Both the position numbers and the translations under genes were made by a program. The notes beneath the pieces were generated by a model that searched no databases, was not told the origin of the DNA, and saw only the letters and a list, made by a program, of their open reading frames with translations. Source: an uncultured Thermoleophilia bacterium (GTDB taxonomy: Bacteria > Actinomycetota > Thermoleophilia > Gaiellales > Gaiellaceae). Taken from it: DNA of 64,000 bases. Position 1 is the first letter of the stretch. Each line of letters begins with the position of its first letter. The stretch spans positions 4,398-68,397 of the forward strand of contig CAVUKP010000012.1 in assembly GCA_963742135.1 (NCBI GenBank), in the 5' to 3' direction. Positions 1 to 64,000 of the stretch are shown here, piece by piece.

Positions 1-220
1 GCCACCAGACGAGGTGCGGGATCTCGTGGACGTCTCCGTGCGCCCCCGTCGCGATCGAGGCGAGGCAGACCGGCGTCAGCGAGGGGAAGGTGGAGGTCGC
101 GCGCCGGTACGTCCCGTGCTCGAGGAGGAACCGCAGCGCGGGAGTGTCCGCCGCCTCGAGCGTCGCCGGCGTCAGGCCGTCGATCACCACGAGGACGACG
201 GGCTTCGGCGACGGGGCCAC
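1..220 (-). CDS. alkaline-phosphatase-superfamily type I phosphodiesterase / nucleotide pyrophosphatase, N-terminal part (gene runs off the window)
   Basis: My own minus-strand translation from GTG at 220 gives VAPSPKPVVLVVIDGLTPATLEAADTPALRFLLEHGTYRRATSTFPSLTPVCLASIATGAHGD. The VIDG and SLTP contexts are typical of this family. It is absent from the ORF track because it is truncated. Confidence 0.55.
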   Translation of the reverse strand, partial: MAPSPKPVVLVVIDGLTPATLEAADTPALRFLLEHGTYRRATSTFPSLTPVCLASIATGAHGDVHEIPHLVWW

Positions 221-224
221 GGGA

Positions 225-632
225 TCAGTCCCGGGCGAGCGTGCGGAGCCCTGCGTGTCGCTCGGGCGCGCGCGCCCTGAGCCGCAGGCCGAGCGCCGGT
301 ACGGCGACGGCCTCGAGGTAGCCCAGCACCGGGACGAACGCGAGCACGGCGAGACCGAGCGCGACCGCACCGACGATCAGCGCAAGGCCGCCGCGCGTCC
401 CGCCGCGGCGAAGCGCGCCCGCGACGACGGGCGTCGCACCGCCCGCGCCTGCGACCCCGCCCACGGCGGCGCCGATCCCTTCCGGCCAGCCGACGAGGAG
501 CGCCGCGGCGATGCCCGCGACGGCGGCTGCGGCGACCGCAGCGACCACGAGCCGGGGCACGACGGCGGCCGCAAGGACGCCGACCGCGACGCCGATCCCG
601 ACGAGGACGCCGATCCAGTACCACGCTCCCAC
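225..632 (-). CDS. hypothetical integral membrane protein (Gly/Ala/Val-rich, several TM segments)
   Basis: ORF track, 135 aa. The sequence is hydrophobic throughout (WYWIGVLVGIGVAVGVLAAAVV...). Its stop lies 4 nt upstream of the next minus-strand gene. Confidence 0.45.
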   Translation of the reverse strand: MGAWYWIGVLVGIGVAVGVLAAAVVPRLVVAAVAAAAVAGIAAALLVGWPEGIGAAVGGVAGAGGATPVVAGALRRGGTRGGLALIVGAVALGLAVLAFVPVLGYLEAVAVPALGLRLRARAPERHAGLRTLARD

Positions 633-730
633 GGCGGCCCAGTGTAGAGGCTGGCCCAGTTGTGGAGCCCGGGTGGTTTACGCGCATCGTCCGGTGGCAA
701 CTGTGTCGCGAACCCCGACTGCGGAGGATC

Positions 731-1027
731 ATGACCGACGACGCCCGGACCCTGCTCGTCTTCTTCTCTTCATCACGCTCCGGCCCCTCGCGGCGGATGG
801 AGAGCCTGCTCGCACACATCGCGCGCAAGGAGCGCCATCGCCTCCGCGTCGTGCAGGTCGAGCTCGACGGGCGCCGCGATCTCGCGCAGCGCCTCCAGGT
901 CGAGCACGCGCCGACGCTCGTCCTCGTGCGCGGACGGCGCGCCGTCGCCCGGCTCGAGGGTCGGACGAGCGCGCCGCAGATCGAGGCGATGCTCGCCGCG
1001 CACCTGCCGGAGCCGGTCGAAGTCTGA
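731..1027 (+). CDS. thioredoxin-fold protein with SGPS in place of the CGPC redox motif
   Basis: ORF 662..1027. The internal ATG at 731 is preceded by GGAGG. The sequence LLVFFSSSRSGPSRRMESLL...APTLVLV matches the Trx beta-alpha-beta layout, including the cis-Pro region, but both redox Cys are Ser. Confidence 0.6.
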   Translation: MTDDARTLLVFFSSSRSGPSRRMESLLAHIARKERHRLRVVQVELDGRRDLAQRLQVEHAPTLVLVRGRRAVARLEGRTSAPQIEAMLAAHLPEPVEV

Positions 1028-1070
1028 CCGCGGCGCGGGCGGCGCCGCAGCGCCGCCCGCACGCGTCGCG

Positions 1071-1616
1071 TCAGTTGTCGAGCTGCCCGCGGATCTCGCC
1101 GCCGGGGAAGTCGCCGGGGCCTGTGTTGGTCCCGTCGACGCCGTCGTTCGTGTGCACGTTCACGTACGTCCGGCCGTCCGCGATCGCCGCCAGCAGGTCG
1201 CTGAGCGGGTGGCCGGCGAGCGCGCCCACGAGGTTCGCGGCGGTGATCGTCCCCTCCGCGAGCACGCCGTCGTGACGCCCGCTCCCGAGCGGCCCTGGCA
1301 CGGGCGCGGTGCCCGGATAGAGCCAAGCCACGATCCCGCCGTTCTGCGTCGTCGGGTCGCCCGGCGCCGTAACCAGGTGGATGTGGGCCATGAACGCGTT
1401 GTCGATGTTCGACGCGATCAGCTTGTAGTCGATCGACTGGCCGTCGTCGGCGACGCGGAACGTCGCCTGGCCCTGCGCGTCCGTTGCCCGCAGCGGTACC
1501 TCGTACTTTCCCTTGAGATGCGTCCCGAAGTTCGAGTCGTTCGCGGCAATCCCGATCGCCGCCGTCGCGGCCGCGACCAAGCTGATCGCAGCCAGAACCA
1601 ACCAGCGCTTGCGCAT
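1071..1616 (-). CDS. secreted CHRD domain protein
   Basis: ORF 1071..1661. The ATG at 1616 is preceded by GGAGGGAG. Signal peptide MRKRWLVLAAISLVAAATA. It carries the CHRD hallmarks AHIHL...G and YVNVHT...PGGEIRGQL. Confidence 0.7.
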   Translation of the reverse strand: MRKRWLVLAAISLVAAATAAIGIAANDSNFGTHLKGKYEVPLRATDAQGQATFRVADDGQSIDYKLIASNIDNAFMAHIHLVTAPGDPTTQNGGIVAWLYPGTAPVPGPLGSGRHDGVLAEGTITAANLVGALAGHPLSDLLAAIADGRTYVNVHTNDGVDGTNTGPGDFPGGEIRGQLDN

Positions 1617-1667
1617 GCTCCCTCCATTTCCCCCCCGAACGACACCTGTCGACGACAACATACGGCG

Positions 1668-2777
1668 TCAGAGGGCGATCGGATTCTCCAGACGGCGGAT
1701 GACGGAAAGCGCGAACTCGGCGGCGCGGGCGCCGTCGACGACGCGGTGATCGAAGGTGACGCTGAGATTGCCCATCCGGCGGATCGCGAGCTCACCGTCT
1801 CGCACGACGGGGCGGTCGGCGATGCGGTGGACGCCGAGGATCGCGACCTCGGGGTGGTTCACGAGCGGCGTCACGAGGATTCCCGCGAGCTTGCCGGCGC
1901 TCGTCACCGTGAACGTCGAGCCGCGGAGCTCCTCCGGCGCAAGCCGGCCCGCGCGCGCGCGCTCTGCGAGCGAGTCGACATCGGCACGAAGGTCCTCGAC
2001 GCCGCGCGTGTCGCAGCCGCGGACGACGGGAACGACGAGACCCTCGTCCGTCTGGACCGCGACGCCGAGGTCGTAGCGGTCGAGGTACACGATCTCCTCG
2101 CCCTCGAGGCGCGCGTTCAGCTCCGGAAACTCGCGTAGCGACAGCGCGGTCGCGCGCAGCACCGTCGGGAGAAGGAGCTTCATGTCGACCGACGAGAAGT
2201 CGCACTCCTCCACGTACGTGACGGCCGGGATCTCGCGATGCGCGACGGTGAGGTGCTCGACGATGCGGCGGCGGACGCCGCGCAGCTTCTCGCGCCGGCC
2301 GTCCGTCGTCTGCGTCGGGGACCCGGCGGCGGCGGCGCGGACGTCGGCCTCGACGATTCTCCCGCCGGGGCCGGTCGCGGAGACAAGGGCGAGGTCGACT
2401 CCGAGCTCCTGCGCAACGCGCCGCACGAGCGGCGTCGCCTGGACCCGCACCGGCGGGGCAGCGCCGCCGTCCCGTCGCGCCGCGTCCTGCTGCGGCGCCT
2501 CCTCGGCGCGGGGCCCCTCCGGCTCGATCGTCGCCGCCGCGCGCTCGCCGATCTCGACGAGGATCGTCCCCACGGGCACGACCTCGCCCTCGCCGACGTG
2601 GATCTTCGAGACGCGCCCGGAAGCGGGTGACGGGATCTCGACGGTCGTCTTGTCGGTCTGGATCTCGACGAGCGGGTCGTCCTCGGCGATCGTGTCCCCC
2701 TCCGAGACGAGCCAGCGCGCGACCTCCCCCTCGGTCAGGCCCTCGCCGAGGTCCGGAAGCCTGAACGCGTACGCCAT
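1668..2777 (-). CDS. dihydrolipoamide acyltransferase (E2) of a 2-oxoacid dehydrogenase complex
   Basis: 369 aa. It has a lipoyl domain (VEIQTDKTTVEIPSP), a peripheral subunit-binding domain (ATPLVRRVAQELGVDL) and the catalytic DHRVVDGA motif. Confidence 0.9.
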   Translation of the reverse strand: MAYAFRLPDLGEGLTEGEVARWLVSEGDTIAEDDPLVEIQTDKTTVEIPSPASGRVSKIHVGEGEVVPVGTILVEIGERAAATIEPEGPRAEEAPQQDAARRDGGAAPPVRVQATPLVRRVAQELGVDLALVSATGPGGRIVEADVRAAAAGSPTQTTDGRREKLRGVRRRIVEHLTVAHREIPAVTYVEECDFSSVDMKLLLPTVLRATALSLREFPELNARLEGEEIVYLDRYDLGVAVQTDEGLVVPVVRGCDTRGVEDLRADVDSLAERARAGRLAPEELRGSTFTVTSAGKLAGILVTPLVNHPEVAILGVHRIADRPVVRDGELAIRRMGNLSVTFDHRVVDGARAAEFALSVIRRLENPIAL

Positions 2778-2789
2778 CGGCGGCGGACC

Positions 2790-3182
2790 CTACCGCGGTC
2801 GCGCGATCCAGGCCTCGCGCGGCGCGATCAGCACGCGCAGGCCGCCCTCGACGCGCCACAGCGAGACCGCCTGCTCGTCGCCGGCGAGAGCCGGCGCGAC
2901 CTCGCGCGGCACGTATCCGGCCTGAACCGTCCGGTCTGCGTTCCAGATCCCGATCGCATGCGGATCGTGCTCATTCTCTGGCTCCGGGACGAGCGCGACG
3001 GCCCGACCGGGGTCGAACGACGGGTCCTCGACCGCGCCCGGCCGAAACGAGACACCGGCGACAGCGACGACCCGGATCCGCGGGTCCTCCCAGCGCACCG
3101 GCTCTCCCGTGCCTGCGTCGCGCAGGTGGAAGCCGCGGTTGTCGTGCGAGCGCTCGAGCCAGAGCCGAAGGCGGTCGTTCAC
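2790..3182 (-). CDS. HIRAN domain protein
   Basis: C-terminal part of ORF 2790..3467. The GTG at 3182 overlaps the upstream stop as GTGA. The sequence VAGVSFRPG...LVPEPENEHDPHAIGIW...GYVPRE matches the HIRAN pattern. Confidence 0.65.
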   Translation of the reverse strand: MNDRLRLWLERSHDNRGFHLRDAGTGEPVRWEDPRIRVVAVAGVSFRPGAVEDPSFDPGRAVALVPEPENEHDPHAIGIWNADRTVQAGYVPREVAPALAGDEQAVSLWRVEGGLRVLIAPREAWIARPR

Positions 3183-4042
3183 CGCAACGCGTCGTCGCGC
3201 AGCACGGCGTGGACGCCGAGCTGCACGTTCACGACCTGCGTGACGCGCAGGTCGACCACGACGCTTGCGAGCGCGAGCGCCTCCCCGGGCGGGAGACCGT
3301 GCAGGCGCGTCATCAGCGCGAGCATTCCGTCGACGGCCTTCCTGGCCGCAAGCCCGAGGTTCTCGTCGAACCCGAACGTCAGCCACGCGCCGCCGATGCG
3401 CGCGCACGGCCACGCGAGCGGAAGGTCGTCTCTCACGTCGAGCGTGAGCCGGGCGCTCGACGGGCACTCGATCGCCGTTCCGCTGACCTCGCCGTCGCCC
3501 TGCGCGGCGTGGCCGTCGCCCGCGGAGAAGAGTGCGCGATCGACCGGGATCGGGAGGTAGAGCGTCGAGCCGGCGACGAGCTCCTTGCAGTCGATGTTGC
3601 CGCCCTGCGGGCGCGGCGGCCTCGTCGAGTGAACGCCGCGCCCGACCGGCGGCATCCCCATCACGCCGAGGAACGCGCCGAGCGTGACGGCGTGCCCCGT
3701 CGACGCGCGGCCGACGCCGTCGCCGAGCTCCCAGTCGACGCGAGCCTCTTCGTCGTCACCGAACGTGACGCCCCACGCGCCGGGCTCCACCTCGTCGATC
3801 CCGACCACGAGCGTGTGCCCGGCGCGTGCCCCGCGCACCTCGATCGGGCCGGCAAGCGCGTGCCCGTCGTCGGCGGGTGACGTGCGCGGCTCGAACCGCG
3901 TGTTGCGATCGAGCCACCAGCCGGAGTTCGGCGTCGAGATCCGCACGGAGTCGCCCGGATCGATCGTCACGACCGGCGGGAGGTCGCGCGAGAAGTGGCC
4001 GTGCAGCGATCGCCGCTCGAGCGGGAGCTCGTAAACGGCCAC
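3179..4042 (-). CDS. acetamidase/formamidase family amidohydrolase
   Basis: C-terminal 287 aa of ORF 3179..4858. The GTG at 4042 overlaps the E1-beta stop by 1 nt. The motifs GNIDCKEL, LYLPI...ALFSAGDGHAAQGDGEV are typical of the FmdA/AmdA family. Confidence 0.75.
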   Translation of the reverse strand: MAVYELPLERRSLHGHFSRDLPPVVTIDPGDSVRISTPNSGWWLDRNTRFEPRTSPADDGHALAGPIEVRGARAGHTLVVGIDEVEPGAWGVTFGDDEEARVDWELGDGVGRASTGHAVTLGAFLGVMGMPPVGRGVHSTRPPRPQGGNIDCKELVAGSTLYLPIPVDRALFSAGDGHAAQGDGEVSGTAIECPSSARLTLDVRDDLPLAWPCARIGGAWLTFGFDENLGLAARKAVDGMLALMTRLHGLPPGEALALASVVVDLRVTQVVNVQLGVHAVLRDDALR

Positions 4043-5013
4043 TACGCGAGGAGCGACCGCACCGCCGCCGCGACGCGCTCGGCCGACGGGATGTACGAGT
4101 CCTCGAGCGTCCAGTATGGGTAGGGCACGTCGTACCCGGTCACGCGCAGGACGGGGCCCTGGAGGTCGTAGATCGCGCGCTCGGCGACGAGGGCCGCGAG
4201 CTCCGCGCCGAAGCCGGCGGTGCGCGGGGCCTCGTGGACGATCACGACGCGCCCGGTCTTCGCGACCGATGCGAGGATCGCGTCCTCGTCGAGCGGCCGC
4301 AGCGAGCGGATGTCCACCACCTCGCAGGACGCCTCGGCCTCGAGTGTGTCGGCCGCCCGCTCGCAGACCGGGACCATCGCGCCGTACGCCAGCAGCGTGA
4401 CGTCGTCGCCCGCGCGCGCGATCCGCGCGCTTCCGAGCGGCACGACGTGCTCGCCCGCCGGCACCTCTCCGCGCGCGGTCCGGTAGACGAGCTTCGGCTC
4501 GAAGACGACGACCGGGTCCGGGTCGCGGATCGCGGCGGCGAGGAGACCCTTCGCGTCGGCCGGCGTCGACGGGATCGCGACCTTGATCCCGGGCGTGTGC
4601 ACGTAGTACGCCTCCGGCGAGTCGTCGTGGAGCTCGGGCGCGCGAACGCCGCCGCCGTAGGGCATGCGGATCGTGATCGGAAACTCCATCCGGCCGCCCG
4701 TCCGCCACCGGTAGCGGCCGACGTGCGTGATCAGCTGGTCGAGGCACGGATACGAGAACGCGTCGTACTGCATCTCGCAGACGGGCCGCCAGCCGGCCAT
4801 CGCGAGGCCGACGGCGGTGCCGAGGATGCCCGCCTCGGCGAGCGGGGTGTCGACGCACCGCGCCTCGCCGAACCGGTCGCGCAAACCGGCCGTCGCGCGG
4901 AAGACGCCCCCGGCGCGGCCGACGTCCTCCCCCATCACGAGCACCGAGTCGTCGCGCCCGAGCTCCGTGTGGAGCGCGTCGTTCACCGCCTCGACGAGAG
5001 TCAGCTCAGCCAC
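4042..5013 (-). CDS. 2-oxoacid (branched-chain/pyruvate) dehydrogenase E1 component, beta subunit
   Basis: 323 aa, full-length transketolase-like Pyr and C-terminal domains (VLVMGEDVG..GGVFR, CEMQYDAFSYP). Confidence 0.9.
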   Translation of the reverse strand: MAELTLVEAVNDALHTELGRDDSVLVMGEDVGRAGGVFRATAGLRDRFGEARCVDTPLAEAGILGTAVGLAMAGWRPVCEMQYDAFSYPCLDQLITHVGRYRWRTGGRMEFPITIRMPYGGGVRAPELHDDSPEAYYVHTPGIKVAIPSTPADAKGLLAAAIRDPDPVVVFEPKLVYRTARGEVPAGEHVVPLGSARIARAGDDVTLLAYGAMVPVCERAADTLEAEASCEVVDIRSLRPLDEDAILASVAKTGRVVIVHEAPRTAGFGAELAALVAERAIYDLQGPVLRVTGYDVPYPYWTLEDSYIPSAERVAAAVRSLLA

Positions 5014-6019
5014 GGCGCATGTTCGGCGGGGGGCTCGCGTAGACGTTGGAGAAGACGAGCTCCTCGCTCGGCGGCCGCTCGGCCTCGGCAGCCGCGATCC
5101 CCGCCCTCAGCGCGGCCTCCGCGGCGGCGCGCGTCTCGTCTTCGATCGCTTCCGTGAGCACGCCGAGCCGGCGAAGGTACGCGGCGTACTGCGCGAGGCA
5201 CTCGCGCGACCGCTCCTCCTCGACGCGCACGGGGTCGATGTACGGGCTCGGATCGTCGGCGGTCGCGTGAGGCGCGACGCGGTAATGGACGGCCTCGATC
5301 AGCGTCGGGCCGCCGCCGGCGCGGGCGCGCTCGACCGCCTCGGCCGCGGCCTCCCAAACCGCGAGGACGTCGAGCCCATCGACGCGGACGCCGGGCATGC
5401 CGTAGCCGATCGCCTTGTCGGCGAGCGTCTCGGCCCGCGTCTGCGCCTCGACCGGCGTCGAGATCGCCCACTGGTTGTTGTTGCACACGAAGACGGCGGG
5501 CGCGCCCATGACGGCGGCGAAGTTGATCCCTTCGTGGAACGAGCCCTCGGAGGTGGCGCCGTCGCCGAAGAACGCCATCGCGACGACGTCCTCGCCCTTG
5601 AGCTTCTTCCCCCACGCGAGCCCGGCCGCGTGCGGGACGTGCGTCGCGATCGGCACGCAGATCGACGCGACGTTCCAGTCCGCGGGGTTCCACCAGCCCG
5701 AGGGATGCCCGCGCCACCACTGCAGCACGGTCTCGACCGGCATGTCCCGCACGAGGCCGATCGCGGACTCTCGGTAGCTCGGGAAGATCCAGTCGTCGTC
5801 GGAGAGAGCGTAGGTCGCGCCGACCTGGATCGCCTCGTGGTTCCAGAAGATCGCGTACGTCCCGATCCGGCCCTGGCGATGGAAGACGACCGAACGCTCG
5901 TCGTAGGTCCGCAGCAGGACCATTCGGCGGTAGAGCTCGAGCAGGTCGCTCTCGCCGAGGCCGTCAGGGATCGAGTCGCCGTCGAGGACGCGCCGCAAAC
6001 GGGGCATTACCTGCGCCAT
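5006..6019 (-). CDS. 2-oxoacid dehydrogenase E1 component, alpha subunit (TPP-binding)
   Basis: ORF 5006..6256. The plausible start is the ATG at 6019 (MAQVMPRL). It carries the TPP motif GDGATSEGSFHEGINFAAV. It overlaps the E1-beta start by 8 nt. Confidence 0.85.
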   Translation of the reverse strand: MAQVMPRLRRVLDGDSIPDGLGESDLLELYRRMVLLRTYDERSVVFHRQGRIGTYAIFWNHEAIQVGATYALSDDDWIFPSYRESAIGLVRDMPVETVLQWWRGHPSGWWNPADWNVASICVPIATHVPHAAGLAWGKKLKGEDVVAMAFFGDGATSEGSFHEGINFAAVMGAPAVFVCNNNQWAISTPVEAQTRAETLADKAIGYGMPGVRVDGLDVLAVWEAAAEAVERARAGGGPTLIEAVHYRVAPHATADDPSPYIDPVRVEEERSRECLAQYAAYLRRLGVLTEAIEDETRAAAEAALRAGIAAAEAERPPSEELVFSNVYASPPPNMRRG

Positions 6020-6608
6020 CGGGCGCGAAGTGTATGCGCGCGACCGCTGCGCGCCGCGCACGTCGGGCCGCCGGCGACCGCAGCGCGGCGAGGGCATCCT
6101 CGGCCCACGCGAGCTGCGCCTCGGCCTCCGCCACGCCGAGCTCGAGCACGCGCCGATGGAACCAGTCGTGGCCGCGCGAGGTGTTCTCGCGATCGATCTC
6201 GGCGAAGACGGCGCGGCGCGCGCGCGTGTCGGCGCGGAACTGCTCGACGTGCGCAACGAGGACGTCGAGCTCCATGAGCCCGCCGAGAAAGATCTTCAGC
6301 ACCTGCTCGTGGGGCGCGTTCGGAACGACCTCGCGCAGCCAGCGCGAGAGCCGTTCCCAGCCGTCGGCCGAGATCCGGAAGACGTGCTTGTCCGGCCGAC
6401 CGGCCTGCGCCACGACCGTCACGTCGACGAGGCCGGCGGCCGTCAACCGCCGGAGGGTCGCGTAGAGCTGGCTCTTCGCCGGCGACCAGACGTGCGCGAT
6501 GCTCCGCTGGACGAGGCGCAGCAGGTCGTAGCCCGAGCGCTCGCCCTCGAGGGCGAGCAGACCGAGTGCCGCCGCCTCGGTCAGCGTCAGGTCGACCCGT
6601 GCCGGCAC
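5964..6608 (-). CDS. PadR family transcriptional regulator
   Basis: 214 aa. It has a winged HTH (ALGLLALEGERSGYDLLRLV...WSPAKSQLYATLRRL) and a PadR C-terminal domain. Its tail overlaps the E1-alpha start region. Confidence 0.8.
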   Translation of the reverse strand: MPARVDLTLTEAAALGLLALEGERSGYDLLRLVQRSIAHVWSPAKSQLYATLRRLTAAGLVDVTVVAQAGRPDKHVFRISADGWERLSRWLREVVPNAPHEQVLKIFLGGLMELDVLVAHVEQFRADTRARRAVFAEIDRENTSRGHDWFHRRVLELGVAEAEAQLAWAEDALAALRSPAARRARRAAVARIHFAPDGAGNAPFAARPRRRLDP

Positions 6609-6612
6609 CCGC

Positions 6613-8013
6613 CTATCGTCGCAGTTCGTGCGCGGCGAGCCAGCGGTCGATCGTGCTCCACAGGCCGGCGGCGTAGCGCGCGGAGGCTGCAGTCTCGGCG
6701 GCGAGCCCGTGCGGCGTGTCGAGCAGGAAATGGTCGCCGCGCGGAAGGAGCGCCACCGCGACGTCCCGCGCGGGATCGTCGGCGAGGGGCTGGAGCCGCT
6801 CCGCGGACAGCCTCGTCGGAACGTGTCGGTCGTTGCCGCCGTAGAGGTAGAGCAGCGGGATCCGGAGCCTCCGCAGCGACGGCATCGGGTCGAACCCCGT
6901 CGGCCCCAGCCGGCGCACCTCCTGCTCGGCCTGGTCCAGCGGCTCGACCGGCTCCCGCCCCTGCCCCGCGAGGTGCCCCCACAGATCGGACTCGCCGACC
7001 GACACGGACGGGCCGGAGTACGAGACGACCCACCGCACCGCCGGCTCGCGCGCCGCGGCGAGAGCCATCACCCAACCGGCCTGGCTCTGCCCGGCGAGGC
7101 CGACGCGGGCGCGGTCGACCTCCGGCTGCGCGGCGAGGAAACGCGCCGCGGCCGCGGCGTCGCGCGCGTAGAGGTCGACGTTCCGCGGCGTCGCCGGCTC
7201 GCCCGGGAACGCGCCGCCCGACTGGCCGACGCCGCGCTTGTCGTAGGCGAGCACGACGAGGCCGCGCGATGCGAAGTACGGGGCGAGCGCGCCTGCGGTC
7301 GCGCGATCTGTAGCGCCCGAGCCATGGGCGAGCGCGACCGCCGGACGGCGCCCCGACCCCGCGGGGAGCCACAACGTCCCCGCGAGCGCTCCGATGCGGA
7401 CCTCCGCATAGCGGACGGGCAGGCGCGCTGCGGCGTCGCCGAGCCAGGCGGAGGCGTCGCCGAAGCGCGCTGTCCCGACCGGCGTCCCGCGCGTGAGGAT
7501 CCCCGAACCGACCGTGAACGCGGACGGGGAGCCGAAGAGGCCGTGGACGGCGCCGGACTCGTACTCGACGCCGACGCGCGGGCCGTCGGCGCCGAAGACG
7601 CCGAGCGTGCCGCCGCCGGCGAGGCGATAGGCGCCGAGGGCGCGATCCGCCGGCAGCGGCGCGCGAGTCAGCGCGAAGCTGCCGCGGAGAGCTCCCTGCC
7701 GGACGGTTCCCGCGATCCGCTTACCCCTGACGCGACCGTCGAAGAGGAGCGGCGAGGGCCTGCCGGGGACGCGGAACCGCAGGCGGCCTCCACCGAGGCT
7801 AGTGGCGGCGCTGACCTCGGGCGCGTGACCCGCCCCGAGGACGACGAGGCCGCGTCCCGGAGCGACGCCGAGCCGCACGGGCGACGCCGACTGCGGGAGG
7901 CGGAACGTACCGCTCCACGTCGAGAGGCCGTTCCCGCGGCCGCCGGCGGGAGCAGCCGCGACGGCCGCGACAACGACGGCCGCGGCTGCGGCGATGCGCG
8001 TTCTATAGTCCAT
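6613..8013 (-). CDS. secreted alpha/beta hydrolase (dienelactone hydrolase / S9 peptidase-like)
   Basis: 466 aa with an N-terminal signal-like AAAAAVVVAAVAAAPAGG. Nucleophile elbow GQSQAG. The distal acid/His region is ...GGNDRHVP...GDHFL. Confidence 0.7.
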   Translation of the reverse strand: MDYRTRIAAAAAVVVAAVAAAPAGGRGNGLSTWSGTFRLPQSASPVRLGVAPGRGLVVLGAGHAPEVSAATSLGGGRLRFRVPGRPSPLLFDGRVRGKRIAGTVRQGALRGSFALTRAPLPADRALGAYRLAGGGTLGVFGADGPRVGVEYESGAVHGLFGSPSAFTVGSGILTRGTPVGTARFGDASAWLGDAAARLPVRYAEVRIGALAGTLWLPAGSGRRPAVALAHGSGATDRATAGALAPYFASRGLVVLAYDKRGVGQSGGAFPGEPATPRNVDLYARDAAAAARFLAAQPEVDRARVGLAGQSQAGWVMALAAAREPAVRWVVSYSGPSVSVGESDLWGHLAGQGREPVEPLDQAEQEVRRLGPTGFDPMPSLRRLRIPLLYLYGGNDRHVPTRLSAERLQPLADDPARDVAVALLPRGDHFLLDTPHGLAAETAASARYAAGLWSTIDRWLAAHELRR

Positions 8014-8069
8014 GATGGACTATTACACGACTGAGGCCGACTCCGTCAAGAGGCGGGATTCGACGACAC

Positions 8070-8912
8070 CTACTGCCGATCGCCCCCGAGCGGAAGGGTG
8101 TCCCGCAGCCACGCAACCTGGTCGAGGAACGTGCGCGGCTCGAACGTGTGCGTCGTCGGGTACCACTTGTAGTAGGCCGGTTTCGGCGCTGCGGCGATCA
8201 GCGCCTGCACGTCTCGCGGGGGCACGCCCTGGTCGTACGTCGCGCCCTGGAGATACAGGCGCGCGGGCGCCGCGTGCGGGACGTACCGCACCGGATCGAG
8301 CTCGGGGGCACCGTCCGCGTGCGCCGGCGCGGCCTGGAGGACGACGGCGCGCAGGCGATTCTCGACACCGGCGGTGATCGCGGCCGCCTCGCCGCCGAGG
8401 CTGTAGCCGACGAGTGCGATCCGATGCGGATCGACGTCGTCGCGCGCGACCAGCAGGTCGATCGCGCGCCGGAGGTCGATCACGTTCCGGATCATCAGCG
8501 TGCGGTGCGACGCCCTCGGCGAGCCGGCGAACGGCGACGTGATCGCCACGGCGACCGCTCCTTGCAGCGCCACTCCGACCCCCTCCTCGAGGAAGTCGTA
8601 GCGCGAGCCGCCGAACCCGTGCATGAAGATCACGCCGGCCAGGTCGTCGCGCTTCCGCCGCGGCTCGATCACGACCGCGGGGACGCGCCCGCCCGGCGCC
8701 CGATACGAGACCGCCGTCACGCGCACCTTCGGCGTGCGGAGCCGGTCCTGCACCCGCACGTCGAGCGGCGCGTCGCGGTCGTAGTCGAACAGCCGCGCGA
8801 GCCGGGGCGGGAGCGGATGCGGCTTCACGGCGGCTGCGTCGCCGCCGCCGCCGCAGCCGGCGGTCCCGACCGCAACCGCGAGGGCGACGCTAGACCAGCA
8901 CCGCCAGCGCAT
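8070..8912 (-). CDS. lipoprotein alpha/beta hydrolase (dienelactone hydrolase family)
   Basis: 280 aa. Lipobox AVGTAGC. Nucleophile elbow GYSLGG. HGFGGS oxyanion region. Confidence 0.7.
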   Translation of the reverse strand: MRWRCWSSVALAVAVGTAGCGGGGDAAAVKPHPLPPRLARLFDYDRDAPLDVRVQDRLRTPKVRVTAVSYRAPGGRVPAVVIEPRRKRDDLAGVIFMHGFGGSRYDFLEEGVGVALQGAVAVAITSPFAGSPRASHRTLMIRNVIDLRRAIDLLVARDDVDPHRIALVGYSLGGEAAAITAGVENRLRAVVLQAAPAHADGAPELDPVRYVPHAAPARLYLQGATYDQGVPPRDVQALIAAAPKPAYYKWYPTTHTFEPRTFLDQVAWLRDTLPLGGDRQ

Positions 8913-9783
8913 CTCGCTCGACCTCGAAGACCGCCTCGGTCACGTCGCCGAGATCCTCGCCGTCCGCCTGCAGCGGCAGCGGCCCGTCGCAGGTGATCGC
9001 GATCCGGTCGACGTCGATCGCGGAATGGACGAGCGGATCGGCGCCGAGACGCCCGCGCAGGGCGCGCACCACGAGCCGCGGGAGAACCGCCGGGCGGATC
9101 GCCGACGGTGCGACGTAGCCGAGGCCGTGCTCGAACCGGACGCCGCCGACGAGCCGCAGCGGCAGCGGCCCGGCGAAGGTGTAGGGCGAGCCGTTCGCCA
9201 CCAGCAGGAACGCGGCGCGTCCCACGCTCTCGATCTCGAGCACCGGTTCCAATCGCAGCCGCGCCTCGGCGAACAGCCGCACGACGGTTGCGGCGAACGC
9301 GAGGTCGCCCGGCCGCTTCCCCTCGTCCGTGCGGCCGCGGGCGTCGATCCGGCGGACCGCCTCGGCGTCGAGCCCCACCCCGCCCGAGAAGGTGAAGCGA
9401 CGTCCGTTCACCCGGCCGAGCGAGATCCGCCGCGTCCGCCCTTCGGCGATCGCCGACGCGACCACCACCGCCGCGGCGGACGCCGCCCGCGGGAGGCCGA
9501 GGGCACGCGGTAGCACGCTCGTCCCGCCGCCGGGCAGGAACCCCATCGGCACGCGCCCAGCCGCGCCGTTGACCGCTTCGTTGTAGGTGCCGTCGCCCGA
9601 GAGGACGACGACGGCGTCGCTCACGGCCGCCGCTTCCGAGGCGAGCTCCGCCGCGTGCCCCGGCCCGCGCGTGAACTGCGTGACGAGCTCGACTCGCGCC
9701 CGCAGGGCCGCTTCGACGCTCTCGACCGCGCGACGCGTCACCGCCGACGAGTACGGGTTGACGATCAGCGTCGCGCACTGCAC
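8890..9783 (-). CDS. diacylglycerol kinase family lipid kinase (YegS/BmrU-like)
   Basis: 297 aa with the DAGK catalytic motif VVVLSGDGTYNEAVNG. Confidence 0.8.
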   Translation of the reverse strand: MQCATLIVNPYSSAVTRRAVESVEAALRARVELVTQFTRGPGHAAELASEAAAVSDAVVVLSGDGTYNEAVNGAAGRVPMGFLPGGGTSVLPRALGLPRAASAAAVVVASAIAEGRTRRISLGRVNGRRFTFSGGVGLDAEAVRRIDARGRTDEGKRPGDLAFAATVVRLFAEARLRLEPVLEIESVGRAAFLLVANGSPYTFAGPLPLRLVGGVRFEHGLGYVAPSAIRPAVLPRLVVRALRGRLGADPLVHSAIDVDRIAITCDGPLPLQADGEDLGDVTEAVFEVERDALAVLV

Positions 9784-9816
9784 CCGCCGAAGCGTATGCA
9801 GCGGGCAGCCGCCGGG

Positions 9817-10386
9817 TCACGGCGTCGCGTAGCCGCGCATGCCGTCGAGCAGGACGGCGTAGACGCGGTCGGCGAGGGCGTCGGTGTCCGCGCCCGGGCG
9901 GAGCCAGGTGTAGGCCCAGTTGGCCGCCGAGACGAAGAGCAAGGCCGCCGTCGCGACGTCGAGATCCGTCCGCAGCTCGCTCGCCTCGACGCCCTCGCGG
10001 AAGAGGTCGCGGATCCGTTCCTCGTACCGGCGCCGCTCCGCCGCGAACGCCTTCCGGCGCTCGCCCGAGAGGAACCGCCATTCGCGGACGAACACGGTCG
10101 CGACGTCGAGCTGCCCGCCGACGACCGCGAGATGAGCCCGCAGCGCGAGCCTGATCCGCTCCGCCGCCGGGCCCTCCGGCACGCCGTCGAGCGCGCCGTG
10201 GAACGCCGCGGCGCCCTCGCGCGCCACCTCCCAGAGCAGGTCCTCCTTCGACTGGATGTGGTGGTAGAGCGAGGGCTTCTGGACGCCGAGCTCCTCCGCG
10301 AGGTCTGCGAGCGACGTTCCCTGGTAGCCCTTCTCCGCGAAGAGACGGGCGGCGATCCGGGTTAGCTCCTCGCGCCGGCCGGCCAT
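9817..10386 (-). CDS. TetR family transcriptional regulator, divergent from paaABCD (PaaR-like position)
   Basis: 189 aa. HTH: GYQGTSLADLAEELGVQKPSLYHHI. Confidence 0.85.
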   Translation of the reverse strand: MAGRREELTRIAARLFAEKGYQGTSLADLAEELGVQKPSLYHHIQSKEDLLWEVAREGAAAFHGALDGVPEGPAAERIRLALRAHLAVVGGQLDVATVFVREWRFLSGERRKAFAAERRRYEERIRDLFREGVEASELRTDLDVATAALLFVSAANWAYTWLRPGADTDALADRVYAVLLDGMRGYATP

Positions 10387-10401
10387 ACAATGGTGAGACT
10401 A

Positions 10402-10412
10402 ACGAACGGTCG
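10402..10412. promoter_or_regulatory. operator-like motif ACGAACGGTCG in the 37-nt TetR/paaA divergent region
   Basis: The exact 11-mer recurs at 59299..59309, and a 1-mismatch copy lies at 59184..59194. Both of those sit in the other TetR-associated divergent region. Confidence 0.3.
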
Positions 10413-10423
10413 GTAGGAGGATC

Positions 10424-11320
10424 ATGAGCGACGCGCGGACGCAGGAGTTCGTCGAGTACGTGCAGTCGGGAGGACAGGTCGAGGTCGACGACTGGATGCC
10501 GGACGAGTACCGCCGGCGGTTGATCAAGTTCATCGAGATGCACGGCAACTCCGAGCTCATGGGCGTGCTGCCCGAGCGCGAGTGGGTCCTGCGCGCGCCT
10601 ACGCTCCAGCGGAAGCTCGCCCTCACCGCCAAGGTGCAGGACGAGGTCGGCCACGCGCAGCTCATCTACCGGGTCGTCGAGGACCTCGGGAAGCCCCGCG
10701 AGCAGTCGCTCGCGGACCTCATCTCGGGCAAGGCGAAGTTCCACAACGTCTTCCACTATCCGACCGTCTCATGGGGGGACGTGGGCGTCATCGCCTGGCT
10801 CGTCGACGCCGCCGCGATCATCAGCCAGAAGGCGCTTCTCAAGTGCTCCTACGCCCCGTACGCACGGATCATGAAGAAGATCTGCTGGGAGGAGTCGTTC
10901 CACATCCTGCACGGCCGCGACGTGATCCTCGCGCTCGTCACCGGCACCGCGGAGCAGCGCGACCTGGTGCAGGAGGCGCTCGACCGGTGGTGGGGCCCGC
11001 TGATGCAGTTCCACGGGACGAAGCTGCCGCCGGACGAGGACCCGATGGTCTACTGGCGGATCAAGAGCCAGGGCAACGAGGAGGCGCGCCAGCAGTTCCT
11101 GGAGGGGTACGTGCCGCAGATCCTGGAGCTCGGCCTGAGCGTGCCCGACCCGAAGCTCCGCCGCCGCGACGACGGAGTGTGGGAGTACACGGAGCCCGAC
11201 TGGGACGAGCTCACGAGCGTCGTGACCGGCCACGGCCCCCGCTCGAGCGAGCGCCTCGAGCTGCGGCGCAAGTTCCTCGAGCAGGAGCAGTGGGTGCGCG
11301 ACGCGGTGCTGGCGGCGTAG
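10424..11320 (+). CDS. paaA: 1,2-phenylacetyl-CoA epoxidase subunit A
   Basis: 298 aa. It carries ferritin-like di-iron motifs (QDEVGHAQL, EESFHILHG) and has GGAGG upstream. Confidence 0.9.
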   Translation: MSDARTQEFVEYVQSGGQVEVDDWMPDEYRRRLIKFIEMHGNSELMGVLPEREWVLRAPTLQRKLALTAKVQDEVGHAQLIYRVVEDLGKPREQSLADLISGKAKFHNVFHYPTVSWGDVGVIAWLVDAAAIISQKALLKCSYAPYARIMKKICWEESFHILHGRDVILALVTGTAEQRDLVQEALDRWWGPLMQFHGTKLPPDEDPMVYWRIKSQGNEEARQQFLEGYVPQILELGLSVPDPKLRRRDDGVWEYTEPDWDELTSVVTGHGPRSSERLELRRKFLEQEQWVRDAVLAA

Positions 11321-11327
11321 GGACGGA

Positions 11328-11618
11328 ATGGCCGTCTGGGAGGTGTTCCGGCAGGAAAGGAAGGGCCAGCCGTTCGCCCACGCCGGGTCGGTCGTCGCCC
11401 CCTCGGCGGACTTCGCGGAGGCGTGGGCGCGCGAGCAGTACGGCCGCCGGGGCGAGTCGACCGCGCTCTGGCTCGTCCCACGCGACTCGGTGCACCGGGT
11501 GTCCGACTGGGCCGACGAGTTCGACCTCAAGTACCGCCGCGTGGACGGCTACTCGATCAAGGCGCGGCTGAAGGAGGCACGTGAGCGAGCGGGCACGGCT
11601 GCTCCTGGAGCTGGCTGA
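11328..11618 (+). CDS. paaB: 1,2-phenylacetyl-CoA epoxidase subunit B
   Basis: 96 aa (WEVF.....G.PF.HAGSV.AP....A...ARE.Y.RR). Confidence 0.85.
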   Translation: MAVWEVFRQERKGQPFAHAGSVVAPSADFAEAWAREQYGRRGESTALWLVPRDSVHRVSDWADEFDLKYRRVDGYSIKARLKEARERAGTAAPGAG

Positions 11619-12231
11619 CGACGAGCTGATCCTCGGCTGGCGCGAGTCCGAGTGGACGGGCATCGCGCCCACGCTCGAGGAAGACGTCGCGTTCTCGTCG
11701 ATCGCGCAGAACGAGATCGGCCACGCGCGCGCCGCCTACGAGCTCGCGGCGGAGGAGCTCGGCGCCGACGCGGACGCCCTCGCCTTCGATCGCGGCCCGG
11801 ACGAGTACCGGTGCGCGCCGATCGTCGAGCTGCACCTCCTCGAATGGGCGCCGACGATCGCGCGCCGATACCTGTACGAGCAGGCCGACCGCGTGCGGAT
11901 CGAGGCGCTGAAGTCCTCGGAGGACGCGGCGGTCGCCGGCCTCGCGACGAAGATCGACCGCGAGGAGGTCTACCACCGGATGCACGCGGAGATGTGGCAC
12001 GAGCGCCTGCGCGACGAGCCGCGCTACCGCGAGGCGCTCGAGCGGCTGTGGCCGTACGCGCTCGGCATGCTTGCCGAGCCGCTGCGCGAGCGTCTCGAGG
12101 CGCCGCTGCCAGGCCTCCCTCGTGACTCGCTGCCGGAAAGCTCCGTCCGCGGATCGCACTCCGGCGAGCTCGCGGATCTGTGGGACGAGATGACGAGCGT
12201 GCGCCGGACGGCGCCGGGGGCGCAATGGTGA
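11581..12231 (+). CDS. paaC: 1,2-phenylacetyl-CoA epoxidase subunit C
   Basis: 216 aa (LADDELILGWRESEWTGIAPTLEEDVAFSSIAQNEIGHAR). GTG start inside the paaB tail. Confidence 0.8.
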   Translation: MSERARLLLELADDELILGWRESEWTGIAPTLEEDVAFSSIAQNEIGHARAAYELAAEELGADADALAFDRGPDEYRCAPIVELHLLEWAPTIARRYLYEQADRVRIEALKSSEDAAVAGLATKIDREEVYHRMHAEMWHERLRDEPRYREALERLWPYALGMLAEPLRERLEAPLPGLPRDSLPESSVRGSHSGELADLWDEMTSVRRTAPGAQW

Positions 12232-12710
12232 CGGCCGAGCAGGTGTGGACGGCCCTCGACGAGGTGCCCGACCCCGAGATCCCGGTCATCTCGCTCGTGG
12301 AGCTCGGTGTCGTGCGCGAGGTCGCCGTCGAGGGCAACGCGGTGCACGTCGCGTTCACGCCGACCTTCCTCGGCTGCCCCGCGCTCGCCTACATGCGGTC
12401 CACGCTCGAGGAGAAGGTGCGCGAGCTCGGCGGCGAGCCGCAGGTCGAGGTCGTGACCGACGACTCCTGGTCGACCGACCGCATCACCCCCGCGGGCCGC
12501 GAGAAGCTTCGGGCGGCGGGCTTCGCGCCGCCGCCGCCGCGCGAGGCGGCTCCGCCGAAGCTCCTCCAGCTCCAGTCGCGGATCCACCGCTGCCCCTACT
12601 GCAAGTCGAAGCAGACGCGCCTGGAGAACATCTTCGGCCCGACCCCGTGCCGCTCGATCCGGTACTGCGAGAGCTGCCGGCAGCCGTTCGAGCAGTTCAA
12701 GACGATCTGA
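12225..12710 (+). CDS. paaD: phenylacetate-CoA oxygenase subunit PaaD (SUF-like N-terminal domain plus C-terminal Cys4 zinc ribbon)
   Basis: ORF 12180..12710. The ATG at 12225 overlaps the paaC stop (ATGGTGA). It has DPEIPVISLVELGVV and CPYC...CESC. Confidence 0.85.
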   Translation: MVTAEQVWTALDEVPDPEIPVISLVELGVVREVAVEGNAVHVAFTPTFLGCPALAYMRSTLEEKVRELGGEPQVEVVTDDSWSTDRITPAGREKLRAAGFAPPPPREAAPPKLLQLQSRIHRCPYCKSKQTRLENIFGPTPCRSIRYCESCRQPFEQFKTI

Positions 12711-12828
12711 TGAGCGCGTAGCGGATCGCGCCGCGATGATCTGAACCTCGGAATTTTGCGGTCTCTCCGCTGTCGCGCTCGCGCCCGGTACGTCGAACGA
12801 CGAAAGCAACTCGACAGAGGGGGATCCC

Positions 12829-13395
12829 ATGGTCAGGTCCATCCGGAGCAGGTCGTCGCGCCGCGTCCCGTTGCCGTCGCCGGCGCTCGTCGTCGCATCG
12901 CTTGCGCTCCTCATAGCCCTCGGCGGAGTCGGATACGCCGCCGTCGTCGTGCCCGCGAACAGCGTCGGCGCCACGCAGATCCGGGCAGGCGCAGTCGCGT
13001 CGTCGGAGGTGCGAAACGGGTCGCTGCTCGCGACCGATCTCGCGCCGGCGGCGCGGCGGGCGCTGACGGGAGCGGCCGGCGCGCAGGGGCCGAAGGGCGA
13101 CGCCGGCGCGAAGGGCGATCCCGGCCTGAGCGGGGTCGAGATCGTCGGGGCGAGCTCCGAGTACACGTCGAGCCCCGAGCGGACGCTCGTGGTCGACTGC
13201 CCGCCGGGGAAGCGGCTGGTCGGCGGCGGCGCAGGCGCCTGGGGGCGCGCGATGATCTGGATCCCCGACGGTGTCGCCCTCACGGCGAGCCATCCGTATG
13301 ACGAGGACACCTGGCTGGCGGCAGCGAGGGAGGTCGTCCCGACCGACGGCGAATGGTTCCTGCGCGCGAACGCCGTCTGCGCGTTCGCGTCCTAG
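12829..13395 (+). CDS. membrane-anchored protein with a short collagen-like Gly-X-Y stretch
   Basis: 188 aa. SD AGAGGGGGA. TM anchor ALVVASLALLIALGGVGYAAVVV. Seven GXY triplets (GAAGAQGPKGDAGAKGDPGLSG) are followed by a Cys-containing C-terminal domain. Confidence 0.6.
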   Translation: MVRSIRSRSSRRVPLPSPALVVASLALLIALGGVGYAAVVVPANSVGATQIRAGAVASSEVRNGSLLATDLAPAARRALTGAAGAQGPKGDAGAKGDPGLSGVEIVGASSEYTSSPERTLVVDCPPGKRLVGGGAGAWGRAMIWIPDGVALTASHPYDEDTWLAAAREVVPTDGEWFLRANAVCAFAS

Positions 13396-13421
13396 GTCGC
13401 CCCTACCGCCCTGAAAGAAAG

Positions 13422-13458
13422 GCCGGCGCCAGACCCGCGATGCGGGTCCGGCGCCGGC
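13422..13458. terminator. long GC hairpin between convergent genes (likely bidirectional terminator)
   Basis: GCCGGCGCC-A-GACCCGC-GAT-GCGGGTC-C-GGCGCCGGC, giving 9+7 bp stems with a triloop. It sits between the collagen-like gene and the RTX gene end. Confidence 0.6.
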
Positions 13459-13480
13459 AGGTGGGCGGAGCTCGAGCGAC

Positions 13481-16400
13481 CTAGGGCTTCGAGGCGCCCT
13501 GGACCAGCTTGCTCAGGTCCGCGTGGGGAAGCGTGTGCTGCTTGCCGCCGACGTCGAGCACGGTCTTGCCGTCGACGATGCGAACGTGCGTCGCCAGCCA
13601 CTCGCTTGCCGGCGGTGGCCGCCGAGGTCACGGTGTCGCCGGCGGCGCGCGACGAGCTGGATCTCGATGTCGTCGCCGGCGCCGCCGTCGAGGATGTCGA
13701 TGCCGGGACCGCCGATCAGGACGTCGTCGCCGGCGCCGCCGTTCAGCACGTCGTTGCCGTCGCCGCCGATGAGGACGTCGTTGCCCGTCGCCGCCGTCGG
13801 CCGTCAGCTGGATCGCGCCGGCCGCCAGGCCCGACGCCTCGACGCACGTCGTCGCCGGCGAGCGCGTTGACCGTCAGCCGGTCGTTGGCGGCCTCGGCGC
13901 CGGTGATGTTCACCTGCGCGGCCAGGCCGACGCACGGCCACGCCGGACGCGTCGCCGGCGACCTGGATCGACGTCGTCGCCGTTCGTGCCGTTGACGATC
14001 ACGTTGTCGGCCGCGCCGTCGCCGGCGCCGCCGACGGCCGCGAGGTCGGTGTTGACCTCGGTCACGTCCGTCCCGCTGAGGTCGTTGACGGTGATCGTGT
14101 CGGCGCCGCCGAGCGCGTTGAAGTCGATGCGCCTCGACGTCGTCGAGGTCCATCGACGACGCTGGCGACGTCGCGGACGAACCGGACGCGCCCGCCGTTC
14201 GCGGAGACGTCGATCTGCTCGGCGATGTTCGCGCCGTTGAAGAGCATCGTGTCGAAGCCGGCCTGGCCCTCGACCGTGTCGTTGTCGTCGCCCGGGTTCC
14301 AGACGAACGTGTCGTCGCCGGCGCCCAGCAGCGCGGTGTCGTTGCCGTCGCCGCCGTTGACGAGGTCGTCGCCCTCGCTGCCGAGCAGCGTGTCGACGCC
14401 GAGGCCGCCGTTCATCGTGAGCTGGATGCCGTCGGCCTCCAGCGACGACGCGTTCGACGGTGTCGTCGCCGCCGAGGCCGTTGAGCGTCAGCCGGTCGTT
14501 CGCCTGCTCCTGGAAGAAGATGTTGACCGCGGTGTGCAGCCCGAAGACGCTGACGCCGCCGGCGTCGCCCGCGGCGCCGAACACGTCGGCGCCCTGCGTG
14601 CCGTTGACGGTGATCGTGTCCGCCGCGCCGTCGCCGCCGCCGTTCGGGCCGCGGAGGTCGAGGTCGGTCCGCGTCACGTCGGTGCCGGTCAGGTCGCCGA
14701 CGACGACGTTGTCGGCGCCGCCGAGCGCCCGGAAGTCGATGCGTCTCGACGTCGTCGAGGTCCATCGTCACGCCGGCGACGTCGCGGACGAACCGGACGC
14801 GCCCGCCGTTGGCGGCGATGTCGATGCTTCTCGGCGATGTTGGCGCCGAAGAACAGCATCGTGTCGGCGCCGTCCTGGCCCTCGAGCGTGTCGCTGCCGT
14901 CGCCCGGGTTCCACTGGAAGACGTCGTCGCCGGCGCCCATCGAGCGCGAGGTCGTTGCCGTTGTCGCCGACGACGAAGTCGTCGCCGTCGCCGCCGAGGA
15001 GCACGTCGGCGCCCTGCGAGCCGAGCAGCGTGTCGTCGCCGGCGCCGCCGTCGATCGTCAGCTTGATGACGCCGGCGGGCAGCGTGGTCGCGGTCACGCC
15101 GTCGTTGCCGCCGAGCGCGTTGACGACGAGCGCGTCGTTCGCCCCCTCGGAGTTCGTGACGTTCACCAGGGCCGCGAGCCCGACGACGGCGACGGACGTC
15201 CCGGCGCCGAACGACGTCGACGACGTCGTTGCCGTTCGTGCCGTTGACGATGACGGTGTCGGCCGCGGCGTCGCCCGCGTCGCCGCCGAGGTGCCGGCGA
15301 GGTTCGCGTCGACCTTGACGACGTCGGTGCCGGCGAGGTCGTTGACGGTGAGCGTGTCGGCCCCGCCGAGCGCGTTCACGTCGACGACCTCGACGTCGTT
15401 CATGTCCATGACGATGTTGCCGATGTTGCGGGTGAAGCGCAGGCGCCCGCCGTTGGCGGAGGCGTCGAAGATCTCGCCGATGTTCGCTGCCGTTGAACAG
15501 CATCGTGTCGGTGCCGTCCTGGCCCTCGACGGTGTCGCTGCCGTCGCCGGGATCCCACTGGAAGGTGTCGTCGCCGGCGCCGAGGAACGCCGTGTCGTTG
15601 CCCTGCTGGCCGTCGACGAAGTCGTTGCCGTCGCCGCCGAGCAGCATGTCGGCGCCGTTGCTGCCGAGGATCGTGTCGTTGCCCGTGCCGCCGTCGACGG
15701 TGATCTCGATCAGCGTGGCGAGGTTGCCGGTGGCGGAGAAGCTGTCGTCGCCGCCGTTGGCGTTGAGGACGAGCTTCTCGGACGTGCCGATGTCGATCGA
15801 GAACGGCGCCGGGTCGAGGCGGTCGAAGCGGACGCGGGTGCCGTTGGCGGTCGCGGTGAACTGCTCGGCTGCCGTTGCCGCCGTTGACCTCGACGGTGTC
15901 GGTGCCGGCGCCGCCCTCGTTGAGGTCGGTGTCGTCGCCGGGGTTCCAGATCATCCGGTCGTTGCCCGCTCTCGCCGAAGACCTGGTCGTCGGCGTCGCC
16001 GCCGGTCAGCGTGTCGTTCTCGGTGCCGCCGAACAGGAAGTCGACGCCGCCCTTGCCGAGCAGCGTGTCGTTGCCGGCCTGGCCGAAGAGCTGGTCGGCG
16101 CCGGAGCCGCCGGTGAGCGTGTCGTTGTCGGCGCCGCCGAACAGGTTCGCCCGCGGCAGCGCGCCGTTGGCCTCGTTGAGGGTGAGCGTGTCGTTGCCGC
16201 CCTGACCGAAGACCTGGATCAGCGCGGTGTTGGCGACGGTCGCCGTGCCGCCGGCGACGCTGACCGCGCCGCCGTTGACGAGGATCTTCCCGGCCGCGTC
16301 GCGGCTGATCGTGATCGTGTTGTTCAGGCTGTCGCCGAACACGGTCAGCACGCCCGAGCTCGGGGCTGAACGTCGCGGTCACCGCGGCGCTCGCCGGGCT

Positions 16401-16493
16401 TGCGGCGAATAGCGCAGCGCCTGCGACCGCGGCAGCTGCGATGAGACGTCCCCCCGGGCGGCGACGGCCGTTCTTCCGCCTTACCTTCATCAT
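13481..16493 (-). pseudogene. RTX-type (hemolysin-type calcium-binding repeat) secreted protein, about 998 codons, interrupted by about 18 frame changes
   Basis: AAGGAG lies 7 nt upstream of the ATG at 16493. Signal peptide MMKVRRKNG...AASPASA. The track fragments 15951..16529, 15710..16351, 15400..15954, 14412..15647, 14768..15409, 14689..14940, 13910..14677, 14062..14415, 13743..14153, 13513..13749 and 13392..13631 join into one continuous protein. That protein is full of GGxGxD nonapeptides and ends ...[41 protein letters not shown], with the TAG stop at 13481. Confidence 0.8.
13790..15650 (-). repeat. three tandem coding modules of about 0.6 kb inside the RTX gene
   Basis: Each module reads LLGGDGND..GNDTA.LGAGDDTF.WNPGDGSDT.EGQ.G.DTMLFNGANI.E.ID.SANGGR.RF.RD....MD..DVE.ID..ALGGAD...V.DL.GTDV......L...GG.GDGAAD..IVNGT.G.DV...G....V.GL...VN.....ANDRL.VNAL.G.D. 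Confidence 0.6.
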
Positions 16494-16783
16494 TTTCGGA
16501 CTCCTTGGGATGTGGATCACTGGGAGCACTCCAGTGTCTGCCGCTATGGGCGCGTGTAGAAGGAGTCCACCCCCACAACGCAGGTGCGGCTAGCCGCACA
16601 TCGGCCGCCGCCGCGGCATGGCACCGCCCGCAGCCGGAGCCCCGTCGAGACCGACGCCGAGGAGCCGCCGCGGACGAGGCGCACGTCGTGAAGTCGGACG
16701 GGACGCCTGTGACCCTCTACGTCAACAAGAGATGCAACGTCGTCAGCGTCGCGTCGCGCTGAATGCCCCGGTTCGGGCGCTCC

Positions 16784-17224
16784 TCACCAGACGCGCCAGC
16801 GCTCGCGCGAGAGGAAGAAGCCGTGACCCGCGCGGCTGGAGCAGGTGAGCCCCGTGACACGCGCCGTGCAGCTGAAAGGGCCACCGCGCCAGCGACGCCC
16901 GTAGGCGACGACGCGGCTCCGGCGATCGATCGCCGTATCGCCGGCGCACGTGACGGTCGCGCGACGCGCCGGCGAGAGGCTGAGCCCCGTCAGGTCGAGC
17001 TCGCACGCGGCCGCCGCTCGCATCGGCTCCGGTCTCAGGCCGCTCGCGATGTCGCAGCGCAGGACGTAGCCCTTCGTGAAGCGATCGGGAGACGAGTAGA
17101 CGCAGCCGATGTTCCTCGACGGCAGGACGAACTGCGTGAACGTGGCGCGCGCGCCGGCGCCGGCGCCGGCCGTCGGCGCGAGCGCCACGGCCGCGCACGT
17201 CATCACGAAGAGGAGCCCTTTCAC
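16784..17224 (-). CDS. secreted Cys-containing hypothetical protein
   Basis: 146 aa. Signal peptide MKGLLFVMTCAAVALAPTAGA. Seven Cys in the mature part. Confidence 0.5.
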   Translation of the reverse strand: MKGLLFVMTCAAVALAPTAGAGAGARATFTQFVLPSRNIGCVYSSPDRFTKGYVLRCDIASGLRPEPMRAAAACELDLTGLSLSPARRATVTCAGDTAIDRRSRVVAYGRRWRGGPFSCTARVTGLTCSSRAGHGFFLSRERWRVW

Positions 17225-17275
17225 GGACCCGAAGTATCGCGGCCCGGCTGCGTCGACCCAGTGCGCTGGATTCGC

Positions 17276-18226
17276 CTAGACGCGAAACTCGACGCGGAGC
17301 CTCGACCGTGGTGCGCCGCCGTCGGTCGTGTGGCGCGCCCGCCCGCCCGCGGCTCGCACGCGCTCGCGCAGCGCATCGGCCGCGCGCACGTACTCCCTCG
17401 CCGCACCGGGCTCGAGCGCCGCGCCGTCCTCCTCGACGACCGCCGCGACGACCCCCTCCGACTGCTCGAGCAGAACGCGGACACGCGTCGCGTCGTGCTC
17501 ACCGGCCCACGCCACCGACTCCTGCACGACGCGGTAGAGCGCGGTCTCGACGGCCGGGTCGAGCCTGCCGTTCCAGCCCGAGGTCTCGAGGTCGACGCGC
17601 AGGGGCGTCTGCTCCGATGTCGTCGCGGCGAGACGCTCGACGGCCGCCGCGACGCCGAACTGCGCCAGCGCCGGCGGCCGCAGCTCGACCGCGAGCTCGC
17701 GCAGCTTCTGGATCGTCTCGCGCATCAGCTCGCGCACCGCCGCGTCCGCGGAGGCCTCGTCGTCGTTCGCGGCCGATTCGCGCGCGCCGAGGGCCATGAG
17801 CGCGCTCGTGAGCGTCTGCGCGAGCTCGTCGTGCAGCTCGAATGCGACCCGCTCGCGCTCGCGCTCCTGGTCCTCGATCATCGCCCGCACCGCCGCGCGC
17901 TGGCGCTCGACCCGACGCGCGAAGACTCCAGCGGCGCCGACGACCGCCGGCCAGACCGCGACGGCGACGACCTGACCGGCGCCCCAGCCGTCGGCGAAAC
18001 CGAAGACGAGCGCGCCGACGAGCGCCACCAGCACGCCGTCGACCGGCCCGAAGACGACGGCGACGGTGCCGCCGATCGCAGCCGCGACCGCACCCGGTAT
18101 CCCGGCCACGGAGGCGCTCGACGGCACGGCGAGCGCGACGAGCGCGGCGGCCTCCGCGACGATCGCGAGCGCGACGCCGGCAAGCCTGCGTGCCGCGAGG
18201 GTCGAGAGCCGGAACCGCATTCGCAA
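17276..18226 (-). CDS. sensor histidine kinase (HisKA_3 / NarL-partner type), no adjacent response regulator
   Basis: 316 aa. The N-terminal half is hydrophobic. H-box ERERVAFELHDELAQTL. C-terminal HATPase-like region. Confidence 0.8.
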   Translation of the reverse strand: MRMRFRLSTLAARRLAGVALAIVAEAAALVALAVPSSASVAGIPGAVAAAIGGTVAVVFGPVDGVLVALVGALVFGFADGWGAGQVVAVAVWPAVVGAAGVFARRVERQRAAVRAMIEDQERERERVAFELHDELAQTLTSALMALGARESAANDDEASADAAVRELMRETIQKLRELAVELRPPALAQFGVAAAVERLAATTSEQTPLRVDLETSGWNGRLDPAVETALYRVVQESVAWAGEHDATRVRVLLEQSEGVVAAVVEEDGAALEPGAAREYVRAADALRERVRAAGGRARHTTDGGAPRSRLRVEFRV

Positions 18227-18348
18227 ATGATCACGGAGTTTCGGCGGCCGCCGTCCGTGAATCTGCGGATCTGCGGGGGGCGACCCTCTCTCGCGGCCGC
18301 GTGGGTCGAGCCGCAGGACACGGAGGCGCCGTCGGTAGAGTCAGCCGG

Positions 18349-18576
18349 ATGGCGACCGTCCGCATCCTCTACTGCCCTGTCTGAAGCGGCTACGACCGGC
18401 GGGCCGCGAGTCTCGCGGCCGAGTTGAACGTGAGCGGGCATTCGGCCGAGATCGTGGAAGGCGAGAAGAGCCAATTCGACGTGCTCTCCGACGGCGACCT
18501 CGTCTTCTCGAAGCAGCGGGAGGGACGGTTCCCCGAGCCTCACGAGGTCCTCGCCGCCCTCGGCGAGGCGTCGTGA
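18349..18576 (+). CDS. SelW/Rdx-family selenoprotein candidate (75 aa, Sec encoded by TGA at 18382..18384)
   Basis: My translation is MATVRILYCPV-U-SGYDRRAASLAAELNVSGHSAEIVEGEKSQFDVLSDGDLVFSKQREGRFPEPHEVLAALGEAS. It has a CxxU motif after beta-1 and the family signature FxV...G.LVFSK...GRFPE. The reading frame stays open 64 codons past the TGA. It ends in a GTGA overlap with the next gene. Confidence 0.75.
18402..18420 (+). promoter_or_regulatory. SECIS-like hairpin downstream of the in-frame UGA
   Basis: GGCCGCG-AGUCU-CGCGGCC, a 7-bp stem whose apical loop contains GU. The stem begins 17 nt after the UGA. Confidence 0.5.
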
Positions 18577-19085
18577 GCGGAGGCCCGGCGACCCGTCGCC
18601 CACTGCGCCGGCTCGGCGTGCTGCTCCTCCCGCTCTTCGCGCTCTCCGCCGCATCGTGCGGCGGCGACGGAGGCGGCGGCACGACGGCCGCCAAGGAGCG
18701 GCCCCGGCTGACCCAGGCGCAGCTCGTCGAGCAGGCGAATCAGGTATGCATCCGCTCCGACCGGCGCATCTATCGGATCGGCAGCCTCGGCCGCGATCCG
18801 CTCCCGTGGCGCAAGACGCGTGACGCAGCGTCGACGGCGATCGCGGAGATGAAGACGCTGCGGCCTCCGGCGGCGAAGGAGAAGCAGTTCGATCAGCTCG
18901 TAGCGGCCGGGCAGCGTCTCCGCACCGCGATCGCACAGGTGCACGACGCGCTCGTCGCGAAGACGTTCGACAAGGCGCGCGAGGCGCAGGGGGACGCCGT
19001 CCGCGAGGACGCCACGATCAAGCGGCTCGCGCGCTCTCTCGGCCTCACGTTCTGCGAGCAGCTGCTGACGAACTGGCCCGCGTGA
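18573..19085 (+). CDS. hypothetical lipoprotein
   Basis: 170 aa. Lipobox LSAASC. The GTG start overlaps the upstream stop (GTGA). Confidence 0.6.
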   Translation: MSGGPATRRPLRRLGVLLLPLFALSAASCGGDGGGGTTAAKERPRLTQAQLVEQANQVCIRSDRRIYRIGSLGRDPLPWRKTRDAASTAIAEMKTLRPPAAKEKQFDQLVAAGQRLRTAIAQVHDALVAKTFDKAREAQGDAVREDATIKRLARSLGLTFCEQLLTNWPA

Positions 19086-19109
19086 CGCCGTCGGTCGCGG
19101 CTCGCTTCG

Positions 19110-20489
19110 TCAGGCGCCGTCGGAGCGCGACGGCGTAGGACGCACCGGGACGTCTGCCGAGAGCGACGGCCAACGCTCCGTCAGGAGGAGCAGGAAGGCG
19201 TAGGTCTGGGCGTTGTAGCGGACTGCGTACGCGCCGAGGTCGCGAAAGCCGCGCGGGAAGCGGCCGATCGCGACGGCCACGAACCATCCGAGGAACGCGA
19301 CGACCTGAAGGACGACCGACAGGACGTACGCGAAGATGTACGGCGGGATCGCGAGGATCGGCCGCAGGAGCGTCTTCCACCGCGTCTGCGGCGCGGGCGG
19401 GGCGACGACGAGGTCGACCGGATAGGTCCCACGCCAACCCCGGAATCGCGGGTAGGGCTCCGCGAGCAGGAACTGGTACGCGTTCACGTGCACCCAGTAG
19501 CGGAGGAACCGCTCGTTCCACGCGTGGAGCCCGGGCGGCGTCTGGCCCTTCACGAGGGTGACGACCCAGTTCACGATCGCGACGAACAGCGCGACAACGG
19601 CCCACAACAGGAGGACGAGCACGTGCGGAAGGACGAGCAGCGCACGAAGCGCCGCCGTCAGCCGCCACCTGCGGAGGTCGTCGTTCACGAGCAGCGTCAC
19701 CGGGTGGGCCCGCTCGACCGGCGCGCCCGAGAACGCCGGCTCGCGCTTCTCGAGGAACGCGCCCGTGCCCTCGAAGAAGTCGTGCGTCCGCGTCAGCTCC
19801 GCCTGCGTCGCCGCCTCGCGCTCGAGCTGGTCCTCGAACGTCGAGGTCTCGGCGGCGTCGAGCAGCCGCTTCGTCTCCCACACCGCGCGCGTCGGCATCG
19901 CGGCGAACAGCTCCGCCACCTCATGCGCACGCGCGTGCAGCTCGTCCGCCGCGACGACCTCCGACACGAGACCCCAGGCACGCGCCTCCTCTGCCGACAA
20001 TCGCCGTCCGGTCGTGAGCCATTCGAACGCGCGCGCCGAGCCGAGCAGGCGGCGAGCGAGCCACGTGCCGCCCGAGTCCGGGACCAGGCCGATGTTGATG
20101 AACGCAGGTACGAGCGTCGCCGAGTCCGACGCGATGCGGATGTCGCACGCGAGAGCGAGCGAGAGCCCTGCGCCGGCGGCGGGGCCGTTCACGGCGGCGA
20201 TCACCGGCTTCTGGAGCGCCCGGATCGCGAGCACCGTCGGGTGGTAGTTCTCTCGCAGGTTTCCCGCGACGTCGTGCGCGCCGCCGCGGAACTCCTGCAG
20301 GTCCTGCCCGACGCAGAAGCCTCGACCCGCTCCGGTGATCACGACGGCGCGAACGGCAGGATCCTTCGCCTCGGCGAGGGCCGCCTGGACCCCCGCGTGC
20401 ACGGCGCGCGTCAGCGCGTTCAGGACTTCGGGCCGGTTGAGCGTGATCGTGAGAATCGCGCCCTCGCGGGAGACGTCGACCTCGGCCAC
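19110..20489 (-). CDS. enoyl-CoA hydratase/isomerase (PaaG-like crotonase) fused to two DUF4389 membrane repeats
   Basis: ORF 19110..20573, with the likely GTG start at 20489. The crotonase part is ITLNRPEVLNAL...ITGAGRGFCVGQDL...FLEKREPAFSG. It continues in frame into HPVTLLV...RALLVLPHVLV...YPRF and YPVDLVV...RPILAIPPYIF...RWPSL. Confidence 0.75.
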   Translation of the reverse strand: MAEVDVSREGAILTITLNRPEVLNALTRAVHAGVQAALAEAKDPAVRAVVITGAGRGFCVGQDLQEFRGGAHDVAGNLRENYHPTVLAIRALQKPVIAAVNGPAAGAGLSLALACDIRIASDSATLVPAFINIGLVPDSGGTWLARRLLGSARAFEWLTTGRRLSAEEARAWGLVSEVVAADELHARAHEVAELFAAMPTRAVWETKRLLDAAETSTFEDQLEREAATQAELTRTHDFFEGTGAFLEKREPAFSGAPVERAHPVTLLVNDDLRRWRLTAALRALLVLPHVLVLLLWAVVALFVAIVNWVVTLVKGQTPPGLHAWNERFLRYWVHVNAYQFLLAEPYPRFRGWRGTYPVDLVVAPPAPQTRWKTLLRPILAIPPYIFAYVLSVVLQVVAFLGWFVAVAIGRFPRGFRDLGAYAVRYNAQTYAFLLLLTERWPSLSADVPVRPTPSRSDGA

Positions 20490-20504
20490 GACGCAGACAC
20501 TAAC

Positions 20505-20521
20505 CCGAGGGCTACCCTCGG
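20505..20521. promoter_or_regulatory. perfect 7-3-7 palindrome CCGAGGG-CTA-CCCTCGG in a 35-nt divergent region
   Basis: It lies between the crotonase start (20489) and the HtrA-like ATG (20525), and overlaps a TACCCT -10-like hexamer 6 nt upstream of that ATG. Confidence 0.3.
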
Positions 20522-20524
20522 TCC

Positions 20525-21453
20525 ATGGCGGACACGGTTCTCGCGGTCGACGAGGGCGAGGCGCTCGACGCATACTCGCGGGCGGTGATCGCCGTCAGCG
20601 AGCGGCTCGCGCCGTCGGTGGCGAACCTGCGCAGCCGCGGCGGCGGAGGCAGCGGCGTCGTCGTCAGCGGCGACGGCTTCATCGTCACGTCCGCGCATGT
20701 CGTCGAGCACACGCGGCGGGTTCGCGCCTCGTTCGTCGACGGCACCGAGCACCGCGCCGACGTCGTCGGCGTCGATCCGCTCTCCGACCTCGCCGTTCTG
20801 CGCGCCGAGAGCGGCGGGCTGCGGCGGCAGAGCTCGGCGACGCAACCTGCTTGCGCGTCGGCCAGCTCGTCGTCGCGATCGGCAACCCGCACGGGTTCAA
20901 CTCGTCGGTCACCGCGGGCGTCGTCTCGGCTCTCGGGCGGTCGCTCCCGACACGCGCCGGCCGGATCGTCGACAACGTCATCCAGACGGACGCGGCGCTC
21001 AATCCCGGCAACTCGGGCGGCGCGCTCGCCGACGGTCGCGGCCGCGTCGTGGGGATCAACACGGCCGTCGCCGGCGTCGGGCTGGGGCTCGCGGTACCGG
21101 TCAACGACTCCACGCGGGCGATCGTCGGGGCGCTGATGCGCGACGGGCGCTTCCGGCGCGCCTACCTCGGCATCGCCGGCGACGCGCGTCCGCTTCCGCC
21201 GCGGCTCGCGCGCGACCTCGGGCGGCGATCGGGCGTCGAGGTCGTCGAGGTCGTCGCAGGGTCGCCGGCGGCCGAAGCGGGCCTGCGGCCGGAGGACCTG
21301 ATCGTGGCCGTCGACGGCGTGCCGGTCGCGGGGGTCGACGACGTGCAGCGGCTGATGGTCGGCGACCGGATCGGCGCGACGGTCGACCTCGAGGTCGTAC
21401 GCGGCGGGCGCCCCCTCCGCCTCGTGCTCGTGCCGGTCGAGCTCGAGCTGTAG
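20525..21453 (+). pseudogene. HtrA/DegP-like trypsin-fold serine protease with PDZ domain, single -1 frame change near 20810-20830
   Basis: The His (TSAHVV) and Asp (DLAVL) residues are in frame 20525. The Ser (GNSGGAL) and the PDZ domain (VVEVVAGSPAAEAGL) are in the frame of ORF 20335..21453. The total length of 929 nt is not a multiple of 3. Confidence 0.75.
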
Positions 21454-21556
21454 GCGCCGCGGTCGCCCGGCGCCCGCGCGCGGCGGCCGTGGCACGAGGG
21501 CGCGCCCAGGTGTGCCGACAGGTGTCCCGAACGGCGGTGTCCGCGCGTGCCGTGCC

Positions 21557-21583
21557 CCGGTGCCAGGCACGGTGACGGAAGTG
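21557..21583 (+). repeat. direct repeat copy 1 with palindromic core (CCGGTGCCAGGCACGGTGACGGAAGTG)
   Basis: It matches 21645..21671 at 24 of 27 positions, and lies upstream of the crotonase gene at 21711. Confidence 0.4.
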
Positions 21584-21644
21584 CAACGAGCGGCGTGACG
21601 GGAGCGTGACCTCCCTGCAGAGCCGCAGGACGGAACAGCCACGT

Positions 21645-21671
21645 CCGGTGCCAGGCACCGTGACAGAAGCG
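21645..21671 (+). repeat. direct repeat copy 2 (CCGGTGCCAGGCACCGTGACAGAAGCG); core GGTGCC-A-GGCACC is a perfect palindrome
   Basis: It lies 40 nt upstream of the ATG at 21711. A third GTCACGGAAGT-like half site follows at about 21681. Confidence 0.4.
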
Positions 21672-21710
21672 TCACGCGGGTGTCACGGAAGTCTGTCTAG
21701 AGTCCGCGCG

Positions 21711-22505
21711 ATGGAGCAGCGGTACGCGGCGTTTCCGAGCCTCGAACTCGACCGGCCCTCGCCCCACGTGCTGCGGCTCACGCTACGGACGCCGGGGAGG
21801 CTGAACGCCGTCGGGTCGGAGATGCACGGCGAGCTCGCCGCGGTGTGGCGCGAGATGGGTGACGACGACGAGACACGGGCGGTCCTCGTCCGCGGCGCTG
21901 ACGGCGCCTTCAGCGCCGGCGGAGACCTCGACCTCGTATTGGAGATCGCGCAGGACCACGAGACACGGCTCCGCGTCTTCCGCGAGGCGCGCGACCTCGT
22001 ATACAACATCGTCAACTGCCCGAAGCCGATCGTGTCGGCAATCGCAGGCCACGCCGTCGGCGCGGGACTGGCGGTCGCGTTGCTCGCCGACATCTCGATC
22101 GCGGCGCCGAGCGCGCGGATCGTCGACGGTCACACGAGGCTCGGCGTCGCAGCCGGCGATCACGCGGCGATCGTGTGGCCGCTCCTGTGCGGTCTCGCGA
22201 AGGCGAAGTACCACCTCCTCCTCTGCGAGCCGGTCGACGGCGCCGAGGCGGAGCGGATCGGGCTCGTGTCGCTGTGCGTTCCCGACGAGGAGCTCGAGCA
22301 ACGCGCGCTCGCGATCGCGCAGCGGCTCGCCGAGGGGTCGCAGCCGGCGATCCGGCACACGAAGCTCGCGCTCAACAACTGGCTTCTCGCCGCAGGCCCG
22401 ACGTTCGACGCTTCGCTCGCGCTCGAGTTCCTGCACATGACCGGGCCCGACGTCCACGAGGGCGTCGCGGCCGTGCGCGAGCGGCGGCCGCCGAGCTTCG
22501 GCTAA
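21711..22505 (+). CDS. enoyl-CoA hydratase/isomerase family protein
   Basis: ORF 21606..22505, with the internal ATG at 21711 as start. Crotonase motifs: LNAV...[31 protein letters not shown]. Confidence 0.85.
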
Positions 22506-22780
22506 CCGATCTCGGCGAAGAGCACCTCGAAGCGGCCGCCCATCTCCATCGCGTCCTTCCCGGTCGCCATGAACTCGGGCGAGCGCGCCGCATTCTTGAA
22601 GGCGTCGCGGTCGGGGAACTCCCACTCGGCGTAGTAGCGGAAGCGCGGCTCGCCCGTCGGCGCGCCGAAGACCTTGCCGTGCCGGAACGTCCCGCCGGGC
22701 ACCTTGCGGCATAGCTCCACGTGCCGGTCGTACCGCTGCGGGTCCGGCTCCTCGTCGTACAGTACGAGCGCTCTGACCAT
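22502..22780 (-). CDS. EthD-family protein
   Basis: 92 aa ([24 protein letters not shown]...[14 protein letters not shown]). Confidence 0.6.
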
Positions 22781-22810
22781 CGTCCCCTTCCGTCGACCGC
22801 AGGAGCCTAC

Positions 22811-23251
22811 GTGACCACAGCCGCGGTCGTGATGACCGTCGTCGCGGGTCTCGCAGGCTCGGTGCAGGTAGCGGTTATGGGGCGGTTCGGGGAGCGGATC
22901 GGCGTCATCGAGGCACTGACGTTCGCGACCGCGATTCAGCTCGCGCTGGCGGCCACGATCCTCGTCGTCGCGCGGTCGGGCGTCGGTGGGCTCGGCGACG
23001 CATTCCGGTCACCGCTCTGGATGTGGCTCGGCGGGGCGATGGGTCTCACGGTCGTCTTCACGATCACGTTCGCGCAGCCCCGCATCGGCGCCACCGCGAC
23101 GATCGGGATCCTGATCGCCGGCCAGCTCGTGATGGGTGCGGTGATCGACCGGTTCGGCCTGTTCGGCGTCACGCAGTACGCGATCTCGTGGCCCCGCGCG
23201 CTCGGCATTCTCCTGCTCGGCGTCGGCGCGGCGCTGTCGCTGGTTCGCTGA
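22811..23251 (+). CDS. DMT-superfamily small membrane protein (DUF606-like)
   Basis: ORF 22721..23251. The GTG at 22811 is preceded by AGGAG. About 5 TM segments. Confidence 0.6.
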   Translation: MTTAAVVMTVVAGLAGSVQVAVMGRFGERIGVIEALTFATAIQLALAATILVVARSGVGGLGDAFRSPLWMWLGGAMGLTVVFTITFAQPRIGATATIGILIAGQLVMGAVIDRFGLFGVTQYAISWPRALGILLLGVGAALSLVR

Positions 23252-23254
23252 CGC

Positions 23255-24139
23255 TTGAGCCACCGCGCGAAGGTGTGGACCGCGCTCTGGGCGGTCTACT
23301 TGATCTGGGGCTCGACGTATCTCGCGATCGCGATCACCGGCGACACGCTACCGCCGCTCTTCGCCGTCTCGACGCGGTTCGTCGCCGCCGGCGCGATCAT
23401 GGCCGGCATCGTCCTGTGGCGCGGCGGGACCATGCGCGTGGGGCGTCGCGAGGTCGCCGCGTGTGTCCTCATCGGCTGCCTGCTGCCGGGCGCGAACGCG
23501 GTGCTCTTCTTCGCAGAGCGCGACGTCCCGACGGGGCTCGCGTCGCTCATCATCGCGTCGGTGCCGCTGTGGGTCGTCGTGCTCCGACTCGCGCTGCGCG
23601 ACCGCATCCCGACCCTCGCGCTCGTCGGAGTCGGGATCGGCTTCGCGGGCGTCGCGGTGCTGGCGCGGCCGTCGGGCGGAGCGACCACGGCAGGGATCGC
23701 GCTGTGCGTGCTGTCGGCCGTGATGTGGTCGGTCGGCTCGGTCTTCTCCTCACGCCTGCCGCTGCCGCCAGACCCGTTCGCGGCGACCGCGTACGAGATG
23801 CTCGCGGGCGGGCTCGTGATGCTGCCTCTCGGCGTATTGACGGTCGACTCGCTCGACCCGTCGACCGCGTCGATCCTCGCCTGGATCTACCTCGTGACCT
23901 TCGGCTCGGTCGTCGGGTACACGGCTTACGTCTGGCTGCTCGCGCATGCGCCGCTCGGCACCGTCTCGACGTACGCGTACGTGAACCCGGTCGTCGCGAT
24001 CGCGCTCGGGGTCCTCTTCCGCGACGAGCACCTGACGACGCAGATCGTGATCGGCGCCGCGATCGTCGTCGTCGCGGTCGCGATCGTCGTGCGGCAGGAG
24101 CCGCCGGCCGCAACGCAGCCCGAGGAGGGCGTGCGGTAG
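23255..24139 (+). CDS. EamA/DMT family transporter
   Basis: 294 aa with two EamA repeats and 10 predicted hydrophobic segments. Confidence 0.8.
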   Translation: MSHRAKVWTALWAVYLIWGSTYLAIAITGDTLPPLFAVSTRFVAAGAIMAGIVLWRGGTMRVGRREVAACVLIGCLLPGANAVLFFAERDVPTGLASLIIASVPLWVVVLRLALRDRIPTLALVGVGIGFAGVAVLARPSGGATTAGIALCVLSAVMWSVGSVFSSRLPLPPDPFAATAYEMLAGGLVMLPLGVLTVDSLDPSTASILAWIYLVTFGSVVGYTAYVWLLAHAPLGTVSTYAYVNPVVAIALGVLFRDEHLTTQIVIGAAIVVVAVAIVVRQEPPAATQPEEGVR

Positions 24140-24149
24140 CGTCCGGCGC

Positions 24150-24422
24150 GTGGAGCTCGTCGTCGGCCGCGTCCTGAACGTCTCCGACCATCCGGGCGCG
24201 CGCGCGCCGTCGTTCCTCCTCGAGCTCGACCTCGGCGGCCAGGGCCGCCGCGAGGCGCAGATGGAGCCGGGCTCCTACTCGAAGGACGAGCTCGTCGGGC
24301 GACAGGTCGTGGTCTCGATCTCCGCCGACGCGCCGATCGTCCTCGCCGCACGGTCGCACGGCGGCGGGCCGATCCTGCTCCGTCCCGACCGGGACGTCGA
24401 GGACGGCACGATCGTCGCCTGA
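24150..24422 (+). CDS. tRNA-binding (EMAP/CsaA-like) domain protein
   Basis: 90 aa (VVGRVLNVSDHPGARAPSFLLELDLG...ELVGRQVV). Confidence 0.6.
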   Translation: MELVVGRVLNVSDHPGARAPSFLLELDLGGQGRREAQMEPGSYSKDELVGRQVVVSISADAPIVLAARSHGGGPILLRPDRDVEDGTIVA

Positions 24423-24428
24423 CGTGAG

Positions 24429-26672
24429 TCAGCGAAGCTGGAGCCCGACGATGTCGTCGGGCCGGATCGGGATGCGCGTCAGCTCGCGCCCGGTCGCCGC
24501 GCGCACGGCCGCAGCGACCGCTGCCGACGACACGACCGTCGGCGGCTCGCCGACGCCCTTCACGCCGTACGGCGCATCGGGCTGCGGATCCTCGATCAAC
24601 ACCGACTCGACCGGCGGCATGTCGAGCGCCGTCGGGATGAGGTAGTCGGTGAAGCTCGCGTTCGTGATCAGGCCGTTGCGCGTCTGGATCTCCTCCATGA
24701 GCGCGAGCCCGAGCCCCTGCGCCGCCCCGCCCTCGATCTGGCCCTCGACCTGCTGCGGGTTCACGGCCGTCCCGACCTCCTGCGCCGCGCCGATCCAGAC
24801 GACGCGAGTGAGACCGAGCTCGACGTCGACCTCGGCCACGACGCGCATCGCGCAGCAGGCGAAGGCGACGTGCGCACGGTCCCCCGTGAGCTGCCCGGTC
24901 AGCGGGTCGAGCGGCGTCGTGCGGGGGTGGCGGTAGATCCGCTCGACGTCGACCTCGCTCGCGTCGCCGCGGCGCTTCCGCTCCTCGAGCGCGGCGAGGC
25001 ACGCGTCGCGAACCGCGCCCGCGGCCATCCACGTCATCCGCGATGCGGAAGCCGATCCGGCGGAGTCGACGCTCGCAGTCGTGTGCGGCGCGAGCCGGAC
25101 GTCGTCGATCCCGAGCTCCGTGCGCGCGACCTGGAGGATCACGCCGGTCACCCCCTGGCCGACCTCGGCGGCCGCGCAGTGCACCTCCGCCGTCCCGTCC
25201 TCGAGCAGCCGCACGCGCGCGGCCGTGTAGTCGTCGAAGCCCTCGGAGTAGCAGATGTTCTTGAAGCCGAGGGCGAAGCCCGTGCCACGGTGGACGCCCT
25301 CGCCGCGCGTCGTGTTGCCTGCCCCGCCCGGGAGCCGCAGCGGATCCCGCGGCAGCTCCTCCGGCGGCGGCGGCTCGAGCGCCGCGGCCGCACGAATCGT
25401 CTCGACGACCGGGAGCGAGCCGTCGATCTGCTGGCCGGTCGGGAGCACGTCGCCCGGCTTCAGCGCGTTCAGGAGCCGGAGCTCGATCGGATCGATGTCG
25501 AGCGCCGCCGCGAGCTTGTCCATCTGCGCCTCGGCGGCGAAGCAGGTCTGCACCGCGCCGAACCCGCGCATCGCGCCGCACGGCGGGTTGTTCGTGTACA
25601 CGGCCGTCGACTCGATCAGCGCGTTCGGGACCTCGTAGGGCCCGCAGGCGAACGATGCCGCGTTCGAGCAGACGGCGGTCGACGAGGAGGCGTAGGCCCC
25701 GCCGTCGAGCAGGATGCGGAAGCGGATGTTCACGAGCCTGCCCTCCCGCGTCGCGCGGTGCTCGACCCACATGCGCGCCGGGTGCCGGTGGACGTGGCCC
25801 GTGAACGACTCCTCCCGGTCGTACACGATCTTGACCGGCCGGCTCGTGTGCAGCGCGAGCAGGGCGCCGTGGATCTGCATCGACAGATCCTCGCGACCGC
25901 CGAACGCGCCGCCGACACCCGCGAGATGGATCCGCACCTGGTCGAGCGGAAGGTCGAGGCACGGCGCGACCTGCTGGCGATCGACGTGCAGCCACTGGGT
26001 CGCGACGTAGATGTCGACACCGCCTTCCCCGTCGGGGACCGCGAGCCCGGACTCGGGGCCGAGGAACGCCTGGTCCTGGATGCCGACCTCGTAGTAGCCG
26101 CTGACGGACGCGTCGCCCTCGGCGTCGGGATCACCGTGGCGGATCACCATGTGGCGGACGACGTTCGGGCGCGGGTCGTCGAAGTAGCCGTGCCCGCGGG
26201 TGGGGCTCTCGTCGTGGAGGGGCGGCTGCTCCGTCGCCCGCTCCATGTCGGTGACCGGCTCGAGCGGCGCGTACTCGACACGGATCCGCTCGGCTGCGCG
26301 ACGCGCCTGCTCTGGATGCTCGGCGGCGACGATCGCGACCGGCTCGCCGAAGTAGCGAACGCGGTCGATCGCGAGCACCGGCTGGTCGGGGAACTCGAGG
26401 CCGTAGGTCTTCTGGCCCGGGACGTCGTCGTGGGTGAGAACCGCGTGGACTCCAGGCATTGTCACCGCGTCGGTGATGTCGATCGAGACGATGCGCGCGT
26501 GAGCGTGCGGGCTCCGCAGCGTGTGTCCCCACAGCATCCCGGGCGCGGCAAGGTCGGAGGAGTAGGCGAACTCGCCCTTGACCTTCGGCGGCGCGTCGAG
26601 CCGCGCCACGCGCTCACCGACGCGCCCGCGCTCGAGCGGGCGGGTCGGCGCGACCGGCCGGGCAACCGTCAT
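24429..26672 (-). CDS. xanthine dehydrogenase / aldehyde oxidase family, molybdopterin-binding large subunit
   Basis: ORF 24429..26987, with the ATG at 26672 preceded by GGAGG. 747 aa. It begins VKGEFAYSSDL and carries GGAFGGRED and the C-terminal GVGEPP motif. Confidence 0.9.
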   Translation of the reverse strand: MTVARPVAPTRPLERGRVGERVARLDAPPKVKGEFAYSSDLAAPGMLWGHTLRSPHAHARIVSIDITDAVTMPGVHAVLTHDDVPGQKTYGLEFPDQPVLAIDRVRYFGEPVAIVAAEHPEQARRAAERIRVEYAPLEPVTDMERATEQPPLHDESPTRGHGYFDDPRPNVVRHMVIRHGDPDAEGDASVSGYYEVGIQDQAFLGPESGLAVPDGEGGVDIYVATQWLHVDRQQVAPCLDLPLDQVRIHLAGVGGAFGGREDLSMQIHGALLALHTSRPVKIVYDREESFTGHVHRHPARMWVEHRATREGRLVNIRFRILLDGGAYASSSTAVCSNAASFACGPYEVPNALIESTAVYTNNPPCGAMRGFGAVQTCFAAEAQMDKLAAALDIDPIELRLLNALKPGDVLPTGQQIDGSLPVVETIRAAAALEPPPPEELPRDPLRLPGGAGNTTRGEGVHRGTGFALGFKNICYSEGFDDYTAARVRLLEDGTAEVHCAAAEVGQGVTGVILQVARTELGIDDVRLAPHTTASVDSAGSASASRMTWMAAGAVRDACLAALEERKRRGDASEVDVERIYRHPRTTPLDPLTGQLTGDRAHVAFACCAMRVVAEVDVELGLTRVVWIGAAQEVGTAVNPQQVEGQIEGGAAQGLGLALMEEIQTRNGLITNASFTDYLIPTALDMPPVESVLIEDPQPDAPYGVKGVGEPPTVVSSAAVAAAVRAATGRELTRIPIRPDDIVGLQLR

Positions 26673-26795
26673 GCGGCCGCCTCCAGGCGCGTGAGGGGCT
26701 CGAACGCGATCGCCGCCTCGCAAACCGTCGGCCGCCAAGTGCACGGGGAGTGGCCCGTCCCGCGGCTGCGACCGCCGCGCGGACTCCGTGTACAG

Positions 26796-26885
26796 CCCCA
26801 CCCAGGGTGGGGTGTGAGCCACCCGCCACCCACGCTCATCGTCCGCCGCGGGTGCCCCAAGCGCAAGCTGTCCTTCGTGAAAAGT
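26796..26885. repeat. conserved ~90-nt element, copy A, in the 223-nt gap between the XDH small and large subunit genes
   Basis: It shares blocks with 34124..34213: CCCCACCCAGGGTGGGG, CCACCCGCCACCC, ATCGT, GCGCAAG and AAGT, in the same order and orientation. Confidence 0.5.
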
Positions 26886-26895
26886 CTGCGCCGAT

Positions 26896-27360
26896 TCATC
26901 CAGCGCCGTCCTCTGCGGCCAGGCGCACCGCGTCGAAGATCTTCGCGTAGCCGGTGCACCGGCACAGGTTGCCGGAGAGCGCCTCACGGATCTCGTCGTC
27001 GCTCGGCCCGGACACGCGCGCGAGCAGGTCGGCCGTGGCGACGACGAGGCCCGGCGTGCAGAAGCCGCACTGCACGGCGCCGGCGTCGACGAACGCCTGC
27101 TGGACGCGATGAAGCTCGCCGTCGCGCGCCAGGCCCTCCACCGTCGTCACCTCGTGCCCGTCCGCCTGTGCGGCGAGGACGAGGCAGGCGCAGACGAGCG
27201 TGCCGTCGAGGAGCACCGAGCACGAGCCGCACTCGCCCTGCTCGCACGCGTTCTTCGCGCCGGGGTAACCGAGCTTCTCGCGCAGCGCGAAGAGCAGCGA
27301 CTCGCCCTCCCAGCAGTCGGCCTCGTGCTCGACGCCGTTCACACGAACGCGAATCCTCAT
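26896..27360 (-). CDS. xanthine dehydrogenase (2Fe-2S)-binding small subunit
   Basis: C-terminal 154 aa of ORF 26896..27975. It contains [11 protein letters not shown] and CGFCTPG...CRCTGY. Confidence 0.9.
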
Positions 27361-28187
27361 GCGGCCATCGTTCTCTCGAGCGCCCGCCGGGTCAGAACGC
27401 GCAGCGCGTGCCGGCGGTAGCGCGCGGTACCGCGAACGTCGTCGATCGGAGCGGCGGCCTCGGCGACGCGATCCGGAAACGACTCGGCTTCCTCGCGCGG
27501 CGCGGTCACGAGGACTGGCCGCGGCGCCGCCGAGCCAAAGGACGCGCGCAGCTCGTCGCCTGCCGAGACCGCAAGCGAGACGACCGCGATCACCATCGCG
27601 TTGCGTGGCCCGACCTTCATGAACGTCTGCGGCGCCCGCGACGGTCTCACCAGCACGGCGGTGATCAGCTCGTCGGGGTCGAGGGCGGTCCGCTTGACGC
27701 CGGTCACGAACTGCGCGAGCGCGATCCGTCGGACGCCGCGGATCGACGCGCACTCGACGTCCGCCCCCTCGACGAGGAGCGGTGGCAGCGCGTCGCCGGC
27801 CGGAGACGCGGTTCCGAGGTTGCCGCCGATCGTGCCCCGGTTGCGGATCTGAGGCGAGCCGACGGTGCGCGACGCTTCGGCGAGCGCGGGCAGGATCTCC
27901 CGCAGGTCGCCCCGCTCGATCTCCATGTAGGTCAGGCCCGACGCAAGGCGCAGCGCGCCGTCGTCCCGCGACCACCCGCGCAGCTCGCGCACCTCGTTGA
28001 GGTTGAGAAGCGCCGGCGGGCGGCCGTGGTCGAAGTTGAGCGCGACCATCACGTCAGTCCCGCCCTGGATCGGCCACGCCTCGGGCACCTCCGCCTTCAT
28101 CCGCAGCGCCTCGTCGAGGCTGTGTGGCGTTAGAACCTCCACGGCACGAACTGTACGGTTCTTCGTCAGTGGAGTCAGCCCTGTCAC
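27357..28187 (-). CDS. xanthine dehydrogenase FAD-binding subunit (CO dehydrogenase flavoprotein-like)
   Basis: 276 aa. It contains GGTDVMV and TIGGNL. The start is uncertain: GTG at 28187 or GTG at 28142. It overlaps the small subunit gene by 4 nt. Confidence 0.85.
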   Translation of the reverse strand: MTGLTPLTKNRTVRAVEVLTPHSLDEALRMKAEVPEAWPIQGGTDVMVALNFDHGRPPALLNLNEVRELRGWSRDDGALRLASGLTYMEIERGDLREILPALAEASRTVGSPQIRNRGTIGGNLGTASPAGDALPPLLVEGADVECASIRGVRRIALAQFVTGVKRTALDPDELITAVLVRPSRAPQTFMKVGPRNAMVIAVVSLAVSAGDELRASFGSAAPRPVLVTAPREEAESFPDRVAEAAAPIDDVRGTARYRRHALRVLTRRALERTMAA

Positions 28188-29863
28188 GGCGCCTCGCCGT
28201 CGCGCGCGGGGACGAGCCCGCAGACCTCGTCATCAGGGGAGGCAAGGTGCTCTCGGTCTTCACGCGCGAGTGGCTCGACGCCGACGTGGCGCTCGCGGAC
28301 GGGTGGATCGCGGGCGTCGGCGACTACGAGGGCGTCGAGACGTTGGACGCCGACGGGAGGTGGGTCGTCCCCGGCTTCATCGATGCGCACGTGCACGTCG
28401 AGTCGTCGAAGACGCTCGTCGACGAGTTCGCGCGGCTCGTGCTCCCGCTCGGGACGACGGCGGTCGTCGCCGACCCCCACGAGATCGCGAACGTCCTCGG
28501 GACCGACGGTGTCCACTGGCTCCTCGACGCGTCGGCGGACCTGCCGCTCGACCTCTACTTCATGGCGTCGTCGTGCGTCCCCGCCTCCGGGTACGAGTCG
28601 CCGCGGCGGGCGCTCTCCGTCGGCGACCTCGACGCCCTGCTCCGGCGGCGGCGCGTGATCGGGCTCGCCGAGATGATGAACTTCCCCGGCGTCGTGGCCG
28701 GGGACGAGCGCGAGCTTGCGAAGCTGGCGCTCGCGACGCACGTCGACGGACACGCGCCCGGCGTGCTCGGGCCGAGCCTCCAGGCATACGCGGCGGCCGG
28801 GATACGGTCGGATCACGAGGCGTACACGGCGGAGGAAGGACGACAGCGGCTCCGGGCCGGAATGTGGGTCCTGATCCGCGAGGCGTCTGCGGCGCGGAAC
28901 CTCCAGGCGCTCCTCCCGCTGGTCGAGGAGTTCGGGCCGTACCGGATGGCGTTCTGCACGGACGATCGCGAGCCCGAGCACATCGCCGTCGACGGGCACG
29001 TGAACGCGATCGTCCGCGACGCCGTCGCCTACGGCATCGACCCGATCGACGCGCTCGTCCTCGCCTCCCACAACGCCGCGACGTACCACCGGCTCGACCA
29101 CCTCGGAGCAGTCGCGCCGGGACGCCAGGCGGACATCCTCGTGCTCCCCGACCTCGAGCGCTTCGTCCCCGAGGTCGTCCTGAAGCGCGGCCGGCCGGTC
29201 GGCGAGATCGAGCGTCCCGAGGTGCCGGAGTGGGTGAAGCACACGATCCGCGTCGGCGCGCTCGGGCCCGAGGTGTTCCGGATCCCGTGGCGCGACGGTC
29301 GCCGAGCGCGGGTGATCGGCCTCGTGCCCGGCCAGATCGTCACGGAGTCGCTCGTCGACCAGCCGCTCGTCCGCGGCGGCGAGGCGCTCGCCGACCCCGC
29401 GCGGGACCTCGCGAAGATCGCGGTCATCGAGCGCCACCTCGGGACGGGGCGGATCGGCAGGGGCTTCGTCCGCGGGTTCGGCCTACGGCGCGGCGCGCTG
29501 GCGACGTCGCTCTCGCACGACGCGCACAACGTCGTCGTCGTCGGGGTGAGCGATTCCTCGATGGCGTTCGCGGTCCGGCGGCTCGCCAACATCGGCGGCG
29601 GCATCGTCGTCGTCGACGGAGCCGAGGTCGCCGCGGAGCTGCCGCTGCCCGTCGCAGGGATCCTCAGCGATGCGCCGCTCGAAGAGGTGGTCGCGCGCTC
29701 GCATGCGATCGTCGCCGCCGCGGAGACCCTCGGCTGCGCGATCGAGGCCCCGTTCCAGCTGCTCGCGTTCCTCGCGCTCAGCGTCATCCCCAGCCTCAAG
29801 ATCACCGACCGCGGCCTCGTCGACGTCGACCGGTTCGAGATCGTGCCGCTGGAGGTTGCGTGA
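28169..29863 (+). CDS. ade: adenine deaminase
   Basis: ORF 28124..29863. I prefer the GTG at 28169, because the longest form would overlap the divergent XDH gene. It contains ADLVIRGGKV, GFIDAHVHVESS and HEA. Confidence 0.85.
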   Translation: MESALSRRLAVARGDEPADLVIRGGKVLSVFTREWLDADVALADGWIAGVGDYEGVETLDADGRWVVPGFIDAHVHVESSKTLVDEFARLVLPLGTTAVVADPHEIANVLGTDGVHWLLDASADLPLDLYFMASSCVPASGYESPRRALSVGDLDALLRRRRVIGLAEMMNFPGVVAGDERELAKLALATHVDGHAPGVLGPSLQAYAAAGIRSDHEAYTAEEGRQRLRAGMWVLIREASAARNLQALLPLVEEFGPYRMAFCTDDREPEHIAVDGHVNAIVRDAVAYGIDPIDALVLASHNAATYHRLDHLGAVAPGRQADILVLPDLERFVPEVVLKRGRPVGEIERPEVPEWVKHTIRVGALGPEVFRIPWRDGRRARVIGLVPGQIVTESLVDQPLVRGGEALADPARDLAKIAVIERHLGTGRIGRGFVRGFGLRRGALATSLSHDAHNVVVVGVSDSSMAFAVRRLANIGGGIVVVDGAEVAAELPLPVAGILSDAPLEEVVARSHAIVAAAETLGCAIEAPFQLLAFLALSVIPSLKITDRGLVDVDRFEIVPLEVA

Positions 29864-31173
29864 TCTACTCGAACGCGTGGATCGTCACGATGGACGACGC
29901 GCAGACGGAGCACGAGCGCGGGTGGCTGCGGGTCGCGGACGGAGCGATCGCGGAGGTCGGTGCGGGCGAGCCCCCGGAGGCCGGCGACGATCTCCGTGGC
30001 GCCGTCGTCACGCCGGGGCTCGTCAACACGCATCACCACCTCTACCAGACGCTGACCCGCGCACGCGCGCAGGAGGCGACTCTCTTCGAGTGGCTCCGGG
30101 AGCTGTACCCGACCTGGGCGGGGATCGACGCGGAGATGGAGTACGCCGCCGCCCGCTGCGGGCTCGCGGAGCTGGCGCTCTCCGGATGCTCGACCGTCTT
30201 CGATCACCACTACGTCTTCCCGCGCGGCGTCGAGGGGCTCGTCGAGGCGGAGATTCGCGCGGCGCGGGAGCTGGGCCTCCGCATCGTCGCCTCGCGCGGC
30301 TCCATGGATCTCGGCGAGTCGGACGGCGGGCTTCCGCCGGACTCCCTCGTGGAGGACGTCGACGCGGTGCTCGCCGACACCGAGCGGCTCGCGGCGCTCG
30401 CCGACGGCGACTGGGTGCAAATCGCCGTCGCCCCGTGCTCTCCGTTCTCGGTCACGACGCGGCTGATGGAAGAGTCGGCGGAGCTCGCACGGCGACTCGG
30501 TCTCCGCCTGCATACGCACCTCGCCGAGACCGCCGAGGAGGACGCCTACTGCCGCGAGCTCTTCGGCTGCTCGCCGGTCGAGTACCTCGACCGGGTGGGG
30601 TGGCTCGACGGCGACGTCTGGTGTGCGCACTGCGTCCACCTCTCCGACGACGACGTGGCGACGTTCGCGCGCGCCGGCGTCGGGGTGGCACATTGTCCGA
30701 CGTCCAACCTCCGCCTCGGCGCCGGCGTCGCGCCCGTTCGCGAGCTCGTCGACGCGCGAGTGCGCGTCGGCCTCGGCGTCGACGGAACGGCTTCCAACGA
30801 GCGCGGCGACCTCGTGCTCGAGGTGAAGAACGCACTGCTGGTCGCGCGCGGTCGCGGCGGTCCGGGTGCGATGACCGCGCGCGAGGCGCTGCGGCTCGCG
30901 ACGCGTGGCGGAGCCGACGTCCTCGGCCGGAGCGACCTCGGCTCGCTGGAGCCGGGGAAGCGTGCCGACTTCGCCGTATGGAACGCAGACGGGCTCTCCT
31001 TCGGCGGTGCGGACGATCCCGTCGCGAACCTCGTCCTCTCGGCGCCGCATCGTGTCGAGCGGCTCGTCGTCGGTGGCCGCGACGCCGTGCGCGACGGCCG
31101 ACTGGTGCGCGCCGACGAGGACGAGATCGCCCGCGAGCACCGGGCCCAGGCGGCAAGGCTGTGGGCGTCGTGA
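29860..31173 (+). CDS. amidohydrolase-family deaminase (guanine / 8-oxoguanine deaminase-like)
   Basis: Last 437 aa of ORF 27997..31173. The GTG at 29860 overlaps the ade stop (GTGA). It contains GLVNTHHHLYQ, HTHLAE and GVDGTASN. Confidence 0.8.
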   Translation: MIYSNAWIVTMDDAQTEHERGWLRVADGAIAEVGAGEPPEAGDDLRGAVVTPGLVNTHHHLYQTLTRARAQEATLFEWLRELYPTWAGIDAEMEYAAARCGLAELALSGCSTVFDHHYVFPRGVEGLVEAEIRAARELGLRIVASRGSMDLGESDGGLPPDSLVEDVDAVLADTERLAALADGDWVQIAVAPCSPFSVTTRLMEESAELARRLGLRLHTHLAETAEEDAYCRELFGCSPVEYLDRVGWLDGDVWCAHCVHLSDDDVATFARAGVGVAHCPTSNLRLGAGVAPVRELVDARVRVGLGVDGTASNERGDLVLEVKNALLVARGRGGPGAMTAREALRLATRGGADVLGRSDLGSLEPGKRADFAVWNADGLSFGGADDPVANLVLSAPHRVERLVVGGRDAVRDGRLVRADEDEIAREHRAQAARLWAS

Positions 31174-31457
31174 CGGTCTCGACCCATGTTCTCGACACGG
31201 CAGCAGGACGGCCGGCCGCGGGAGTTCGCGTCGAGCTGTTCGCCCCCGACGGCGGCCTCGTCGGCGAGGGCGTGACCGACGACGACGGCCGGATCGGCGC
31301 GCTCGGCGCGGGCGAGGCCGGCGCGTACCGGATCGTCTTCCACCCGCCGTCGCCGTTCTTCGTCCGCGTCGAGCTCGTGGTCGAGCTGGGCGAGGGCCAT
31401 TACCACGTCCCCCTGCTGATCTCGCCGTACGGGTGCGCGAGCTACCGCGGAAGCTGA
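31170..31457 (+). CDS. uraH: 5-hydroxyisourate hydrolase (transthyretin-like)
   Basis: Tail of ORF 29670..31457. GTGA overlap start. It contains STHVLDTAAGRPAAGV and ends in the family signature YRGS. Confidence 0.85.
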   Translation: MTVSTHVLDTAAGRPAAGVRVELFAPDGGLVGEGVTDDDGRIGALGAGEAGAYRIVFHPPSPFFVRVELVVELGEGHYHVPLLISPYGCASYRGS

Positions 31458-31864
31458 CGGTCGACGAGCTCGCGTCGCTCTTCGAGGGCCGGACGCGGTT
31501 CGTCGAGCGGCTGGCGGCGCTGGACGACCCGCTGGAGCGTGCCCGCGAGGTCGCCCGCGCGCTCCCCGACGACGAGAAGAGGGAGGTCCTCGACGCGCAC
31601 CCGCCGATCGGCGCGCCGCCGTCAACGCTCTCGGCGCGTTCGGCGGCCGAGCAGGGGACGGACGAGGCGCCCGAGCTCGCAGAGCTCAACCGACGCTACG
31701 AAGAACGGTTCGGGTTCCGGTTCGTCATCTTCGTGAACAGGCGCTCGAAGGCGGCGCTCGTCCCGATCCTTCGCGAGCGCCTCGAGGGCACCCGCGAGGA
31801 GGAGCTCGACACCGCGCTGGACGAGCTGGTCTCGATCGCGATCGATCGATGGCAGCGGTCGTAG
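31433..31864 (+). CDS. uraD: 2-oxo-4-hydroxy-4-carboxy-5-ureidoimidazoline (OHCU) decarboxylase
   Basis: Tail of ORF 30905..31864. It contains DAHPPIG, YEERFGFRFVIFV and ELDTALDEL. The start codon is uncertain; I use the GTG at 31433. Confidence 0.75.
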   Translation: MRELPRKLTVDELASLFEGRTRFVERLAALDDPLERAREVARALPDDEKREVLDAHPPIGAPPSTLSARSAAEQGTDEAPELAELNRRYEERFGFRFVIFVNRRSKAALVPILRERLEGTREEELDTALDELVSIAIDRWQRS

Positions 31865-33030
31865 CGATCTCCGACTACTGGTGGGACTGGGGCAACCTCG
31901 TCTTCCGCTGGCTGCACGTGGTCGCCGCGATCGCGTGGGTCGGCTCTTCCTTCTACTTCATCGCGCTCGACAACCACCTCCGGCCGCCCGCCGACCGACG
32001 AGACTCCGAGCGCGGGGTCGGCGGCGAATCGTGGGAGATCCACGGCGGCGGCTTCTACCGGATCGAGAAATTCCGCTTGGCGCCCGAGACGCTCCCCGAG
32101 CCACTCCACTGGTTCAAGTGGGAGGCGTACACGACGTGGCTGTCCGGGTTCGCGCTCCTGGTCGTCGTCTTCTACGTCCGCGCCGACACCTACCTCGTCG
32201 ACCCCGGCGTCCGCGACCTCTCAGGGGGAGAGGCCGTCGCGATCTCGATTGCCGGGCTCGCGCTCGCGTGGCTCGTCTACGACGGGCTCTGCCGCGTGCT
32301 GGCCCGGCGGCCGCTCGTGCTCGCGGCTTCCGTGTTCGCGTTCGTCGCGGTGTCCGCGTGGGCGGCCTCGGAGCTCTTCGCGGGACGCGCCGCGTACGTA
32401 CAGGTGGGGGCGATGGTGGGGACGATGATGGTCGGCAACGTCTTCTTCGTGATCATCCCCGCGCACTGGGAGCTCGTCCGGGCGAAGGAGGCTGGCCGCG
32501 AGCCCGACCCCGCCGCGAACGAGCGCGGGAAGCTGCGGTCGGTTCACAACAACTACCTGACGCTGCCGGTCGTCTTCGCGATGCTGTCGAACCACTTCCC
32601 GTTCACGTACGGGCACGAGCGCGGCTGGATCGTGCTCGTCGCGCTGATGGCGATCGGGGCGTGGATTCGCCATTACTTCAACCTGCGCCATCGCGGCCGC
32701 GACATCTGGCTCATACCGGCGACGTCCGCACTCGCGCTGATCGTGCTCGCGCTCGTGATCCGGCCCGACGACACGCTGTCGCAGGCCGGTACGGGCGCGG
32801 CACCCGCGTTCTCGGAAGTCCGGTCGATCGTCCAGCGGCGATGCGTCACCTGCCACTCGGGCGTGTCGGCGCCGCAGGGAGTTCGTCTCGAGACGGCGGC
32901 GCAGATCCGCGCGCGCGCGGCGCAGATCGACGAGCAGGCCGTGGTGACGAAAGCGATGCCGCTCGGAAACGCGACGAGGATGACACAGGACGAGCGCGAC
33001 ACCCTCGCCCGCTGGGCGGCTTCGCGATGA
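31849..33030 (+). CDS. puuD: PuuD-type urate hydroxylase (integral membrane protein with C-terminal cytochrome c domain)
   Basis: 393 aa. It begins WLHVVAAIAWVGSSFYFIALDNHL and has several TM segments. The C-terminal heme motif is CVTCHS, followed by MPLGN. Confidence 0.75.
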   Translation: MAAVVAISDYWWDWGNLVFRWLHVVAAIAWVGSSFYFIALDNHLRPPADRRDSERGVGGESWEIHGGGFYRIEKFRLAPETLPEPLHWFKWEAYTTWLSGFALLVVVFYVRADTYLVDPGVRDLSGGEAVAISIAGLALAWLVYDGLCRVLARRPLVLAASVFAFVAVSAWAASELFAGRAAYVQVGAMVGTMMVGNVFFVIIPAHWELVRAKEAGREPDPAANERGKLRSVHNNYLTLPVVFAMLSNHFPFTYGHERGWIVLVALMAIGAWIRHYFNLRHRGRDIWLIPATSALALIVLALVIRPDDTLSQAGTGAAPAFSEVRSIVQRRCVTCHSGVSAPQGVRLETAAQIRARAAQIDEQAVVTKAMPLGNATRMTQDERDTLARWAASR

Positions 33031-33627
33031 CGTTCCTGCTCCTCGCGCTGGTCGTGATCGTGACGCCGGGGCAGGACACGGCGCTCACGCTCCGCAACTC
33101 GCTCGTCGGTGGTCGCGGCGAGGGGGTGGCAACGGCGGTCGGCGTGGCCGTGGGTCAGGCGACGTGGGCTCTTGCGACAGCGGCCGGGCTGGCCGCGATC
33201 GTCGTCGCGTCCGAGCCGGCGTTCGTGGCGCTGCGCGTCGTCGGCGCCGCGTACCTGATCTGGCTCGGTGCCCGGTCGCTGATCGCAGCGTCGGCGCCGG
33301 TCGCCGTCCGACGATCCGACGCCGCGGGTGCCGCGCGTGCGGCGCGGTGTGTCGCGGCTTTCGACAACGTCCTTCCGGCAGGGCGTGCTGAGCAACCTCG
33401 GGAACCCGAAGATGGCCGTCTTCTTCACGAGCCTCCTTCCGCAGTTCGGCGAGTCGCTTTCCTCGTTGCTCGCGCACGGGGCGGTGTTCGTGGCGCTGAC
33501 GCTCGCGTGGCTCTCGGCCGTCGCCCAGCTCGGACGCGCGCTCGCGCCGTTCCGGCGCGCGGTGGCGGCGGTGACCGGCGTCGTCCTCGTCGCGCTCGGA
33601 CTGCGGCTCGCCTCCGACCCGCGGTAG
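33027..33627 (+). pseudogene. LysE/RhtB family amino-acid exporter with one +1 frame change near 33320-33385
   Basis: The N-terminal half (MTFLLLALVVIVTPGQDT...YLIWLGARSL) is in frame 33027. The C-terminal half (FRQGVLSNLGNPKMAVFFTSLLPQF...) is in the frame of ORF 33328..33627. The length of 601 nt is not a multiple of 3. Confidence 0.7.
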
Positions 33628-33636
33628 GTTCCCGGG

Positions 33637-34044
33637 ATGCTCGAGATCATCGCCGGCGGGATGCGGTTCGTCGCGCGTTTCGAGGATGAGCTCGCGCCCA
33701 GGACAACGGCCGCTTTCCGGGCGATGCTGCCGCTCGACGACCGCATCATCCATTGCCGGTGGAGCGGCGAGTCGAACTGGATCCCGTGGGGCGACCGCGA
33801 CCTCGGGATCGGGCCGGAGAACGCGACGTCGTACCCCCATCCGGGCGAGCTCGCGCTGTATCCGGGCGGCCAGAGCGAGACGGAGCTGCTCTTCCCGTAC
33901 GGCTACTGCTCGTTCGCGTCGAAGGCGGGCCATCTGTGGGCGAACCACTTCGCGACCATCGTCGAGGGGGCGGAGCAGCTGAAGGAGCTCGGGCGGCTCA
34001 CGCTCTGGCAGGGCGCGCAGCCGATCTCGTTCCGCGAGCTCTAG
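33637..34044 (+). CDS. DUF3830-like (cyclophilin-like fold) protein
   Basis: 135 aa (RFVARFEDELAPRTTAAFRAMLP...HCRWSGE...LYPGG.SETELLFPYG). Confidence 0.6.
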   Translation: MLEIIAGGMRFVARFEDELAPRTTAAFRAMLPLDDRIIHCRWSGESNWIPWGDRDLGIGPENATSYPHPGELALYPGGQSETELLFPYGYCSFASKAGHLWANHFATIVEGAEQLKELGRLTLWQGAQPISFREL

Positions 34045-34064
34045 CGCCTCTCGGCGGGAGGCGC
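34044..34064 (+). terminator. GC hairpin immediately after the DUF3830 stop (no U-tract)
   Basis: GCGCCTC-TCGGCGG-GAGGCGC. Confidence 0.3.
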
Positions 34065-34123
34065 GGCGGCGCCCCGCACCTGCCCGAACGAGACGTGTCG
34101 GGAGCGTCGCCGTCACCTTGTCT

Positions 34124-34213
34124 CCCCACCCAGGGTGGGGAGCACCACCCGCCACCCGCTGACATCGTGCGCGCCGGCCGGCCCGATGCGCAAGGTCCGC
34201 CGCGTCAGAAGTT
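34124..34213. repeat. conserved ~90-nt element, copy B, in the convergent gap after the nucleoside ABC operon
   Basis: It carries the same ordered blocks as 26796..26885. In both copies the block CCACCCGCCACCC is flanked by a 3-bp helix of different sequence (GAG/CTC in A, AGC/GCT in B). Confidence 0.5.
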
Positions 34214-34307
34214 CGTGCTTTCTCGTCCACACCCGCTCCGCCCGCGGCACGCCCGGGCGGCGCGACGCGCATTTCGCGCGCCGACGCGCCGCCGCGACAC
34301 CGTCGTC

Positions 34308-35267
34308 CTACCGCTCCTCGCGCACGTACGGCCGGCCCAGCGCCGCCGGCGCCCCGAGCCGACGCTTCTGCAGGCCCGTCGACACGATCACGAGCACCAC
34401 GACCGTCATGACGTACGGCAGCGCCTGGAAGAGCTCTGGCGCGATCGTCACGCCCCGCGCCTGCAGCGTGAACGGCAGCGCCGAGAACGCGCCGAAGAAG
34501 TAGGCCCCGACGAGGCACAGGTCGGGCCGCCAGAACGCGAAGATAACGAGCGCGATCGCGATCCAGCCCGCGCCCTGCGTCAGGCCGTCGACCCACTGCG
34601 GGGTGATCGCGAGCGAGAAGCAGGCACCGCCGACTCCGGCGAGCGCGCCGCCGGCGATCGTGTGCGCATACCGGTACGCCGCGACGTTGATGCCCATCGC
34701 ATCGGCCGCCGCCGGCGACTCGCCGACGGCGCGGACGTTCAGGCCGATCCGCGTCCGCGACAGGTACAGCCCGATGAGCAGTACGAGGAGCCAGGACGCG
34801 TAGACGAGCACCGAGTGGTCGAAGAGGATCGGCCCGAGGATCGGGAGCGTCGTCAGGCCGTCCGGCAGCGGAGTCGTGAAAGCGTGACGCGCCGGCGCGT
34901 CCGCGAGCTCGAGGTCGTTCCCGAGGTACGACGAGAGCCCCGCCGCGCCCGCGAAGATCGTGAGGGCGAGGCCGGAGACGATCTGCGAGGCGCGCAGCGT
35001 GATCACGAGGAACGCGTGGATCGCCGCCGTCGCCGCCCCGGCGACCATCGAGACGAGGATCGCGAGCGCGAGCACCGCGGGGCCGCTTCCACCGACGTGC
35101 TGGACGGTCCAGAAGCCCATCACCGCCCCGATCAGCATCATCCCCTCGACACCGAGGTTCAGGACTCCCGAACGCTCGGCGAGCAGCTCGCCGAGCGCCG
35201 CGTAGAGGAGCGGCGTGCCGTAGGCGACGGCCGATGCGGCGACGACGACGAGCAGCGAGTTGTTCAC
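34308..35267 (-). CDS. ABC transporter permease (BMP/nucleoside-type)
   Basis: 319 aa, polytopic, RbsC/NupQ-like. Confidence 0.85.
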   Translation of the reverse strand: MNNSLLVVVAASAVAYGTPLLYAALGELLAERSGVLNLGVEGMMLIGAVMGFWTVQHVGGSGPAVLALAILVSMVAGAATAAIHAFLVITLRASQIVSGLALTIFAGAAGLSSYLGNDLELADAPARHAFTTPLPDGLTTLPILGPILFDHSVLVYASWLLVLLIGLYLSRTRIGLNVRAVGESPAAADAMGINVAAYRYAHTIAGGALAGVGGACFSLAITPQWVDGLTQGAGWIAIALVIFAFWRPDLCLVGAYFFGAFSALPFTLQARGVTIAPELFQALPYVMTVVVLVIVSTGLQKRRLGAPAALGRPYVREER

Positions 35268-36379
35268 GCGGTCGCCGCCTCTGCCGGGGCGGCCCGCCGA
35301 CGAGAGATCCGGATCCGGTAGCGCACGAGCAGCTCGCCGCCGAGCGCGCAGAACAGGATCATTCCCTGCATCATCCCGACGAGGCCGGCGGGAAAGTCGG
35401 CGCCCTGCAGGGTGTAACCCGCGTTCTGGAGGCCGCCGAGCAGGACCGCGACGAGCACCGTCGCGAACGGGTTGTAGCGCGCGAGCGCCGCGATCACGAT
35501 CCCGGCGTAGCCGTAGTTCGCCTGCGTAAGGCCGCGCGGGTCCAGCAGGTGGCGGAAGTCGCCGTCCTGGCTCGCGCCGCCGATCCCGGCGAGCGCGCCC
35601 GAGAGCGCCATGACCGACAGGATCTTGCGGCGCGTCCGCATGCCCGCGTACCGGGCGGCCCGCGGCGAGTCGCCGATCACGGCGGCCTCGAAGCCGAACC
35701 GCGTCCGCGCGTACAGGAACGCGAGCACGATCGCCGCCACGACGGCGAGCGCGAAGCCGAGGGGAACGATCAGCCCGCCGACGCCGAACGTCGGCCAGCT
35801 CGCCGAATCGGGGAACGTCTTCCCCTGCGGGAACGTCCGCGCCTCGAAGGTCGACGTGTCACGCCAGTACGACTCGCTGTCGAAGATCAGGTACGTGAGG
35901 ATCAGCGCCGCGACGTAATTGAGCATCAGCGACGTGATGATCTCGTTCGTCGCGAAGAACGCCCGCAGGACGCCCGGGATCAGCGCCCACAGCGCGCCGC
36001 CGAGCGCGCCGGTGACGCACATCAGCACGACGACGATCGCGGTCGGCCAGCCGCCGGTGGCGATCGCGACGGCCGCGGCGAGGACCGCGCCCATGTACAG
36101 CTGGCCCTCGCCGCCGATGTTGAACAGGTTCATGCGGAACGCCGCGGCGGCACAGAGGCCGGTGAAGGCGAGCGGCGTCGCGGACACGAGCGTCGCCGAC
36201 ATCGCGCCCTCGGCGAGGAACGCGGAGTCGAACAGCCGGCGGTACGTCTCGATCGGGTCGTGCCCCGTGATGAGGAGGACAACGGCCGAGAGGAGGAACG
36301 CGACGAGGAGCGAGCCGACCGGAACGGCGATCGGCAGCCACCACGGCTGACGGAGCCGCCGTTCGATCCGGACCGTCAC
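35264..36379 (-). CDS. ABC transporter permease (BMP/nucleoside-type)
   Basis: 371 aa. It overlaps its neighbours by 4 nt on both sides. Confidence 0.85.
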   Translation of the reverse strand: MTVRIERRLRQPWWLPIAVPVGSLLVAFLLSAVVLLITGHDPIETYRRLFDSAFLAEGAMSATLVSATPLAFTGLCAAAAFRMNLFNIGGEGQLYMGAVLAAAVAIATGGWPTAIVVVLMCVTGALGGALWALIPGVLRAFFATNEIITSLMLNYVAALILTYLIFDSESYWRDTSTFEARTFPQGKTFPDSASWPTFGVGGLIVPLGFALAVVAAIVLAFLYARTRFGFEAAVIGDSPRAARYAGMRTRRKILSVMALSGALAGIGGASQDGDFRHLLDPRGLTQANYGYAGIVIAALARYNPFATVLVAVLLGGLQNAGYTLQGADFPAGLVGMMQGMILFCALGGELLVRYRIRISRRRAAPAEAATA

Positions 36380-37923
36380 GGCCGCGGCTCCGCAGAAGGG
36401 TCGGCAGCGGGCTCGCCGCCGTGGCCGCCGGCCATCATGAGGCCGATCTCCTCGACGGTGGCGTGGGCCGGGTCCACCTCGCCCACGATCTCGCCTTCGT
36501 ACATCACCGCGATTCGATCGGCCAGCTCCAGGATCTCGTCGAGGTCCTCGCTGATCAGGAGCACCGCCACGCCGGCGCAGGCCGCCTCGAGCAGGTACCG
36601 GTGCACCGTCTCGATCGCGCCGACATCGAGCCCGCGGGTGGGAGCGGCCGCGACGATCGCGCGCGGGCGGCCCAGGAACTCGCGGCCGAGCACGACCTTC
36701 TGGAGGTTTCCCCCGGAGAGCTGTCGCGCGGGCAGCGACGGCGACGACGTACGGATGCCGTAGCGCTCGATCAACCGGCGGGCCCGCTCCCGGATGCGCG
36801 CGGGACGAAGGACGGGCCCGGTCGACATCTCGTCGTCGCGGTAGGCCTTCAGCACGACGTTCGCTGAGATCGAAAGGCTGGGGGCGACACCCGTCCCGAG
36901 CCGGTCCTCCGGGACGTGGCCGACGCCGGCCGCGATCGCAGCGCGAGGATCGCCCGGCCGGAGGGGCCGCCCGTCGACCTCGACGCGACCGGCCGCCGGC
37001 CGCCGCATCCCGGTCAGCGCCTCGGCGAGCTCGCGCTGGCCGTTTCCGGCGACGCCGGCGATCCCGACGATCTCCCCGACGCGCAGCTCCAGGTCGACGC
37101 CACGCACTGCAGCCTCGCCGCGGTCGCCCTCGACGTCGAGGCCGCGGCAGGCCAGCACCACGTCGCCGTCGGTTCGCCGGGAGCCCGCCGGCCTCCGCAC
37201 GACGTCGACCTCTCGCCCGACCATCAACGCAGCGAGCGAGTGGGGAGTCGCCGACGCGGCGTCGACGGTCGCGACCGTCTTCCCCGCCCGCAGCACCGTC
37301 ACCCGGTCGGCGACCGCCTTCACCTCGTGGAGCTTGTGCGAGATGAAGATGACCGTTCGCCCCTCGCTCGCCATCCGCCGTAGCGTCGCGAAGAGCGTGC
37401 CGGCCTCGTGCGGCGTGAGCACGGCCGTCGGCTCGTCGAGGATCAGGATGCGCGCCTCGCGGTAGAGCGCCTTCAGGATCTCGACGCGCTGCTGCTCGCC
37501 CAGGGAGAGCTGCCAGATGCGCGCGCGCGGGTGGACGTGCATGCCGTAGCGCTCGCCGAGGTCGCGGACTCGCCGCTCGACCGCGCGCGGGCTCAGGATC
37601 AGCCGCCCCGCGCGCGCACCGCCCCCGTGCTCGCCGAGGATCACGTTCTCGGCGACCGTGAACGGCTCGACGAGCCGGAAGTGCTGGTGCACCATGAAGA
37701 TGCCCGCGTCGAGCGCCTCGCGCGGCGACGCGAAGCGCACGGGCCGCCCCCAGAGCTCGATCTCACCCGCGTCGGGGCGGTAGAGCCCCGTGAGGATGTT
37801 CGAGAGCGTGCTCTTGCCGGCGCCGTTCTCGCCGAGCAGCGCATGCACCTCACCCGCCGCGGCCTCGAACTCGACGCCGTCGTTCGCGACAACGCCGGGA
37901 AACGCCTTCGTGATCCCACGCAT
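36376..37923 (-). CDS. ABC transporter ATP-binding protein (duplicated ATPase)
   Basis: ORF 36376..38472, with the ATG at 37923 (MRGITKAF). Walker A GENGAGKST. LSLGEQQRVEI signature. The second cassette has GVAGNGQ and LSGGNLQK. Confidence 0.9.
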   Translation of the reverse strand: MRGITKAFPGVVANDGVEFEAAAGEVHALLGENGAGKSTLSNILTGLYRPDAGEIELWGRPVRFASPREALDAGIFMVHQHFRLVEPFTVAENVILGEHGGGARAGRLILSPRAVERRVRDLGERYGMHVHPRARIWQLSLGEQQRVEILKALYREARILILDEPTAVLTPHEAGTLFATLRRMASEGRTVIFISHKLHEVKAVADRVTVLRAGKTVATVDAASATPHSLAALMVGREVDVVRRPAGSRRTDGDVVLACRGLDVEGDRGEAAVRGVDLELRVGEIVGIAGVAGNGQRELAEALTGMRRPAAGRVEVDGRPLRPGDPRAAIAAGVGHVPEDRLGTGVAPSLSISANVVLKAYRDDEMSTGPVLRPARIRERARRLIERYGIRTSSPSLPARQLSGGNLQKVVLGREFLGRPRAIVAAAPTRGLDVGAIETVHRYLLEAACAGVAVLLISEDLDEILELADRIAVMYEGEIVGEVDPAHATVEEIGLMMAGGHGGEPAADPSAEPRP

Positions 37924-37967
37924 CGAGACGGCGGGGGAGGGCCGCTCCCCCGCCGTCGCCGCGCTGC

Positions 37968-39071
37968 TCAACCCTTGGCGCTCCCCTGGATGCCCTTGAC
38001 GAGCCAGTCCATCGCGTACAGGTCCTTGACGGTCAGCCGCTGGCCTTTCTTGACGCGCAGCTTCCCGCTCTGGTCGTACAGCGGCCCCGTGAACTCGTAG
38101 AAGGTGCCCTTGATCAACTGCGCCTTCTTGGCCGCGATCGCCGCCCGCGTCTTCGCCGACACCTTCGGCCCGAACGGCGCGAGCCCGATCAGCCCGTCCT
38201 TGAGCGAGCCGTAGTAGAAGCTGCTCTTCCAGGAGCCGTTCATCGCCGCCTTCACCCGACGTGCGTAATACGGCCCCCAGTTGTAGACCGCCGCCGTCAG
38301 CCACTGCTTGGGGGCGAACTTGCGTGCGTTCGAGTCGTAGCCGACCCACGGCACCCCGGCCCCCTCGGCGTACTGCCCCGCCGCCGGCGAGTCGACGTTC
38401 TGCCCGACCACGTCGGCGCCCGCCTTGTGCAGGTTCTCGGCCGCCTGCTTCTCCTTCTTCGGATCGAACCACGAGTTCGTCCAGATCAGCCGCACCTTCG
38501 CCTTCGGGTTCATCGCCTGCGCCCCGAGCGCGAACGCGTTCGCGTGCCGGATCACCTCCGGAATCGCAAACGGCACCACGTACCCGATCACACCCTTCTT
38601 CGACGCTGCTCCCGCCGCCATCCCCGACAGATAGATCGCGTCCTCGCCGGCCCCGAAGTACTCCGCCATGTTCTTCGACGTGTATGTCCCGGTCGCCATC
38701 TCGAACTTCACGTCCGGGTACTTCGCCGCGGCCGCCTTCATCGCCCCCTGGAACCCGAACGAAGTCGCGAAGATGATCTTGTTGCCGTCCCGGACCAGGC
38801 TGTCGATCACCTGCGTCACCTGCGGCCCCTCCGGAACGTTCTCCTTGAACGTCGTCTCCACCGCCGACCCCAACCGACGCTGCGCCACCAACCGGCCCTC
38901 GTCATGCGCCTGCGACCACCCCGCATCGTTATGCGGACCCACATAAATCCACGCCGCCTTGAACGCCGCGGACGGTTTCGCCGGCCCTGAAGCGGCTCCG
39001 GCGACGAGCGCGACGGCAACCGCGCCCACGGTGGCTGCGATCGCGCCGAACGCGAGCTTTCTCTTGAACAT
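37968..39071 (-). CDS. BMP-family (PnrA-like) substrate-binding lipoprotein of a nucleoside ABC transporter
   Basis: 367 aa, with a signal sequence and GAGGAGGAGAGG upstream of the start. Confidence 0.85.
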   Translation of the reverse strand: MFKRKLAFGAIAATVGAVAVALVAGAASGPAKPSAAFKAAWIYVGPHNDAGWSQAHDEGRLVAQRRLGSAVETTFKENVPEGPQVTQVIDSLVRDGNKIIFATSFGFQGAMKAAAAKYPDVKFEMATGTYTSKNMAEYFGAGEDAIYLSGMAAGAASKKGVIGYVVPFAIPEVIRHANAFALGAQAMNPKAKVRLIWTNSWFDPKKEKQAAENLHKAGADVVGQNVDSPAAGQYAEGAGVPWVGYDSNARKFAPKQWLTAAVYNWGPYYARRVKAAMNGSWKSSFYYGSLKDGLIGLAPFGPKVSAKTRAAIAAKKAQLIKGTFYEFTGPLYDQSGKLRVKKGQRLTVKDLYAMDWLVKGIQGSAKG

Positions 39072-39123
39072 TCCTCTCCTCCTCGGGGGGTGAGGCGACT
39101 ATACGGTCGGGACCCGACGGTCG

Positions 39124-39612
39124 CTAGACCGCGTCCGCGACCGTCGCGCCGACCGGGTCGCGAGCGCTCCACGGGAACGTGATCCACCGATCCGTGCGGC
39201 GCCAGACGTACTCGCAGCGGACCGTCGAGCGCGGCTTCTCGTAGAGGACGGCGCACCGCACCTCGGCAACCTTCCCCCGGCAGAACTCCTTGACGAGCGC
39301 GAGCGTCGCGCCCGTGTCGGCCACGTCGTCTGCGATCAGGACCCGCGTCTCCTGGAAGTCCACCAGGTCCGGCACGGGCGGCAGGATCATCGGCAGCTCG
39401 AGCCGCTCGTCGACGCCCGTGTAGAACTCGACGTTCATCGTGAACGTGTTCTTCACGTCGAGCGCGTACGCGATCGCGCCGGCGACGAGAAGGCCGCCGC
39501 GGGCGATCGCGAGCACCATGTCCGGGCGATAGCCGCCGTCGTCAACGAGCTCCGCAAGCGCCCGCGACCCGTCGCCGAGGTCGTCCCAGCTCATCACCTC
39601 ACGCTCGCTCAC
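39124..39612 (-). CDS. purine phosphoribosyltransferase (xanthine/hypoxanthine-guanine PRT-like)
   Basis: 162 aa with the PRPP-binding motif VLIADDVADTGATL. Confidence 0.8.
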   Translation of the reverse strand: MSEREVMSWDDLGDGSRALAELVDDGGYRPDMVLAIARGGLLVAGAIAYALDVKNTFTMNVEFYTGVDERLELPMILPPVPDLVDFQETRVLIADDVADTGATLALVKEFCRGKVAEVRCAVLYEKPRSTVRCEYVWRRTDRWITFPWSARDPVGATVADAV

Positions 39613-40583
39613 CCGGCGAGCCTACCGAGCGCCTCGGTGAGCGCCTCGACGCCGAGGTCGACGTCCTGCTCGCTCGAGAGCTCCTCCGGCGAATGGCTCG
39701 CGCCGCCGTTCAGGCTGCGGACGAAGATCATCGCGGTCGGAACCCCCGCCGCCGCCAGCACCATCGCGTCGTGGCCTGCGCCGGAGATGAGCTCCCGCGC
39801 GTCGGGAAGGGCCGCGCGAACGGCCTCGAGCGGCGCGCCCGACATCGGAACCGGGGCGAGCCGCGACGACGGCTCGAACCCGATCGCCGCGATCAGCTCG
39901 TCGAGCAGCCGAGCATCGGGCGCGCGCGCGTCGACCGAGACGGTGACGCGGCCGGGGACGACGTTGATCGCGTTCGGCTCGATCTCGACGGCGCCGACGG
40001 TCGCGACGGCGCCGTCGCGCGCGCAACGGCGAACGTGCAGGACGAACCGCGCGGCGTCGACGAGCGCGTCGCGGCGCGCATCCATGGGCGTCGTCCCCGC
40101 GTGGTCGGCATGTCCCTCGAACGTGACGGCGCCGCGCGCCTGACCCGCGATCGCCGTCACCACGCCCAGCGGCTCGCCCGCGCGTTCGAGGACCGGCCCC
40201 TGCTCGATGTGCAGCTCGACGAACGCCGCGGGGAGCTCCGTCAGGGCGCGGCTTCCCATCGGCCCCGTCTCCTCGGCCCGGAACGCGACGGCCGCGAGCG
40301 AGGCGTCCGGAAGGCGCGCCGCCGCCTCGATCGCGGCGACCACGCCGAGCGCGCCGTCGAAGCGACCGCCGTTCGGGACCGAGTCGAGGTGCGACCCCGA
40401 CCAGACCGGAGCCGGCCCGCGCCGCCCGAAGAGGTTGCCCGCCGAGTCGCGCGCGACCTCGAGCCCCGCCTCGCGCATCCACGAAGCCGCCAGCTCGTGC
40501 GCCGCGTCCTCCTCCGCCGAGTATGCGGCGCGGTGGGCGCCGATCGCGTACAGCTCGTCCAGGCGCTCGACGACTCGGCTCAC
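39609..40583 (-). CDS. M20-family amidohydrolase (allantoate amidohydrolase / N-carbamoyl-amino-acid hydrolase-like, compact form)
   Basis: 324 aa. It contains GSHLDSVPNGGRFDGALGV, ELHIEQGPVLE, GHADHAGTTPM and SGAGHDA. Confidence 0.7.
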   Translation of the reverse strand: MSRVVERLDELYAIGAHRAAYSAEEDAAHELAASWMREAGLEVARDSAGNLFGRRGPAPVWSGSHLDSVPNGGRFDGALGVVAAIEAAARLPDASLAAVAFRAEETGPMGSRALTELPAAFVELHIEQGPVLERAGEPLGVVTAIAGQARGAVTFEGHADHAGTTPMDARRDALVDAARFVLHVRRCARDGAVATVGAVEIEPNAINVVPGRVTVSVDARAPDARLLDELIAAIGFEPSSRLAPVPMSGAPLEAVRAALPDARELISGAGHDAMVLAAAGVPTAMIFVRSLNGGASHSPEELSSEQDVDLGVEALTEALGRLAG

Positions 40584-40651
40584 GGGTCAATCTTGTCTGG
40601 CCGCGGCGAACCACGTAGGTTGGTCCAGCTCATAACCCATAAGGAGGCAAG

Positions 40652-42388
40652 TTGAGAACTCTGCTCGCTGCGGCCTCCATCGTGGTCGTCCTCGCGCTCG
40701 GCGGCGGGGCCTCCGCCGCAACCGCCCCGTCCGGGCCGCCGACCGCCATCGGCACCGGCGGCGCTGCCGCGACCGTCGAGACGCTCGCCACGCAGGCGGC
40801 GGTCGACACGCTCCGGCAGGGCGGGAATGCCATCGACGCGGCGGTTGTCGCGGCCGGCGTCCTCGGCGTCACCGAGCCGTTCTCGTCGGGAGTCGGCGGC
40901 GGCGGCTTCCTCGTCCTGCGGACCGCGAACGGGAACGTCACGACGATCGACGGCCGCGAGAAGGCGCCGGCCGCGATGACGCCGACGTCGTTCTGGGAGA
41001 ACGGCGCCCCGCTTCCGTTCAACGACGCTCGCTACAGCGGCCTGTCGGTCGGCGTTCCCGGCACCGTCGCCACGTGGGCCGACGCGCTGGAGAAGTACGG
41101 GACGATCTCGCTCGCGCAGGCGCTCCAGCCGGGCATCGGCGTCGCGCGGAACGGGTTCGTGGTCGACCAGGTGTTCTTCGACCAGACGCTGGCGAACAAG
41201 CCGTGGTTCGACGACATCCCGTCGTCGACCGCGCTGTACCTCGACCCGGACGGGACGCCGCACGACGTCGGGACGATCTTCCGCAACCCCGACCTCGCGG
41301 ACACATATGAACGGATCGCGCACCTCGGGCCGAAGGGGTTCTACCGCGGCGCAGTCGCAGACGCCCTCGTCACGATGGTCCAGAGCCCGCCCGTCTCGCC
41401 CACCGCCGACCACGTGTGGCGGCCGGGCGTGATGACGATGCGCGACCTGAAGGCGTACACGGCGCCCGAACGGGAGCCGACGCACATCGGCTACCGCGGG
41501 CTCGACGTCTACGGCATGGGACCGCCGTCGAGCGGTGGCTCGACCGTCGGGGAGGCGCTGAACATCCTCGAGGGCTACGACCTCTCGTCGATGACGCGCG
41601 AGGCGGCGCTGCACCGGATGCTCGAGGCGGCACGGTATTCCTTCGCGGACCGTGGCAAGTACCTGGCCGATCCGGACTTCGTCGACGTCCCCCTCGGCTG
41701 TCTCCTGTCCGACCAGTTCGCCGCAACCCGACGGGCGTTGATCACAGAGACCGCGGCAACGAGCCCGGTCGCGGCCGGCACCTGCCCGCTCCCGGGCACG
41801 ACGGCGGCGACCGCGACCGAGCCGACGTCGACGACGCACATCTCGACGAGCGACAAGTTGGGCAACATCGTCTCCTACACGTTCACGATCGAGTCGACGG
41901 GTGGCGCGGGCATGGTCGTCCCGGGCTTCGGCTTCCTCGCGAACAACGAGCTGACGGACTTCGACTTCGCGTCGACCACGGCCGCGAACCGGGTCGAGGG
42001 CGGCAAGCGGCCCCGCAGTTCGATGAGCCCGACAATCGTGACGAAGAACGGAAAGCCGTTCCTCACCGTCGGCTCGCCCGGCGGCTCGATGATCATCACG
42101 ACCGTCCTGCAGATCCTGCTCGACCGGCTCGACCTCGGGATGACGCTTCCGCAGGCGATCGCCGATCCGCGGATCAGCCAGCGCAACACGGCGACGACGA
42201 TTCCCGAGCAGGCGTTCGTCGGGACGCCGGAGTACAACGCGCTCCTGGCACGAGGGCACCGGTTCGGAGCGCCGGTCGAGATCGGCGCGGCCACCGGGAT
42301 CGAGTTCCTGCCGGACGGCCGCGTGCTCGCTGCGGCCGAGCCGACGCGGCGTGGCGGCGGCAGCGCGCTCGTGGAGGCGCCCGGCTAG
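40652..42388 (+). CDS. ggt: gamma-glutamyltranspeptidase
   Basis: 578 aa. AAGGAGG lies upstream of the TTG start. It has a signal peptide, the autoprocessing Thr context TTHISTSD, and GSPGGS. Confidence 0.9.
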   Translation: MRTLLAAASIVVVLALGGGASAATAPSGPPTAIGTGGAAATVETLATQAAVDTLRQGGNAIDAAVVAAGVLGVTEPFSSGVGGGGFLVLRTANGNVTTIDGREKAPAAMTPTSFWENGAPLPFNDARYSGLSVGVPGTVATWADALEKYGTISLAQALQPGIGVARNGFVVDQVFFDQTLANKPWFDDIPSSTALYLDPDGTPHDVGTIFRNPDLADTYERIAHLGPKGFYRGAVADALVTMVQSPPVSPTADHVWRPGVMTMRDLKAYTAPEREPTHIGYRGLDVYGMGPPSSGGSTVGEALNILEGYDLSSMTREAALHRMLEAARYSFADRGKYLADPDFVDVPLGCLLSDQFAATRRALITETAATSPVAAGTCPLPGTTAATATEPTSTTHISTSDKLGNIVSYTFTIESTGGAGMVVPGFGFLANNELTDFDFASTTAANRVEGGKRPRSSMSPTIVTKNGKPFLTVGSPGGSMIITTVLQILLDRLDLGMTLPQAIADPRISQRNTATTIPEQAFVGTPEYNALLARGHRFGAPVEIGAATGIEFLPDGRVLAAAEPTRRGGGSALVEAPG

Positions 42389-42395
42389 GCCTGAC

Positions 42396-43544
42396 CTAGG
42401 CGAGCTTCCGCAGGACGACGGATCCGGCGAGCGGGAGGAGCGCGACGAGCGCGAATCCCGCTCGCCAGGACGTCACGGCGACGAGCGCGCCGAACGCCGC
42501 CGGGTAGGTCGCGCTGAACGAGTTGAGGACAGTCTGCTGCAGGCCGATCGCCGCGCCGCTCCGCGCGTGGCCGGCGAGCTCGGCCGCGGCCGTGAACGCG
42601 AGCCCGTTCCAGCTCATCGACAGGACGCCCGCCGCGACGAGCGCGGGGAGGAGCAACGCCGCCGGCGCCGTGAGCAGCGCTGCCGTCAGCGCCACCAGCA
42701 CGGCGATCGCGACGCCGAGACGGCGCATCGGCACGATCCTGCTGCGGAGGACGTCGGACCAACGGCCGGCCGCGATGCGCGCGCCGATGCCGAGCAGCTG
42801 GACGACCGCGAGCACGGCGGCGGCGTGGGCGGGAGACATGCCGCGCCCGTCGTGGAGGAACAGCACGGTGAAGCCGACGACGCACATCTGCGGCGCCACC
42901 ATCAGCGCGCTTCCGCCGGCGAGCGTCCAGATCCGGCGGTCGCGGAACGGGCCGCCGCCGTCGAGTGCCTCGTCCTCCTGCCCGGGTCCCTCACGCAGCA
43001 CGGCGACCGACAGCGCCGCGCCCACGAGACACGCGCCGCCGAGCACCGCGAAGCCCCATTCGACGCCTCCCGCCGCGACCACCGGGGGAAGGACGAGCGA
43101 GAACACGAGCCCGCTGATCGGGATCGCCGTCTGGCGGATGCCGAGGGCGAGCCCCCGCTCGTGGCCTCCGAACCAGTGCATGACCGCGCGCCCGCTCGCC
43201 GAGTTCACGCTCGCTCCCGCCGCTCCCGCGAGCACGAGCAGCGCGGCGAGGGAGGCGAAGCCGTCCGCCTGCGAGGCGGCTAGGAGCGCGCCTCCGCACG
43301 CCCCGAGGCCGATGCCGAGCACGATCCGCTCGCCCACGCGGTCGCTCGCGAGACCCCACGGGATCATCGAGAAGACAGAGCCGGCGAGCGAGGCGGAGAT
43401 GAGGAACCCGGCCTGCCCGAGCGAGAGGTCGAACCGCTCGCGCAGCGCCGGCGCCATCACCGCCGCGCCGAACCAGATCCCGGAGTACGTCGCCTGGGCG
43501 AACGTGCCCGCGGCGAGGACGACCCAGCGGTACCGCGAGCTCAG
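42396..43544 (-). CDS. MFS transporter (start codon unclear)
   Basis: C-terminal 382 aa of ORF 42396..44186. The first TM starts at SSRYRWVVLAAG. The only in-frame candidate overlapping the upstream stop is CTG (CTGA). Confidence 0.7.
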   Translation of the reverse strand: MSSRYRWVVLAAGTFAQATYSGIWFGAAVMAPALRERFDLSLGQAGFLISASLAGSVFSMIPWGLASDRVGERIVLGIGLGACGGALLAASQADGFASLAALLVLAGAAGASVNSASGRAVMHWFGGHERGLALGIRQTAIPISGLVFSLVLPPVVAAGGVEWGFAVLGGACLVGAALSVAVLREGPGQEDEALDGGGPFRDRRIWTLAGGSALMVAPQMCVVGFTVLFLHDGRGMSPAHAAAVLAVVQLLGIGARIAAGRWSDVLRSRIVPMRRLGVAIAVLVALTAALLTAPAALLLPALVAAGVLSMSWNGLAFTAAAELAGHARSGAAIGLQQTVLNSFSATYPAAFGALVAVTSWRAGFALVALLPLAGSVVLRKLA

Positions 43545-45010
43545 AGCCCGAACGGATTGATCGGGCGGTTGCCGGTGCTCGTGATCACCGACTTCGTCTC
43601 GAGGTAGAGCTCCAGCGTCTCGAGGCCGAGCTCGCGGCCGAAGCCGGACTGCTTGTACCCGCCGAACGGGATCCCGGGGAAGGCCGTGTAGGGCATGTTG
43701 ATCCCGACGGTGCCGGACTTGATCCGCTGCGCGAGCCGATGCCCGCGCGCCGGGTCGCCCGTCCACACCGTCGCCATCAGGCCGTACTTGACGTCGTTCG
43801 CGATTCCGATCGCGTCCTGCTCGTCTTCGAACGGGATCACGGTGACGACGGGGCCGAAGATCTCCTCCTGCGCGGCGACCATGCGGTTCCCCGCCTGCGC
43901 GACCACCGTCGGTGGATAGAACGCGCCGGCGCCGTCGGCGGGGGCGCCGCCCGTCGTCACCTCGGCTCCCTCCTCGCGCGCGCCCGCGACGAAGGCATGC
44001 ACCTTGTCCCGATGCGCAGTCGAGATGAGCGACCCCATCTGCGTCTCGGCGTCGAGCGGGTCGCCCACGCGCACCTTCGCGGCCAGGTCCGTGATCGTGC
44101 TCACGACGTCGTCGTAGATCGAGCGCTCGACGAGGAGGCGCGAGCGCGCCTCGCAGGACTGGCCCGCGGCGTAGAAGATCGACCACGCGCTCGAGGGGAC
44201 AGCGCTCCCCAGGTCAGCGTCGGCGAATACGAGGTTCGGGCTCTTCCCGCCGAGCTCGAGCGTGAGGCGCTTGATCGGGTCGGAGCAGAGCCGCATGATC
44301 TCGCCCCCTGTCGCCGTCGAGCCGGTGAACGCGACCTTGTCGATCCCCGGATGCCGAACGAGGTGTGCGCCGGTCGTCGGCCCGTCGCCGGGGACGATGT
44401 TGATCGCTCCCGCCGGGAACCCGACCTCGGCCGCGAGCTCCGCGAGGCGGAGCGCGCTCAGCGGCGTCTGGGGATCCGGCTTCAGGACGACGGTGCATCC
44501 CGCCGCGAGCGCGGGCGCGAGCTTCCACGTCGTCATCAGCAGCGGGTAGTTCCACGGCACGATCTGCCCGGCGACGCCGACCGGCTCTTTCAGCGAGTAG
44601 AAGAGGAGCGAGCCGCCGATCGGATTCGAGCGGCCGGCGATCGTCGCGACCGCGGATGCGTAGAAGCGGAAGTTCTCGGCGGCGCTCGCGAGCTCCGCCT
44701 TCACCGACGAGATCGCCTTGCCGACGTTGCGGCTCTCGAGCTCCGCGAGCTCCTTCCGGTTCGCGAGGACGGCGTCGGCGAGCGCGTGGAGCAGCCGCGA
44801 GCGCTCCGTGGCCGGCGTCCGCGCCCAGCCGGCGAGGGCGCCGCGGGCCGCCTCGACCGCGCGGTCGATGTCCGCCTCGCCCGCCATCGCCGCGCGCGCG
44901 AGGACCTCTCCGGTCGCTGGCTCGCGTAGCTCGCGCACCTCGCCCGCCTGCGGCTCCACCGGCTCACCGCCGATGAAGAGGCCGTACTCGCGTGCAGCGG
45001 CGACCGCCAT
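43541..45010 (-). CDS. NAD(P)-dependent aldehyde dehydrogenase
   Basis: ORF 43541..45664, with the ATG at 45010. 489 aa. It contains VPWNYPL, ELGGKSP and the catalytic Cys in GQSCEA. Confidence 0.9.
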   Translation of the reverse strand: MAVAAAREYGLFIGGEPVEPQAGEVRELREPATGEVLARAAMAGEADIDRAVEAARGALAGWARTPATERSRLLHALADAVLANRKELAELESRNVGKAISSVKAELASAAENFRFYASAVATIAGRSNPIGGSLLFYSLKEPVGVAGQIVPWNYPLLMTTWKLAPALAAGCTVVLKPDPQTPLSALRLAELAAEVGFPAGAINIVPGDGPTTGAHLVRHPGIDKVAFTGSTATGGEIMRLCSDPIKRLTLELGGKSPNLVFADADLGSAVPSSAWSIFYAAGQSCEARSRLLVERSIYDDVVSTITDLAAKVRVGDPLDAETQMGSLISTAHRDKVHAFVAGAREEGAEVTTGGAPADGAGAFYPPTVVAQAGNRMVAAQEEIFGPVVTVIPFEDEQDAIGIANDVKYGLMATVWTGDPARGHRLAQRIKSGTVGINMPYTAFPGIPFGGYKQSGFGRELGLETLELYLETKSVITSTGNRPINPFGL

Positions 45011-45021
45011 CGGCGCGGAAT

Positions 45022-45843
45022 CTACCCGGTGACGCTCGCCGACGCGCCGCCCGGCGATGCCGCGAGGGCGAGCACGTCGACGTCCTCGAGCGTCGCCTCG
45101 AGCGCGGCCGCGCATGCGCCGCCCGACCCGCGCTCGGCCCAGACGAGGATCGTCGGGCCCGAGCCGGAGAGCGTCACGCCGAGGACGTGCGGCGGCGGAT
45201 CTTCCCGGATCCGCGCCAGGAGCGGCGCGTCCGCCGCGCGGTAGCGCTCGTGGAGGCGGTCGTCGAGCGCCGCCGCGAACAACGCGCCCGAGCCGGACGC
45301 CAGGGCGGCGCCGAGAAGCGCGGCGCGGCCGGCAGTATGGGCGGCGTCGACGTGCGGAACGGCTTCCGGAAGCGCGGCGCGCGACGCAGCGGTCGAGACG
45401 CTCGACTCGCGCGGCACGACGGCGACCGGGTCGGCCGGAGCGCCGTCGGCGACGCGCTCGATCCGGCCGTCCCAGGTGAGCGTCGCGCCACCCGCGAGCG
45501 CGGCGGCGAGATTGTCGGCATGCCCCTCGAGCGGGACGCCCAGCGCGAGCAGGCGCTCGGGGTCGGGCTCGACCCCTGCCGCCGACGCCCCGGCGACGAG
45601 GCCGAGCGCGATGACCGACGCGCTCGACCCGAGCCCGCGCTCCCGCGGGATCGGCGTCCGCCAACGGAAAGACCGGCCGTCGGGCGACGCGAGCATCGCA
45701 AACGCCCGCACCCCGAGGTGCGCCCGATCGGGCTCGCCGCCGTCCTCGACCTCGAGCTCGTTCCAGAGGTCGAGCGCGAGGCCCGCGCAGTCGAACCCGG
45801 GGCCGAGGTTGGCGGTGGTGGCCGGCGCGCGTGCCGCGATCAC
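45022..45843 (-). CDS. thrB: homoserine kinase
   Basis: ORF 45022..45981. The GTG at 45843 overlaps the thrC stop (GTGA). It contains ATTANLGPGFD and the GHMP motif GLGSSAS. Confidence 0.85.
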   Translation of the reverse strand: MIAARAPATTANLGPGFDCAGLALDLWNELEVEDGGEPDRAHLGVRAFAMLASPDGRSFRWRTPIPRERGLGSSASVIALGLVAGASAAGVEPDPERLLALGVPLEGHADNLAAALAGGATLTWDGRIERVADGAPADPVAVVPRESSVSTAASRAALPEAVPHVDAAHTAGRAALLGAALASGSGALFAAALDDRLHERYRAADAPLLARIREDPPPHVLGVTLSGSGPTILVWAERGSGGACAAALEATLEDVDVLALAASPGGASASVTG

Positions 45844-46820
45844 GCGCGAGCGGCTTCGGCGATCGCGTCCGGATCCGGGTCGACGGCGACCGGCGGCGCC
45901 GCGATCCGGTCGACCGCCTCCGGATCCTTCAGGCCGTGGCCGGTGACGACGCACACGACGACCGAGCCCGGCGGTGGGCACCTCGCGAGGAGCGCGGCGA
46001 GGCCGGCCGCCGACGCCGGCTCGCAGAAGACGCCCTCCTCTTGCGCGAGCCGCCGCCAGGCGTCGACGATCGCGTCATCCGCGAGCGCCACGGCCTCACC
46101 GCCCGAGTCCGCGTACGCCTGCTCCGCCTCGGCGCGGTGCGCGGGCTCCGAGATCCGGATCGCGCTCGCGATCGTCTCGCGCCGCCGCTCGGCCGCGCCA
46201 GCGAGGAATCGCGGCAGCTCGCCCACCTCGCGGAACCCGAGCGCGTAGGCGCGCGTGTTCCCGCCGCCACCGTAGGGCAACGCGAGCACGTCGGGCGGGC
46301 GGCCGAGCTCCTCGACGATCTCGAAGGCGGCGGTCTTCTGCCCCTGGAGGCGGTCGGGGTTGACCGAGTTCACGAGCACGTGGGTGCCGCGCTCCGCAAG
46401 CGCCCGGGCCGCCGTCAGCGCCTCGTCGAAGGAGCCGCGCACCTCGAGCACCCGCGCGCCGACCGCGCGGGCCTGCGCCAGCTTCCCGAGGGCGACGGCG
46501 CCTCGCGGTTGCAGGACGACCGCGAGCAGCCCGGCGCGCGCTCCGTACGCGGCGGCCGAGGCGGCCGTGTTGCCGGTCGACGCGCAGATCACCGCCTCGG
46601 CGCCCGCCGCGACAGCCCTCGAGACGGCGACGGTCATCCCGCGGTCCTTGAAGCTCCCGGTCGGGTTCGCGCCCTCCCACTTCAGCCACAGCTCGATGCC
46701 GAGCTCCTCCCCCAGCCGCCGAGCCGGAAGGAGCGGCGTCGAGCCCTCGCCGAGCGAGATCACGGCGTCGCCGGGCCCCAGGGGAAGCCGGTCGCGGTAG
46801 CGCTCGACGAGCGGGATCAA
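45840..46820 (-). CDS. thrC: threonine synthase
   Basis: 326 aa. The PLP lysine sits in GANPTGSFKDRG. Confidence 0.85.
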   Translation of the reverse strand: MIPLVERYRDRLPLGPGDAVISLGEGSTPLLPARRLGEELGIELWLKWEGANPTGSFKDRGMTVAVSRAVAAGAEAVICASTGNTAASAAAYGARAGLLAVVLQPRGAVALGKLAQARAVGARVLEVRGSFDEALTAARALAERGTHVLVNSVNPDRLQGQKTAAFEIVEELGRPPDVLALPYGGGGNTRAYALGFREVGELPRFLAGAAERRRETIASAIRISEPAHRAEAEQAYADSGGEAVALADDAIVDAWRRLAQEEGVFCEPASAAGLAALLARCPPPGSVVVCVVTGHGLKDPEAVDRIAAPPVAVDPDPDAIAEAARA

Positions 46821-46821
46821 C

Positions 46822-48126
46822 CTACGACCACCCGAGCCCCGAGACGCCGCGGTCCGAGATCACGGGGAGCACGGACGGCACGGCGCGGCACTCGGGCAGC
46901 GCGGTGATCTCCGCGAGCGCCGCCTCGACGTCGCCCGCGGCTGACTCGTGGGTCACGACGTGGATGGACGCGCCGCCCTCGTGCTCGTGCTGGATCAGCC
47001 GCGCGACCGAGACGCCGTGGCCGGACAGGCGTAGCGCGACGTGCGCGAGCACGCCGGGGACGTCGTCGACCTCGAGGTGGAAGTAGAACGGCGAGCGCAC
47101 GTCACCAGGCGGAAGCGCCTCGAGCTCGCGCCAGCAGGCATCGTTCTGGAGGAAGCCGGTACCGCTGGTGCCGATCACGCTCACGATGTCGGCGACGACC
47201 GCGGACGCGGTCTCGATCCCGCCGGCGCCCGGGCCGGCGAGCGTGATCTCGCGGATCGCGTCGCCCTGCACCATCACCGCGTTGAACGCGCCGTCGACGC
47301 TCGCGAGTGGATGCTGGCGGTCGACCATCGACGGCTGCACGCGCACGTCGTAGCGACCGTCGACGAGGGTGGCCGCGCCGACGAGACGAACGACCATCTC
47401 GAGCTCCCGTGCGGCTGCGACGTGGAGCCGCGTCACACCCTCGATCCCGCGATGCTGCACCTCGTCGGGCGTCACGCGCGCGCCGAAGGCGACGGTCGCG
47501 AGGATCGCCATCTTCGCCGCGGCGTCCGCTCCGGAGACGTCGTCGGTCGGGTCGGCCTCTGCGTACCCGAGCTCCTGCGCCGCGGCGAGCGCTCCCGCGT
47601 AGTCGGCGCCGGCTTCCATCTGCGTGAGGATGAAGTTGGTCGTCCCGTTCACGATGCCGAGGACGCGGTGCACGTTCGAGACGACAAGCGCCTCGCGCAG
47701 CACCTTCACGACCGGGATCGCGGCGCACACCGCCGCCTCGAACCGGAGCTGGACACCGGCGTCCGACGCGGCGGCGAACAGCTCGGCACCGTGCCGCGCG
47801 ACGAGCTGCTTGTTCGCGGAGACGACCGGCCGCCGCGCCGCCAGGAGCTCCTTCACGTAGGTCGCGGCCGGGTCCAGCCCGCCCATCAGCTCGGCGACGA
47901 GCGCGATCGAGGAGTCATCGCGTATCTCGCGGAAGTCGGTCGTGAAGATCTCGCGCGGCGCGCCGGTGCGTTCCTTCGCGCCGTCGCGCACCAGGGCGCG
48001 GACCACGCGAACGCGGTGGCCCGTCGCACGCTCGATGTCGTCGCCGCTTTCCTCGAGCAGCCGGTGGACGGCGGCGCCGACGGTGCCGTAGCCGAGGAGC
48101 GCGATGGGGACGTCGACCGAAGTCAC
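46822..48126 (-). CDS. hom: homoserine dehydrogenase
   Basis: ORF 46822..48255, with the GTG at 48126. NAD motif LLGYGTVG. It has the catalytic domain and a C-terminal ACT domain. Confidence 0.9.
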   Translation of the reverse strand: MTSVDVPIALLGYGTVGAAVHRLLEESGDDIERATGHRVRVVRALVRDGAKERTGAPREIFTTDFREIRDDSSIALVAELMGGLDPAATYVKELLAARRPVVSANKQLVARHGAELFAAASDAGVQLRFEAAVCAAIPVVKVLREALVVSNVHRVLGIVNGTTNFILTQMEAGADYAGALAAAQELGYAEADPTDDVSGADAAAKMAILATVAFGARVTPDEVQHRGIEGVTRLHVAAARELEMVVRLVGAATLVDGRYDVRVQPSMVDRQHPLASVDGAFNAVMVQGDAIREITLAGPGAGGIETASAVVADIVSVIGTSGTGFLQNDACWRELEALPPGDVRSPFYFHLEVDDVPGVLAHVALRLSGHGVSVARLIQHEHEGGASIHVVTHESAAGDVEAALAEITALPECRAVPSVLPVISDRGVSGLGWS

Positions 48127-48284
48127 CCGCGCGATGCTAGTGGTCTGACCGGAAGCGTCGCACTGCGGCGCTGAGGGGAACCTACCCGGCGCCGGCCTTC
48201 CTCTGCTCAGCCCGGTCACGACGTGCAGGCGCCTCGCCGCCGCGCAATCTGCCAAGAAGCGGAGCCGATCTCAACCCCTGCGCG

Positions 48285-49433
48285 TCAGGCCTCCCCGGTG
48301 AGCTCGCGGACCCGCACGTGCTCTGTGAGCAGGCGCCGGAACCGGACAGGATCCGCGTCCACGAACGCGCGGACGAGGTCGCCGCCGGCGCTGTACGTGA
48401 TCACGTACGCGCGCCACGTCGGGTCGGTGACGAAGCGGACCGATTGCCTGGCGAGCTCGGGTGTCGTGAGCGACCAGCGCCGCGCGTAGCTCTCGGCGTC
48501 ATCGTGTGAGGCGCCCTCCTCGTGGAGCATCAGAGCTAGGTCGAGGCCGATGCGCCGCAGCGGCTGCGCCGCCTCTCGCACGGCCGCCGCACGGGGATCG
48601 ACGGTGAGCCCGTGCCGGCGGAGGATCGCGACCAGCGCCGCCGCGTCCTGCGGCTCGACGAGCTCCCGCGCGGTCTCGGCGATACCTTCGCTCAGCACGG
48701 CCTGCGGCGTCGGGACGAGCTGGATCGCCTCCTCGACGAGGCCGCGCTCGCGCACGAGCAGCTGCTCCTTGAGCGCGTGCTCGGTGTGGTGGCCGGGATA
48801 CACCTCGTGCGAGGCGAGCTCGATCAGGTCGTCGGCGGTCGTCGGGAGGTCGGTGTTGACGACGACGCGGCTGCGGAGACCGCCGAGGTAGTAGTTGAAC
48901 GCCCACCACGGCTCGTCGCTCACCTCCTCGAGCTCGAGGCCCTCTCCGTCCGGGAGCTCGACGAGCGCCTCCGTCCGCGCGCGCAGCTCGGCGACGATCT
49001 CGCGGAACGCAGGCAGCAGCCTCGCCGCCGGAACGGACTGAGACCGGCGGAACGCCTCCCGTCGTTCAGCGAGCGTGCCGTCGCCGGGAAGCAGCTCGTC
49101 CAGGCGCTCGTGCGCTGCGGCGTACGCCTCCGGCGTCGGCGGCGTCGGACGGACGCCGTAGCAGCCCTCGACCTCGTCGGAGTACGACACCTTCTCCCCC
49201 GCGAGCACCCGCGCGTATGTCGCCAGCCCGCGAACCTGGTCGCCGAGCCAGCCGTCGCCGACGTCCGCGAGCAGCGCCTCGCCGTCCGCCGCGAGCGCGT
49301 CGGGCCGCGCCGGCGGCGCCGCGTCGACCTGCCGCTTCAGCTCGGGCGGGCCGTAGTAGGCGTCGACAAGCCCGTCGATGTGCCGCCCGAGGCGAAGACC
49401 GAGCGTGAGGTATCTCTCCGCCGCCGTCACCAC
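48285..49433 (-). CDS. DUF885-family protein (HExxPGHH motif)
   Basis: ORF 48285..49727, with the GTG at 49433. It contains HEVYPGHHTEH. Confidence 0.6.
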   Translation of the reverse strand: MVTAAERYLTLGLRLGRHIDGLVDAYYGPPELKRQVDAAPPARPDALAADGEALLADVGDGWLGDQVRGLATYARVLAGEKVSYSDEVEGCYGVRPTPPTPEAYAAAHERLDELLPGDGTLAERREAFRRSQSVPAARLLPAFREIVAELRARTEALVELPDGEGLELEEVSDEPWWAFNYYLGGLRSRVVVNTDLPTTADDLIELASHEVYPGHHTEHALKEQLLVRERGLVEEAIQLVPTPQAVLSEGIAETARELVEPQDAAALVAILRRHGLTVDPRAAAVREAAQPLRRIGLDLALMLHEEGASHDDAESYARRWSLTTPELARQSVRFVTDPTWRAYVITYSAGGDLVRAFVDADPVRFRRLLTEHVRVRELTGEA

Positions 49434-49499
49434 GCGAACGTACCGACTCGACCGCCGGCCCCGTTGCCGCACCGGCTGCCGCGCTGTACCTTCGGCGGC

Positions 49500-50417
49500 G
49501 TGAGTGGGCGCGAGGGCAGGATCCCGTTCCGCGTCGACGGGACGAGCGCCGAGACGTGGTTCCGCGTCACCGGTGAGCCCGGCGGCGGCGACGGGCCTGC
49601 GCCGCTCGTCGTGCTCCACGGCGGCCCCGGCGCAACGCACGACTACCTCCTCTCTCTCGCGGACCTCGCCGGGGACGGACGCGAGGTGATCCACTACGAC
49701 CAGCTCGGGAACGGCCGCAGCACTCACTTACCGGACCGCGGCGCCGACTTCTGGACCGTCGACCTGTTCGTCCGCGAGCTGCACAACCTCGTCGACGGCC
49801 TCGGCGTCCGCGACCGCCACCATGTCCTCGGCCAGTCGTGGGGCGGCTTCCTCGCGCAGGAGTACGCGCTCACGCACCCGGACGGGCTGCAGTCACTCGT
49901 CCTGGCCGATACGGCCGCGTCGTTCCCGGACTTCGTCGCCGAGGCCAACGGGCTGCGGGCCGACCTCCCGCCCGAGGTCGAGGCGACGCTCCGGCGCCAC
50001 GAGGCCGCCGGGACGACCGAAGACCCGGAGTACGCGGAGGCCTGCGGCGTCTTCTACGCACGGCACGTCTGCCGCCTCGACCCGTGGCCCGAGGAACTCG
50101 TCGAGGCGTTCGCGTGGATCGACCGCGACCCGACCGTCTACCACACGATGAACGGGCCGAGCGAGTTCCACGTCATCGGCTCGATCCGGGACTGGCAGGC
50201 GAAGGACCGGCTGGGGGAGATCGACGTGCCGACGCTGATCGTCTCCGGTCGCCACGACGAGGCGACGCCGGCGCTGCAGGAGACGCTCCTCGCCGGGATC
50301 TTCGGCTCGGAGTGGGTCGTGTTCGAGGATTCCTCGCACACACCGCACCTCGAGGAGCGCGAGCGGTACCTGGAGGTCGTCGGCGACTGGCTCGCGCGGC
50401 ACGACTCGACGCGATGA
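49500..50417 (+). CDS. proline iminopeptidase-family alpha/beta hydrolase
   Basis: Tail of ORF 48612..50417, with the GTG at 49500. It contains [10 protein letters not shown], the nucleophile elbow GQSWGG, and a C-terminal SSHTPHLE. Confidence 0.8.
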
Positions 50418-50424
50418 AGCGGCG

Positions 50425-51618
50425 CTACGCGGGCCGCTCGAACAGCGCCGCCTGCCCCTGGCCGACGCCGACGCACATCGTCACGAGGCCCCGGCATGCG
50501 TTGCGGCGGCGGAGCTCGTGGATCATCGTCGTCGCCAGCCGAGCGCCGCTCATCCCGAGCGGGTGGCCGATCGCGATCGCGCCTCCGTTCACGTTCAGCT
50601 TCTCCTCGTCGATCCCGAGCTCCCGCGCACACGCGAGCACCTGCGACGCGAACGCCTCGTTGATCTCGACCAGGTCGACGTCGTCGAGCGAGACGCCCGT
50701 GCGCTCGAGCAGCTTGCGCACCGCCGGGACCGGCCCGACGCCCATGACGCGCGGGTCGACACCGGCCACCGCCGAGCCTGCGAACGCGGCCAGCGGCTCG
50801 ACCCCCAGCTCGCGCGCCCTCTCCTCGGAAGCGACCACGAGCGCCGCTGCGCCGTCGTTGAGGCCGGACGAGTTGCCGGCGGTGACGGTTCCACCGGATC
50901 GGAAGGCGGGCCTGAGCGTCGCGAGCTTCTCGAGGGTCGTCCCCGGGCGAGGATGCTCGTCGCGCTCGAGATCCCCGGCCGGGACGAGCTCGTCGTCGAA
51001 GCGCGCGGCATCGGCCGCCTCGGCCCAGCGCCGCTGCGATCGGAGCGCGTACGCGTCCTGGTCCTCGCGGGAGACGCTCCAGCGGGTCGCGACGTTCTCG
51101 CCTGTCTGGCCCATCGTCTCGAGCGGGTAGAGCTCCTCCAGCCGCGGGTTGGGGAAGCGCCAGCCGAGCGTCGAGTCGTACATGACGCGGTCGCCGCGCG
51201 GGAACGCCGCGTCGGGCTTCGCGGTGACGAGCGGCGCGCGTGACATCGACTCGACGCCGCCGGCGACGAAGAGGTCACCGTCACCGGCGATCACGGCGTG
51301 ACACGCGCCGACGATCGCCGCGAGCCCGGACGCACAGAGCCGGTTGACCGTCACGCCGCCGATCGAGTCCGGCAGCCCGGCGAGCAGCACGGCCATCCGC
51401 GCCACGTTGCGGTTGTCCTCGCCGGCCCCGTTCGCGCAGCCGAGCCAGACATCCTCGACCTGCTCCTCCGGCACGCCCGCGCGCTCGATCGCCGCCCGCA
51501 CGACGAGCGCGGCGAGGTCGTCCGGTCGGACGCCTGCGAGGCCGCCGCCGTAGCGTCCGACGGGCGTCCGCACGGCGCTGAGGACGACGGCGCGAGAGGC
51601 TTGATGCGGATTAGGCAT
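50425..51618 (-). CDS. acetyl-CoA C-acyltransferase (thiolase; PaaJ/FadA-like)
   Basis: ORF 50425..51738, with the ATG at 51618. It contains the active-site Cys in [15 protein letters not shown] and GHPLGMSG, and ends in CVGVGQG. Confidence 0.9.
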
Positions 51619-51758
51619 GCGCCGTGGGGCTGTTCGAGGCCAAGCCAGGGTGGCTCGGCGCCCGAGGGCCAGGCCGGTGGGCCTGGTCGAGGGCGACGAG
51701 ACGGCCTGGCGCAGCGCCTGGGGCGGCACCGCGGTCACGGTTAATGCGCATCAAGCCT

Positions 51759-52577
51759 CTATGCAACGAAGTCGGCGACGGCGCCCGCCCCGGCACGCCG
51801 CAGCAGCTCGTCGACGGCCTGCCGCCCCTCCGTGCCGTAGTCGCACGTCAGGTCGTTCACGTACATCGCGACGAACTCGTCGGTCGTCTGCACGTCCAGG
51901 CCGCGGCCGAACTGCATCGCGTAGCGCATCGCCTCGGCGCGGTTGTCGAGGCCGCAGCCGATCGCGTCGCGGAGGACGGCGGAGATGTCCTGCACCGCCT
52001 CGCCGAGATCGCGGCGAACGGCATTGACTCCGAGCGGGAGCGGGAGCCCTGTCTCGAGAAGCCACCACTCGCCGAGGTCGAGTGACTTGCGCAGCCCTGC
52101 CGCGGCGTACGTGAGCTGCCCCTCGTGGATGAGGAGCCCGGCGTCCGCGCGGCCCGAGGCGACCTCGTCCAGGATCTCGTCGAACGGAAGGTCGCGGACG
52201 CGCACATCGTCGCCGAGCGCGAGGCGCAACACGAGGTAGGCCGTCGTCATCCGCCCCGGAATCACGATCTCGCGCTCACGCAGCTCCTCCGGTCGGACCT
52301 CGTCACGCGTCACGACGATCGGGCCGTACCCGGACCCCATCGACGCGCCGTGGGGCAGGAGCGCGTACCGCTCGGCGACAGCCGGGTACGCGCCGAGGGA
52401 GATCGCGGTCACCTCGAGCCGCCCTTCGAGCGCCCACTCGTTGAGCGTCTGGATGTCGCTGACGACGCTCTCGAACTGGAGGCCGCGCGCGTCGACGCGG
52501 CCGGCGTCGACCGCCCAGAACATGAACGCGTCGTCGGGATCCGCGCTGTGACCGACCCGAATCAGCACGCGCGGCAC
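51759..52577 (-). CDS. MqnA/MqnD-family protein (futalosine-pathway-like periplasmic-binding fold)
   Basis: ORF 51759..52601. I prefer the GTG at 52577 (VPRVLIRVGHSADPDDAFMFWA), because 52601 would abut the divergent dtxR-like start at 52604. Confidence 0.6.
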   Translation of the reverse strand: MPRVLIRVGHSADPDDAFMFWAVDAGRVDARGLQFESVVSDIQTLNEWALEGRLEVTAISLGAYPAVAERYALLPHGASMGSGYGPIVVTRDEVRPEELREREIVIPGRMTTAYLVLRLALGDDVRVRDLPFDEILDEVASGRADAGLLIHEGQLTYAAAGLRKSLDLGEWWLLETGLPLPLGVNAVRRDLGEAVQDISAVLRDAIGCGLDNRAEAMRYAMQFGRGLDVQTTDEFVAMYVNDLTCDYGTEGRQAVDELLRRAGAGAVADFVA

Positions 52578-52603
52578 GCTACCAGCGGGGATACGCTCCA
52601 CCG

Positions 52604-53050
52604 GTGACGAAGGCGCCCCTGTCGGAGGCGATCCAGGACTACCTGAAGGCGATCTACACGCTCGAGGAGGCGGACGGGCGCGTGACGATCACTGCTCTCT
52701 CCCGCGCTCAGGGCGTCTCGCCCGCGTCGGCCTCCTCGATGGTCAAGAAGCTCGCCGCGCTCGATCTCCTGTCGCACGAGCCGTACCGCGGCGTCCACCT
52801 CACAGACGCGGGCCGGCGTGTCGCGCTCGAGGTGATCCGCCACCATCGGCTGCTCGAGCTCTATCTCGCCGAGACGCTCGGCCTGGCCGTCGACGACGTC
52901 CACGAAGAAGCCGACCGCCTGGAGCACGTCATCTCGGAGGAGCTGGAGGCAAGGATCGACCGCGCGCTCGGGTACCCGACGCACGACCCGCACGGCGACC
53001 CGATTCCGGACGCGAACCTCAAATGGCCGACGGCCGCAAAAACGCCGTAG
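52604..53050 (+). CDS. DtxR/MntR family metal-dependent transcriptional regulator (short form)
   Basis: 148 aa. It contains IQDYLKAIYTLEE, an HTH, and the metal ligand region HEEADRLEH. Confidence 0.85.
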   Translation: MTKAPLSEAIQDYLKAIYTLEEADGRVTITALSRAQGVSPASASSMVKKLAALDLLSHEPYRGVHLTDAGRRVALEVIRHHRLLELYLAETLGLAVDDVHEEADRLEHVISEELEARIDRALGYPTHDPHGDPIPDANLKWPTAAKTP

Positions 53051-53131
53051 GAAGCCACCCGAGCGACTCCGGTCTACGGCCTGATAGCGAAGGACGAGCC
53101 GCCGCGCGCGGCCAAGTGTCGGAAGGGGCGC

Positions 53132-53473
53132 CTAACGGCCGAAGAAGTAGCGCTCCAGCGGCTCGAGGAGCTCCTGGCGGCGGAACGGCATCACCTTCGC
53201 GCCCGAGCCGTCGTGCTCCGAGACGACGAAGTCGTCCTCGAGCGTCGCGTTCGCGAACTGGAGGCAGTCGTCGAGCTCGTGGCCCTCCCACACGTAGTCG
53301 TCGATCCGGGCCTCCTGCGAGGACCGGTGCTGGGGGTTCACCATTCGCCCGACAGCCCAGACGGCGCCCGGCCGGCGCTCGATCCAGACCACGATCCGCT
53401 CGTCGCGGCCCTCGTCATCGCGACCCGACACGACGCGCTCGGCGAAGCGCCCCGCGGTCGTCTTGGGCTTCAC
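53132..53473 (-). CDS. hypothetical protein
   Basis: ORF 53132..53503. I prefer the GTG at 53473, which lies 6 nt downstream of a TATAGT -10-like hexamer. I recognise no family. Confidence 0.45.
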   Translation of the reverse strand: MKPKTTAGRFAERVVSGRDDEGRDERIVVWIERRPGAVWAVGRMVNPQHRSSQEARIDDYVWEGHELDDCLQFANATLEDDFVVSEHDGSGAKVMPFRRQELLEPLERYFFGR

Positions 53474-53479
53474 GACTCG

Positions 53480-53489
53480 ACTATACAAT
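53480..53489. promoter_or_regulatory. back-to-back -10-like hexamers (ACTATACAAT) serving two divergent, probably leaderless genes
   Basis: TACAAT lies 7 nt upstream of the ATG at 53497 on the plus strand. TATAGT lies 6 nt upstream of the GTG at 53473 on the minus strand. This is an AT-rich island in 70% GC DNA. Confidence 0.4.
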
Positions 53490-53496
53490 CGGGCCG

Positions 53497-53745
53497 ATGG
53501 CACGGTTCAGCGACTTCCTCCGCAACCCGTTCTCGTTCCTGTTCGCGCGGTCGCAGAACGAGGACCGGATCGCCCAGTACGTGATCCGGGAGCACCACCG
53601 CGGCCGGGACCTGAACGAGATCCTCGAGGACAACTACGTCAAGAACCGCTGCACGCCCGCGCAGGTCCAGCGGCTGCTGGATCGGCCCGAGATCGTGCAC
53701 GCGATCGGCAACGACATGATCAGCCGGGCGCGCTCGACCGCCTAG
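53497..53745 (+). CDS. small hypothetical protein (82 aa)
   Basis: Tail of ORF 53023..53745 (MARFSDFLRNPFSFLFARSQNEDRIAQYVIREHHRGRDLNEILEDNYVKNRC...). The amino-acid composition is balanced and protein-like. Confidence 0.5.
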   Translation: MARFSDFLRNPFSFLFARSQNEDRIAQYVIREHHRGRDLNEILEDNYVKNRCTPAQVQRLLDRPEIVHAIGNDMISRARSTA

Positions 53746-53748
53746 CGA

Positions 53749-54681
53749 TCAAAGCTCGCGACCGACCCCCTGCTCCCGCGCCAGCTGCACCACGCGGGCG
53801 GCCGCGGCGAGGTCCCAGGCGGCGATCCCGCTCGACTTGAAGACGATCACGTCTTCCGGCGCGCTGCGCCCCTGTACCTCCCCGGCGACGACCTCCTGGA
53901 GCTCGTGCACCTCGAGCCAGTCGAGGACGCCGCGCTCGACCGGCTCGATCAGGTCGCCCGCCTCGAGCCGGGCCTGGTCGCGCGAGTCGCAGCAGACGAA
54001 GGTCGCGCGCTCGAGCACCGCGTTGTCGAGCTCGCGCGCTGCCGGATCGTTCGCGCCCACGGCGCAGACGAGGGCGCCGTCGTGGAGCCAGTCGCCGCGC
54101 AGGACGGGATCCCTGGACGTCGTCACGGTCACGACGACGTCCTGCTCGCCCGCCTCGGCCTGCGTTTCCGCCGGCGTGCAGTCGTTCGCCGCGCAGAAGC
54201 GTGCCAGGCGCTCCTCGTTGCGGCAGAACGCGATGACGCGCTCAATGCCGGGCAGCGCGGCGCGAAGGCAAGCGACGTGCGATTCGGCCTGACGGCCGCA
54301 GCCGATCACGCCGACGGTCGCAGCGCCCGGTCGCGCGAGGTGCCGGGCGGCCACCGCCGAGGCAGCTCCGGTCCGGAGCTCACCCAGGCGCTCGGCCTCG
54401 ACGACGGCCTCGACGCGCGCGTGCTCGAGCGAGAACAGCACGACGAGGAACGGCGTTCCGAGCGGCGCCAGCCACGCGTAGCTCTTCACGGCCGCGAGCC
54501 CGAGGGCGGCGTCGACGCACGGCATCACGGCGAACTGACCGTCCTCGACGTCGATCTTCTCGCGCGGACGGTTCACGACGTCGCCCCGCGCGAGGCGATG
54601 GAACGACGCCTCCACCGCCTCGACCGCGTCGAGCGGAGACAGGAGGTCGCCGACCTCGGCCTCCGTGAGGAAGAGCGGCAC
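53749..54681 (-). CDS. ornithine cyclodeaminase / mu-crystallin family protein
   Basis: 310 aa. Rossmann motif VGVIGCGRQA. Confidence 0.85.
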   Translation of the reverse strand: MPLFLTEAEVGDLLSPLDAVEAVEASFHRLARGDVVNRPREKIDVEDGQFAVMPCVDAALGLAAVKSYAWLAPLGTPFLVVLFSLEHARVEAVVEAERLGELRTGAASAVAARHLARPGAATVGVIGCGRQAESHVACLRAALPGIERVIAFCRNEERLARFCAANDCTPAETQAEAGEQDVVVTVTTSRDPVLRGDWLHDGALVCAVGANDPAARELDNAVLERATFVCCDSRDQARLEAGDLIEPVERGVLDWLEVHELQEVVAGEVQGRSAPEDVIVFKSSGIAAWDLAAAARVVQLAREQGVGREL

Positions 54682-54682
54682 C

Positions 54683-55132
54683 CTACGAACCGGACTTCTT
54701 GATGAACGTGATCTCGCCGGTCGTCTCGAGGATCGCCCACTCGACCTCCGACAGCGACGCGATGTTCTGCTTGCGCGCGCTCTCGAACACCTCGTCGGGC
54801 AGCAGTCGCTCGCGGCGCAGGTTGCCGTCGATCAGGCCGCCGGCCTGCACCAGCACGATCGGCTCGCCCTCGAGCGGCACCTGCAGGACGCGGGTCCACC
54901 TGAAGCTCGACCACGACACGAGCGTCTGGAGAATCGCGATCGTCCCGGCGGCGAGGATCAGGCCGGTCACCGAGAAGTCGTTCTGGGTGACGCCTTGCTG
55001 GATCAGATCGCCGATCACGACGAGCATGATCAGATCGAACGGCTCGAGGCTCGAGAGCTCGCGGCGCCCGACGATCCTCATCAGGAGGAGGATGAAGCCG
55101 TACGCGATCGTTGCGCGGATGACGATGTCCAT
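54683..55132 (-). CDS. DUF421 (YetF-like) membrane protein
   Basis: 149 aa (LMRIVGRRELSSLEPFDLIMLVVIGDL...). Confidence 0.7.
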   Translation of the reverse strand: MDIVIRATIAYGFILLLMRIVGRRELSSLEPFDLIMLVVIGDLIQQGVTQNDFSVTGLILAAGTIAILQTLVSWSSFRWTRVLQVPLEGEPIVLVQAGGLIDGNLRRERLLPDEVFESARKQNIASLSEVEWAILETTGEITFIKKSGS

Positions 55133-55139
55133 CAGCGGG

Positions 55140-55670
55140 TCACGGCCAGATCGTGATCGTGCGGTGGATGTTCAGCAGCTTGCGCTCCCCGTCGTAGAGC
55201 TCCACGTCCTGCGACCGCCGTCCGACCGTGGTCGGGTTGACCTGGAACTGCATGTAGAGGACGAAACGCTCGCCCGCGGGGACGTGGCCGAGGTCGAACG
55301 ACAGCGACCCGTTCCGCGACGCCTCGCCGATCGGGGCCGGCTCGATCGTGTTGATCGTGATCCCCTCGATCCAGCCCTGGCTGAGGACGAGCGTCGCCTT
55401 CGCGAGGTCCTGCCGCGCCTCGACCGTCAAGCGGCCCTCGAACAGGAGCCCGCTGCGGACACGCGTCGGCGCGTAGACCTTCAGCTTCGCCGCTGCACCG
55501 GCCGCCTCGGCGCCCGACGGACGCTGGCCGAACACGTTGAAAAGCGCGAGCACGAGGATCCCTCCGACGAGGACGAGCAGGACGCGGCGGGCCCACGGGT
55601 GCCATTCGCGGCCGCGGAGGTCGCGGTGCCGTCCGAGCTTGATCCCGTCTGGGGCCTGAGCCTCGGCCAC
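55140..55670 (-). CDS. hypothetical single-pass membrane protein
   Basis: 176 aa. TM segment VLLVLVGGILVLALFNVF. Confidence 0.5.
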   Translation of the reverse strand: MAEAQAPDGIKLGRHRDLRGREWHPWARRVLLVLVGGILVLALFNVFGQRPSGAEAAGAAAKLKVYAPTRVRSGLLFEGRLTVEARQDLAKATLVLSQGWIEGITINTIEPAPIGEASRNGSLSFDLGHVPAGERFVLYMQFQVNPTTVGRRSQDVELYDGERKLLNIHRTITIWP

Positions 55671-55731
55671 GGCGTAGGGTTCGCCCGCCGGTCGCGGGGT
55701 CCTGCGCCCGCGGCTACACTGTCGCGTCCTC

Positions 55732-55804
55732 GCGCCCGTAGCTCAGGGGATAGAGCGCTGCCCTGCGGAGGCAGAGGTCGCACGTTCGAATCGTGCCGGG
55801 CGCA
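55732..55804 (+). tRNA. tRNA-Arg, anticodon read as GCG
   Basis: Manual cloverleaf: acceptor GCGCCCG/CGGGCGC, D arm GCTC-AGGGGATA-GAGC, anticodon arm CTGCC-CTGCGGA-GGCAG, variable loop AGGTC, T arm GCACG-TTCGAAT-CGTGC, discriminator A. No encoded CCA. Confidence 0.85.

Positions 55805-64000: not shown

Follow-up and report, generated by a model that had tools for sequence, protein, structure and literature searches.

The locus analysed here lies in a 64-kb stretch of DNA from a member of the Gaiellales (hereafter, the window, meaning the whole stretch), and it comprises a short reading frame containing an in-frame TGA codon, a G+C-rich hairpin downstream of this codon and a gene on either side (Table 1). 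The frame opens with an ATG at 18349 and runs through MATVRILYCPV to the first TGA, exactly as read in a preliminary description of this DNA; as also stated there, these 11 codons have no entry of their own in the list of open reading frames, where they form the end of a 180-aa junk ORF (17842..18384). Beyond the TGA the frame stays open as described, with a small correction to its length: there are 63 sense codons up to the second TGA, and the 64 given previously are reached by counting the stop. This second TGA shares bases, in the GTGA overlap already recognized, with the GTG start of the ORF at 18573..19085. The overlap, together with orthologues that end in TGA (47), TAG (32) or TAA (7), indicates that the gene has one recoded and one terminating TGA codon.

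No Pfam family was matched by the downstream gene, which is probably translationally coupled to the frame under study. It adjoins that frame in 8 of 86 loci, all in one sub-clade, and the divergent histidine kinase gene does so in 3 of 86; neighbours kept this rarely give no functional inference.

Table 1. Features of the locus, in coordinates of the 64-kb window.
Feature	Position	Strand	Description
HisKA_3-type histidine kinase gene, divergent	17276..18226	-	Pfam HisKA_3, 45.3 bits
-10-like hexamer TAGAGT	18336..18341	+	7 nt before the ATG
Predicted SelW-like/Rdx selenoprotein CDS	18349..18576	+	75 residues (MATVRILYCPVU...GEAS) plus stop; from translation and Pfam/TIGR02174 scores
TGC, Cys9	18373..18375	+	Putative resolving cysteine of the CxxU motif (C-P-V-U)
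In-frame TGA, codon 12	18382..18384	+	Predicted selenocysteine codon
Candidate bacterial SECIS hairpin	18402..18420	+	7-bp G+C stem; loop AGUCU at 18409..18413, with G18410 and U18411
C-terminal family motif LVFSKQREGRFPE	18499..18537	+	Residues 51-63
Downstream gene, lipoprotein-like (N-terminal RR...LLLPLFALSAASC)	18573..19085	+	ORF, 170 aa
Terminal TGA stop	18574..18576	+	GTGA overlap with the GTG start of the next gene

Coding evidence, family membership and predicted fold

With U changed to C, the translated frame scored 44.2 bits against PF10262 (Rdx; cutoff 22.6) over residues 3-70 and 40 against TIGR02174 (CXXU_selWTH; cutoff 34.2), while the segment after the TGA, taken alone, still reached 31.7 bits against PF10262—results that bear out the Rdx assignment of the preliminary description. 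The score against the NF041051 equivalog (SelTWH_Campy) was 57 bits, below the cutoff of 88, so that the protein is related to, but outside, the Campylobacter-type subfamily. Sequence matches in the PDB were MIEN1 (2LJK; E = 8e-5, sequence profile) and SAV_2001 (3DEX), and the C-terminal motif aligns with its counterpart in both. Within this motif, S54, K55, R60 and P62 are invariant in the family alignment and G59 is nearly so, with codon positions 1 and 2 almost fixed and position 3 variable; the Cys and Pro of the redox motif are likewise invariant columns.

The codon-position GC contents of the CDS are 0.69, 0.45 and 0.89, with a GC3 of 0.90 on both sides of the TGA. In the orthologue alignment, dN/dS beyond the hairpin has a median of 0.42, and position 3 is the most variable of the codon, with an entropy of 1.04 as compared to 0.62-0.67 at the other positions. 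On these sequence statistics, the frame after the TGA evolves as coding sequence under purifying selection.

The fold was modelled with AF2 on a natural variant, P0001, which is 76-77% identical to the window protein. The model (pLDDT 92) confidently predicts a thioredoxin-like β-α-β-β-β-α fold, common to solved SelW-related proteins, in which the C9-P-V-U12 motif directly follows strand β1. All of its top 23 Foldseek matches in the PDB were SelW-related or Rdx proteins, including 2P0G (TM 0.85) and mouse SelW (2NPB). The stretch 18349..18576 is thus a real gene for a SelW-like protein of the Rdx family, with a predicted redox role. Among the selenoproteins of bacteria, SelW-like proteins with a CXXU motif form an abundant family that has been known for a long time (PMC1088965, PMC1794560); their function in bacteria has been called unclear (PMC1088965).

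Conservation of the TGA codon and of the downstream hairpin

We assembled orthologous sequences from 80 species-representative Gaiellales genomes and five metagenome contigs, which together with the window make 86, with protein identities down to about 64%. Each of them carries TGA, not a Cys codon, at the codon 12 position, which aligns to the CxxC/CxxU position of the Rdx family, and the downstream frame is conserved throughout; none ends at this point with a dead frame. TGA also terminates 19 of the 37 confident ORFs in the window, where it is consequently a normal stop codon that has not been reassigned. Rare sense variants at this codon do occur in databases, namely TGT (Cys), AGA (Arg) and TTA (Leu). 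Each is a rare codon one substitution away from TGA and lies on a short contig, and the sole variant contig with a recorded coverage (L088) stands at 1.46x; they look like errors or recent mutations rather than a stable state. At least 472 species-level genomes matched the search pattern for the gene. The motif YDxRAASLAA overlaps the SECIS-encoded peptide, a property that bears on the census of Cys forms.

The hairpin reported by the preliminary description, GGCCGCG-AGUCU-CGCGGCC, is present 17 nt past the UGA, and its apical loop contains the GU claimed for it. It encodes the third base of Arg18 followed by A-A-S-L-A-A, the N-terminal part of helix α1. Folded alone it has a minimum free energy (MFE) of -14.7 kcal/mol (z = -3.6), a value equalled by none of 200 shuffled sequences; folding programs add an A-U pair, giving an 8-bp stem and a GUC triloop. 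The published consensus for bacterial SECIS elements (bSECIS) specifies an apical loop of 3-9 nt, an upper stem of 4-16 bp, 16-37 nt from the UGA to the loop, a G in the first two loop positions and an MFE of -7.5 kcal/mol or lower (PMC13188914). The hairpin agrees with that consensus in 4/4 criteria, having the loop AGUCU, a stem of 7-8 bp, a distance of 24 nt and the MFE given above, and the loop also fits the pattern N1-G-[G|U]-N-N2 of that model (PMC13188914). Moreover, the combination of TGA and hairpin recurs in 86 of 86 related sequences, far beyond chance. Across the orthologue alignment, 99.5% of the pair cells are paired, 16 of them compensatory—a result matched by none of 500 shuffles—and the paired fraction drops to 29-58% in slid-control alignments.

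An Rfam scan of 18300..18620 by E-value returned no SECIS family, just matches to miRNA and sRNA families on the other strand that are attributable to chance, and a gathering-threshold scan of the window detected tRNA-Arg only. The missing match is expected for lineage-specific bacterial SECIS elements, and it leaves the hairpin without independent model-based confirmation. A scan for TGA followed by a bSECIS pattern over 1.6 Mb retrieved 82 Rdx sites and 10 junk-frame matches. Three further same-frame TGA junctions in the window (YdcZ|EamA, TetR|DAGK and one without a family) were rejected as selenoproteins, being the ends of complete adjacent genes.

Decoding of the TGA codon and competing readings

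Genes for selA, selB, selD and tRNA-Sec were sought with ARAGORN and tblastn, the latter with approximate sequences of E. coli SelA, SelB and SelD and with the published Rubrobacter proteins as queries; neither the 64-kb window nor some 1.5 Mb of sequence flanking the orthologous loci yielded any of them. Weak recurring SelD-like matches (E 0.07-7) lay in or near enoyl-CoA hydratase genes and were discarded as noise. A first database search with Rubrobacter SelB returned Rubrobacteraceae only, and the Gaiellales SelB proteins, which are named as such at NCBI, were reached by way of representatives clustered at 50% identity, filtering on composition and the names of clusters. On six Gaiellales-type contigs (L090-L093, L095 and L096) there are selA-selB operons, whose products pass the equivalogs TIGR00474 (504.7 vs 267.9) and TIGR00475 (338 vs 242.25), the SelB carrying the SECIS-binding WHD domain PF09107. 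No tRNA-Sec was found beside selA-selB on these contigs with ARAGORN or Rfam. The contigs derive from ERZ25039520, ERZ25039488, ERZ25039539, GCA_035696365.1 and two JGI metagenomes, and the window from ERZ25039581. The machinery implied by the preliminary description is thus borne out for the order Gaiellales in the case of selA and selB, but not in the window or the flanks of orthologous loci, nor for a selC next to selAB; we infer that the genome of the window encodes the complete set.

This distribution bears on the strongest of the competing readings, in which the hairpin does no more than delay termination and the TGA is decoded by a near-cognate tRNA (Trp, Cys or Arg), yielding CxxW, CxxC or CxxR and no selenoprotein. 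Stable downstream structures can stimulate stop-codon read-through in general, and one does follow the UGA here; the window and the SelB contigs come from different assemblies, no Sec genes accompany the locus, and Cys, Arg and Leu sense variants exist in databases. Against this, the codon occupies the redox position, Sec or Cys, of a family whose defining motif is CxxU/CxxC (PMC1088965), and the order does possess selA and selB. The loop, moreover, matches the SelB-recognition pattern exactly and is invariant, rare AGT codon included, which simple read-through would not require. The sense variants look like errors or recent mutations, as noted above. We consider SECIS-independent read-through very improbable.

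Slightly less probable again is the reading of standard gene callers, whereby translation stops at the TGA after 11 codons and an internal GTG or TTG (18424 or 18430) begins another protein, 48-50 residues long. An ORF at 18424..18576 does exist, and the source assembly, ENA and NCBI call fragments of 48-53 aa here and in relatives. The source assembly (ENA ERZ25039581, contig_30771) has a 48-aa call after the TGA, and JGI labels many relatives "predicted Rdx family selenoprotein". These calls qualify the word "unannotated" in the preliminary description; its expectation that gene callers would miss the gene holds for the source assembly and for NCBI/ENA relatives, but not for JGI, which makes full-length calls across the TGA. 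The internal-start product would lack β1, the redox motif and half of helix α1 of what is confidently predicted to be one fold. The Rdx HMM alignment extends over residues 3-70, and the 11 upstream codons are kept in frame in all 86 sequences. The proposed start codons also fall where the sequences vary from one to the next, at codons +13 to +16 after the TGA.

The upstream sequence points the same way. In 81 of 84 distinct orthologue upstream regions, a TANNNT hexamer ends 6-9 nt ahead of the start codon; the background probability of one so placed is 0.0022 in the window. An SD-like motif occurs in just one of the 84. This conserved -10 box precedes the upstream ATG/GTG, not the internal start, and its position in the window, 7 nt before the ATG, suggests a transcript beginning at or beside the start codon. 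A scan for E. coli-type promoters and terminators gave no matches. The family thus looks leaderless, as predicted from these upstream regions.

The hairpin might instead be a by-product of encoding R-A-A-S-L-A-A with GC-rich codons and have no function as RNA. Five of the seven stem pairs are unvarying and fall on positions 1 and 2 of Ala codons, where the protein sequence fixes them, and GCG, GCC and CTC are preferred codons; the support from covariation accordingly rests on two pairs. These two variable third-position pairs do change in a compensatory manner—G-C to A-U or C-G, and C-G to U-A or U-G—and the compensatory states arose in several separate clades. In addition, none of the 80 sequences compared departs from GCG AGT CTC: GCG(+8) and CTC(+10) keep their third bases though changes there would be synonymous, and the loop serine is AGT every time, a codon that accounts for 0.4% of Ser codons here. 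In a single case, the Cys variant L086, changes in the peptide (A to S and A to V) go with a weakened stem. The by-product reading, contradicted by the AGT codon, the unvarying synonymous sites and the compensatory pairs, is less probable still, and the sequence comparison supports selection acting on the hairpin RNA itself.

The least credible reading of all, that of a pseudogene or of a flaw in sequencing or assembly, with the TGC or TGT of a CxxC Rdx gene hit by a nonsense mutation or miscalled, can point to the single substitution separating these codons from TGA and to the TGT variants in metagenomes, but is effectively refuted by TGA in 86 of 86 independent assemblies with identities as low as about 64%, by the purifying selection on the downstream frame and by the dedicated, conserved hairpin after the TGA, while a common contaminant is countered by the many sites at which related assemblies differ.

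Taken together, the stretch 18349..18576 very likely encodes an Rdx selenoprotein of 75 residues, a putative cytoplasmic thiol/selenol oxidoreductase with the active site Cys9-Pro-Val-Sec12. The selenocysteine-containing thiol oxidoreductase proposed in the preliminary description is supported by the HMM scores, the 86/86 conservation of the TGA and the SECIS, its activity being a prediction. The in-frame TGA almost certainly encodes selenocysteine, and it is by inference that we assign Sec rather than another residue to this codon. In the mechanism that we propose, the mRNA is probably leaderless, the -10 box sitting 7 nt ahead of the ATG; once the ribosome arrives at codon 12, the UGA, the hairpin that begins 17 nt further on would act as a bacterial SECIS, its 7-8 bp G+C stem presenting the G-U of the loop A-G-U-C-U. 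The winged-helix C-terminal domain of SelB would bind this hairpin and deliver Sec-tRNA(Sec), itself presumably made by SelA from Ser-tRNA(Sec) and selenophosphate, such that Sec is inserted, termination is avoided and translation runs on to the real stop at 18574. The product would fold as a thioredoxin-like β1-(CxxU)-α1-β2-β3-β4-α2 protein and presumably cycles between the selenol/thiol form and an intramolecular selenenylsulfide as it reduces a substrate.

Relation to known selenoproteins and meaning for the Gaiellales

The protein family, the CxxU motif and the type of SECIS are all well established, and no new mechanism is involved. The gene resembles the bacterial SelW-like selenoproteins described previously in its small single domain of about 75-80 aa, in the CxxU motif after β1, in a SECIS located inside the CDS right past the UGA, and in the scarcity or absence of stable Cys forms in its near relatives (PMC1088965, PMC1794560). 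It differs from them in its lineage—the Gaiellales (Thermoleophilia, Actinomycetota), abundant soil bacteria—and in combining an order-wide, almost invariant SECIS with an apparently leaderless mRNA. Our literature search found no paper on selenoproteins of Gaiellales/Gaiella or Thermoleophilia, and nothing relevant on leaderless selenoprotein mRNAs.

The solved bacterial Rdx proteins of V. cholerae (2P0G), A. tumefaciens (2FA8), P. fluorescens (2OBK), B. parapertussis (2OJL), P. aeruginosa (2OKA) and S. avermitilis (SAV_2001, 3DEX) have the fold of the P0001 model, which aligns to them with query-normalised TM scores of 0.79-0.86 and an rmsd of 1.5-1.9 Å over 70-76 columns. The position of the redox motif and the FSK...G.FP motif are the same as in the window protein, with a sequence identity of only 24-31%. 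These deposited structures are, we assume, Cys-containing forms, whereas Sec is predicted at the second redox position here. Mouse SelW (2NPB) and MIEN1/C17orf37 (2LJK), the latter presumably carrying Cys rather than Sec, have the Rdx family and the thioredoxin-like fold in common with the window protein, the structural similarity of 2NPB being weaker (TM 0.67). SelW also has a CxxU motif, but the eukaryotic SelW SECIS is of a completely different type, located in the 3'-UTR and built on a kink-turn quartet (PMC1088965).

As in the E. coli fdhF-type SECIS and the bSECIS model, the stem-loop of the Gaiellales gene lies within the ORF just past the UGA, with a G and then a U early in a small loop and a spacing inside 16-37 nt (PMC13188914). 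To the described SECIS elements it has no primary-sequence similarity, and it has no Rfam match. Its stem is a perfect run of G+C pairs with no bulged U, unlike that of fdhF, which has one.

One practical consequence concerns annotation. In ENA and NCBI annotations of Gaiellales MAGs, the gene is systematically cut to a "hypothetical protein" of 48-53 aa, and the species-level genomes that match the search pattern probably share this truncation problem. A simple rule would recover it: CP[VT]-TGA, followed by the GCGAGTCTCGC hairpin.

For the biology of the order, the results indicate that selenocysteine is in use among the Gaiellales, which are widespread and poorly cultured soil Actinomycetota, and that at least one of their conserved redox proteins requires selenium. 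The wider picture, of a SelW-like selenoprotein fixed across the Gaiellales with no stable Cys lineage (n=86), a leaderless mRNA, a Sec-UGA as early as codon 11-12 and a SECIS no more than about 75 nt from the 5' end, is a tentative proposal that we regard as rather doubtful as it stands. If it were true, the arrangement would constitute a Sec-insertion cassette, both compact and nearly invariant, for Actinomycetota of high GC content and, should the leaderless start hold, a naturally occurring example of SelB-dependent recoding on a transcript that lacks a leader and is 70S-initiated. According to an earlier rule, FdhA or SelD maintains the Sec-decoding trait (PMC1794560). A SelW-like protein possibly does so in the Gaiellales instead, in which case the order would be an exception to that rule.

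Reading frame and conservation across the codon-12 TGA

The preliminary description had proposed a SelW/Rdx-like selenoprotein at this locus, and its account of the sequence proved exact. The ATG opens MATVRILYCPV, codon 12 is TGA, and the frame then runs on (SGYDRRAASLAAELNVSGHSAEIVEGEKSQFDVLSDGDLVFSKQREGRFPEPHEVLAALGEAS) up to a second TGA that shares bases with the GTG start of the next gene; the hairpin GGCCGCG-AGUCU-CGCGGCC begins, as described, 17 nt past the UGA. The mechanical ORF list likewise shows the first 11 codons only as the tail of a junk ORF, its one other entry at the locus being a 50-aa ORF, and the source assembly (ENA ERZ25039581, contig_30771) annotates the gene as a 48-aa fragment. 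GC per codon position in the ATG frame is 0.69/0.45/0.89, the coding signature of a 72% G+C genome, and GC3 is 0.90 on either side of the codon-12 TGA.

Positions of the features discussed (window coordinates unless a locus is named)
Feature	Position	Strand	Remarks
SelW-like/Rdx gene	18349..18576	+	75 residues, CPVU motif
-10-like motif TAGAGT (TANNNT)	18336..18341		ends 7 nt upstream of the ATG
Codon-12 TGA	18382..18384		proposed Sec codon
Hairpin	18402..18420		candidate SECIS
Second TGA	18574..18576		GTGA overlap with the next gene
Junk ORF	ends 18384		180 aa
Short ORF	from 18424		50 aa
Downstream ORF	18573..19085	+	170 aa
Kinase-like ORF	17276..18226	-	316 aa
TGA between same-frame high-GC3 stretches	23249	+	
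TGA between same-frame high-GC3 stretches	9817	-	
TGA between same-frame high-GC3 stretches	56427	-	
Rdx gene in L003 (orthologous locus)	10001..10222		internal and final codons both TGA
selA-selB in L090 (selA-selB contig)	8706..12768		4-nt overlap

The 509 relatives returned by a protein search fall into two classes: fragments of 48-53 aa starting past the TGA, and full-length proteins in which the U position is C, W, G, R or L. Scanning one genome per GTDB species with the peptide pattern YDxRAASLAA gave 472 genomes with a relative, a sample in which Cys forms without the hairpin are under-represented because the pattern overlaps the hairpin-encoded peptide. The best 80 of these 472 were Gaiellales, Gaiellaceae, Thermoleophilia or Actinomycetota MAGs, bar one labelled Alphaproteobacteria, and the Sec codon was TGA in all 86 sequences comprising the window, these 80 genomes and five metagenome contigs. 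Past the hairpin, entropy is 1.04 at codon position 3 vs 0.67 and 0.62 at positions 1 and 2, pairwise dN/dS has a median of 0.42 (3,469 pairs), and within the FSKQREGRFP block it is position 3 that varies, with positions 1 and 2 almost constant. Judged by these substitution patterns, the frame downstream of the hairpin evolves as protein; orthologues ending at the TGA with no conserved frame beyond it, named beforehand as an outcome contrary to the selenoprotein reading, are not what the alignment gave. Reassignment of TGA is ruled out, since TGA stops 19 of the 37 confident ORFs in the window and this gene as well.

Sense codons at the Sec position were found in four database variants only: TGT in L086 and L087, AGA in L088 and TTA in L089 (C, R and L residues). 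Each is one substitution away from TGA and rare here (8%, 0.8% and 0.1% usage, respectively), and the metagenome contigs that carry them measure 0.6-2.3 kb, the sole recorded coverage being 1.46x (L088); sequencing error or very recent mutation probably explains them. The hairpin is intact in three of them, and in L086, a Cys form, A-to-S and A-to-V changes weaken the stem—a single case that fits decay following Sec loss. The W in the translation of L003, the only such case examined at the DNA level, corresponds to TGA, and TGA probably also underlies the W or G shown at this position in other JGI translations (P0002, P0004, P0005, P0008, P0011, P0020, P0021 and others). Some of these translations carry an extra terminal W (e.g., P0011, '...KRLGW'). 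Such residues look like artefacts of TGA translated as sense and could mislead alignments.

Some loci and junctions deserve separate mention. The MAG titled 'uncultured Alphaproteobacteria bacterium' (L012; CAVVUW010000012.1, MFD03975.bin.1.169) carries a Gaiellales-type gene on a 485-kb contig, with 76% identity and the same TGA and hairpin, and its label is probably wrong. MAG MFD06714.bin.2.143 holds two copies of the CPT-U-SSYDV subtype (L021, CAVTYN010000001.1; L047, CAVTYN010000003.1), which could be a paralogue pair or binning/assembly redundancy. Within the window, three further TGAs part same-frame high-GC3 stretches; two of these junctions are complete genes set end to end (DMT_YdcZ/EamA and TetR/DAGK_cat), the third has a family match on neither side, and all three were rejected as selenoprotein candidates.

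The hairpin and the start region

The hairpin agrees in every required feature with the bacterial SECIS consensus (PMC13188914, Fig. 2). Its apical loop, AGUCU, is 5 nt long (3-9 nt required), its upper stem 7-8 bp (4-16 bp) and its UGA-to-loop spacing 24 nt (16-37 nt); a G lies within the first two loop positions, A-G-U-C-U corresponding to N1-G-[G/U]-N-N2 with an A and a U that can pair; and the minimum free energy is -14.7 kcal/mol (-7.5 kcal/mol or lower), a stability that none of 200 shuffles attained. The element also encodes the third base of Arg18 followed by A-A-S-L-A-A, so that five stem pairs are fixed by positions 1 and 2 of Ala codons, which leaves the synonymous sites as the informative ones. 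At these, all 80 distinct sequences share the codons GCG-AGT-CTC in the stem top and loop, AGT making up 2 of the 492 Ser codons (0.4%) in window genes. The two stem pairs built on third positions vary and covary: in alignment A2, pair 33-51 is G-C in 76 sequences, A-U in 4, C-G in 1 and unpaired in 1, and pair 36-48 is C-G in 62, U-A in 11, U-G in 7 and unpaired in 2. Across the whole stem, 99.5% of cells are paired and 16 carry double changes, a result matched by none of 500 shuffles, and slid controls reach a paired fraction of only 29-58%. On a neighbour-joining tree of the remaining gene sequence, noisy given so short a gene, the changes fall in separate clades (U-A 7, U-G 7, A-U 2, C-G 1). 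A scan of 18300..18620 against Rfam returned no family matching the hairpin. Consensus, covariation and loop invariance support the SECIS-like character claimed for it.

No Shine-Dalgarno sequence precedes the ATG. A TANNNT motif ending 6-9 nt ahead of an ATG or GTG occurs in 81 of 84 distinct upstream regions, at a background probability of 0.0022 for such spacing, and an SD-like motif in one. This arrangement is a signature of leaderless actinobacterial mRNA and points to a probable leaderless start, which would put the Sec-UGA 33 nt from the transcript 5' end. The neighbouring genes give no general functional clue, since they are rarely kept: the downstream ORF, which has a lipoprotein-like N-terminus (RR...LLLPLFALSAASCGG) and no Pfam family, adjoins the Rdx gene in 8 of 86 loci (window, L001, L002, L006, L008, L010, L054 and L066); for the divergent HisKA_3 kinase the count is 3 of 86. 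The sole Pfam match of this kinase-like ORF is the HisKA_3 dimerisation domain; HATPase_c gave no match at E <= 0.01, and the ORF may lack the ATPase domain or carry a divergent one.

Protein family and selenocysteine machinery

With U replaced by C, residues 3-70 match Pfam Rdx (PF10262), the family suggested beforehand, at 44.2 bits, and the post-TGA segment alone scores 31.7 bits (cutoff 22.6). NCBIfam TIGR02174 'CXXU_selWTH' gave 40 bits vs a cutoff of 34.2, and the Campylobacter-type equivalog NF041051 stayed below threshold (57 vs 88). In the PDB, a profile of close homologues matched two Rdx proteins, human MIEN1 (2LJK) and Streptomyces SAV_2001 (3DEX), with the FSK...G.FP motif aligned. 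In place of the window protein, a structure model was built for P0001, a naturally occurring TGT form that shares 76-77% identity with it; the model has a pLDDT of 92 and the topology beta1-(CxxC)-alpha1-beta2-beta3-beta4-alpha2. Its best 23 PDB matches are all SelW-related/Rdx, led by 2P0G (TM 0.85) and followed by 2FA8, 2OBK, 2OJL, 3DEX, 2OKA, MIEN1 and mouse SelW, with ordinary thioredoxins ranking below them all. Membership of the window protein in the Rdx/SelW-like family is established by these HMM scores, profile matches and fold matches.

The expectation of Sec machinery in the genome was answered in part. The only RNA gene in the window is a tRNA-Arg, and no selA, selB, selD or tRNA-Sec turned up there or in the flanks of orthologous loci, about 1.5 Mb in extent. 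The SelB sequence of Rubrobacter xylanophilus (supplement of PMC1794560) was searched against a 50%-identity representative library; high-GC representatives, one of them the NCBI SelB of a Thermoleophilaceae MAG, were chosen by amino-acid composition and made into a profile for a second search. Its matches P0439, P0462 and P0470 are named 'selenocysteine-specific elongation factor [Gaiellales bacterium]' at NCBI. Four SelB proteins led to six contigs with an overlapping selA-selB operon (L090-L093, L095 and L096), in a conserved neighbourhood of a VanW-domain gene, selA-selB, a conserved ORF of ~250 aa without a family and peptidase M3. SelA scores 504.7 on TIGR00474 (cutoff 267.9), and SelB 338 on TIGR00475 (cutoff 242.25) with the SECIS-binding WHD domain present; no tRNA-Sec lies beside the operon within flanks of up to 10 kb. 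The contigs belong to three sister assemblies (ERZ25039520, ERZ25039488 and ERZ25039539), to GCA_035696365.1 and to two metagenomes at JGI, so selA and selB are shown for the order Gaiellales, not for this genome.

Proposed mechanism and significance

The presumed leaderless transcript would be translated from its 5' AUG; SelB, with its C-terminal winged-helix domain docked on the hairpin, would bring Sec-tRNA(Sec) to UGA-12. The 75-residue product would be a thioredoxin-fold redox protein in which Cys9 and Sec12 cycle via a selenenylsulfide. Among selenoprotein families in the Sargasso Sea data, SelW-like CXXU proteins ranked first in abundance, with 48 genes, and they occur in several bacterial genomes, Cys homologues being very few in Sec-using organisms (PMC1088965, PMC1794560); the present gene agrees with them in every respect tested. 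Our literature search found no paper on selenoproteins in Gaiellales or Thermoleophilia. What is new here is limited to the lineage, the order-wide fixation of TGA, the near-invariant SECIS and the probable leaderless mRNA. Overall, the analysis confirms the original observation and supports its interpretation as a selenoprotein; the finding is chiefly of value for the correction of annotation and for selenium biology in soil Actinomycetota.
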